Shown piece by piece: positions 1-64,000 of a DNA stretch of 64,000 nt (position 1 is the stretch's first letter; each line of letters opens with the position of its first letter). Under the pieces are notes generated by a model. The model was not told the DNA's origin and did not search any database. It was given only the letters and a program-made list of their open reading frames with translations. The translations under genes were made by a program, and so were the position numbers. The DNA lies in NCBI GenBank assembly GCA_964016885.1, contig OZ024741.1:47492001-47556000 (forward strand). The letters are read 5' to 3'. This DNA comes from Eledone cirrhosa. Lineage: Eukaryota.

Positions 1-15
1 CTGCAACTTGATAAG
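1..15 (+). CDS. SPG21: Maspardin internal exon, 3' end only (LQLDK)
   Basis: CTGCAACTTGATAAG|gtaaa donor. It splices in frame to [10 protein letters not shown], giving the maspardin motif LDKVHxFGASLGG. Confidence 0.8.
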
Positions 16-107
16 GTAAAAATAAATACTTCACAACCATATTTAAAAAAAAAAATTTTATTAAAAAAATTGAGAAAATTTTATTTAAAATATAAATTAT
101 ATTTATA

Positions 108-440
108 ATTGTTTCTACTTTTGGCACAAGGCCAGCAAATACCCAGTGCATTACTGGTACTTTATTTTATCGACCCCGTAAGGATGAAAGGCAAAGTTAA
201 CCTCAGTGGGATTTGAACTCAGAATGGCAAGGGCCGTAACTCTACGTCAAAGATTATATTTATAATGTCAGAATGACAAAAAAAAAACGGAGGAGAATAG
301 GGTTGGGGGTGAAAACTCTTCATGCACTCATGGCAAGATGGCATATCAACCCTATAAGGATGAAAGGCAGATCTAACCTCAGTGGGATTTAAACTCAGAA
401 TATAAAGGGCCGTAACTCTATGCTGCGAAGCAGGGTGTCT
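108..440 (-). mobile_element. tRNA-derived SINE fragments (two partial copies)
   Basis: Reverse complement has B box GAGTTCAAATCC and core TTGCCTTTCATCC..GTCGATAAAATAAAGTACCAGT; same family as 9116-9335. Confidence 0.75.
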
Positions 441-650
441 GAGAGAAAGGGGTATTTACAACTGGTGTTCCATGAAAAAATTCATTTAAATAAAGATGTT
501 CTTGGTAACAAAAAGGTTTAGGGAACCACTGATCTATAATGATTTGCTTTGAAAATGAAACTTCAATGAAGAGGAGGAGTTCCATGTCTTTTATGGCTTA
601 TTAACTGGTGAGTGTTGTGGTTGTAAGGAAAAGTCTCATTACAGCTAATA

Positions 651-990
651 CGAGGGTAGGCTTTAAGGTTCAAAGGCTGACTACAAAGGAGTGATGCTAG
701 AGCTGTGAAATCTTGCATGTATTAATTTCAACTATTTTCATTAATAACTGCATTATTTCTTTCCAGGGTCTATGATGAAAAACAAACATCATTTGGTTAT
801 TCCATGAGAGTATTTTGGTCTGCCTATGAAGGAATGATGTTACAGCTGTGAAATCTTGCATGCATTAATTTCAACTCCTCTTACTAATAACTGCATTATT
901 TCTTTCCAAGGTCTATGATGAAAAATAAACCTCATTTGGTCATTCCATGAGAGTATCTTGATCAGCCTATGAATTTTTCAGCCAATCCTG
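651..990. mobile_element. Degenerate Tc1/mariner-type MITE with internal ~140-bp tandem duplication
   Basis: TA|CGAGGGTAGGCT..TTCAAAGGCTGA versus TCAGCCTATGAATTTTTCAGCC imperfect TIRs; internal repeat gtgatgctagagctgtgaaatcttgcatg occurs twice. Confidence 0.55.
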
Positions 991-1283
991 TTACTTCATA
1001 CCCTCAGTCCATGTAATATTCAATGTTGGCATATAATCTCTCACAGGTAGCTTGTCCAACAGAAGGAATTGAACTTGGTATTGCAGATCAATGAGTAAGA
1101 ATATTATTGACTCTACCAGTGATCTCCAATCTTTTTTTCACTATATGAACTCCAAATATTACTGAGAAATTTATAAAAAAAAGAAAGAAGCTTTAAACCC
1201 GATATTTCTCCAATATTACAGAGAGTCTTATAATGACTCCTTGAAATTGATATTTCACAATATGAATCCCCCAAAACCTTTAA

Positions 1284-1508
1284 CCCATTAGCATTTATAT
1301 TACTCTATATTTATATTTAGTATTATATTTTCACGGTAAACGCTTTATCTCACATAATATCTCACAATATTGTATCTATGAGATCTTGATATAATTTATA
1401 TCTTGAGAACAATACTTTAACATCAGTATGAGTGGCCAGTTACATTTGGTTTCAACAGAAAGTGGTGAGAGAATTCTGGCCGGATATGGCTGGTTTAAAT
1501 GCTAAAGT
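1284..1508. mobile_element. piggyBac-like MITE
   Basis: TTAA|CCCATTAGCATTTA ... TAAATGCTAAAG.|TTAA; same family as 9896-10089 and 12654-12859. Confidence 0.7.
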
Positions 1509-1595
1509 TTAATACTTCATATTACAAACCTCAAATATTACTGAAAAACTTAAAGAATATTTAAGCTTGATATTTCACAATAGAAATAATATATC

Positions 1596-2100
1596 ATCAT
1601 CATCACCATTTAACATCCATTTTTCCACACTAGCATGAGTTAGATAAGTTGTCCCAATGTGAGATATAGGCCAGGTCAGATGACCATGTCTTGCTCATTC
1701 AGAACTGTTATTGGCTTGGTATCTATGGCTGGATGTCCTTCCTAACGCCAACCACATTTACAGTGTGTATTAGGTGCTTTTCTGTCGTTGACACCTACAC
1801 GACCACTTTACAGTGTAGGCTTGGCACTTTTTGTCGTGACACCTACACAACTACTTTACATTTTGGGCTGGGTGCTTTTTGTTGTGAAACCTACATGACC
1901 ACTTTACAGTATGGGCCGGGTGCTTTTTGTTGTGATACCTACACGACCACTTTATAGTGTTGGCTGGGTACTCTTTGTTGTGACACCTACATGACCACTT
2001 TACAGTGTGGTCTGGGTGCTTTTTTTCGAGTCACCTACATGACCACTTTACAGTGTGGTCTGGGTGCTTTTTGTCGTGTCACCTAGCTGGCCACTTTTTG
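1596..2100 (-). mobile_element. RTE-tailed SINE or RTE 3'UTR fragment with expanded 48-bp minisatellite (about 7 units)
   Basis: (CAT)n tail and TTTTCCACACTAGCATG RTE end; unit acacctacacgaccactttacagtgt.. recurs at 1791 and 1839 and onward. Confidence 0.7.
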
Positions 2101-2479
2101 TCATGAACAATATTTTTTATATCATTTTATAACTGAATATATGAAAGTAAAAGCTTTAGAATGTCATGAAGGATTGTAAAACCTTTACTGACAGACGCTG
2201 TAAGAACCTCCTTTTTTTCCTAAACCCCCAAAATATTCTAGTGGCTCTTTGGGTTTCTATGAACTCAGGTTGGTGACTACTGAACCACACCACCAACAGT
2301 GTTCATAGAAAGACAAGTGTGTACTAGATTATTCTACATGCTTGCTCAACCTGTTAGAAATAGCAGCCAAATCTCCCTGAAATTACACAAAAAAAAAATA
2401 GGAAGGATACTTTAAATATTCTACACTTGAAGAAAAAAGTAAGACAGGATGATTACAGCTTATATTTCATTAATCTCAG

Positions 2480-2610
2480 TTTGATCTGGGTCTATTTTAT
2501 CATAGGCTGATCTGGGTCTATTTCATCATAGGCTGCCCTGGGACTATTTTATCATAGGCTAACCTGGGACTCTCTCACCATGGGGTAACCTGGGACTATT
2601 TCATTATATG
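2480..2610. repeat. ~25-bp minisatellite
   Basis: ctgggtctattttatcataggctga-like unit, about 5 copies. Confidence 0.6.
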
Positions 2611-3649
2611 CTGTCATCATAAGTTGGTTTCATCTCCTCCAAACATGGAGAAATAAGAGGTGTCCTCAGCAACAGATCTCTGTGTCACTTTGTCCCTGGT
2701 AGCTTCACATATTTCACTCACTTTGAGTCAGACATCATGGCTATGGCAACCAACAATATCCTTCACATAGCTTGGTTTCTGTCTACCTTTGCTTCTTTGC
2801 CTATGTTCTGGGATGTACAAACAGTATTGCTGAATCAAATCTTCCTTGATTCTTATATTAGAATGTCCAGTGAATAATGCATACATGTATGGTCCCATAA
2901 CTCCCGTTAGTCATAAGGGTGCTGTATTTACATATAGCATTTCTCCTAGTGGATCCCATCACCTCTCCAGTCTAAATACAGCAGATTTCTTCCAGAGATG
3001 AATAGAAAGTGAGAAAGAGGTATAGAGGAAGAATCGACACATTAATAGACTGGTACTTTTTTTTATCCACCTCGAATGGATGAAAGGCAAATTATTCTCT
3101 CCGACATTCTAACGATTCTGCCAATTCGCCGCCTTCCAGTGAATAATAACTACCAATATATCACTGAGTTGGTATTTGTTTACTTGTATACATATTGATA
3201 GGTAACATGGTCTGTTCTGCTGATCTTAAGTATGATTATCAGCCACTGAGTTTGAAAGGTATTACCATATATACTCAAATATAAGCCAGACCCTTACCCC
3301 TATTTTATGTCTGAGAAATAGGCAAAAATCCAAACCCTATTTATAATCAACACATTGTTTAGATGGCGTATATAAGCCAACCTCCATTTTGCCATCTTTT
3401 TTTTTTTATTATTGTTACCTATTCCTCGGCTTATATTTAAGTATCTACAGTAATTTTATTCTTTAGCTTCTTTGTAATAACCTGGGCCTATTTCATCAAA
3501 AGCTGACCTGGGACTAAACAACAACGCTCTTGGTACAGGGTAACAGTGGAGTGTGTCAAAAGCTTTGCAGCAGAGACATTTTCTTCTTTTCCACCAATGA
3601 ACCAAAGAATTATTCATAATAGTAAAATAACTGACTTTTCTTATTCCAG

Positions 3650-3795
3650 GTCCATATATTTGGAGCCTCCCTTGGTGGTTTCATTGCTCAGAAATTCGCC
3701 GAATTTACTTCCCGTTCACCGAGAGTTGCCTCCCTTATGCTTTGTAATTCTTTCAATGATACTTCCATATTCCAACAGACGTCCGCTGCACCAAC
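3650..3795 (+). CDS. SPG21: Maspardin exon (146 nt)
   Basis: ttccag|...|gtaag. Translates [48 protein letters not shown], recognisably maspardin (alpha/beta-hydrolase fold). Confidence 0.95.
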
Positions 3796-4463
3796 GTAAG
3801 TTTTTTTCAGAAATCTATTATTCTTTTACTGACATCAGTCATTAGACTGTAGTCATGTTGATGTGGCACCACCTTAAAATCTATTTTAATCGATCCTTCC
3901 GACCCAAGTACATATATTTTTCAAGCCTGATACTTATTTTATAGATCTTTTTTTTTTCTGTTGAACCACTAGGGGTATAAACACAGATGCATACGGTTAG
4001 CATCTGCAGTTTTTACTGACCAGATTTCACTTCTAAGGCATTGGTTAACTCAAGGCTCTAGTCGAAGACCCTTGCCCAAAGTGACATGTCTTCTCTCTCG
4101 CTCTACCTCCATCATAACATCGATTTTTTCCATGCTTGTATGGGTTAGATGAGTCGTCCATATTATGATACAAGTCTGGCCACTTAACCACGCCATACCT
4201 TGCTCAAACTGAACTGTATTTTGGCTGAGATTTTTACAGCTGGATGTGCTTATTAACACCAACCATGTTTACAGTGTGGAACGTGTGCATATATATGTAT
4301 ATATATTTATTTGAAAATTATAGACAGTGTTTTTCATTAAGAATATGGTAATGAAAGGGTTAAAACCTGTTTTTGTTTCGGGAGAGTGTAGAAAAATCGT
4401 ATGAAAATGGTGTGTAAAGATATCTTATATTACATATTTGAAGAGTTCTTCTTTTATTTTCAG

Positions 4464-4572
4464 GTTTTGGATGATGCCAGCTTTATTTCTGAAGAAGATG
4501 GTTATCGGTTCATTCCAAAAAGGAGTGGTGGATTCCAGTATTGCTGATTCCATAGACTTCCTTGTTGACAAA
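4464..4572 (+). CDS. SPG21: Maspardin exon (109 nt)
   Basis: tttcag|G TTT TGG.. gives FWMMPALFLKKMVIGSFQKGVVDSSIADSIDFLVDK. Donor AAA|gttggt is weak but phase-compatible. Confidence 0.92.
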
Positions 4573-4967
4573 GTTGGTGTTTTTTTTACTATTACATGTC
4601 TGAATTTATATCTTTTTTATTGCAAAGTTTAATATTTGAATTAATTTAATCATCCATTCTCTGGCAATATTGACCAAATCTTTTCATCATAGAAAGCAAA
4701 AGAAAATCACCCATTGCTTTTGTAAAATCTTATTTTTCAACTTCTTTGAGTCCCAAAAATATACTGATACATATTTTACCTTATTTATTTTTAACAATTT
4801 TTTTGAAAAATGCAAAAAATTAAGATTTAACCATTTTGATACCAACCTGCTAAAGCTATCTTTGATTCTATGGAACAAAATCAATTTGAAAAGGTTTCTA
4901 TTTAAATGAAAATCTTCCTACATAATTTTTTATAAGAACCTTTTGTTATATTTACAAATCCATCTTA

Positions 4968-5090
4968 ATAATTGTTTCTACTTTTGGCACATGGTCAGCA
5001 ATTACTGGTACTTTATTTTATCGACCCCCGTAAGAATGAAAGGCAAAGTTAAACTTGGCGGGATTTGAACTCAGAATGTAAAGGGCCATC
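4968..5090 (-). mobile_element. tRNA-SINE fragment
   Basis: Same core and B box as 9116-9335. Confidence 0.65.
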
Positions 5091-6674
5091 CATCTTAATA
5101 ATGAAATATTTGTCAATACCTCCAAATTCTACATTAATTTATTAAAAGACAGTGTATTTTATTAGAAATATGGTAATGAAAGGGTTAATATATTTATATT
5201 TACCTAAACTTCCTCAAACACCAATTTGATAATGAGAAAGTTAGTTGTGACTATTTACAAAATGATTTGAAAATAACTTTAAAACTATAGTAACAAATGG
5301 GTTAATCCAGGATTGGCACAATAACATACCAAAATCAACACTTGGGAGGACCCATTAATCTTGCTGAGGACATGACCAACTGATAGTGTTGGTATCTCAA
5401 TGAAATGCACCTGATACACTCTCTAAAATGGTCACTATATACAAACAAATCTGCTATATATATATATAAAATTATGGTTCCGATGTGAGCAGGGTACGGC
5501 AAGGTTAACTGGCCAGATCCTCCTCATAATGGCGCCACCCAGGTCTCCACTATGAGTAAGGCTTGATGCGACCAGCAGGCCAGCCCTCCCTCAAACTATG
5601 GATCCAATGTGAGCAGGGTACAGTGTGGCCAACTGACCAGACCTTCCTCATAATGGTGCCATCCAGTTCCACACTGTAAAAGTGGTTGGTGTTAGGAAGG
5701 GCATCCATCTGTAGAAATCCCAGCCAAAATACAGTTCCATCTAAGCAAGGTATAGCATGGCCAGATTTGTCTCATGATGTCAGTGTCCCATCTAACCCAT
5801 GCAAGCATGGAAAAATAGACGATGATGATATATGATCATCATTTAACATCCACTTTCCCTGCTATATAATATATATATTATACAAACCAAGAGAAAACTT
5901 CCTCGAGGGTAATGTTTCTTCTAGCAAATAACTTTTACATTAGTTGCTTCATGTCATAATTGTCCCTTCAAATAAAACGTGTTACTTGTCGGACAGAACA
6001 GAACCAAAACAGAATTGTATAAAATTTAAAGTTAACTAACTATGGTCATCACTTGTAATTGAGTATGACGTGGTAGTATGTATCATCTTTTTAGTGGTCG
6101 ATTTAGTTAAGAGAAGATACAGATACTGTCTTGACTCGCAGAACATGTGACATCTGAAAGGAGAGAAAACTGCACCAACACTGGGTTGCTAATTTCTTTA
6201 TCAACCCTGAAAGGATAAAAGGCAAAAATGAACCCCTGTAGGACTTGACTTTAGTGTTGAGAGCCAGAACAAATTCCTAATGTAACAAATGCCTTCATCA
6301 AATTAACTGTATATAGCAGGCAGACATGGGTTCCATAAGCCATAGTGAAGGCAACCCATCTAGGAGAGTAGACATTCTAAATAACAACTGATACAGGGTA
6401 GAGAGGACTCTTGAATCTAGTAAGACAAACTCTCTAGGTGGCACAAATAATACACCTTGTCCACTCTGTAAGCTCTGACAAAAATATGGAAAACACGACA
6501 ATATACTTATAAAGCATACGTATTATTTTGTCATTAAGTTCTTTAAAAAAGTCCTGTCTTTTTTCTTTTCATTCTCTGTGTCTCTCTCCTTTGTTTCTTT
6601 CCCATTTCTATTCTCTCTCCCATCTCAATACAAGATTCTAATTAAATATTAATGTATGGTTTGTTTCTTTACAG

Positions 6675-6782
6675 CTAGATAGTCTTCCACAGAAAGTATT
6701 GGCATCACGTCTGACACTAAATTGTATGAGCAGTTACATTGAGCCACAGAAACTTCTTCCAGTTGATATAACAATTATGGAT
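6675..6782 (+). CDS. SPG21: Maspardin exon (108 nt)
   Basis: ttacag|..|gtaagt; [36 protein letters not shown]. Confidence 0.95.
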
Positions 6783-6809
6783 GTAAGTACTCTCTCCCTC
6801 TCTCTCTCT

Positions 6810-6857
<48 letters not shown>

Positions 6858-6858
<1 letters not shown>

Positions 6859-7245
6859 AAGTGGTTGTGTAGATGTCAACAAAAACCCTCAACCCACACT
6901 GTAAAGTGGTCGTGTGGGTATCACGACAAAAAGTGTCCAGTCCACACTGTAAAGTGATCGTGTGGGTATCACAACAAAAAGTGCCCTGCCCACACTGTAA
7001 AGTGGTCATGTGTCATAACAAAACACACTCAGTCCACACTGTTAAGTGATCGTGTAGATGTCAACAAAAAGCACCCAATCCACACTGTAAATGGGGTTGG
7101 TGTTAGAAGGGCATCCAGCCGTAGAAACCAAGCCCAAATCGGTTCTATATGAGCAAGACATGGTCACCTGACTCGACTTACCTCTAACGGGGCAACCTGT
7201 TTAACCCATGCTAGCTTGAAAAATAGACGTTAAACGATGATTATG
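6858..7245 (+). mobile_element. RTE-tailed SINE or RTE 3'UTR fragment with ~47-bp minisatellite
   Basis: ccacactgtaaagtg units, GAAGGGCATCCAGCCGTAGAAA motif, and tail AACCCATGCTAGC..GACGTTAAACGATGAT. Confidence 0.7.
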
Positions 7246-7549
7246 AATTCTTAGAGGAAGCCGCAGAATTCGGAGTACTATCAATCATTTCCTCATTGTA
7301 ACAATTCTATGGTACAACAACATTTTAAGGCCCTTCTCCCTGCTAAAGCATGGGTTAGCCATGCAGGCCCAATAAACATTTTAAGGGCCTCCTTCTCCCT
7401 GCTAAAACATGGGTTAGCCATGCAGGCCCCATAAAAAGTTTTTCCATTTTGCCTTATCTTCTGCATCTGCCCTCATTAAACCTCTGACACTCATTTCCTC
7501 TTCCCTCATCTTTAGCTATGTCTTTCTAGGAGTACCTTTAAAAAAAAAA

Positions 7550-8312
7550 ATTAAATTGTGTACAGTGCTCAGGTGCACTACAATTCATTAAAGATGTATA
7601 TATAGTACATAGAATAATGTACAAATGTCAGGAAAGTGAACAGTGTATGAGGCATTATATACACCCAGACACACACATGCGTGCATGTGTATGGAGGCGG
7701 AATATCAGGTGTAATGTTGGCGAATTTCGGGAAGCATGGAAGTTTTGAAGGATGTGTCCCAACAGCTAACAACCGATGCAAGTAGTTTGTTCCATGCTTC
7801 AGTAACTCTGAGCGTGAAATGTTTCCGGAAGTCATAGGAGCTGTGCTGTTTTTTTACTTTGTAGGCATGCCTAGGGAAGCGAGGTGTTCAGAGTATGGTA
7901 GATGCCTTATGGAGGGTATTCACTTGGTTCAGAAGGTCAATATTCTGAGCAAGATAGGGGTTTCAGACTAGTGATGCAAATTCTAAGTGTGACCGCACTA
8001 TAGTTATATACAGCTTTAAATAGATAGCTGGAGAGCGGCTGACAAAGGTCTTACTGAGTGATGCTAAAACACCCTCAGCCTTCTTGACAATTTTAGAGAT
8101 GTGCTTCGTCCAACACAAATCACTGTTGACAGTAATGCCCAGGTCACGTTCACAAGAAGACTTCTTGATATTAGTGTTGTAGAGGTAGTATGTGGACGCC
8201 GGATTTTTCCTCCCAAAATGCATGGTAGCACACTTGTCCACAGCCAGCTTGGGTTGTCAGTCCATGATCCATTGCTGCATTGCGTCCAGGTCTGATTGCA
8301 GGAAAGATCTAT
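7550..8312 (-). mobile_element. CR1-group LINE 3' fragment (degenerate)
   Basis: ERDLGI, VRSHLEFA C-terminal RT motifs in ORF 7963-8241; 3'UTR follows. Confidence 0.75.
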
Positions 8313-8314
8313 AG

Positions 8315-8810
8315 TATTCTTTACTTTCCATCATTCCTCTCACCCAGTCACTTTCATCCTCGATCAATTCATCACCCAAATATCTCCTTCAGTTTCTCTT
8401 CACAACATACATCTCTGACTCTATTTCCAGCAACCTCTCCAACTTTCATCCTTCCTCAACACATTACTGAGCCAGCTCATTCCATTTCTCCTCATAACAT
8501 TCATCACTGGCTCTATTCCTCTCAACCAGTCACTTTCATTCTTCCTCAACACATGACCCAACCATCTCATTCCATTTCTCCTCAAAACATTCATCACTGG
8601 CTCTACTGGCTCTATTCCTCTCAACCAGTCACTTTCATCCTTCCTCAACACATGACCCAGCCATCTCATTCTGTTTCTCTTCTTAACATTCATTATTGGC
8701 TCTATTCCCATCACCTTCTGCAATTTATTGTTTGTCATCTTCTCTTTGAGTAATATCATAGTTTCCATCTACCCTCCTAACCATTCTTTCCAACTTTCTC
8801 TGACCATTGG
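8315..8810 (-). repeat. Tandemly amplified LINE C-terminal fragment (~90-bp unit)
   Basis: RWLGHVLRK motif repeated 3-4 times in ORF 8421-8768. Confidence 0.65.
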
Positions 8811-8867
8811 AGAAGGCAGACATTACAATAAAGATGATGATTGGGTTGGTAATATTTCTTTAATCAG

Positions 8868-9008
8868 GTATTTGACCACTGTGCGCTGTCCCAAGCTGTA
8901 AAAGATGAAATGTATAAGTGCTACCCCAATGCTAAGAGAGCCCACTTAAAATCCGGTGGAAATTTTCCCTATCTAAGCCGTAGTACTGAAGTGAATGTTT
9001 TCATAAAG
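8868..9008 (+). CDS. SPG21: Maspardin exon (141 nt)
   Basis: aatcag|..|gtgagt; [47 protein letters not shown]. Confidence 0.95.
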
Positions 9009-9115
9009 GTGAGTATATATTAACTCTTTTATTACCATATTTTGCTTTAATGAAATACACTACCTATGATTTTCAAATAATTTTGGAAATAATCAAGAAT
9101 CTGGAGGGATTTAAT

Positions 9116-9335
9116 AATTGTTTCTACTTTAGGCACAAGGCCAGCAATTTTATGGGGCAGGGAAAGTCGATTAAATTGACACCAGTGTATTACTGGTACT
9201 TTATTGTATTGACCCCATAAGAATGAAAGACAAAGCTAACCTCGGTGGGATTTGAACTCAGAACTTAAAGGGTTGTAACTCTATGCCACAAAGCATATTG
9301 TCAAACGCCCAACCGATACTGCCAATCCACCGCCC
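9116..9335 (-). mobile_element. Near full-length tRNA-derived SINE
   Basis: Minus strand: A box TGGCAGTATCGG, B box GAGTTCAAATCC, conserved core and 3' GCCTTGTGCCTAAAGTAGAAACAATT. Confidence 0.8.
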
Positions 9336-9895
9336 TGGATGGATTTAATAATACCACTGTCTCATTACTAAACTGGTATTTGGAGCTGAACTCAGAAAGT
9401 AAAGAGACAGAAGAACTAACTCATAGCACTTCATCCAACACTAACAATTTTATCAATCTACTACTCTAGACTGCTGCTACATATCAATCTCAAAAAGATG
9501 AAAGGCAAAGTTGACCTTGGAGAGAGTTAGTATTTAGAGAGGTTTCTAGATAAAATAAATAATTAACTATATTAAAACAGAAGTTTTTATTTGAATGTGT
9601 GCCCAGCTATAAAGAAAAAAAGAAAAGGCTAATTGTCTAATCAAACCAAGAAAATAATGTATCCATTGGTCTTTTCATTGTTGATACTATCTACCAGCTA
9701 CAACTGACAGTAGGAAGCAGGATTTGAACTCAGAATGCATCATATTCTAAAAGTAAATATCATGATTATCATCAAAATTTTGTAGATTCACTATTATGAG
9801 AGATAATTCTGTGCGATGAAGCCTTTACCACAAAAATACAATAATGTATACAGAGTAATGTAAATACTAAAGGGTTGGAGGATGTTAAGAGTTAA

Positions 9896-10089
9896 CCCTT
9901 TAGCATTTAAACCGGCCATATCCGGCCAGAATTCTCTCACCTCTTTCTATTCAAGCCAGCTGTAACCGGCTACCCATACCGACAATAAGGTCTTGTTCTC
10001 AAAATAAATATCAAAATTTCATAGATTCGATATTATGTGAGATAAAGCCTTTACCACAAAAATACAATGGTAATATAAACGCTAAAGGG
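9896..10089. mobile_element. piggyBac-like MITE
   Basis: TTAA|CCCTTTAGCATTTA ... TAAACGCTAAAGGG|TTAA; a partial tandem copy lies at about 9770-9875. Confidence 0.8.
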
Positions 10090-10148
10090 TTAAAGGATGT
10101 TAAGAGTTAAAGTATGAAATCTGTGTAACAAATTTTGTTAAATTTCAG

Positions 10149-10325
10149 GTTCATCTGCAGAAATATGAAGGTACCAAATACAGTGCCAAGGAAGATATGG
10201 AACTTGATGAGGTCATTCCAACAGAAAATAATAAAAATACTTCTGAACCCAATAACCTAGCCAGTGATAATCTAAATGAGGATTTAACTGGTGGCCAACC
10301 AAACAACAACACAGTAACATCATGA
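10149..10325 (+). CDS. SPG21: Maspardin terminal coding exon
   Basis: tttcag|VHLQKYEGTKYSA... followed by an acidic/Asn-rich tail; TGA at 10323-10325. Confidence 0.92.
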   Translation, partial: VHLQKYEGTKYSAKEDMELDEVIPTENNKNTSEPNNLASDNLNEDLTGGQPNNNTVTS

Positions 10326-10703
10326 CCATCTTCTCCATTGATGTGTTCTCTATATTGTCCCTTTGTAACTTCCTCCTAACAAATTCATTGTCTCTTGATT
10401 GAACTGTTTTCTCAGTTTTATTGGCCATTGATACAAGCCAAGTTGAAGTATTTAAAACATGTGCAAAGCAGTCATTCCTCTTTTTTCTTTTTAATGTCAA
10501 GTTTTTGGCATAATTACAGGTTAGTGTACATCTAAATCCTGTCTAACTTTGTTTCCTTGTAACTTTCTTAACACTTAATGTCCTGTACTACATGAAGCCA
10601 CATTTGCAAGGCATTCTTGAAAAGTACAAAACAGTACTATGACTGCATCACAGTCAAAATTTAAATCTTTAGATTACTGTAAATTTTCTTAAGTCTGTCT
10701 ACT

Positions 10704-10709
10704 AATAAA
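10704..10709 (+). promoter_or_regulatory. Candidate polyadenylation signal of SPG21
   Basis: First AATAAA noticed after the stop codon. The context is AT-rich, so it could be chance. Confidence 0.3.
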
Positions 10710-11906
10710 TATAATGCAAACATTTTAATTAACAAATCTAATTTTAGATATTTTTTATAAATCATTACAGAATGTTCATAATGAATATTTTTTAAAGAAA
10801 TTTTGCTTTTGCCAAGATACATTTAAAAAGGTGTAGATTAAAATTATGTGATGAAATTTTAAAAAATATATTTTTTTAATCTTTCCTTCCTTTCTTCCTC
10901 AATCCATAGTTGTAGAAATGACATTATGTTCTTGTTGAAAACCTCTGACATTATCCTGATTTATATTATCATCAACATGAAATTGGAAGGGATAAGAAAA
11001 TCACATTTATATTTAGCCTACTACAAACACAAACCAAAAGGAAACAAAATTGGAGATGGGGTCAAGAACTAAACTGTATTTATGTCAAGTTTTTACTCTT
11101 GAGCTTGAATGGTAGGGGGAAGTTTTAGTACTAGGGACAAATAGCTACTGAATTAAAACCTGCTGAGAGGTGCATCTGTTGTGAGAATAAGGATGTAGCT
11201 TTGTTGTTGTATTTTGGGAGGGTCATGCAGCTAATTAGAACACATGCACAGGTTTAGTTTCACTTGAGGTAATTAATCCATCAAATAGTTCATTAATCAA
11301 CTAATTAATTGTCACTGTCTATGATAATTAGTGAGTTGATTGACCTACAAATTGATGGGTTAATCACCAGATTGATAATGGTTTCTAATTTAGGCACAAG
11401 GTCAGCAATTTATGGGGTTTCGGGAAGTTAATTAAATTGACCCCCAATAGTTTACGTGAAGCTTGGCTGGTGCATGTGTTTTATGGCAGTATGTCCCTCC
11501 CAATGTACAACAATATTTGTTTCAACATCAATCTCACATCAACAACCTTGGAAAACAAAAATAAAATGAAGAATTTTTCAAATTCGTAGTTATGCAAGTT
11601 ATATGAAAAAAACAAAACAAACCAAAACAAAAAAAAACCTTCAAGCCATCAGATTTAAACAGTAATTTGATTGGTTTTATTTTAATTTAATTTTTTTTAT
11701 TTTTTGAGGACTTGCAACTAGACTGTTACAAGTATTATTGCAAGCAAATATTTGCCAGAGGCCATGGGTAAACCTCCTGTCTCTAGAGGGAAAAGCTCTC
11801 TATATTTTGTACTGTATTATTTTAAGGCCTACTGTTTATGTTCAATGCATAATACTCTCAATTCTCATTATATTGCTTTGTTTGCTATAATTCATATATA
11901 TATATA

Positions 11907-12004
11907 CAGGGTGTCTCAAAAAATGTATACACACTTTCATTGCCTGTTCAGGCAATATTTATTAGAATGCTGTTGAAGTGTGTATACATTTTTGGGGGAC
12001 ACCC

Positions 12005-12006
<2 letters not shown>
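11907..12006. mobile_element. 100-bp Tc1/mariner MITE
   Basis: TA|CAGGGTGTCTCAAAAAATGTATACACACTT ... AAGTGTGTATACATTTTTGGGGGACACCCT; ~30-bp TIRs in a TA run. Confidence 0.8.
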
Positions 12007-12050
<44 letters not shown>

Positions 12051-12071
12051 GTGTATATGTATGTTTATGTA

Positions 12072-12385
12072 GAGAGAGCTGTTACCTCTGCTGACAACAA
12101 AAAGCTTTTCTCTCAGAATGAAGGGTAGACTGTATGATGCCAGTGTACGAACTGCAATGCTACATGGCAGTGAAATATGAGCCTTGACCACAATAAGACT
12201 TGCGGAAGCTAGAAAGAAATGAATTGAGTATGCTCTGATGGATGTGCAATGTTAGTTTGCATGGACATAGCATAACAAAAAAAAGTGAGGAAAAAACTTG
12301 GCATAAGAGGAATTGGATGTAGTGTGCAAGAGAGAAGACTGCATTGGTATGGACATGTGATATGTATGGAAGATGGCAGCTGTAT
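12072..12385 (+). mobile_element. Old RTE LINE fragment
   Basis: Degenerate RELLPLL..KGRLYDA..AMLHGSE..ERRLxWYGHV, homologous to 35260-35570. Confidence 0.75.
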
Positions 12386-12653
12386 ATGTGTGTGTGTGTT
12401 TCATAAGGAAATATTTTCCTAATTACTTAAGGAAGACCAGAGTTTCTCTTATATTTCTGTATGTATATGTGTCTATGTGTATGTTCCTTAATTCTACAAA
12501 AAAGGTATAGATAAAATATGTACCAGGCTTGAAAAATAAGTACTGGGATCAATATGATAAAATAATATCCCCTTATGCTGATGCTCCAGCACAGCTGAAG
12601 TTTAATGACTGAAACCTAAAAGAATAAAAGAATGTTCTATCTTTGCTATTTAA

Positions 12654-12859
12654 CCCCTTAGCATTTGCATTACTCTATATTTACTATTGTATTTTCGCAG
12701 TAAAAGCTTTACCTCACATAATATCACACATAATATCGAATCTATGAGATTTTGATATTATTTATTTTTAGAACAGTATGAGTGGCCGGTTACAGCCAGT
12801 TTGAACAGAAAGGGGTGAGAGAATTTTGGCTAGATACAGCCGGTTTAAATGTTAAAGGT
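12654..12859. mobile_element. piggyBac-like MITE
   Basis: TTAA flanks and homology to 1284-1508. Confidence 0.7.
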
Positions 12860-13714
12860 TTAAAGTGTGAAGGGTTATTATATCGGTCATGGAACCAAGC
12901 AACTTTCTTCATATATCGGCTGTTTGTGTATGAGTATACATACATATGTATATCTGTGTGAAAGGTCATTATATCAGTAATGGAACCAAGCAACTTTCTT
13001 CATATATCGGCTGTTTGTGTATGATTGTACATACATATGTGAAAGTGCGTTAGGGTGTTTGGGTTATGATCACAAAATCTTGATTTAAACTCTCAGAAGT
13101 GTGTTGTCTCCTTGAACAAGTCATTTTATTTAATGTTGCTTCAGTTCTTTTAGCTGGCAAAAAAAAAATGACTTGTACCTATAATTCAAAGGGCCAGATT
13201 TGTCACATTCAATGTCACACTGAATCTCCCTGAGAACTACATGTTAAATTTAACAAGCAGGCTGTTCCATTGTTCAAACAACTGGAACGCTTGTTTTCAG
13301 AACCAATAGAAGTCCAACATGTGTGTTTCTATCTATGTATATATATACATAGGTATATATATATGCAAGTCCAACACTTATTTGTATATGTATATACATA
13401 GGTATATATGTATGCAGGTCCGACATGTGTGTTTGTATGTATGTATGTGAATATGTATATACATAGATATATATATGTATGCAGGTCCAACACATGTTTG
13501 TATGTGTGTATCTGTATGTACATAGGTATATATGTATGCCAGTCCAGCACATGTGTGTATATATGTATGTGCTGATACCCATCTTTTTCCATTCAATGGG
13601 TTTATACACCCCATTATTAGACTATATTATAGTCAAAAATATTATGGCAAAAGCTTCTATTTCTATTTCAATTCTAAACTTCGCTTGCTGCGTTCCAAAG
13701 GTACTTCTTTTCTT

Positions 13715-15788
<2,074 letters not shown>

Positions 15789-15790
<2 letters not shown>

Positions 15791-16396
15791 TGGTGGCTGC
15801 CAACTCGTTTTCGAGTACGGCCACTACTTTATATCCATGTAGGAGAACCCCTACCGATGCGCTGAACGAGTGTGACTTTTGAGTCCAGCCAGCGACTTGA
15901 AAACTCTGGTATAAACACTACACTTGTGACAATTATTGACACATAGTGCTGGGCCCATGGTACCATGTGACAAGTGCAGAGAGATCTCCAGATATAAAGC
16001 AATGCCTGTGCCATGAAGCTTTTATAGTGAGCAAAGGCATTGCACAGAGCCAGTCCCACTCTCTTAACCAAGATGATATTTACCAAAAAGTAGAACAAGT
16101 CAACATCATTGGATACCATCAGGGCTGCAGGTGTTATATCAGAGTTTTCCTTCTCCTAGAATTCTGCCTTGACAAAGGCTAAGGGGTCATCTCTCCCGGT
16201 GATTTTGGATGGCCATTGACTCTTAAGAGCTCCTTTGCCCTTTGACAGGTTTTGTTTTTAGTCCTGCAGGATGTCCAAAGTCACCCTCCTCACCAAGAAA
16301 CCTTGGTGGGGTTGCCAGTTTAGTCGCCAACGACCCGACCATGAAACAGGTTGTACTGGGATACATGTTACCAGTAGCACCAACTGGTGACCTGAC
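15789..16396 (-). mobile_element. Non-autonomous ~600-bp bipartite RTE derivative
   Basis: RTE-5'UTR-like CTAGGAGAAGGAAAACTCTG joined to remnant C-terminal Cxx[10 protein letters not shown] zinc finger and 3' hairpin; other copies at 16440 and 31330. Confidence 0.7.
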
Positions 16397-16439
16397 ATAC
16401 ATATATATATATATATATACACACACATATACACACACA

Positions 16440-16850
16440 CGGGAGAGATGACCCCTTAGCCTTTGTCAAGGCAGAATTCTAGGAGAAGGAAAACTCTGAT
16501 ATAACACCTGCAGCCCTGATGGTATCCAATGATGTTGACTCGTTCTTCTTTTTGGTAAATATCATCTTGGTTAAGAGAGTGGGACTGGCTTTGTGCATTG
16601 CCTTTGCTCACTATAAAAGCTTCACGGCACAGGCATTGCTTTATATCTGGAGATCTCTCTGCACTTGTCGTCACATGGTACCATGGGCCCTGCACTGTGT
16701 CAATAATTGTCATAAGTGTAGTGTTTGTACCAGAGTTTTCAAGTCGCTGGCTGGACTTAAAAGTCACACTCGTTCAGCGCATCGGTAGGGGTTCTCCTAC
16801 ATGGATATAAAGTAGTGGCCGTATTCGAAAACGAGTTGGCAGCCACCATA
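16440..16850 (+). mobile_element. 5'-truncated copy of the same RTE derivative, inverted
   Basis: Reverse complement of 15789-16198 with scattered substitutions; encodes [25 protein letters not shown]. Confidence 0.75.
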
Positions 16851-17302
16851 TATATATATACATACATACATATATATATATATACACACATATATGTGTG
16901 TGTGTGTGTATATATGTATATATATATGTGTGTGTGTGTATGTATATATGTGTGTGTGTGTCTGTATATCTTTATGTATGCATGTCTTTATGTTTAGGTC
17001 CAGTTTATGTTCTAATTCTCTGTCAGGATTATTTTGTCTATTGACACTCCTGCCTCCCTCTGTCTGTGCTGTCATTAATGTTCTCTGCTCGTTAGATCAA
17101 ATTAAAATATTTTTCATTCATCAGATGTATTTTTTCTATTACTCAGTCTTACACTTTTGTGTTTTTGCAATGTTGGAAGTTGAACATGGAGTTGAGCTGA
17201 ACCTGAAAAACAATTCCAATTTAATTCAAACAACCAGGCATTAAAATGACACACACTTACACACACACACACATATATGATGAATAGTTTTATATATATA
17301 TA

Positions 17303-17471
17303 CTGAGGTGCTGAAAAGTTCCTGGCTTTGGGTAAAGGAAAATACAGGCGTATCAGTTAATTATGATTTTATTCAATTCACACACTCATTGCAGTGGTCC
17401 TACTTCCCATGTAAAGGTAACAGCTCTACTTTTTCTTAATACCCTTAAGCCAGGAACTATTCAGCACCCAG
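17303..17471. mobile_element. mariner-type MITE
   Basis: GGTGCTGAAAAGTTCCTGGCTT / AAGCCAGGAACTATTCAGCACC TIRs next to TA runs. Confidence 0.7.
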
Positions 17472-18410
17472 GTGTGTATATATATATATATATATATATG
17501 AAATACAAAATACTTTCCAAACATCTAAACACAGTATTTTAAAAATTAATAACAGTGAAAATCATGAACAAAAAAGTGGCATTTCTAACTTGAATTTCAA
17601 TTTTTCTTTCACAAATTTTGATTTGTGAGTAAGCATGTGTGTGTGTGTATGTGTATGTGAATATGTGTAACACTATTTCCTAAGTCACCAGTCCAATTTA
17701 GTCAGTGAAAATGTGATATCTAGGGATATAGAAACTATTAAGCTCAACTCCATTCAGTATGTGAACTCAGAACTAAAGTGTATGAAGAACACAGGTGGAC
17801 TTTTCACTGTACTTTAAATATACACCAGTAATAAAACTAATTCATAATTTATGTATTATATTTGGTTTCTGTTTTTTTTATCAATACTATTAACTAAAAC
17901 TCTTTCTCTCTCTCTGTGTGGATGTGTGTGTATATAGATACATACACACATACACAATGCATATACGTATATCATCACCATTTAACGTCTATTTTTCCAT
18001 GCTTGCATAGACAGGTTGCCACATTGTGAGGCAAGTAGGGTGACCCATGCCTTGTTCATACAGATCTGTATTTTGGCTTGGTTTCTACAGCTGGATGTCC
18101 TTTCTAAAGCCAACCATGTTATAGTGTGAACTGGGTGCTTTTTATTGTCACTAGCATGGCCACCTTATACACACACATACGTATATATATATATATATGA
18201 ATATAGATATACATACGTGTGTGTGGTCAATCTGTTTAGTTAACCATGATGTAATAGTAAGAAAAGCACTCTGTTATGCAACTCATCCATAGTTGATGTT
18301 GAATCCCGTGGCTGGTGCAGGAATGAAGTTGAATATTTATTTAAAACAACAGAAGGCCGAATCATATATACTCTCTGTTTGTGATTCCTTTTATTTTGAT
18401 TAACTAATTA

Positions 18411-18473
18411 TGCAATCCACACCTGATGATGATGTGTAACCAGGCCATTGAAATATATATAGTGTTTTTTGCA
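18411..18473 (+). ncRNA. Type I hammerhead ribozyme (PLE pLTR-like)
   Basis: acac-CTGATGA-stem II (atg/cat)-GAAA-tatata-TA-gtgt; outer tgca/tgca pairing; AATAAA follows. Confidence 0.65.
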
Positions 18474-18579
18474 ACAATAAAACATTAAAAGGATATCAGT
18501 CCGGCCTTATGTTTTAATTAAATAAGCTCACAAAAACAATGGTGTAGGACAGAACAAAGGAGAGCGACAAAATAACAAA

Positions 18580-18627
18580 TTAGCCACTGAGGAGGTCACA
18601 GAATGCGTAACGAAAGAGCTTTGACAA
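18580..18627 (+). ncRNA. Degenerate type I hammerhead
   Basis: CTGAGGA-gtcac..gtaac-GAAA-gagc-TT; stem I poorly paired; AATAAA follows. Confidence 0.4.
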
Positions 18628-19329
18628 TAAACAACTATCCTGTTAATAAACTAACCAACTTGAAATTTGTAATAAATTGAAGTGAAAAACAACAAGTGCA
18701 TGTGTTTTTATTGGCAGCATGATCCTCCCAAAGTATAACTATATATATATAATTGGTGTGGGATGCTTAAAGCATCCGTAAGTGGCAGGCCGTTTGAGCA
18801 CTCGTTGCTCTTACAGAGCAGAACATAAGAAACGGAGAATCAGTGGTGTGACGAATAAAATTTATTAGACATATTACAATCAATTGTAATAAATTTTATT
18901 CGTCGCACCACTGATTCTCCGTTTCTTATATGAGATATATATATATAAGCAGGGAAAGCAGATGTTAAAAACGATGATGATATATACACACATATATATG
19001 TACACAGTTCAGTTTTTGTGCTTTGGAGAAGTGCTACAAATGCCCTCTTCTTAGTGAGACAACTACAAGAGAAGTTCCTAGCCAAGAATAAGCCTCTATA
19101 TTTAACTTTTATTGATCTAGAATAGGCCTTTGACTGAGTACCTCAGTCAGTCGGGTAGAAGAGTGGCTTGTGAGAATAATGCAAGCCATGTACTGAGGAG
19201 TTGTCAGAAAAGTGAGAATAGGAATTGAGTTTAGTGAGGAGTTCATCAGGACTCGGTCTTCCAGGGAGATCCTCTGGCCCCTGTTCTTTTTGTGATATGT
19301 CTTGATAATGCAGTGTGTAATGCCATTGT

Positions 19330-20090
19330 ACCATCCGACAGATAATAATGAAAAGTTGATAAAGCCTCTGACATCCAGAGGAAGTACTACCTGAAACAGC
19401 TTACATAAATAATATAGCTCTCCTGGAAAACACCTACAGAGAAGCCAAGGAAGTGCTACATAGCGTGGAGGCTGCAGTGCAGTCCATTGGACTCGTCTTG
19501 AATGCTGACAAAACAAAATTCATGCGCCTCAATGCAATATCAAATAAACATGTGCTGGATGGTTCAGAGATTGAGGAAGTGGATGACTTCTTGTATGTTG
19601 GCAGTTTTATGAACACTGTACACGATGTAGACACCAAGATAGGCATGGAAGGGGGTGGGGGCTCTCAACTTCCTATCGAGAAAACAACAAAGATGAGGTT
19701 ATTCAAAACAACAATTGAGTCCATTCTCCTCTACGGATGTGAGTCATGGACACTGACAAAAACACTCAAAAAGAGGATTAATGGCACATTTACCTGGATG
19801 ATGAGAAAGGTCCTGAATTTATTCTGGAAAACACGTACCAAATAAATCATTCTATGTTTTACATCTGTGCCTTTCTGACATCAAAGGCATAGGAGGCTCA
19901 CATTAGTCGGGCACGTGCAATGTTACAATAACATTGATGGCAGAGACCTTTTCTGAAAACCTGATGCATGCAGACAAGTTGGGAGACCAACCACAAGGAT
20001 GAAGAATGTTCTTGAAGATGAAATTAGGCTGGAGGCAGGGAAAATTCACACGGCAATGTTAGACAGAGTGAGCTGGAGGAGGAACTTCAT
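19330..20090 (+). mobile_element. Degenerate RTE-clade LINE fragment
   Basis: GLVLNADKTK, DFLYVGS, ESILLYGCESWTLT in ORF 19453-19845. Confidence 0.75.
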
Positions 20091-20133
20091 TATGGCACCG
20101 GTAATGGATGTATAGAAGAAGATATGTGTATGT

Positions 20134-22140
20134 ATCATCATCATCATCACCATTTTACGTCCGCTTTTCCCTGCTTGCAAGGGTGGGGTGGGTCCTATTC
20201 AGCACAGCATCTCTCCACTTGTCACAGTCCTTCGTCATCTCCACCGTGAGCTTCAGCGATCTGAGGTCTGCTCCCACCACCTCTGCCCATATTTTTCGTG
20301 GTCTTTCTCTACTACATCTTCCTTCAATTGGCATTTCTTCACCCATCAGTCATCCTCCATGTGCATCACATGTCCATACCATCGCAGTCTCCTCTCCTCT
20401 CCCGCACACAACAATTTATCCCTCTCAGAGACAGTTTCTCTCTCAACACATCCATGCTCGGTCGTTCACGCACATTGGCATAGCACGTCCAACGGAGCAT
20501 GCTTGCCTCATTTCTCACCAGCCGTCGCATATCCTCTGCATCATGCACCTCACACAGGCATCATATAACCAGCCTTTCGTACACAGGGAGAAACCCTTCT
20601 TCGTCAGCAGAGGAAGCAGCTCCCTAAACTTCTTCCAACCCATCCTTATTCTAGATACTATGGCCTTGGAACACTCCCCTCCCATACTAATCTGATCACT
20701 TAGGTATCGGAAGCTATCAACCACTTCTATAGCACTCACCTGCATTTGAAAAATGTGTCTATCAATGCGACTTCTACTGTCAAATTTCCCTGTACATCTA
20801 CTGCATATGTATTTCTCCCTACCTGTTAGTTTGCCTGCTATCCCACTACATCTCTTGTGTACCCAAGATCTGTATTGTGTACATTTTATAGAAGTTATGC
20901 CAGTCCTTTTCTGCATATTGAACATGGCCATTTCCCTGACGGAATCAGAGTATTGTCCTCTTTTCTACTCATCAACACTTTTGTCTTAGGTAGGTTCACT
21001 CTCAGTCCTCTTGATTCCAACTGCTGTTTCCATACCCAGAATTTATTCTCCAGCTCCTCTACTGATTGTGCTATAAGAACCAGATCGTCAGCATAGAGAA
21101 GTTCCCATGGACAGCCAGTCTTAAACTCCTCTGTTATGGCTTGGAGGACTATAATGAACAAAAGCGGGCTGGGGACCGAACCCTGATGTACTCCTACTAG
21201 TATCTGGAATTCCTCACTAAACTCCATTCCTACCCTCACTTTACTGACAGCACTTCTGTACAAAGCTTACACTGTCTTCACAAACCATTTTTCTAATTAC
21301 TTGCGCTAGTATCCTTTCTGCCACTTTCATAACCTGATCCATCAGTTTTATGCCCCTATAATTGCTCCTCTCCGGAGCATGCCCTTTACCTTTGTAGCAA
21401 TTTATGAGAATACTGCTGCACCAGTCTTTGGGTATGATACCGCCATATATAGCCTGATTGATGATGTGTGCAACCAGTTTAGTGCCTACGTCCCCTGATG
21501 CCTTCAGCATCTCAGCAACTATCCCCGACGGTCCAGCGGCCTTACCATTTTTCATTTCCTTAATCGCCTCTTGGACCCTATATTCGTCAATCTCAATAGC
21601 TGGTCCCTCTGTCGGATCTACTGGAGGTAATTTCTCTCTCTCCTGTTCGTTCTCCACATTCATCAGTCTCTCATAATGACATTTCCAGGCCTCCCTTTTC
21701 TGATCATTTGTGACTCTAAGTACACCGGCATCATTCCGGACACATTTATCTCCAACAACATCCTGATTTACGCTGACACGCTGCCTTGCAATGCAGAACA
21801 CCGCACATCTCTGATCTTCCCGTCGCAGAACATTGGCAAACCTCCTGCTCTCAGCCTCCCTGCGTGCTAAGTACACCTGACGTCTACCTTCTCTCTTAGC
21901 GGCTGTATATCCTTCTCTACTCCCTCCATTTTTCCAAGCATTCCATGCTAGCCTTTTGTCTCTCATGGCCCTATCTACTGTGCTGTTACACCACCAGGTC
22001 ACTCTCTGTCTGGTTGGAGCTCTGCTCCAGCCACAAGTTTCTTCAGTAGCCTGCAGTAAGTTGCCACGTAAGAAATTCCAGTTATCATCTATGTCATACG
22101 ACTCTAAATCGTCTTCTTTTTCATCATACACATCTTGAAG
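20134..22140 (-). mobile_element. RTE LINE, 5'-truncated, with frameshifts and deletions
   Basis: NYRGIKL, GVHQGS, LLYADDL, PHD remnant and (GAT)n tail directly after the ORF. Confidence 0.9.
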
Positions 22141-22297
22141 AGCTTTCCTTGTCTGTTCTATGATATATTCACGAGGGAGTGGTTAGCATACAACGTCGGG
22201 CATGTATAGCAAATGTGGTGGAGGTCGGGCGGGTGGGTGGGAAGTGAGAATCGTAATGGCTTATACATACAATTTTTAACACAGTTTATAAGTCACG

Positions 22298-22305
22298 TAC
22301 ACATA

Positions 22306-22359
<54 letters not shown>

Positions 22360-22425
22360 CATATATAATATATATATATATATATACATATATATATACA
22401 TATATATATATACATATATATATAC

Positions 22426-22460
<35 letters not shown>

Positions 22461-22629
22461 CATATATACTTATATATACATATATATACATATATATATA
22501 CATATATACATATACATATATATACATATATACATATATATATACATATATACATATATATATACATATATACATATATATATATACATACATATATATA
22601 TATATATGTATACATACATATATATATAC

Positions 22630-22661
<32 letters not shown>

Positions 22662-22699
22662 GTATACATATATATATGTATACATATATATATGTATAC

Positions 22700-22781
<82 letters not shown>

Positions 22782-22782
22782 G

Positions 22783-22867
<85 letters not shown>

Positions 22868-22868
22868 G

Positions 22869-22927
<59 letters not shown>

Positions 22928-22928
22928 G

Positions 22929-22968
<40 letters not shown>

Positions 22969-22980
22969 CATATATATATG

Positions 22981-23020
<40 letters not shown>

Positions 23021-23056
23021 CATATATATATGTATATATATATATACATACATATA

Positions 23057-23106
<50 letters not shown>

Positions 23107-23163
23107 CATATATATATATATATATATACATACATATATATATGTATATATATATATACATAC

Positions 23164-23194
<31 letters not shown>

Positions 23195-23197
23195 TAC

Positions 23198-23228
<31 letters not shown>

Positions 23229-23231
23229 TAC

Positions 23232-23262
<31 letters not shown>

Positions 23263-23270
23263 TACATATA

Positions 23271-23308
<38 letters not shown>

Positions 23309-23348
23309 CATATATATATATATATATATACATATATATATAGATATA
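22298..23348. repeat. (TA)n/(TACA) array
   Basis: Direct reading. Confidence 0.98.
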
Positions 23349-23349
23349 T

Positions 23350-24287
23350 TTCATCATCTATATTAATGACATCACTGACATCATCAAACACAGCAACATT
23401 AGAATTTTCGCTGATGATTCCAAGCTCCAAAAGGTCATCGATGGCGTGGATGACCGGATAAGCCTTCAGTCAGACCTACTGGCTGTTACCCAATGGGCGG
23501 AAAAGAACAACATGTTACTGAACGAAGACAAATTCGAACTGATCCACTTTGGAAAAGAGGATGCTCTGAAACTCCCGTACTCCCTTCCCTCCGGTGAAAC
23601 TCTCGTGGCATCTAACAACATCAGAGACTTGGGAGTAACCGTGGACAGCAACATAAGCTGGGCCACGCATATAAGCAGCAAAGTTGACATGGCCCGCAGA
23701 ATGTGTTCCTGGATCCTCAGAACCTTCCAGTCGAGAGATTCCCACACCATTATCCTTCTCTTCTCTACTTTTGCCCGACCACACCTTGAATACTGTTGTC
23801 CACTGTGGTCTCCCCACACGAAACAAAGTATCATGAAACTTGAAGCTCCCCAAAGGGCAATCACGAAAAAGATAGATGGCATGTCGAACCTTGACGACTG
23901 GGGTCGACTAGAAAAGCTGAAACTTTACTCACTCCAACGTCGCCGTGAGCGTTATATTATCTGCATGATGTGGAAAATGTTTCATCATCACTGCCCAAAT
24001 GATGTTGGCATCACCTTCAAATTACACCCAAGGCTTGGGCCCCGTGCTATCCGTCCCAAACAAAAATCTAAATCGCAACTCATAACAACAATACGGCACA
24101 ATTATTTCACCTCAATCGGCCCTGCTCTCTTCAACATCACACCAGGACACATCAAAACAGAAACTGACCACACAAAATTCAAGAAGTCATTGGACAAATT
24201 CCTCCAAGTAATCCCGGACAAACCACCCACACCCGGATATGTCTCAGCAAACAGTAATTCTCTTCTCGAATGGGCCATGGTGCCCAA
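23350..24287 (+). mobile_element. CR1-group LINE 3' fragment, interrupted by the LTR element; resumes at 28440-28540
   Basis: Nearly identical to 51024-51961; FADD, RDLGV, RPHLEYC, LQRRRERY. Confidence 0.92.
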
Positions 24288-24521
24288 TGTGGTTAGAAAA
24301 AGCTATCTCACTTACCGCTTTTCACAGGCGCTGCTAAATTCCACTGCAGGTACTCCTCTTCCACGTGCGTCCGACTGCTTAACACCGGGAGCTGCCCAAA
24401 AACTCGTCCTCACCGTATGCTGGTCACCACTAGAGCGAGGCCCTCTCCTGGTCCTTCCGGTCGAGCATCCTTCCGGTCGAGCACTCCGCCCCCGGCCACC
24501 GCACGCCACACCATACCCACA
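24288..24521 (-). repeat. 3' LTR (234 bp)
   Basis: Direct repeat of 28152-28439 with a shorter internal tandem array. Confidence 0.92.
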
Positions 24522-24534
24522 CGCCCCCCTGATC

Positions 24535-27311
24535 TCAAGGATCAATTTCCCCCTCGTCCCTCTGCATATGAAAGTCTGCCGTCCAGGTTGGTGGTCTACG
24601 ACTTCGTTGCGATCTTCGTAGTATTGGGGCAGGGCTCTGGGTTTCCACCTCATCTTGGGTTTCCTCGGAGTCCGTCAACACAGTGATTCTTCTTACATCC
24701 AGGACATGACGTGGTACTCCGTCCATGGACACATTGTTCTTTGAATTTACGGCCGTCACCGTTCCCCTTCCCCATTGAGATGTGCACCGTGCATCTGGGG
24801 GCTTAACCCAGACTTCTTCGCCCACCTGCACGAATGCACTCTCTCTCCCCACTGGCCGTTGTGGTGGCGTGCACGGGTGCCGCCAATTGTATTTGAATAC
24901 TGCTCTATGTGGCACCGATTCCTCGACCTGTCCAACCCGAGGGGACATATTGTACCAGAACACTGCCTCCATTGGTGAGATATGGCCCCGCTCCGCCATT
25001 GCCTTGATCGTCCGGTGGTGTCGCTCCACAATTCCATTCCCGCTCGGCCTGTGCGCCGCTCTGAAGAAACGGTCCACCTTCCATCCATCGAGCATCTCCC
25101 TCAGTGCCTCCGAGCGGAATGCTGCGCTGTTGTCCATCAGCAGTTCGTCCACAGGGCCCCGCTCCAAGAACACCTCTCTCAACGTCCGCACGATTTCCTC
25201 GGCCGTTCCAGTCTTCATCTCCCTCCATATCGCCATTCGACCTGGTCCACAGTCGACCATCGAGAGGTACGTTCCCTGCCGGTAGTGCGTCACATCCACC
25301 GCTAATCGCTTCCAGTCGTGATCCACCAGGAGGCTTCCCGTTTTGTGTACACCCGGGGCGGGATCAATGGACTGACATCGGACGCAGCCTCTAACCACCC
25401 CCTGAACACTGTGTCTGCTAACGTCCGAGTCGATTCTCCTGGCTAGGAACAGGCTCCTATCCACCCCCATGTGGTGCATGTCATGCAACCCCTTCAGGTC
25501 TAACTCGGTCAGCCGACACACGGCAGCTATCTCATCCTCTACCTCCTCCGGCGCTTCCATCCAGGCTTTCTTCACTCTAGTTAAGATGTCCGCCCTATTT
25601 TTCTCTGAGGGCACGAACACTACGCTCAGCTTCAGGTCAAACTCGGTGGCCAGCTCTCCTAACGTTCCCAGGCGGCGCTTTATCAGCATCTCCGCCGCGC
25701 CTCTCGTTTGCACTCTCTTCTCACTGGTGAGCACTGATCTTACCCATCCGAGTACGGTAGCCGAGTCGGTGCGTATCTCGATGGTGCGCAGCCCCCATCG
25801 CAGGGCGAGGTTCACCCCTCTCAACACCGCGTCCAGCTCGGCCACATTGATGTGGCTGCAGTCGTCCTTCTTTCTAAGCCAGGCTGCATCCTCGACCTCA
25901 ACACCTCCTATCTCCAACGTGACACCCAGCGCTATGCTGCTGGCATCGCACCATACGGTCCCGCTCCGTGATTTGGGAACGTACCAGCATCCACGATCTC
26001 CTGCATCATGGCCACCGTTCTCTCTCCCACTCTGTCACTCCAAGTCACCCCTCCCGCTCGTCTCTTGACATAGCTGCATGCCGTCCGGAGCCACCCAGTG
26101 ATCGGGTAGTGACCCACCAGCTTTCCACACACCGAGAAAAGCTCCCGCCTATTCATACTTGGGCACAGTTCCGGAACTTCGTTTCCCCTCTGGAACACCA
26201 AAACGCCCGTCTTATCTCGCTGTAGCCTAAGTCCCAGCGCGGCTCCTCCCTCCAATGCTTCTGATGGCTTCGCAGTCAGTCCATACCTCCGCAAATGGCT
26301 CGTGACCTCCGCCGTCGACACCACCGACTCGTCCACTAGGATGTCGTCAATGTAGGAGTTAGTAGCCCTCTTTATCTTGTCAGCCCTCCCCAGAGCGGTC
26401 TTGAGGACCGCCGCCATGATCTTCGGTGCGGAGCTCAGCCCGAAACCGAGCCTGGTCAGGCAATATGTCCGGCCCTTATACCTGACCAGCTGATACCGCC
26501 AGAGCTTCTCATCTATATGCAACTGCAAGTAAGCCGGCTTTAGATCCACGATCGCTGAACCCCCCGTCATGCGTCTCCACTCACGCAGGGTTTCCCCACA
26601 GACATCCGTGACCTCGCCACCCGTGTGGCATGACACGTGCTCGTTCAGCTCTCGATAGTCCAGCACCGGCCTCACCTTGCTCTTCGTGGGTTGCACCACC
26701 GCCATCAACGGCAATACTCCGCACTTCACCTCCTCCTTCCAGGGAAGCAGTATGCCCTCTTCGATCCATCTCTCTACTTCTCGCTCGAACTCGCCCCTAG
26801 CGTTTCCCTTCAATGTGTGTTGATAGCAGCCCACTTTGGCCTTCAGCGTTGGTGGTTCTCCCTTCCAGTACCACTCAACAACCCATTGCTGCCCATCAAA
26901 CATGGCCTTGAAGTCCTTGTCCTGTACAGTGTAAGCGGGGTATTGCTCCTCGTGGGCCTTCTGGTTCTCATGACGTGCACTCACAGCGCATACCGATGCA
27001 GCGGCGCCAAACGACACACCGACATTGTTCACCGTGACGCCCCCTAGACGGCCAATCGCGTCCATACCCATAACCACGCCGATCCCATCCACCACACTGT
27101 CTACCACAATGGCGGAAAGCCTTATCGTCCTTCCCCGTACCGCTATTTCCATCTCGCTGCGACCTCGGCATTCAATTTTCCTGCCGTCGACTGCTCTTAC
27201 GCTGCTCTTCCCTCCCCACCTCTGCGCCACCCCCGCGGTCACCAGTGTCGTCGTACAGCCCGTATCCACGAGGGCTCGCTGTGGCTTCCCCCTCACGAAG
27301 ACTTCCACCAC
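24535..27311 (-). pseudogene. pol: pol (protease, RT, RNase H, integrase), frameshifted near 25990
   Basis: ALVDTGC; LDYRELN; YIDD; WCDASS/HINVAELDAV/RTDS/NRADILTR; H..H..CVRC; AVDVTH, MDN, NGIVERHH. Confidence 0.9.
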
Positions 27312-27322
27312 GGGCAGCGCCG

Positions 27323-28089
27323 CTACTCGTAAGAGGCAACTACCGGCGCAGTAGTTCCCCTTGGATCGTTTCCCTGGTCGCAGTTAGTAGCGATGTGGCC
27401 TGGTCGCTTACACCGGTAGCAAATTATATCCAGCTTCGACTCTCTACAGTCTCTAGCCATATGCGGGCCGTGACACCTAAAACAGCGGCCCCTAAATTCT
27501 CGCGAACGGCCGCGTGCCGAGGTTGCCTCCCTTTGACCATTTCGCTGCCAGGTGTCCTGAGCCTCCGTAGTCGCTATCGCCGCGACACTCTTTTTGGCAT
27601 CTTCCGCTATGATCCGGGCTTGTTCCACCAGTGAACGCATTTCCATCTCCTTGTACCCCGGGACTTGCTGCAGTTTCACCGCTATGTCGTCCGGAAATCC
27701 ATTGATGAATGCCAACCGCACCGTGCGTTCGCATTCCGCCTGGTAACCGGCCAACATAGCTAACCGCCTTATTTCCGCTGCGAAAATGTCGACGCGCTCA
27801 CCATTCCACCTGATTCTCGCCACGCCAGCTTAGCAAAAGCCGCCAACGGTCCCTCGGCGAATGCATCCATCAGACGCCTCTCAATCTTCTGCACATCTCT
27901 TTGGCTGTGCTCGTCCAACTCAAGGAAGAGTACCAACGCGTCGCCCTCGAGGTACAATGCAATGAGACCGGTCACGTCTTCTATCTTCTGCAAGCCCGCG
28001 ACCAGCCGAACCTTCCGCAGCCAAGCGACAACATCGCCTTCCCCGGTGAATGGCATGATAGCTTCGTTCATCCGTAGTCTTGTCGCCAT
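27323..28089 (-). pseudogene. gag: gag with two Zn knuckles, frameshifted near 27825
   Basis: PFTGEGDVVAWL..ALYLEGDAL; CFRCHGPHMARDC and CYRCKRPGHIATNC. Confidence 0.88.
27332..27374 (-). promoter_or_regulatory. -1 programmed ribosomal frameshift signal (gag-pol)
   Basis: G GGA AAC heptamer in gag frame, short spacer, stem AACTACTG-cgc-CGGTAGTT; the -1 frame runs open into VVEVFVRGKP..DTG. Confidence 0.8.
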
Positions 28090-28151
28090 CTTCTGATTTG
28101 TTTTGCGGCAAGTGTTTTCTTTTTCTTTTTTTTTCAGTCGCCGAAATAGCT

Positions 28152-28439
28152 TGTGGTTAGAAAAAGCTATCTCACTTACCGCTTTTCACAGGCGCCGCTA
28201 AATTCCACTGCAGGTACTCCTCTTCCACGTGCGTCCGACTGCTTAACACCGGGAGCTGCCCAAAAACGCGTCCTCACCGTATGCTGGTCACCACTAGAGA
28301 GAGGCCCTCTCCTGGCCCTTCCGGTCAAAGACCCCTTCCGGCCGAGCACTCAAAAACCCCTTCCGGCCGAGCACTCAAAAACCCCTTCCGGTCGAGCACC
28401 CCCCCTCCCCCGGCCACCGCACGCCACACCATACCCACA
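28152..28439 (-). repeat. 5' LTR (288 bp)
   Basis: TG..CA termini; four CCTTCCGGYC units. Confidence 0.92.
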
Positions 28440-28540
28440 TGCCCAAATCATGAATTGAAAGACTTCGCCAGGTGGTGCTATTAAGTTAGACATGGCCTGG
28501 GCCAATACTGGCCAAAACATTTCAAAGTTATTCAAAGTTA
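28440..28540 (+). mobile_element. 3' end of the interrupted CR1-group LINE
   Basis: Matches 51955-52055; (TTCAAAGTTA)2 tail then (TA)n. Confidence 0.9.
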
Positions 28541-28649
28541 CATACATATATATATATATATACATATATATATACATATATACATATATATATAGATACA
28601 TATATATACATACATATATATATATATAGATATATATATAGATATATAT

Positions 28650-28708
<59 letters not shown>

Positions 28709-28709
28709 C

Positions 28710-28754
<45 letters not shown>

Positions 28755-28821
28755 TATATACATATATATATATATATGCATATATACATATATATATACA
28801 TATATATACATACATATATAC

Positions 28822-28878
<57 letters not shown>

Positions 28879-28965
28879 TATATATACACATATATATATA
28901 TACATAGACATATATACATATATACAAAATCCTTTTCTCAAAGGCACATATATATATATACATAT

Positions 28966-30292
28966 ATATTTCTTTAAAAATATACCCATCTTTCTACCTT
29001 ATTTCAATGTTATTTATTATACATTATATAATACGAGTTACTCATTCTATATCACTCCTATTTATCACTTCCCTTTCTTTCTTTTTTCTTTTTTTCTTTT
29101 TCTTTTAATTTCTAACCCCTAATCTGTACCTTTTCTTCCTAGATACTTCTCAATTATCATTGTGCCTAACGTAGAAACAATTATTACTCAGCACAATATA
29201 TTCTTACTTTATATCACCTTGAAAAAATCCTTCGTAAACATAAACATTTCTTTGACGTTAGATTATTCATCTTCAATTCATTATTTTTTTCTCCCTTTCA
29301 TGCTCATCTAACTTATACATATTACACTTATTCATCCACTCTTCTACTTCTTTCACAATATATCCTTAATTACATTACTATTGCTATATTTTTATATTTT
29401 TTAATAATACATATCAACAATTTCTTTCCATCGCACATATTATTAAACCCTTAAATATTATTCTTAATACATATTAACAATTTCTTTTCATCGCACATAT
29501 TTTCATTCGCACATATATTCTTACTTTATATCACCTTGAAAAAATCCTTCGTAAACATAAACATTTTTTTGACGTTAGATTATTCATCTTCAATTCATTA
29601 TTTTTTTCTCCCTTTCATGCTCATCTAACTTATACATATTACACTTATTCATCCACTCTTCTACTTCTTTCACAATATATCCTTAATTACATTACTATTG
29701 CTATATTTTTATATTTTTTAATAATACATATCAACAATTTCTTTCCATCGCACATATTATTAAACCCTTAAATATTATTCTTAATACATATTAACAATTT
29801 CTTTTCATCGCACATATTATTAAACCCTTAAATATACAAACCTTAATTTAACATTATTCTAAATTTTTCTCTTCGTTAATTTTCAAATTCTTTTAATTTA
29901 TATATTATCTTCCAACGGTTTTTCAACCTCTCTATGTAAAACAATATATTTTTTTCAGTTATAAAAGCTCTCTCTCTCTCTCTCTCTCCTCCTATCTCAT
30001 CCTTCCTCATTATACCCCTCCCCCTCCACTTTTTACTCTCATCTCCTCCTCTTTTTCATCCCCCCCCAACTCAATTTTTTTTTTTTTTTTTTTTTCCCAA
30101 TATCACACATCAATCTAAAACTACTTTTCATATGTTGATTTAAACCTGCACTATTCACAAGTGTGTTTTAACCTTCATATCATGTCTCCCTATTTTATCT
30201 GACGAAAACGCAAATGTTATTGCAGGATGATATTCGTTTTTGAAATGCGCATGATAAAATACATGTAACTCTTTTATCCATCTTTTGATCTT
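28966..30292 (+). mobile_element. Non-coding PLE 3'UTR/pLTR remnant with 317-bp tandem duplication
   Basis: Pyrimidine-rich tract, repeat starting at about 29196 and 29513, terminal hammerhead fold, (TA)n on both sides. Confidence 0.55.
30191..30261 (+). ncRNA. Type I hammerhead fold with NUG cleavage triplet, probably inactive
   Basis: tattttat-CTGACGA-aaacg..cgttt-GAAA-tgcgca-TG-ataaaata. Confidence 0.65.
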
Positions 30293-31328
<1,036 letters not shown>

Positions 31329-31329
31329 T

Positions 31330-31928
31330 GTTGGTGCTACTGGTAACATGTATCCCAGTACAACCTGTCTCATGGTCGGGTCGTTGGCGACTAAACTGGC
31401 AACCCCACCAAGGTTTCTTGGTGAGGAGGGTGACTTTGGACATCCTGCAGGACTAAAAACAAAACCTGTCAAAGGGCAAAGGAGCTCTTAAGAGTCAGTG
31501 GCCATCCAAAATCACCGGGAGAGATGACCCCTTAGCCTTTGTCAAGGCAGAATTCTAGGAGAAGGAAAACTCTGATATAACACCTGCAACTCTGATGGTA
31601 TCCAATGATGTTGACTTGTTCTTCTTTTTGGTAAATATCATCTTGGTTAAGAGAGTGGGACTGGCTTTGTGCAGTGCCTTTGTTCACTATAAAAGCTTCA
31701 CGGCACAGGCATTGCTTTATATCTGGAGATCTCTCTGCATTTGTCATCACATGGTACCATGGGCCCAGCGCTGTGTGTCAATAATTGTCACAAGTGTAGT
31801 GTTTGTACCAGAGTTTTCAAGTCGCTGGCTGGACTAAAAAGTCACACTCGTTCAGCGCATCGGTAGGAGTTCTCCTACATAGATATAAAGTAGTGGCCAT
31901 ACTCGAAAACGAGTTGGCAGCCACCATA
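31330..31928 (+). mobile_element. Third copy of the bipartite RTE derivative
   Basis: Highly similar to the reverse complement of 15789-16385; (TA)n on both sides. Confidence 0.75.
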
Positions 31929-33134
<1,206 letters not shown>

Positions 33135-33135
33135 A

Positions 33136-35751
33136 GATTTTAACGGACACGTAGGTAAACACTGCGACGGCTTCAATAGAGTACATGGAGGCCATGGAGT
33201 TGGCACAAGGAATGAGGAAGGATTCAGACTTCTAGAATTCTGCGACGCCAATGACATGTCGATATGTAACACAAACTTTAAAAAACCCGACAACCACCTG
33301 ATCACCTATAGATCAGGGGAGCACTCTAGTCAGTTAGATTTTATCCTCATCAGAGGACGTGACAGATGGACGGTCGTAAACACAAAAGCCTTCCCTAGTG
33401 AGGAATGTACATCCCAACATAGCTTAGTTGTCAGCGACCTCACGGTCAGAACTAGACGAGCCCTGAAACAGAGGCCAACCTGGAGAAGAAAGATCTGGAA
33501 GCTGAAAGTCCCCTCAACCAGTAACAGATTTAAAGATATTTTACTCAACGCCTACGACAGTAAAGAAGAACAGATAGAGACATTTAACGTAGAAGAGAAC
33601 TGGGAGTTCCTAAAAAATAACTTACTAGAGGCGACGGATGAGGTTTGTGGCTGGAGTAAGACCTCAAGCAGGAGGAGAGTGACTTGGTGGTGGAACAATA
33701 AGGTAGATGAAGCAGTCAAGGCCAAGAGACAGGCATGGAAAGAATGGAAGAACGGGGGGAGCAGGGTACATTACATAGAGACCAAGAGGGAAGCTAGGCG
33801 ACAAGTATACTTAGCTAGGAGGGAAGCAGAGGATAGAAAATTCAAGCATGTTTTACAACGTGAGGACCAGAAACAGGAGGTATTCAAGATTGCGAGGCAG
33901 TGTGTCAGAGATAGTTGTGATGTCATTGGAGAGAAGTGTATCCGGAATGATAAAGGTGAGCTTGCCCTCACAAGTGCTGAGAAGAAAGATGCATGGAAGA
34001 GTCATTATGATAGATTACTAAATGAGGAGAATGCATGGGAAGAAGAGACCCTACCCCACGTAGACCCTATAGAGGGACCAGCAGTACAAGTCAGCGGCAG
34101 CGTAGTAAGTAAGGCAATCAGAGATATGAAGATAGGGAAGGCAACCGGTCCATCGGGTATAGCTGCCGAGATGCTGAAGGCATCTGGGTCTGTAGGTCAC
34201 ACTATAACCACACGTATCGTTAACCAGGTAATACTAGAGGGGGCCATACCAAAAGATTGGTGCAGTAGCATCATTGTCAACTGCTACAAAGGTAAAGGCG
34301 ATGCACTAGATAGAGGAAACTATAGAGGTATAAAGTTGATGGACCAGGTCATGAAAGTAACAGAAAGAGTTATAGCACAGCTGATTAGGGACCGGGTGAA
34401 AATAGACGAGATGCAATTTGGGTTTGTACCAGGGAAAGGCACCACTGATGCCCTCTTCCTTGTGAGGCAATTACAGGAAAAGTACCTAGCTAAAAGTAAG
34501 CCACTCTACTTGGCATTTGTCGACCTTGAGAAAGCCTTTGACAGAGTTCCACGTGCAGTAATCTGGTGGGCTCTTAGAAAACTAGGAGTAGATGAATGGC
34601 TTGTGAAAGCGGTACAAGCCATGTATAGGGGAGCAGTCAGCAAAGTTAGGATTGGCAATGAGTATAGCGAGGAATTTAGCGTACAGGTTGGGGTCCACCA
34701 GGGCTCTGTTCTTAGCCCTCTCCTGTTCATCATAGTCCTGCAGGCAATAACGGAGGAGTTTAAGACCGGATGCCCATGGGAACTCCTGTATGCTGATGAC
34801 CTCGCACTCATAGCTGAATCTATGGTAGAACTAGAGAATAAATTCCAAACCTGGAAGCAGGGACTAGAGAGAAAGGGCCTCAAAGTCAACATGACAAAGA
34901 CTAAGGTCCTTGTAAGTAGACGAGAAAACAGAACCCAGATCCCCTCAGGGAAATGGCCTTGCTCAGTATGTAGGAAAGGTGTAGGTAGGAACTCCATTCT
35001 CTGCCCCAAATGCAAACAATGGGTACACAAGAGATGTAGCGGGATCTCAGGAAGCTTAATTAAGAATGTAGGATTCACATGCAGCAGCTGTGCTGAAACA
35101 GCAAGCAAACAGCCACAGGAAACAAGTACCACCAATCTCTGGGAGGGCCCTGTAGAAACAGTAGACAGCTTCTGCTACCTAGGTGACCGAATTAGCAACG
35201 GAGGTGGGTGCTCAGAAAGTACAATAACTAGGGTAAGAACGGGATGGAAGAAGTTTAGGGAACTACTACCACTGCTAGCTGCAAAAGGCTTCTCCCTCAG
35301 AATGAAAGGCAGACTGTATGATGCGTGTATCCGAACAGCCATGTTGCATGGTAGTGAGACCTGGGCGCTGAAGGTGGAAGACTTACGTAGATTAGAGAGA
35401 AACGAAGCCTGCATGCTCCGATGGATGTGTAACAGTAATATACGTGAACGACAAAGCATAAAGGAATTGAGAGAGAGACTGAGCATAAGAGGAATCAAAT
35501 GCTGCGTGCAGGAGAGGCGGTTACGCTGGTATGGACATGTGATGCGTATGAAGGATGACAGCTGCATAAAAAGGTGCAGAGCACTAGAAGTTGATGGAAA
35601 CCGCGGAGTGGGGAGAGCCAAGATGACTTGGGATGAGGTGATAAAAGCCGACCTTACCCAACTACACCTCTCAAAGTCAATGACACACGACCGTGACTTC
35701 TGGCGTCACGCAGTAATACAGGGTACCCGACCTCCCATGGGTACATGCTGA
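33136..35751 (+). CDS. RTE LINE ORF (partial APE, RT, PHD-like finger); uninterrupted but 5'-truncated
   Basis: Frame open from DFNGHVG at 33136; [47 protein letters not shown]. Confidence 0.92.
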
Positions 35752-36050
35752 AGCATATAAACAATATGCCCCCCCCCCCACCGCAAGGTGGCCGTGGAGG
35801 TGCCACGGCAAAAAAGCACCCAGCCCACACTGTAAAGTGGACGTGTAGGCGCCACGAAAAAGCACCCAGCACTCACTGTAAATGAGGTTGGTGTTAGGAA
35901 GGGCATCCAGCTGTAGAAATCAAGCCAGATCAGTTCCTGTATGAGCAAGGCATGGTCAGCCGACCAGACACTGCCCACAACAGGACAACCCGTCTAACCC
36001 ATGCTAGCGTGGAAGAACGGACGTAAAACGGTGATGATGATGATGATGAT
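35752..36050 (+). mobile_element. RTE 3'UTR with minisatellite units and (GAT)n tail
   Basis: AAAAAGCACCCAG units, AGGAAGGGCATCCAG, AACCCATGCTAGC..GGACGTAAAACGGTGATGATG. Confidence 0.85.
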
Positions 36051-36852
36051 ATATATGTATATATATGTATATATATATATGTATATATATGTATATATAT
36101 ATATGTATATATATGTATATATATATATATGTATATATATGTATATATATATATGTATATATATGTATATATATATCGTATATACTCGATCATTCTAATA
36201 TTTTTAGCTCTGGACATAGCTATCCACCAGTTAATTTTATTGCTCATTTTTTGTCGATTCTATTGAGTGATGAATAGCTCCTGTTTTATTTTAACATGTC
36301 TATTGAGCACTTTTATTCGATATGTGTATTTCCACATTTCCTCGAATAGTTTTCGCGGATGTAGAGGTTATCTCCCTTGCCGGATTCCATGTGCGTATTT
36401 TGCTTGTAGTTAGCCTCTTATCCGCTAGGACGAAGCTCGTTGAAGAAGTAAACTTCCAGTCCGCTTACTCTAGAAGTCTTATATATTTATATGTGAGCTG
36501 ATAGAGTACAGTCTAAGGATTTACAGAAACCCAAGAAGCTAGATTTAACACCTTTCTAGTGGGTCCGGGTATGATTTTACATTCATTTAAATTATTGATG
36601 TATTGATTTATTGATATTTTTTATCTGATTGTCCCGAATCTTCTATTATCGATTTTTTATCGTATGGTTGATTTTAGACTTGTTCTATGTGTGACGGTAT
36701 TTTAACGATAGTTATAGCTCTGATTCATCTGAATTATTGAGCCCTCTGCCGCTCATTTTGAATTTTGTTTATCGTGAACTCGTGCGCCGATTTTTCGATA
36801 CTCGATCATTCTAATATATATATATATATAAATATGTATATATATATATATA

Positions 36853-39376
36853 TCATCATCATCATCATCATCATCAACGTTTAACGTCCGTGTTCCATGC
36901 TTGCATGGGTTTGGACGGGGGTAGTCCCACTTGAGGCAAGAGTGATTTTCTTGCTCGCATAGGACTGTCTGGCAGGTTTTCTACAGTTGGATGCCCTTCC
37001 TAACACCAACCACATTTACAGTGTGGGTCTGGGAGGTTTTTACCGTGTTGCCTACACGGCCACATTACAGCGTGTACTGTGTGTTTTTTTGTCGCGACAC
37101 CTACACGATCTCATTTGTTTCGGCCTGGATGGCGCGGCACCAACATAACTTTACATAGAACGGGGTGGTGTGGATGGGGTGGTGGTGGTGGTGGGACGGG
37201 GTGTATTTTGTTAGAGATGCCTACTGGCAAGGCGGGTCTTCTCTATTACTGAGTACCGCCAAAGGTCTCGGTCCAGTGACATTGTATTGGTGAGGTGTAA
37301 GTGTGTGAGGTCGGAGTTTATCAGCTCGTCCCAGGTTTTTCTGGGTCTGCCTATTCCGTGGCTACCGTCTATCTTTATTGCCCTGCACTTTGTTATACAG
37401 CTATCATCCTTCATGCGCATCACGTGACCATACCAACGTAGCCTTCTCTCTAGTAAACAACATCTGATCCCTCTTATTTCTAATTTTTTCCTTAGTTCGT
37501 TTATGCTTTGTCATTCACGTATATTACTATTACACATCCAGCGGAGCATGCAAGCTTCGTTTCTCTCTAGTCTGCGTATATCCTCTGCACACAATGCCCA
37601 GGTCTCACTGCCATGCAACATTGCTGTTCGTATGCAGGCATCGTACAGCCTGCCTTTCATTTTTAGGGAGAACCCTTTAGCGGCTAATAGTGGTATAAGC
37701 TCTCTGAACTTTTTCCACCCAGTTCTGACTCTAGCTACTGTACTTTCAGAGCACCCTCCCCCACTGCTGATTTTGCCACCCAGGTAACGGAAGCTGTCCA
37801 CTATTTCTATAGAACCCTCTTCGCGGTTGAAAGAGCTAGTATTTTGTGGGCACTTGCTGCTACTTATATTCCCAGAACACCGGCCACATGTAAAATCTAT
37901 GTTCTTAGTTAGCTTACCTGTGATCCCACTACATCTTTTATGCACCCAAACTTTGCATTTGGGACACAAAATGGAATTTCTACCTATGCCTTTCCTACAC
38001 TCTGCGCATGGCCACTTCCCCGAGGGAACCGCCGCCTTATTTTCTTTCCTACAAACTAGAACTTTAGTCTTAGCTAGGTTAATTTTAAGGCCTTTTGATT
38101 CTAGGCCGTGCTTCCATGTTTGGAATTTCTTCTCTAGCTCGGCCATTGATTCAGCTATGAGCGTTAGATCATCTGCGTATAGGAGTTCCCATGGGCAGCC
38201 GGTCTTGAACTCCACTGTTATAGCCTGGAGGGCAATAATAAATAGTAGGGGGCTAAGAACAGAGCCCTGATGAACACCAACTTTTACACTAAACTCTTCA
38301 CTATATTCGTTGTTAATTCTAACCTTGCTAACTGTTTCTTTATACATGGCTTGTATAGCTCTCACAAGCCATTCATCAACACCTAGTTTTCTAAGAGCCC
38401 ACCAGATAATGGAACGGGGGACTCTGTCGAAGGCCTTCTCCAAGTCGACGAAAGCTAAGTATAGGGGTTTACTTTTAGCTAGGTACTTCTCCTGTAGTTG
38501 TCGTACAATGAAAAGAGCGTCTGTGGTACTTTTTCCTGACACAAACCCGAACTGCATTTCATCTAGATCAATTCGCTCTCTGATTAGTTGCGCTATAACT
38601 TTTTCCGTGACCTTCATGACCTGGTCGATTAATTTAATGCCTCTATAGTTACTCCTATCTAGGGCATCTCCTTTACCCTTATAACAGTTAACGATAATGC
38701 TGCTGCGCCAGTCCTTCGGAACAACCCCATTCTGTATGACTTGGTTGACTATCCGGGTGACCATGGTGTGTCCCACCGTACCAGATACCTTCAGCATCTC
38801 GGCAACTATTTCCGAAGACCCAGCCGCCTTGCCTATCTTCATATCTTTGATTGCCTTACTTATTATACTACCCTCGACTAACACTGCTGGTCCTTCTATT
38901 GGGTCAATGTGGGGGAGACTGTCTTTCTCCCATTTATTCTCCTCATTTAGTAGCCTTTCATAGTGGCACTTCCAAGCTACCTTCTTATCGGCGTCGGTGA
39001 TGGCAAGTATGCCGTCATCGTTAAGTACACACTTCTCCCCGACAATATCACTGTTTTCCTTGACACATTGCCTAGCAATCCTGAACACCTCACGTTTTTG
39101 GTCATCGCGTTGTAGAACATGCTTGAACTTTCTTTCCTCTGCTTCCCTTCTTGCGAAGTACACTTGTCTCCTAGCTTCCCTCCTGGCCACTTGATAGTCT
39201 TCTCTGCTTCCCCCATCCCGCCATACTTTCCAAGCCTGCTTTTTGGCCTTAATTGACCCCTCCACCTTACTGTTCCACCACCATGTTACTCTCCTCCTGC
39301 CTACAGGCCTGCTCCAGCCACAGACTTCGTCTGCCACCGTCAGCAGGTTTGCTTTCAGGAATTCCCACTGTTCCTC
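36853..39376 (-). mobile_element. RTE LINE (sister subfamily), 5'-truncated, with an in-frame stop
   Basis: ORFs 37511-39337 and 37211-37423; same motifs and 3'UTR type as the 33-36 kb copy. Confidence 0.92.
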
Positions 39377-39423
39377 TACCTGTCGAAAGCATCAAGTAAT
39401 ATGCTTTGGAATTTATTTTTGGC

Positions 39424-40705
<1,282 letters not shown>

Positions 40706-40867
40706 GGTAAATATACACGGGTGTGTATGATTGTGTATAGAAGATTATATTAATAAGAGGAATTCCAACTTTGTCTGATTTACTCGTTTTATTTACAATC
40801 CTTTAAAATATATATAATGGTATTATAATGAAATAGTATGATAGAATATTAAATTCTAAGTGTTAAT

Positions 40868-40906
40868 TGAACAAGTACTTTCATGCTTTCGCAATCTTCA
40901 GGTTCA
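40868..40906 (-). ncRNA. Minimal type I hammerhead ribozyme
   Basis: tgaac-CTGAAGA-t tgc gaaa gca t-GAAA-gtac-TT-gttca; sense to and downstream of the PLE ORF. Confidence 0.85.
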
Positions 40907-41281
40907 TGATATGTGGTGACAGTCGAGTTTGCAATTTTCAACTGTAATGAGATGGGTAAATTTCCTACCTTTTATACATTTTATACAGAGAAAAGTGGCT
41001 CCAGAATGCAAAGCCCTGTAAACTGTATTTCGACCAATCAGTGTGTAGTTTCACTGAATTACTACAGCTGATTGGTTTAAGCGTCACGGCTGGTTGAACA
41101 TGCTAACGACCAATAGTCATATCCAACGTATCAATTGTTTTGCTTTTTTGAAATGATGAAAATAGCATTTTCTATTAATCATCACCATCAACATCACTTT
41201 TATTATTATTATTATTGTTGTTGTTGTTGTTGTTAGTGGTCGTGGTCATAGTGGTAGTAGAAGTAATACCCCTAGGCGTTA

Positions 41282-43290
41282 TTATTGTTCATTTAGCTTG
41301 GGTTTGAATTTATCAATAAAATTCTTTTCTTTGATTTTTCTCTTGATTTCATTTGGGCTGTGTAATTTGTAGAATGGGAATATTATAAATATTCCCTGAC
41401 CACATGTTGCCAGGTGGCCGCTTAGGGGTATCTGACGGACATTTGGGTCTCTGATTTGTTGACGGTGTACCCGTGCACGTTCCGATAGTGCATTTCCAGT
41501 TTGACCGACATATAGTTCTTCACAATTCGGGCATTTAATGCAGTAAATTAGATTTCTGCTTTTGCAGTTCATATTTGCATTTGTGAATATTTTTCCAGTT
41601 TTTGTTTTCATATATTGACCGGCGTGTATGGATTGACATGTGCCGCATCGATTATCATTGCATTTAGATACAGTGAATGATTGGTCTTTGTTGTTAAGGT
41701 CAAACTTTGCTTTTGTTAGCAATTGCTTCAAATTTTTTGGCTGTCTTTTACTAAGAGTCAAAGATCGATCTGTGATTAAGCCTTTTAATTCATTACTTTG
41801 AGCAATGATCGGTAGGTTTGCTTTGGCAGTGTTGAAGATATTCTGGTGACATGGGTTGTGTGTCATTATAAATGGTTTGACCAGTTCTTGGTTTCTTCTT
41901 CTTTGGGTTGTTCTAAGTTGTTGTATAGGTATTTTTATAGCCCGCTGTATGCCATTTTCTATAAGTAGAGATGGGTATTTTTGTTTGAGCAAAAATTCTC
42001 TTAGTTCTGTTAGGCGTTTGTACCTGGTATTCGTATCTTCTACAATGGTACAAATTCTTCTGGCTAGGCAGTATGGGATGTTGCGTTTTGTATGAGGTGG
42101 ATGGCACGACTTAAAATTCAGATATTGATGGGTGTCTGTGTGTTTATAATATATATCCGTGGTAATGGTGGTGTCGTTTTTGATTATCATTATATCTAGG
42201 AATGGTAATTTGGTCCTACTCATCTCTTTTGTGAATTGGAGAGATGGGTGTAGGTTATTCAGGAGGATATTGAACTCATCCAGAGTATCTAGAGATTCTG
42301 TCCAGATGATGAAACAGTCGTCAAGGTATCTCTTCCAAGATTTTTCAATGTACTTTCTAAAGTCAGTACTATATTTTTCCTCTATTTCTTGGTAGAGTTG
42401 TTGTTCTAAGTATCCCATTACAGAGTTCGCGTAAACGGGAGCAAACTTCGTTCCCATCGCTGTGCCTCTAATTTGGATGTAATTCTTTCCATTGAAGAAG
42501 AAAGTGTTGTTTTCCAGAATAAGTTTAACTGCGTCTAATATAAATGGCGCTGTGAATCTAATGGGAATCACTTCTCTATGTTTTTCCACCCAGTATTTAA
42601 CCGCCTTTATTCCTAAATCATGTGTAATGTTGGTGTAAAGGCTTACCACATCAAAACTGAGTAGAAGTGAATTCGTTTCCGTGGTTTTGGGAAGATGGGA
42701 CAGGAAGTCGATATCATCCCGGATGAAACTGGGTATGTGAATACATAGTGGTTTCAAAATAATGTCAACAAAATTGCTTAGACGGTGAGTGGGGCATGTT
42801 GGACCAGCTATAATAGGTCTAAGTTTTAAGTCTTTTGGGTGTAATAATTTAATGTACTCACTGTTTTGTTCTCTTACTGCCAGTTGTATTTCTTTTGACT
42901 TGTGAACTTTCGGTAGGCCATACAGGTTGCTGGGTTTCGGCTCAAAATTGGTGATGTAGTCTCTTTCCTTATCAGTAAATGAGTTGTGGTATTTTGAAGC
43001 CAGGTTGTTGATCTTCTTCATGATGTTGTGGTCTATATTTGACGGTATTTCATGATAGAATGTTGTGTCTTTCAGTTGTTCCTCAACCAAATCCTTGTAG
43101 TATTCAGTATCCATTATAACAACTGCACCCCCTTTATCTGCTTGTTTAATTATTATTGTTTTATCATTTTGTATACGTTTAAGTGCAGACATTTCTGATT
43201 TGTTAATGTTTGGCCTAACATTAGTATTATGTCTAAGAGGAAATTTAGACAGGATGTCAATGTATTGGTCGAGATAGATATTTCTTCCTT

Positions 43291-43291
<1 letters not shown>
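41282..43291 (-). CDS. PLE RT + Cys linker + GIY-YIG endonuclease; frame open to the truncation point
   Basis: ADKG, FDVVSLYTNI, GTAMG, RYLDD, LPFLD, KCNDNRCGTC, NLIYCIKCPNC..YVGQTG..R..H. Confidence 0.92.
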
Positions 43292-43343
<52 letters not shown>

Positions 43344-43345
<2 letters not shown>

Positions 43346-43776
43346 TGGAATAAATGCTCTGAAATAGCGATATATATGTGAATATAGACATAGAATATTC
43401 GAAAATATTCTGTATGTTTATTATAAACATACAGAATATTTTCGAATATTCTATGTCTATATTCACATATATATCGCTATTTCAGAGCATTTATTCCAAT
43501 TTCTAATTTCTGCCGGACCGGCAACCGCTCTTTCAAACCAGTTCCTGTACACAGCTAAGTATTCTATAAGTCTCTAGCTGTGTCATTCTCGATAAAAGCA
43601 CTGGATATGTAGTCCTGATGATTTCTAACAAGAATGAAACGCGTAGATTACTTCCCTTGCTTTTATCGAGAATCTAATTGTAATACGTGACGTATTCTAT
43701 TCTATAGCGATTAGGTCTTCAAAATGTTTATTATAAACATACAGAATATTTTCGAATATTCTATGTCTATATTCAC

Positions 43777-43782
<6 letters not shown>
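43344..43782 (+). mobile_element. Solo pLTR or retrozyme-like module (310-bp unit, tail, inverted 5' arm)
   Basis: Perfect palindrome 43344-43500; direct repeat at 43414 and 43724; hammerhead inside. Confidence 0.75.
43585..43673 (+). ncRNA. Type I hammerhead with long stem I
   Basis: gtagtc-CTGATGA-ttc..gaa-GAAA-cgcg-TA-gattac; 16-bp outer helix ATTCTCGATAAAAGCA/TGCTTTTATCGAGAAT. Confidence 0.88.
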
Positions 43783-43816
<34 letters not shown>

Positions 43817-43840
43817 ATATATATATATATACATATATAT

Positions 43841-43920
<80 letters not shown>

Positions 43921-43922
<2 letters not shown>

Positions 43923-44557
43923 CATCATCATCATCATCATCGTTTAACGGCCTATATTCCACGATTGCATGGGTTTGGATGGGAGTTTTTCCACTTGAGG
44001 CAAGAGTGGTTGTCTTGCTCGCATATGACTGTCTGGCGGGTTTTCTACGGCTGGATGCCCTTCCTAACACCAACCACGTTTACAGTGTGGAACTGGGAGG
44101 TTTTTACCGTGTTACCTACACGGCCACATTACAGCGTGGACTGTGTGTTTTTTGTCGTGACACCTACACGACCTCATTCGTTTCGGCCTGGATGTTGTGG
44201 TATCAACATAACTTTACATTGAAATGGGTGGTGTGGGTGGGGTGGGGGTAGTGGGACGGGGGTGTATTTTGTTAGAGGTGCCTACTGACTGTAGTAGGTT
44301 TTACTTTGTATTTAGGTAAGGCGGGTCTTCTCTATTACTGAGTACCGCCAAAGATCTCGGTCCAGTGACATTGTCTTGGAGAGGTGTAAGTGTGTGAGGT
44401 CGGAATTTATCAAGTCGTCCCAGGTTTTTCTGGGTCTGCCTACTCCGTGGCTACCATCTATTTTTATTGCCCTGCACTTTTTTATACAGCTGTCGTCTTT
44501 CATGTGCATCACGTGACCATACCAACGTAGCCTTCTCTCGAGTAAACAACATCTGAT
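43921..44557 (-). mobile_element. RTE LINE 3' fragment
   Basis: Homologous to 36853-37468; (GAT)n tail. Confidence 0.88.
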
Positions 44558-46350
44558 AAATCGGAGGACTTCGTAGGGTTAATAAGCCGAATAGAGGGGT
44601 TGTTCGGAAAATTGGATTTGTGATCCTTCAGGGTAAAGTGGGGAGAAATAGGGCCCAGAGGTTCGGTCCGGTCCAGGATGTTGAGATCAGATGTGCTTTT
44701 AAACCCAGCATCGTTGATTTCATTGATGACGCACCGATTAGTTTTACGGTAATCCTTAGTTACAGCATTATGTAGTAGTTGATGGTAAGTACTGCGCTCC
44801 ACTTGATATAGGTTGCCAGTTTTGTCGGAATGGACGTGCACGGCATTAGAATCCTTAATAGAACGAATTCTATTCTTCAGGTCTTGCTGGAAGGAATTGC
44901 TCCTATTCCGAAATTTGATACTCCGAATGAATTCCAAGACATCATTTTCGAAGGGTAGCAATGCTGGGTTCTACGGAGGGTTATTATAGGTTTTAATTCC
45001 AAATTTATCCTGTTTGTTGTCTGCTTTTCGTGGATTATCGAAGTAAAAGGCCCGCCAAAGCAACCTTTTAATGAACGCGTCTGTTTTCTGTATCAGGAGT
45101 TTTAGGTATGTTTTCCTGCTTGGTACGGGTATGTTCTTTGTAGAAATATTCAGATGTTGTTTCTGCATGATGAATATAAGTCAGTAGAGTGCTCAACCGA
45201 GGGAGCCAAATAGTAATAATAATAAATTTGAAGACTAAAATCCAAAGAGGGCTCGATAAGGATAAATATATATCAAACATATAAGAACCGTAGAGCAAAT
45301 ATTTATTAAAATAACAGATTAAAGTTTAAGCAAAGAATCGCTGCTTAACGGGATCTTCTGAAACTAACAAAGTCAATCTGTAAACGCAGAAGTGGATATT
45401 TCAAAAAACGTTGCAACCGGAGGAAGACAGGAAGACGATACTTTGGTTCGTGGTAACGTTCGCTGGCAAAGAACGGGAAAAAACGAATATAATACGTCAT
45501 TAATAGGAACGGTGAAAAACAATTACTCGCAAAGACAGAACCACGTTTATGGTATAAAAGAGGTCGTAGACTAATGTTCTCTTAGGTGGTGCATAGAGAC
45601 GTTCTCTGGCAATGAACGAAAAAAAACGAAGATAACACGTCATATGTGGAGCGTTGAGAACAATAGCACGCAAAGACAAAACCACGTAAATGGTATAGCA
45701 GAAGTCGTAGACTAAAATTCTAACTAGGAGACCGACTGAATCTCCGCTACAGAGTTAAGAACAAAGTAAATAAATCCAATACAGAAGTAATAGGAATAAA
45801 TAAATACATACACGCAAACAAATACGTACATACACAAGCATACGCAAAAACTTACCATAGGTAAACAAAACCACGCACATATAAATATGTGTGTGTGTGT
45901 ATGCGTGTATACAAGTAAATGAATAATTATATAAACGTATATAAATAAATAAATACGTATATAACAAGCGCACACACATACCTACATCTAAATACACGAG
46001 TGTTCGGAGACGTAAGTCAACCAAAACATGAAGTACACATATACACACGCCCTACATACGTACGAACCTGCATACTCACACAGACGCAAAACTCCCGTAT
46101 ACACATAGCCGAACCATATGTACCAGGATATATAAAAAAATTATACGCCATAATAATCAAATATACGTACGACCTCTTTTATACCATAAACGTGGTTCTG
46201 TCTTTGCGCGTAATTGTTTTTCACCGCTCCTATTAATGACGTATTATATTCGTTTTTTCCCGTTCTTTGCCAGCGAACGTTTCCACGAACCAAAGTATCG
46301 TCTTCCTGTCTTCCTCCGGTTGGAACGTTTTTTGAAATATCCACTTCTGC

Positions 46351-46355
<5 letters not shown>
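44558..46355 (-). mobile_element. PLE family A (Hydra-clade-like): pLTR plus N-terminal ORF fragment, with an inverted segment
   Basis: KNIPVPS..KRLLWRA, SDKT, TLKDHK..RLINP; pLTR shared with 54279-54539; 46167-46355 is an inverted copy of 45381-45569. Confidence 0.8.
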
Positions 46356-46419
<64 letters not shown>

Positions 46420-47505
46420 TACAATATCGGAGTGGTGGAAAGCACGTGTGTGTGGGGTTTAAGCGTGTTGTGGGTGTAGGTGGTGTGTGGGAGAAAAATT
46501 TTTTTGGGTGTGTGTGGGTGAGTTATATAGGTGATTCCGTAAGAGGATGGTTGAAATGTTGGTAAATTCCTATGATGTTTAGTAGATTCCGTGGTGGTCA
46601 AGTTCCACATACGAGTATTCCATGAAGAGATGGTCGGAAGAGGAGAGATGTGGGGTGCGCGCGCAACAGGAAGTGGTCAAGCGGTGGGAGTGCTGTGTGT
46701 CTGTTTGTGCTGGGAGGTGGTCAGAGGGCATAGCAGCAGTCAGGTGGAATGGTAAAGGGGCGAGGATGGGTAGGTGTGAAAGTTGGAGTGAGGAGGGGGT
46801 GTGTGTGTATTAGTAGAGGTGTTAGTGGGATGAGTGATGTGGAGCGAGGGTGTGGGTGGAGCGGGGAGAGAAGGGTGTGTGTAGTTCTATGGAGGGAGTG
46901 TGGTGTACTGGTGTGTGTGTAGTTTGATGAAGGGGGTGTTAGTGGGTGTTAGTATACGGGAGGTGGGGAAAGGGTTGAATGCAGGTGTGAGTGGGGGTTA
47001 GTGGTGGTAGGGTGTGTAGAGTTGGTGGTGTACGAGCGTGTGTGGGTACGTGTGCGTGGGGTTGGGGGGTGTTAGTGATGTTAGTTGCGTGTTGGGTGGG
47101 TGGTGTAAGTGGGTGCGTGTGTTCGTGTGCTTGGGGTCAGGGGGTGTTAGTGAGGTTAGTTGCGGGGTGGTGGGATGGAGGTGTGGGGGTGAGGGTTAGT
47201 GGTGGTAGTAGAATGTGTGTTAAGTGTGAGCGCGTGTATATATGTGCCGGTGGGTGTGTGCGTGTGATAAGGAGGGGGGAGGAGGAGAAGAAGGGAGGGA
47301 TGTTAGTATGTTAGTTGGGGAAGGGTGGTCGGATGAGGGGTGGAGTGGAGGTGTTAGTATTGTTAGTTGTGTGGGGTGGGCGGTGAAAAGGAGGGGTGTG
47401 TTAGTGGTGTTAGTGGGGGATAAGTGTGGGGGAGGGGGGCGGTCGAAGGCTAAAGGAATAAGGGTGGGGAGTTCAGGCCGGGGGGAGTGTGGGTCTGTAA
47501 GATGA
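46420..47505. repeat. G/T-rich low-complexity tract
   Basis: Strong G skew with many GGG runs and GTTAG motifs. Confidence 0.7.
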
Positions 47506-47809
47506 AGAACAAAACCAAACAAACCAAATTGACCGGTCAATTACATTTACATACATCTATATTCTTATATATTTGAAACCACGTGTTTACCAACTTGTGA
47601 GTACATTTTACTTTAATTACAAATTATTATATACTTTCGTCTTTTCATTAATTTCATTAATTTCAAATAACCAGAATATATATATAAATATATACTTATA
47701 TTTATATATACACTTCTCACTCACACACAAGAAAAACACAAAAAAACAAAAAACAAAAAAAAAGAATATATTGAAATACTTAACTAAAACACACACACTC
47801 AAAACTAGA

Positions 47810-48962
47810 ATGGCTAACCAGCAAAAATCCAAACAGAACTGGTCTGATAATGAAATTGACATTCTAATAAACACATGGCATTGCCTTACCCAAACAGAAG
47901 ACATAGATGCTTCATGTCTGAACGACATTGCTAAATGTACAGTTCACCTTTTGAAAACCCGATCTGAACAACAGATTCAAAATAAATTAAAGCAAATCGA
48001 AGTTGCTTTTAAATTAATCAATGAACATTTGGATAAACTACGGTGTGTTTTTTCTTCGGATGCTGTCCAACAGCAGCAACAACAACAACAGCAGCAACAA
48101 CGGCAACAACAACAACAGCTACAACAACAACAGCAACAACAACAACAGCAACAACAACAACGACAACAACAGTGTGAACCACTCCTTGATTCATCAACAA
48201 TGGCCGAACTACTAAATGAAACTATTGACCTCCCAGTAGCCACTGTCTCACAGCAGGAAACGCCTCTTCCTTTCTCTGCCCCAACAGGCCAATCATCACC
48301 ACTGCCAACATCTCCTCTGCCTACTACTACTACTACAACAACATCTTTGCCTACTGCTATCTCAAGGAATTTACCTTCTAATACCAGTACAAGAACTCTC
48401 CCTCCCACAGCCCACAAAGGTCGTCAAAACCTACTCAAACTATCATCTACACCTCTCACAACACACACACACACATACACGCCCACTCGAAACCCCATCA
48501 TTTGCCGCTACTCTCTACGCTATAGAATATGTACGGAGAGTGGCTGCAAATTCACCCATTTACCTAGGACAAAACGGTCTATCCCCACAAACAGCCACCA
48601 CCATAATACATACTCTAATTTAACACCAACACAACCACCAATAACTCAAACAAGGAATCCACAAATCTGCCGCTTTTCCCTGCGAGACATTGTGTTTACA
48701 CCGGGATTGTCCCTTTACCCATCTCCCGGGGACCCGTCGGACAAATGAAAATAAAAATAAAAATAAAAGCAAAAACAAAAACCATAACCTACATAAAAAT
48801 AACCACTACCACAGTCACCAACAGTATCCTAAGCAGGAAACTTCTTCCTCTTTTTTAGCCATAATGAATCTGGCAAAAGAACTGGAAAAAAACATTCGAG
48901 CTATCACCCAGCACCACCCTCCACTATCACCCCACTGCACAAACTCCCATTGCTGCCATTAA
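47810..48962 (+). pseudogene. LINE ORF1: Myb/SANT-like N terminus, polyQ, two CCCH fingers; 1-nt frameshift near 48690
   Basis: NWSDNEIDILINTW..RSEQQIQNKLK; ~35-residue Q run; CRYSLRYRICTESGCKFTH and restored CRFSLRD(I)CLHRDCPFTH. Confidence 0.7.
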
Positions 48963-51900
48963 CAAACAAACAAATTAACAACACACCAAAACAATTAAAA
49001 CCATCCACTCTCGCCTCAACATTTTTGCTTAACGCCCAAGGCATCAGCCCTTCCACCAATACTCAAAAATGGAAGATCAAATTCCTGGAGGACTGGGTTG
49101 ATGTCCATCCAAACCACATCCCTTTCTTCGTCATCACTGAAACCCATCTCAGTAACCTCCACTTGGAAGCCGAGGTGAAAGTGAAAAATTTCAAAGCCAT
49201 CCGTGCTGATCGCGCTGGCAGAAGAAAGGGTGGGACTGCCATTTATGTCCATAATTCTTTCTCAACAGAGGCTATGAACATATTTACTAATGGATACTGC
49301 GAAGCAGTCACTGTATTCAGTCAAACCAACAACCTAATAGTAGTTGGGCTCTATAGGCCACCCCAAACGCCTCTACCATGCTTCAAGGAATGCCTCAACA
49401 GCATAAAGTGTTTCATCCAAGAGTGTCACCCTGACAACATCTTAATGATGGGGGACTTCAACCTCCCCGGAGTTGACTGGTCCACAAACAGCCTGCCACC
49501 AGGTTCTTCTGCCTCAACCTCTGACAGGGAAGCAGTGGAATCGCTTCTTGACTTCATGGATGATTTCTTCCTGTCCCAACTGGTGCTCGAACCAACGAGG
49601 TGCCACAAAAACGTCCTAGACTTAATTTTCAGCAATCACACTGACAACATCCACAATATTGCAGTGGAGAAAACTCTACTCTCTGATCATGACATGGTTC
49701 TCTGTGATCTGATATTCCACCGTCCAATATACAAACCCAATGTCATCTCTCCTGTCCATCCGTTTGACGCTATGGATTTCCACAATGCAAACTGGGAAGC
49801 GATCAGTCATGATCTTGCACATGTCGACTGGTCCTTCACGCACACTCATACACCCACTAACATCAAAAAGTCCTGGCAGACATTTGTGGACACTGTTACA
49901 AACATATGTGCAAACCCACCCCATTAAGAACTAGAAACAAATCTAAGAGCAGAATCCCTAGAAATAGAAAAACGCTCATCAGGAAAATTAAGAGAACTAA
50001 CAAAAAAATCAACAAGCTGAAATACTGTCAGCAGCAACACATCAACTTGACTGCCATTTCATCACTAGAGATTAAAAAACATAACCTCCAAAACAATATG
50101 ATGTCTATCATCAACAATCAGAGAAGAGCTGAAGAGGCCTGGGCTATTGAGAAGATCAAACTCAATCCCAAAGTGTTCTTTTCATTTGCAAAAAAAACAC
50201 AAAATCACTGGCTCTACTGTTGGCCCTCTAATTGATGAAAATGGCACTCTTCAAGACAATGCTAAAACCATGGGTGAGATACTGCAGAAACAATACTGCT
50301 GTTTTCAGCAATCCTGATATGGCCGATCTGGGCTGTATCGGCGATGTTACTCCCCATTACACCTTATCGGACATAACGTTTGGCGCCCCTGATGTCTTAG
50401 CGGCAATAAAGGAAATCAAGCATAATTCAGCAGTAGGTCCCGATAGGTTCCCTGCTTGTGTCTTGAAGGCGTGTCAACACCAACTTGCATCTCCTCTTGC
50501 CAATCTGTGGCGGAACTCAGTGGATGCTGGATATGTGCCAGAAAACCTTCTATCCCAGTCTGTTGTCCCAGTTTTCAAAAAAGGAAACAAATCCCTTGCC
50601 GTGAATTACCGTCCAATCTCACTCACCTCTCATATCATTAAGGTATTTGAGAGAGTGGTGAGATCGCGAATGACTCACTTCCTTGAGAGTAACAATATGC
50701 TGAACTCCAACTAGCATGGATTCCGTAATGGAAGGGATTGCCTGACGCAGCTACTGCATCACTTTGATGACATTTTGAGAGCCTTGGGAGAGGGTTCCAA
50801 CACTGATGTTATCTACCTTGATTTCAGCAAGGCCTTTGACAGGGTTGATCACAACATTCTACTGAGAAAGCTGTCCAATATTGGTGTCACTGGAAAGCTG
50901 CTGCAGTGGATCAAGAGCTTCCTGTCAAACAGAACCCAACATGTTGTAGTCGAAGGAGTCAAATCCAGCCCAGCCAAAGTCAGTTGTGGGGTCCCACAAG
51001 GCACTGTGTTGGGCCCACTTCTCTTCATCATCTATATTAATGACATCACTGACATCATCAAACACAGCAACATTAGAATTTTCGCTGATGATTCCAAGCT
51101 CCAAAAGGTCATCGATGGCGTGGATGACCGGATAAGCCTTCAGTCAGACCTACTGGCTGTTACCCAATGGGCGGAAAAGAACAACATGTTACTGAACGAA
51201 GACAAATTCGAACTGATCCACTTTGGAAAAGAGGATGCTCTGAAACTCCCGTACTCCCTTCCCTCTGGTGAAACTCTCGTGGCATCTAACAACATCAGAG
51301 ACTTGGGAGTAACCGTGGACAGCAACATAAGCTGGGCCACGCATATAAGCAGCAAAGTTGACATGGCCCGCAGAATGTGTTCCTGGATCCTCAGAACCTT
51401 CCAGTCGAGAGATTCCCACACCATTATCCTTCTCTTCTCTACTTTTGCCCGACCACACCTTGAATACTGTTGTCCACTGTGGTCTCCCCACACGAAACAA
51501 AGTATCATGAAACTTGAAGCTCTCCAAAGGGCAATCACGAAAAAGATAGATGGCATGTCAGACCTTGACTACTGGGGTCGACTAGAAAAGCTGAAACTTT
51601 ACTCACTCCAACGTCGCCGTGAGCGTTATATTATCTGCATGATGTGGAAAATGTTTCATCAGCACTGCCCAAATGATGTTGGCATCACCTTCAAAATACA
51701 CCCAAGGCTTGGGCCCCGTGCTATCCGTCCCAAACAAAAATCTAAATCGCAACACATAACAACAATACGGCACAATTATTTCACCTCAATTGGCCCTGCT
51801 CTCTTCAACATCACACCAGGACACGTCAAAATAGAAACTGACCACACAAAATTCAAGAAGTCTTTGGACAAATTCCTCCAAGTAATCCCGGACAAACCAC

Positions 51901-51968
51901 CCACACCCGGATATGTCTCCGCAAACAGTAATTCTCTTCTCGAATGGGCCATGGTGCCCAAATCCTGA
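48950..51968 (+). pseudogene. LINE ORF2 (AP endonuclease + RT), with frameshifts and a TAG at 50712
   Basis: LNAQG, ITETHL, YRPP, GDFN, LDLIF, SDH; NYRPISL, YLDFSKAFD, GVPQG, FADD. Confidence 0.92.
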
Positions 51969-52104
51969 GTTGAAAAACTTCGCCAGGTGGTGCTATTAAG
52001 TTAGACATGGCCTGGGCCAATACTGGCCAAAACATTTCAAAGTTATTCAAAGTTATATATATATATACATATATATACATATAGATATATATACACATAT
52101 ATAT

Positions 52105-52186
<82 letters not shown>

Positions 52187-52241
52187 GTGAGGTTTTTTTT
52201 ACAAAATGAAAAATAACCGAGGTGTCCTACACGAGTGAAAG

Positions 52242-52645
52242 TATAAAGAAAAAGAGATGAAAGCGAAAATGCAACTGGAGTCTTATTTTTTAAAAAAATA
52301 TATATATTTATTTGGTTCCTTTACCGGTTTCGCAGTTCTTCTGCTTTCCAAAAGGTGAGTTGAGATGGAGGGTCTGTGGTTTTTCTCACATCTGATTGGT
52401 CTCTGAATGTTACTTGTTTTATATGGAAAAAGTGGCTCGAAATGCCAGGCATTTCGAGCCACTTTTTCCATATAAAACAAGTAACATTCAGAGACCAATC
52501 AGATGTGAGAAAAACCACAGACCCTCCATCTCAACTCACCTTTTGGAAAGCAGAAGAACTGCGAAACCGGTAAAGGAACCAAATAAATATATATATTTTT
52601 TTTTAAAATAAGACTCCAGTTGCATTTTCGATTTCATCTCTTTTT

Positions 52646-52652
<7 letters not shown>
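52242..52652. repeat. Near-perfect palindrome (~205-bp arms, centre 52447), pLTR-like
   Basis: GAAATGCC-a-GGCATTTC centre; arms carry a CCAAT box, a hammerhead-like fold and AATAAA. Confidence 0.9.
52539..52576 (+). ncRNA. Variant-core hammerhead (UUGGAAA); mirror copy at 52318-52355 (-)
   Basis: cctt-TTGGAAA-gcag aagaa ctgc-GAAA-ccgg-TA-aagg. Confidence 0.6.
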
Positions 52653-52701
<49 letters not shown>

Positions 52702-52719
52702 ATATACATATATATATAC

Positions 52720-52754
<35 letters not shown>

Positions 52755-52841
52755 CATATATATATACATATATATATATATATACATATATATATATGTA
52801 TATATATATACATATACATATATATATACATATATATATAT

Positions 52842-53763
52842 ATCAACATATGTTAACCTTGGTCTTCCTCTTCTAGTGTGTCCATGTAGGGGCTCCCAAA
52901 GAGCACTGAGTGCAATGTCAACTCTGGATGTCGGTGAGCATGTCCAGCCAACCTCAGTCTCCTCTGTGTCACTTTTGAGCTGACTATTGGGATGCTCCCA
53001 TACAGCTCTGAGTTTTTCATCCTCAGTGTATACTGATTAATGTTCAGAGCCATCCTCAGCATTCTCGTGTAGCACCCATCCACCATCTGAGTGAGTCTCT
53101 TGGTCAGTGTCCAAGTCTCAGACCCATACAGCAGCACAGACTCCACTACAGCAATGAAGAGGCAGACTTTCAGGTCTCTACGAAGGTCCGACTTCCACAC
53201 CGATCTCAAGCTGTGGCACGCCATCTTCCGTATTCCCAATCTTTGCTCCCAAATACAGGAAGCCCTCAACCAATTCTAGCGGCTTCCCGCCTACATTAGT
53301 GATCCCCTCTGGCTTCTCAACATTCTCTACCAGATATTTTGTTTTAGTCTCATTCATTCTCAGCCCCACACTCATCGACACAGTCTCAACCTCCCGCATC
53401 AAATCCTCTGCCTCCTTCACTGTATTTGTCACCAAAACTATGTCGTCGGCAAATTCAGCATCCGATACCTTTTTCGCCCCAACTCTCCTGCTCTGAGCCG
53501 GTGCTACAGTAAAGCCAGAGTCCTGGTGTTTCTCCAGTGCAAGGCGCATACAATAGTCCACTACGATGATAAAAAGGTAGGGAGCCAATGTATCTCCCTG
53601 GAGCACTCCAGCCAGTATCTCAAAGAACTCTGTCATCCCATCAGGTGTAATGCCCTAAGGACAGACACTGGTCTGTTGGAGATGCAGGATATGGCAGCGA
53701 TAATGAGGGACAGAGACCGCTGGAGAGAACTCGTCCATGGATCTCGGGAATTTTACCCGCCTT

Positions 53764-53766
<3 letters not shown>
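52842..53766. mobile_element. 5'-inverted RTE-clade LINE insertion (second RTE family)
   Basis: 52842-53650 (-) carries GVLQGD, FADD, ..GRPRLTYVD; 53652-53766 (+) continues ALRTDTG..WRELV..YPP*. Confidence 0.85.
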
Positions 53767-54278
<512 letters not shown>

Positions 54279-54281
<3 letters not shown>

Positions 54282-55108
54282 ATAATAATAAATTTGAAGA
54301 CTAAAATCCAAAGAGGGCTCGATAAGGATAAATATATATCAAATATATAAGAACCGTAGAGCAAATATTTATTAAAATAACAGATTAAAGTTTAAGCAAA
54401 GAATCGCTGCCTTCACCCCCAACGGGATCTTCTGAAACTAACAAAGTCAATCTGTAAACGCAGAAGTGGATATTTCAAAAAACGTTGCAACCGGAGGAAG
54501 ACAGGAAGACGATACTTTGGTTCGTGGAAACGTTCGCTATGCAAATAAGTAATGGTATAAACAAAACATACTTAGCTCCCACATCAAGACGTAAAATATC
54601 CACGTATAAATCGTACTATCCGTTAGGGTATAACGTGGGGCTGTAATACAGGAAACTTTTGTGCAATTTATGTTTACAAGCCGAAATTGCCTCAGATTTT
54701 TTGTTTAAGATGTGGTCTGTGGCGTAGAGTATTTCCAGGGCCTCAGCGGCGCAGATGTCACATGGTCTTTTATTTCCGTTATACGATCTAGCCCTAGCTA
54801 GGATCTCCCAGTGTAACTTAAATTGGGTGTGGTTGTCTTTTAGACTCCAGATATAAGCTGAAAGTGACGTCATATTCCTTCTTAGAGGGTAACGAAAAGA
54901 ATGGGTATGCATGTAAAGACGCTGCTTCAATCTATTGGCGGTTAACCCTATGTAGGCCCTACGGGACGTGGGTGTTACAACCTTACATTTGTAGACAATG
55001 TTACTAGAGAGGCATTTCCCGGATAGAGGGCAATCAACCCGATTCATACAATTACAGTTAGTACTAACTACAGGGTTGCACGTGTTCCTACGGCCAGGTA
55101 GTTTAGCT
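54279..55108 (-). mobile_element. PLE family A 3' fragment (CxCx5C linker, GIY-YIG, pLTR)
   Basis: [31 protein letters not shown]; stop at 54616. Confidence 0.85.
54389..54439 (-). ncRNA. Variant-core hammerhead (CAGAAGA), family A
   Basis: agttt-CAGAAGA-ccc..ggg-GAAG-gca..tgc-TT-aaact. Confidence 0.55.
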
Positions 55109-55125
55109 AAATATATATGTATATG

Positions 55126-55210
<85 letters not shown>

Positions 55211-55222
55211 AAGGCGGGTAAA

Positions 55223-55301
<79 letters not shown>

Positions 55302-55332
55302 TATATACATATATATATACATATATATATAC

Positions 55333-55379
<47 letters not shown>

Positions 55380-55394
55380 CATATATATATATAC

Positions 55395-55443
<49 letters not shown>

Positions 55444-55444
55444 C

Positions 55445-55475
<31 letters not shown>

Positions 55476-55484
55476 CATATATAC

Positions 55485-55515
<31 letters not shown>

Positions 55516-55564
55516 CATATAGATATATATATATATACATATACATATATATACATATATATAT

Positions 55565-55790
55565 AGTAATAATAATAAATTTGAAGACTAAAATCCAAAG
55601 AGGGCTCGATAAGGATAAATATATATCAAATATATAAGAACCGTAGAGCAAATATTTATTAAAATAACAGATTAAAGTTTAAGCAAAGAATCGCTGCTTT
55701 CACCCTTAACGGGATCTTCTGAAACTTTCAGAAGATCCCGTTAAGGGTCAAAGCAGCGATTCTTTGCTTAAACTTTAATCTGTTATTTTA

Positions 55791-55798
<8 letters not shown>
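55565..55798 (-). mobile_element. Solo family A pLTR with 73-bp snap-back palindrome
   Basis: Matches 54279-54439; inverted about 55725. Confidence 0.85.
55676..55726 (-). ncRNA. Variant-core hammerhead (CAGAAGA), best copy
   Basis: agttt-CAGAAGA-t ccc gttaa ggg t-GAAA-gca gcgattctt tgc-TT-aaact. Confidence 0.65.
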
Positions 55799-55854
<56 letters not shown>

Positions 55855-55995
55855 AGTATTGAAGTTTCCGTTGAAAATTGAAAAAGTCATATTTTTTTAT
55901 ATATTTTATATGTCTATTGCATTACTTTTATTTATATATATATATTTTTTTTGCTTTTCTTGAGGAGACTTTCCAAATATTTCACTATGTTTTAT

Positions 55996-56073
55996 ATTGC
56001 CTCGTCCGACGAACGAATGTGGACGTTTCTTTCGTATTCGTCTTATTCGGGAAACCTCTGGTAATGAGGTAAT
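55996..56073 (+). ncRNA. Variant-core hammerhead (CCGACGA) in the 5' pLTR
   Basis: attgcctcgt-CCGACGA-cgaat..attcg-GAAA-cc tct gg-TA-atgaggtaat. Confidence 0.7.
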
Positions 56074-56293
56074 TATATTGTATTGTTTATTATACATTAA
56101 ATTTTGCTCTGGTACTTACATAGAGCACTCTTCACTCCTATGACTTTTTCAATTTTCAACGGAGCCTTCAATACTTATACAGCTCCCAAGGGAATGATCA
56201 CAGCATATTCTACATTTTTATGAGATTGGCACCTTCCAGCCCTTTTAAAGTCGAGCACTCTTCAGTCAATAGTATTTTAAACCAATACTGAAC

Positions 56294-58430
56294 ATGGATA
56301 AATACCCTTTGGATTACTCTATCAAGAATATCCAACACCTTCTAACACTTTCTACACGAAAATGCTGATAGACAAAGTAGAGAAGGTTGTTGAAAGAATG
56401 AGATGGAAAGCTTTGATTCTCAATGGACATTTTAACACAGATTCTACGGAACATTTTGACATCAAAACTCATAAATACCCGCAAAGAGTAAAAGATATGA
56501 CCGCTTTTGAACTAGACTTAGTTAATCTAATCAACAATATCAATTTTCGTAAGTACTCTAACCCTTTTCAATCTAAACTATATAATGATATTTCAATATT
56601 CAAATCTTCTAAAAATAAGTTCATTTTCTCCGACAAAACTAAAAACCTATATGAAGTTAATAATAATTTACACGATCAACTATTAATAGATAATATCACC
56701 TCTAAATACCAAATAGCTAATATAAATACGTATCATAATATAAATAAGGAAGCTAAAGAATTAGCTGTTTCTTTAAAAATAGATAATAGGACAGAAAAAC
56801 TTGCTAAACGTAATGAATATATTACTCTTAAAGATCACAAACCCGACTTTATTAATCGTCCTAGTTGTAGATTAATCAACCCTGCTAAGACTGATATTGG
56901 TCTTGCCAGCAAAATAATCTTAAATAATATAAACACACACATTAGAAGTAAGTCTAAGTTACTCCAATGGATAAATAGCTCTTCCGTAGTACATTGGTTT
57001 AATAAAATTAAAGATAAAAATAGTTCTAGGATCACCCAATTTGACATTGTAGATTTCTACCCATCTATCACTCAAACTCTTTTAGCGAAAGCTTTAAATT
57101 TCGCTAGAAAGTTTACCAATATCTCTGATATTGAAGAGAATGTCATCTTGCACGCTAGAAACACTCTACTCTTTACTGATAATGACACTTGGGTAAAAAT
57201 ATCTAACCCAGAGAGCCCATTCGATGTCTCAATGGGCTCTTTTGATAGTGCTGATGTTTGTGATTTAGTCGGCCCATTCCTCCTACACACAATTAAAGAA
57301 AAATTCCCTAACCATATTTTTGGACTTTATCGCGACGATGGTCTAATACTTTCCCATACCACCATAGGCCATAACTTAGATAGATTAAGTAAAGACTTAA
57401 TAAAAACCTTTGCTAGTTTCAATCTTAAAATTACTATTGACACTAACCTTTCCAATGTTAATTTCCTAGATATAAACCTAGATTTGCCTACTGCTTCTTA
57501 TAAACCATACCATAAACCTAATGAAAATTTAAAATATATAAATAAAGGCTCTTGCCATCCTCCTATAGTTTTAAAAACCTTATCCCTAATATTAGCCGGA
57601 GGATCTCCACCATCTCTTCCTCAGAAGCTATTTTCAATAAGGCATCCCCCTACTATAATAAAGCCCTCCAAAATAGCGGATTTAGCGAACCGATTAAATA
57701 CATACCCAACTATACTAACTCTATTAAACATAAAAACAGGAAAAGAAAAATAATCTGGTTCACACACCCCTACTCTCTAGCAGTTAAAACTAATGTAGGC
57801 AAAAAATTCCTAGAACTCTTAGATAAACATTTCCCTAGAACACATAGATACAATAAGATCTTTAATAGAAACTGTGTCAAAATTAGCTACTCCTGCGGTC
57901 CCCCTATTAAATCTTATATCATCAACAAAAAATCACCTAGAGAACATCAAAATTGCTCCTGTAGATTCAAAATTGAATGCCCATTACAAGGTAAATGCAA
58001 CGCCAAAGCCATTGTATATGCGGCTAAAGTGACAACCATCAGCAACAACCAACCAGCCACCAGTGAACGATATGTGGGTATGACACAAGACAAATTCAAA
58101 ACGCGTTATTACTCACATGTCGCATCCTTTCGACATCCAGAAAAAAGATTCACAACAGCTCTGGCTAGCAGAATATGGGATTTGAAAGACCAAGGTATCC
58201 AATATAAATTGGATTGGTCAATTTTGAACCAATCTAAAGAATATGCAAGAGGAACAAGAAAATGCTCGCTCAGCATAAATGAAAAATATTGGATTTTACA
58301 AAACCTTAAATCACCAAAAACCTGCCTAAATACAAAGACAGAAATTTTCACCAGTTGCCCACACATGAAATCACACTTGCTTTCCAGCTCATATAAACTT
58401 AACACACTTTCAGATACTTATCCTCCATAG
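56294..58430 (+). pseudogene. PLE RT + CxCx5C + GIY-YIG ORF with frameshifts near 56330 and 57580
   Basis: YSIKNI, ERMRWKA, SDKT, FDIVDFYPSI, SMGS, GLYRDDGL, NFLD, CSCRFKIECPLQGKC, AIVY..YVGMT..KTRY. Confidence 0.9.
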
Positions 58431-59735
58431 GCTCTTATTCTTCACTTAAATTATTCTCTTTAAAGACTACTCTTTCTGATTTACTTTTTTAACCTTATTA
58501 TTAATTTTATTTTTATTTTTATTTTTACTTCACATCCACCAGTAACCCCCCCCCCTTTTATTCTTCGATTTACTTACCTAATATCTTCACTTTCGACTTT
58601 TTACTTCCCTATTTTCTTTACTACCTGATTACACAAGTCACTTGCGTTTTCCAATCCAGATATTTTCTGTAATTTCGCAGCCAATTTTATATTTTTATAT
58701 TTGTACTGACTTATTCATAAGGCTGCTTTACAAAGAGTATCTATGTGTCTGAGCGTCTTTATGTGTGTATACTTTCTGTATATGTACACGAATGCCTCCG
58801 TATGTGCGCGTGCGTGCGTGTGTATATATATGTGTATGTATGTGTGTTTTTATATCTGTTTTTACATCTATTTTTTTACATTCTTATTTTTATGTGTGTG
58901 CTTGTAAGCGGGTCAATGTGCGTGAATGTATATATGTGTGTATGTGTGTATATATGTATTGTATGTATGGGTGTGTATGTGTGCGTGTGTATATATATAT
59001 ATATATATTATGTATATATGTGTGTGTATACAGTCGCGTACATACGTGTGATTAGATATACATGGGGCGATATGTATGTATGTATATATGTGCATCCTGT
59101 GTGTGTATGTACGCTTGCATACGCTTTTGTCTGCACGTATTGCGTGTATATATATAATTTTTTTTATAGATATATATTTCTCATAGATATATGTGTATGT
59201 ACGCGTGTACCTTGTTTGTTTTCTTTTCTTTTCTCTTCTCTAGTGTTAATTGACTACTTTCTCTTTCATTTAAATATTGTTCCATTTTTATAAATATATC
59301 GAGAATGACACTTTCTTTTAACTATTACACTCCCTTACCACTTTATCTTCCACATATAAGTAATCGCGCGTGTATGTGTGTTTATACGCGTGCCTTCATA
59401 TTCTTATATGTATCTAACACCCTGTTTATGTATACATGTCAACGAGATTATAAATTTATTTTCAACTTATATTATATCCGTATTTGTGGTTACATATACA
59501 CAAATATACTTGCCCTCACATATATATTTACGCACACATTTTCACCATACACACGCATTTGTACATACATACATACATATGTGAGTGTATATACATACAT
59601 ATACACACACCTAACTATATTTCCTTATATTTTTTAATATATTTTATATGTCTATTGCATTACTTTTATTTATATATATATATATATTTTGCTTTTCTTG
59701 AGGAGACTTTCCAAATATTTCACTATGTTTTATAA

Positions 59736-59809
59736 TGCCTCGTCCGACGAACGAATGAGGACGTTTCTTTCGTATTCGTCTTATTCGGGAAACCTCTGGT
59801 AATGAGGTA
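59736..59809 (+). ncRNA. Variant-core hammerhead (CCGACGA) in the 3' pLTR
   Basis: Same fold as 55996-56073. Confidence 0.7.
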
Positions 59810-59844
59810 ATTATATTGTATTGTTTATTATACATTATATATAT

Positions 59845-60900
59845 ATATTGTTATACTTGGCGAGGGTCATATTTGTGTAATATTGCCAGAATTAATAACA
59901 GAACACACTCACTGTTTGGTTGGTTTTCGCTTCTCGCTGTCTTTTATATCGGTAATCTAACTTACTCGGTCCTCAATGTTGCCATTGACTGACCGACGGT
60001 CAAAAATAATACAGATACAATATAGACACAAACACATATATAGTTTATCATAAATCTTTCGTTGCACATCTGCAACATCGTCAGTGGTGTTACATTTTCC
60101 TCCTGTTGTGTTGTATGTCTACGCCATTTTTATTCAGTCTGTCTATATATTTATTTATTTATTTGCTTGTTTGTTTATTTTATTTCGTCTTCTTTGCGCA
60201 TGCGTTTGCGTGTGTGTATAGTGTTATTTTTGCTGTGTGATGGGTGACTAGTGTGTGTTTATGTGCTTGTTGTTATTGTGCTTGTGTATGTATTTATTTA
60301 TTTATTTATCTTATTTTATTTACTTATTTATACTTCTCTTAGGTCAGTGTTGTTTGTTTGGGTGTTGTTGTTATTCCATTCATTCTTTCTGTTTAGCTTT
60401 GGTCTTCTAATTTCTATTTCACTGGCCTCTCTGATTTGCCTATCTGCTGGGTCATTTCTATGTTTAGATATTATTCTAATTTCTATGTTGTCTATGTTAC
60501 CGTCATGTTGTTGTCTAGCATGTTCGTATAGTACTGACCCGTTTTTTCGTCCTTTTAGTTCCCCCCAGTGTTGGTCTATCCTTTCACCTATGCTACGAGC
60601 TGTCTCACCTATGTATGTTGTTGTCATGTTTCTGCAAGTACCCTCTGTACATCTTATGCTATAGACTACGTTTCTAGTTTTACAGTTTATCCGGGGGTTC
60701 ACCTTACATATGATACATTTCCTATTGGTACAGTGGGTTTTCTTAAAAGGGTAGGTTTTGCTGATCAGGGATTTTATGGTGGTTCCTGGCTTTCGATATA
60801 AAAGACAGCGAGAAGCGAAAACCAGCCAAACAGTGAGTGTGTTCTGTTATTAATTCTGGCAATATTACACAAATATGACCCTCCCCAAGTATAACAATAT
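59845..60900 (-). mobile_element. 5'-truncated PLE family C (GIY-YIG end) with inverted pLTR copy
   Basis: NCKTRNVVYSIRC..YIGETARS..ER..H; 59845-59951 is inverted at 60794-60900. Confidence 0.82.
60046..60089 (-). ncRNA. Degenerate type I hammerhead
   Basis: cacca-CTGACGA-gttgca gatg tgcaac-GAAA-gatt-TA-tgata; stems I and III eroded. Confidence 0.55.
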
Positions 60901-60954
60901 TTGTTTCGACACACGATTTCATATAAAAAACCTCGCAAAACTATATATATATAC

Positions 60955-61393
60955 ATATATATATATGAATGTTTATATAGTGTATTTTGCAATACACTTT
61001 ATGCTTAATTAAAAGCATTTTGAAGACCGTATGCTATTTTTTTAGAGTAGTGACAGATTCACTTACTTTAATTTCAGCAAACAGGGGGAGATAAAGCTGA
61101 CAAGGCCTTGTTTCTGCATTTATTGATGCTTATCAAAGCCAACTACTCCCTCAAGTCTGCTGAAATTACGGATGTTATGTTCTTATAGAATTCTAGTAAA
61201 TAGTAAATGCTTTGATAAGCATCAATTAATGCAGAAACAAGGCCTTGTCAGATTTATCTCCCCCTGTTTGCTGAAATTAAAGTAAGTGAGTCTGTCACTA
61301 CTCTAAAACAATAGCATACAGTCTTCAAAATGCTTTTAATTAAGCATAAAGTGTATTGCAAAATACATTATATATACATTCATATATATATAT
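60955..61393. repeat. ~185-bp inverted repeats with 69-bp spacer, related to the 43.4-kb pLTR module
   Basis: 60955-61139 versus 61209-61393; shares GTCTTCAAAATG and GCTATTTCAGAGCA with 43477-43727. Confidence 0.8.
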
Positions 61394-61412
61394 GGCTATT
61401 TCAGAGCACCAA

Positions 61413-62877
<1,465 letters not shown>

Positions 62878-62880
<3 letters not shown>

Positions 62881-63540
62881 TCTGCACACAATGCCCAGGT
62901 CTCACTGCCATGCAACATTGCTGTTCGTATGCAGGCATCATACAACCTGCCTCCCTAAAAATGAAAGGCAGGTTGTATGATGCCTGCATACGAACAGCAA
63001 TGTTGCATGGCAGTGAGACCTGGGCATTGTGTGCAGAGGAAATACGCAGACTAGAGAGGAACGAAGCTTGCATGCTCCGCTGGATCTGTAATAGTAATAT
63101 ACGTGAACGGCAAAGCATTAACGAACTAAGGGAAAAATTAGAAATAAGAGGGATCAGGTGTTGTTTACTCGAAAGAAGGCTACGTTGGTATGGCACATGA
63201 AAGACGACAGCTGTATAAAAAAGTGCAGGGCAATAAAGATAGACGGTAGCCACGGAGTAGGCAGACCCAGAAAAACCTGGGACGACTTGATAAATTCCGA
63301 CCTCACACACTTACACCTCTCCAAGACAATGTCACTGGACCGAGATCTTTGGCGGTACTCAGTAATAGAGAAGACCCGCCTTACCTAAATACAAAGTAAA
63401 ACCTACTACAGTCAGTAGGCACCTCTAACAAAATACACCCCCGTCCCACCACCCCCACCCCATCCACACCACCCCTTTCAATGTAAAGTTATGTTGGTGC
63501 CACAACATCCAGGCCGAAACAAATGAGGTCGTGTAGGTGT
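62878..63540 (+). mobile_element. RTE 3' fragment with 75-bp inverted duplication at its 5' end
   Basis: 62878-62952 is the reverse complement of 62966-63040; the rest matches 44155-44557 inverted. Confidence 0.85.
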
Positions 63541-63545
63541 AAATA

Positions 63546-64000
63546 AATAAGGCAATCAAAGATATGAAGACGGGTAAGGCAGCTGCGCCTTCGGAAATAG
63601 TTGCTGAAATGCTGAAAGCATCTGGAACGGTGGGACACACTATGGTCACCCGGATAGTAAACCAAGTCATACAGAATCGGGTCGTTCCGAAGGACTGGCA
63701 GAGCAGCATCATCATTAACTGCTACAAGGGTAAAGGAAATGCCCTAGATAGGAGTAACTATAGAGGCATTAAATTAATCGACCAGGTCATGAAGGTCATA
63801 GAAAAAGTAATAGCGCAACTAATCAGAGAGCGAATTGATCTAGATGAAATTCAGTTCGGGTTTGTGTCAGGTAAAAGTACCACAGACTCTTTTCATTGTA
63901 CGACAACTACAGGAGAAGTACCTAGCTAAAAGTAAACCCCTATACTTAGCTTTTGTCGACTTGGAGAAAGCCTTTGACAGAGTACCCCGCTCGATTATCT
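63546..64000 (+). mobile_element. RTE RT fragment running off the window
   Basis: [20 protein letters not shown]; frameshift near 63890. Confidence 0.88.

What the first reader, a model, noticed from the sequence alone, without database searches (positions are those of the whole stretch)
55996..59809. Second variant core CCGACGA (U4C) in both pLTRs of full-length PLE family B
Seen: a 10-bp stem I, long stem II, GAAA, 2-bp stem III and a GUA site surround CCGACGA, identically in the 5' and 3' pLTRs. The two families with DKT and CxCx5C motifs (Hydra-clade-like, assigned from memory of motif descriptions) both deviate at position 4. The Neptune-like element keeps CUGAAGA. Inference: relaxation of U4 may be a clade-specific property of these ribozymes.
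Basis: partly seen in the sequence, partly recalled or inferred. Interest (0 to 1): 0.75.

Follow-up and report, generated by a model that had tools for sequence, protein, structure and literature searches.

The report
Hammerhead core letter flips, then reverts
A jumping gene carries a small hammerhead-shaped RNA motif, predicted to cut itself, in which a normally fixed core letter reads C instead of U in about 30% of its genomic copies; the family tree indicates that the letter likely went from U to C and back to U while the element kept spreading, so the change is likely tolerated and is not a mark of the whole group.

Summary
Observation confirmed, with small corrections. Both pLTRs of this Hydra-type Penelope-like element carry a type I hammerhead fold with core CCGACGA. 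The window copy itself is dead (two frameshifts). C4 is still not copy-specific. An ORF tree is a ladder: oldest copies U4, a middle interval C4 (14 of 14, this copy included), youngest copies U4 again. The sister family has U4. The other core letters and proximal helices stay fixed. U4 loss is not clade-wide: 25 of 27 published Hydra families and the largest Hydra-type group here (64,085 matches) keep U4. Two other Hydra-type families here lost it independently (A4, about 25,000; C4, about 7,600). The scan noted those two before on other DNA; no note matched this family. Copies end downstream of the predicted cut site in both states, so they were likely made from uncut RNA. Best reading: a tolerated, probably slower ribozyme variant under weak selection. 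Cleavage is untested.

The parts
55889..56102 (+). 5' pLTR of family B element
   Evidence: direct repeat, 97% to 59627-59840
55996..56073 (+). type I hammerhead fold, 5' copy; 10-bp stem I, A.G mismatch at 10.1/11.1, GUA site, predicted cut after 56063
   Evidence: 0 of 60 shuffles give such a fold
56006..56012 (+). variant core CCGACGA; position 4 = 56007
   Evidence: C in 728 of 2,437 genomic matches
56103..56179 (+). tail extension after the pLTR; second preferred 3' end of copies
   Evidence: copy ends pile up near 56100 and 56179
55851..55891 (-). short inverted copy of the tail at the element's 5' end, joined to (TA)n
   Evidence: 95% match over 41 nt to 56139-56179
56276..58430 (+). 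RT plus C-terminal GIY-YIG-like ORF with RWK, DKT and CxCx5C motifs; broken by 1-nt deletions near 56334 and 57569
   Evidence: intact relatives have a 719-aa frame
58431..59626 (+). microsatellite-rich 3' UTR
   Evidence: shared with other copies
59627..59840 (+). 3' pLTR, followed by (TA)n
59736..59809 (+). type I hammerhead fold, 3' copy; core CCGACGA at 59744-59750, 8-bp contiguous stem I
55674..55780 (.). head-to-head pair of family A pLTR ends with core CAGAAGA (A4); neighbour, not part of element B
   Evidence: A4 in 25,155 of 25,443 genomic matches
40866..40906 (-). canonical hammerhead (CTGAAGA) downstream of the Neptune-like ORF 41282-43417; comparison element

Best explanation
This is the pLTR hammerhead motif of a Hydra-type Penelope-like retrotransposon in which core position 4 is C in one subfamily; the master lineage likely went U to C and back to U, and the C form is likely a slower but tolerated ribozyme because new copies are likely made from uncut RNA. 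Shown: the fold, the genome-wide counts, the tree order of states, the fixity of the other core letters and proximal helices, and copy ends 39 or 116 nt beyond the predicted cut site in both states. Inferred: U4C arose once in the master element and was carried through several hundred insertions. It then reverted by a C-to-T change at the CpG that it had created, either neutrally or with slight advantage. The motif would work as a weak, dimer- or protein-assisted cutter, as reported for other PLE hammerheads. Selection keeps the fold and the catalytic guanosines but acts only weakly on cutting rate, so position 4, the most tolerant of the conserved core letters, drifts. The same release would explain the independent A4 and C4 families in this genome.
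For: Counts: C4 216+512 = 728; U4 1,113 plus up to 596. ORF DNA tree of 48 rows (states completed): 3 basal rows U, 14 of 14 middle rows C, youngest clade of 29 rows (100/100) 26 U, 1 C, 2 untyped. Tip lengths fall from 0.022-0.034 to 0.011-0.028 to mostly under 0.013. A single C4 clade is rejected (AU p 4e-58 for all 13 C rows, 2e-43 without two outliers). The sister family (about 68% aa identity) has U4. Young U4 pLTRs carry the markers of late C4 pLTRs (no 2-nt deletion, C at 56003, A at 56021), which fits point reversion. Per-copy C>T decay at other CpGs is only 0.4-4.9%. In 168 distinct pLTR copies, 0 of 11 other core sites, 0 of 7 stem III sites and 0 of 11 stem I 3' sites carry a second allele at 10% or more. 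The figure is 3 of 56 structured sites (2 of them pair-preserving) against 21 of 95 elsewhere, p = 0.006; for the half not fixed by my search patterns 1 of 32, p = 0.014. 3' ends lie near 56100 or 56179 in both states, and 1 of 35 long copies starts at the cut site. In family C, stem III varies as CAATTG 29, CAGCTG 14, CAGTTG 5 of 48, always self-complementary, and 3 of 7 fetched regions hold an intact 832-aa ORF. Papers: a natural U4C viroid hammerhead has much lower activity in vitro yet stays infectious (PMC3088659, passage). No U4 change was among 46 phage-selected inactivating point mutants (PMC4075628). Hammerhead mutants do not affect PLE insertion in vitro and the ribozyme needs the PLE protein (PMC11167929, passages).
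Against: No cleavage or RNA data. All 7 typed copies with a stop-free full frame (715-719 aa) have U4, and no stop-free C4 copy was seen; age explains this but a cost of C4 would too. Copies per unit of backbone change are about half as many in the C phase (156 against 278, rough arithmetic). C4 strengthens a CCGA/UCGG misfold by 0.2-1.2 kcal/mol in all 11 backgrounds folded, and the monomer hammerhead is a minor conformer in either state, so the C form could be nearly silent. One C copy (L142) sits in the young clade, so recombination or recurrent change occurs. The root rests on two distant rows. Rows L131-L207 were picked by state; only L329-L357 were picked by ORF.
Confidence: 0.68

Rival explanations
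1. C4 is a null allele: the ribozyme was dead during the C phase, cutting is dispensable for copying, and the fold is kept for another job such as binding the element's own protein.
For: Copies derive from uncut RNA. Hammerhead mutants do not block insertion in vitro (PMC11167929). C4 favours a core-sequestering misfold and 10.1/11.1 is mismatched. Family A spread to about 25,000 matches with A4 and a CUU site.
Against: The catalytic letters G8, G12, C3, G5 and A6 never vary at subfamily level in B and are the same in families whose proteins are 35-70% alike, although my scans required them. The stem III palindrome changes compensatorily in a C4 family. A natural U4C keeps some activity (PMC3088659).
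Confidence: 0.17
2. One reading: U4 is relaxed in the Hydra clade as such, through some compensating feature of its ribozymes.
For: All three non-U4 lineages that I found here are Hydra-type. The Neptune-like element keeps U4. B and the largest part of C share an A.G mismatch at 10.1/11.1.
Against: 25 of 27 published Hydra families have U4. The D group (100 of 100 listed) and sister family G (99 of 100 listed) keep U4. The three non-U4 states are separate on the tree. B has the same A.G mismatch with U4 and with C4, and in C the mismatch is AG 28, CT 13, CA 6, GT 1 of 48.
Confidence: 0.08
3. Position 4 is selected as a tuning knob: C4 or A4 lowers self-cleavage, raises the supply of uncut template and so favours amplification.
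For: Three independent changes at one position in one genome; two of them are fixed in large families, one with young intact ORFs.
Against: Family B returned to U4 and its output did not fall. The most abundant group keeps U4. C4 constancy in family C is no stronger than that of free position 7 (48 of 48 each).
Confidence: 0.06
4. Copy-specific mutation or assembly error.
For: The window copy is a dead element with about 1.5% private changes.
Against: 728 exact C4 matches genome-wide; C4 tracks other subfamily markers; independent reads hold both letters.
Confidence: 0.01

Closest known systems
Hydra clade of C-terminal-endonuclease Penelope-like elements (Craig et al. 2021, PMC8557442; passages of sections 11, 15, 20 and supplement parts 1-2 read)
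   Same: RWK, DKT, CxCx5C linker, no CCHH in the endonuclease, (TA)n targets, pLTR with type I hammerhead; many listed Hydra hammerheads also have a mismatch or extra base at 10.1/11.1.
   Different: All 25 listed Hydra families have CUGANGA; this subfamily has C4. Stem II here is longer (38 nt) and stem III is an imperfect palindrome.
Minimal and short-stem-III hammerheads of metazoan PLE pLTRs (Cervera and De la Pena 2014, PMC4209133; parts 1-2 of 4 read)
   Same: Type I motif in both pLTRs, weak stem III, predicted dimer action, low activity in vitro; a core variant (U3-A8) already reported in PLEs.
   Different: The parts read report no position-4 variant; their descriptor fixed the core boxes.
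Natural U4C viroid hammerhead (Ambros and Flores 1998; paper not held, known only through PMC3088659 and PMC4075628)
   Same: Same substitution; reduced activity tolerated in vivo.
   Different: A viroid sequence variant in an RNA that must cut to replicate, not a retrotransposon subfamily of several hundred copies with a dated gain and loss.
PAc Poseidon element of Anolis (Frangieh et al. 2024, PMC11167929; passages read)
   Same: pLTR hammerhead upstream of the copy ends; tail between two reverse-transcription starts; uncut RNA as template.
   Different: Canonical core; other clade; activity shown there, untested here.

Membership tests
Type I hammerhead ribozyme | three helices around the core, open at stem I | tested here: met
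   2 observed against 0 in 60 shuffles
Type I hammerhead ribozyme | core C3, G5, A6, G8, A9, G12, A13, A14, A15.1-U16.1, H17 | tested here: met
   all present; none segregates in 168 copies
Type I hammerhead ribozyme | U at position 4 | tested here: not met
   C in this copy and 728 of 2,437 matches; met in the other 70%
Type I hammerhead ribozyme | base pair at 10.1-11.1 | tested here: not met
   A.G in all family B classes, U4 or C4; mismatches or extra bases here are common in listed Hydra hammerheads
Type I hammerhead ribozyme | match to an Rfam hammerhead model | tested here: not met
   no hammerhead family at E up to 10 in 55950-56120
Type I hammerhead ribozyme | site-specific self-cleavage | not testable with these tools
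   no assay possible
PLE dimeric hammerheads | short self-complementary stem III that lengthens in a dimer | tested here: inconclusive
   imperfect palindrome, predicted duplex -5.1 kcal/mol with a 3x3 loop
Penelope-like element | pLTR direct repeats, inverted 5' piece, tail | tested here: met
Penelope-like element | single ORF, RT followed by GIY-YIG endonuclease | tested here: met
   719-aa frame in intact copies; weak match to the window's Pfam-positive PLE (E 1e-6); no Pfam hit for the window pieces; window copy frameshifted
Hydra clade | RWK, DKT, CxCx5C linker, no CCHH in the endonuclease | tested here: met
   against motif list in PMC8557442
Hydra clade | insertion into (TA)n | tested here: met
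Hydra clade | placement with named Hydra proteins in an RT tree | not tested
   tree holds only this genome's elements and unnamed homologues that share the motifs
Hydra clade | canonical hammerhead core in every family | tested here: not met
   C4 in this subfamily; U4 in the family's oldest and youngest copies and in its sister family

The most novel reading that the evidence does not exclude
Core position 4 is a reversible rheostat of PLE hammerheads: master elements switch between a cutting (U4) and a damped (C4 or A4) state, because cutting is needed rarely and destroys the template for insertion. Family B records one full cycle, and the element's protein may rescue the damped form.
Probability: 0.15. 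Interest if true: 0.7.

Novelty: new variant of a known kind. Interest (0 to 1): 0.42.

Why it matters
What PLE hammerheads do is an open question. Family B supplies natural, nearly isogenic U4 and C4 alleles with a dated order and copy counts, so cutting rate can be set against transposition success within one lineage. It also shows that searches requiring CUGANGA miss tens of thousands of motifs in one genome, including families with young intact ORFs. The importance is moderate: U4C is known from a viroid, dispensability of cleavage for insertion is published in vitro, and the scan has noted the two larger families already.

Tried and rejected
Rfam: whole-window scan gave only microsatellite miRNA noise among the 150 listed of 532; the local scan gave no hammerhead. 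Pfam had no hit for the two window ORF pieces and PDB none for an intact relative. Sequencing runs: no RNA holder listed. Per-copy CpG decay as the source of U4 copies: rejected, 0.4-4.9% at other CpGs against about 70% U; it may explain a few old copies (oldest class 19 U, 4 C). C4 as the youngest expanding subfamily, my first reading: rejected. The first tree, with one short outgroup, showed C4 as mostly one group; this fell with more rows. Pile-up of 5' ends at the cut site: not seen. Covariation of C4 with the A.G mismatch: rejected. An A-like hammerhead with U4 behind a divergent ORF (L114/L227) was not resolved and is not counted as family A's ancestor. Literature searches: 'hammerhead ribozyme'+'U4C' gave 1 paper; 'hammerhead'+'CCGANGA' 0; core heptamers gave only primer noise; searches listed no report of a position-4 variant PLE family. 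Ambros and Flores 1998, Lunse et al. 2017 and Nelson and Uhlenbeck 2008 were not held; Ruffner 1990 was not seen. Lunse's 150,000 variants and the 2014 paper's supplements, unseen, may hold such cores. PMC6765202, PMC6155905, PMC12192606 and PMC10085705 were seen as passages and bioRxiv 10.64898/2026.07.22.740005 as part 1 of 5; none bore on U4.

Full report
1. Observation. The window is G000:C2:47492001-47556000 of a 3.0-Gb genome. Two 214-nt direct repeats (55889-56102, 59627-59840; 6 differences) flank an ORF and a microsatellite-rich 3' UTR. Each repeat holds a type I hammerhead fold with core CCGACGA, GAAA, a 2-bp stem III and a GUA site. Such folds occur twice in the window and in none of 60 shuffles. 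The two copies share the core but differ at two other bases; stem I is 10 bp in the 5' copy and 8 contiguous bp in the 3' copy. Stem II starts with an A.G mismatch. Rfam does not detect the motif.

2. The element. The ORF has RWK, DKT and CxCx5C and lacks the CCHH cysteines, the motifs given for the Hydra clade in PMC8557442 (passages). It is broken by 1-nt deletions near 56334 and 57569; other copies have an open 719-aa frame. An inverted tail piece and (TA)n flank it. Placement beside named Hydra proteins was not tested, so membership rests on motifs and target site.

3. Exact 22-mer counts: with the GCCTCG stem, C4 216 and U4 1,113; with the GCCTTG stem, 1,108 in all, of which C4 512. C4 is 728 of 2,437 (30%). 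In the first 100 listed of the 1,108 none had A or G; A and G were not counted for the GCCTCG stem. These are pLTR matches, not elements, and older copies are under-counted. Independent DNA contigs show both letters. So other copies do carry CUGACGA, but C4 is a subfamily allele linked to other markers, not a private mutation.

4. Order of states. A 48-row ORF tree rooted on the sister family is a ladder with many starred rungs. States came from adjacent pLTRs. Basal L191, L194, L198 are U4. The next 14 rows, including the window copy, are all C4. The terminal clade of 29 rows (100/100) has 26 U4, one C4 (L142) and two untyped. Tip lengths shrink up the ladder, which supports the direction apart from the root. 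A single C4 clade is rejected by AU tests on a 26-row set. The sister family's hammerhead, linked to its ORF in 6 of 20 fetched regions, has U4 in 99 of the first 100 listed of 4,564. Young U4 pLTRs keep the late C4 markers, which fits a C-to-T reversion at the CpG; other CpGs decay at 0.4-4.9% per copy and none changed in the class majorities. About 12 of 153 pLTR sites changed in the same interval, so neutral reversion is quite possible. Limits: 40 fetched regions were picked by state, the outgroup is distant, and L142 shows recombination or recurrence.

5. Is the fold still selected? Over 168 distinct copies, none of the 11 other core sites, 7 stem III sites or 11 stem I 3' sites has a second allele at 10% or more. 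Three of 56 structured sites do, two as G.U to G-C changes, against 21 of 95 outside (p = 0.006; 1 of 32, p = 0.014, for the half not fixed by my patterns). The copies are related, so these p-values are a guide only. The pattern-free read table agrees: in runs X1-X3 no core site but 56007 reaches 5%. Position 4 alone has a second allele at 46% of the sampled copies. Folding shows a cost: C4 completes a CCGA/UCGG helix and lowers the share of open-core conformers in all 11 backgrounds, by 0.2-1.2 kcal/mol; the open core is a minority (0.2-17%) in either state.

6. Template. In 81 C4 and 99 U4 copies the 3' ends cluster near 56100 and 56179, past the predicted cut at 56063/56064. One of 35 long copies starts at the cut site. 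Insertions were therefore likely copied from uncut RNA, as found in vitro for PAc, where ribozyme mutants did not affect insertion and cutting needed the protein (PMC11167929, passages).

7. Clade or not. Published Hydra families: 25 of 27 have CUGANGA, one is 3'-incomplete, one is listed as core-only; the descriptor required the canonical core, but it left almost no family unexplained. In this genome: family A has A4 in 25,155 of 25,443 matches. Family C, found by a relaxed scan of fetched loci, has C4 in 99 of the first 100 of 4,364 and 96 of the first 100 of 7,943 broader matches, across ORFs 72-91% alike, with intact 832-aa frames in 3 of 7 regions and a stem III that stays self-complementary in three forms. 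The D group has U4 in 100 of the first 100 of 64,085 and Hydra-type ORFs. In the protein tree B with its sister, A, and C with D are separate, so the three non-U4 states arose independently.

8. Mechanism. Position 4 is the most tolerant conserved core letter on the evidence that I could read: a natural U4C viroid variant is slower yet infectious (PMC3088659), and phage selection for inactive ribozymes returned no U4 change among 46 point mutants (PMC4075628). PLE hammerheads are weak and dimeric (PMC4209133). With insertion using uncut RNA, selection on rate would be weak, while the fold and catalytic bases are kept. I put 0.68 on a tolerated, slower variant, 0.17 on a null allele with the fold kept for another job, 0.08 on a Hydra-specific release and 0.06 on positive tuning. 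Against the best reading: all 7 typed stop-free copies are U4 and output per backbone change was roughly half in the C phase.

9. Novelty. Ten paper searches found no report of position-4 variants in PLEs, but Lunse et al. 2017 and several supplements could not be seen. The scan already noted family A and C4 families in this genome and U4C or A4 families in other genomes (AI notes, found after my own counts); none matched this sequence. What is added here is the U-C-U time series in one lineage and the canonical controls. Verdict: new variant of a known kind, interest 0.42.

Noticed in passing
L181-L187, L293, L298-L301 (e.g. G000:C1:73181200-73186200): Family C: Hydra-type element with C4 core fixed across divergent subfamilies, about 7,600 matches, young intact 832-aa ORFs, compensatory stem III palindrome. 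Best substrate for a cleavage test.
   Followed up: yes
window 45360, 54434, 55721 (-) and 55729 (+): Family A hammerheads with A4 core, U.U at 10.1/11.1 and a CUU site; 98.9% of 25,443 genomic matches have A4.
   Followed up: partly
L360 (G000:C3:367117100-367119100): 3' end of a family B copy with an excess of A>G changes (42 against 14 T>C), clustered in the pLTR; resembles RNA editing written back into DNA.
   Followed up: partly
window 43609-43651 (+): A further canonical hammerhead (CTGATGA) beside the start of the Neptune-like ORF, on the opposite strand; family not traced.
   Followed up: no
L228-L257, L288-L295: D group: at least 64,085 canonical hammerheads with a six-base palindromic stem III, linked to two Hydra-type ORF lineages.
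   Followed up: partly
L114 / L227 (G000:C1:94832000-94840000): Diverged family-A-like hammerhead with U4, 347 nt behind a different Hydra-type ORF; may be an older relative or a decayed nested copy.
   Followed up: no
L142 (G000:C3:260430600-260436450): Copy with a young-clade ORF but C4 in both pLTRs: possible recombinant or second U-to-C change.
   Followed up: no
window 33136-35751 (+), 37511-39391 (-), 48833-51968 (+), 24535-27383 (-): LINE-type RT ORFs with PHD fingers, an endonuclease-RT element, and protease/RNase H/integrase pieces of an LTR-type element (Pfam).
   Followed up: no
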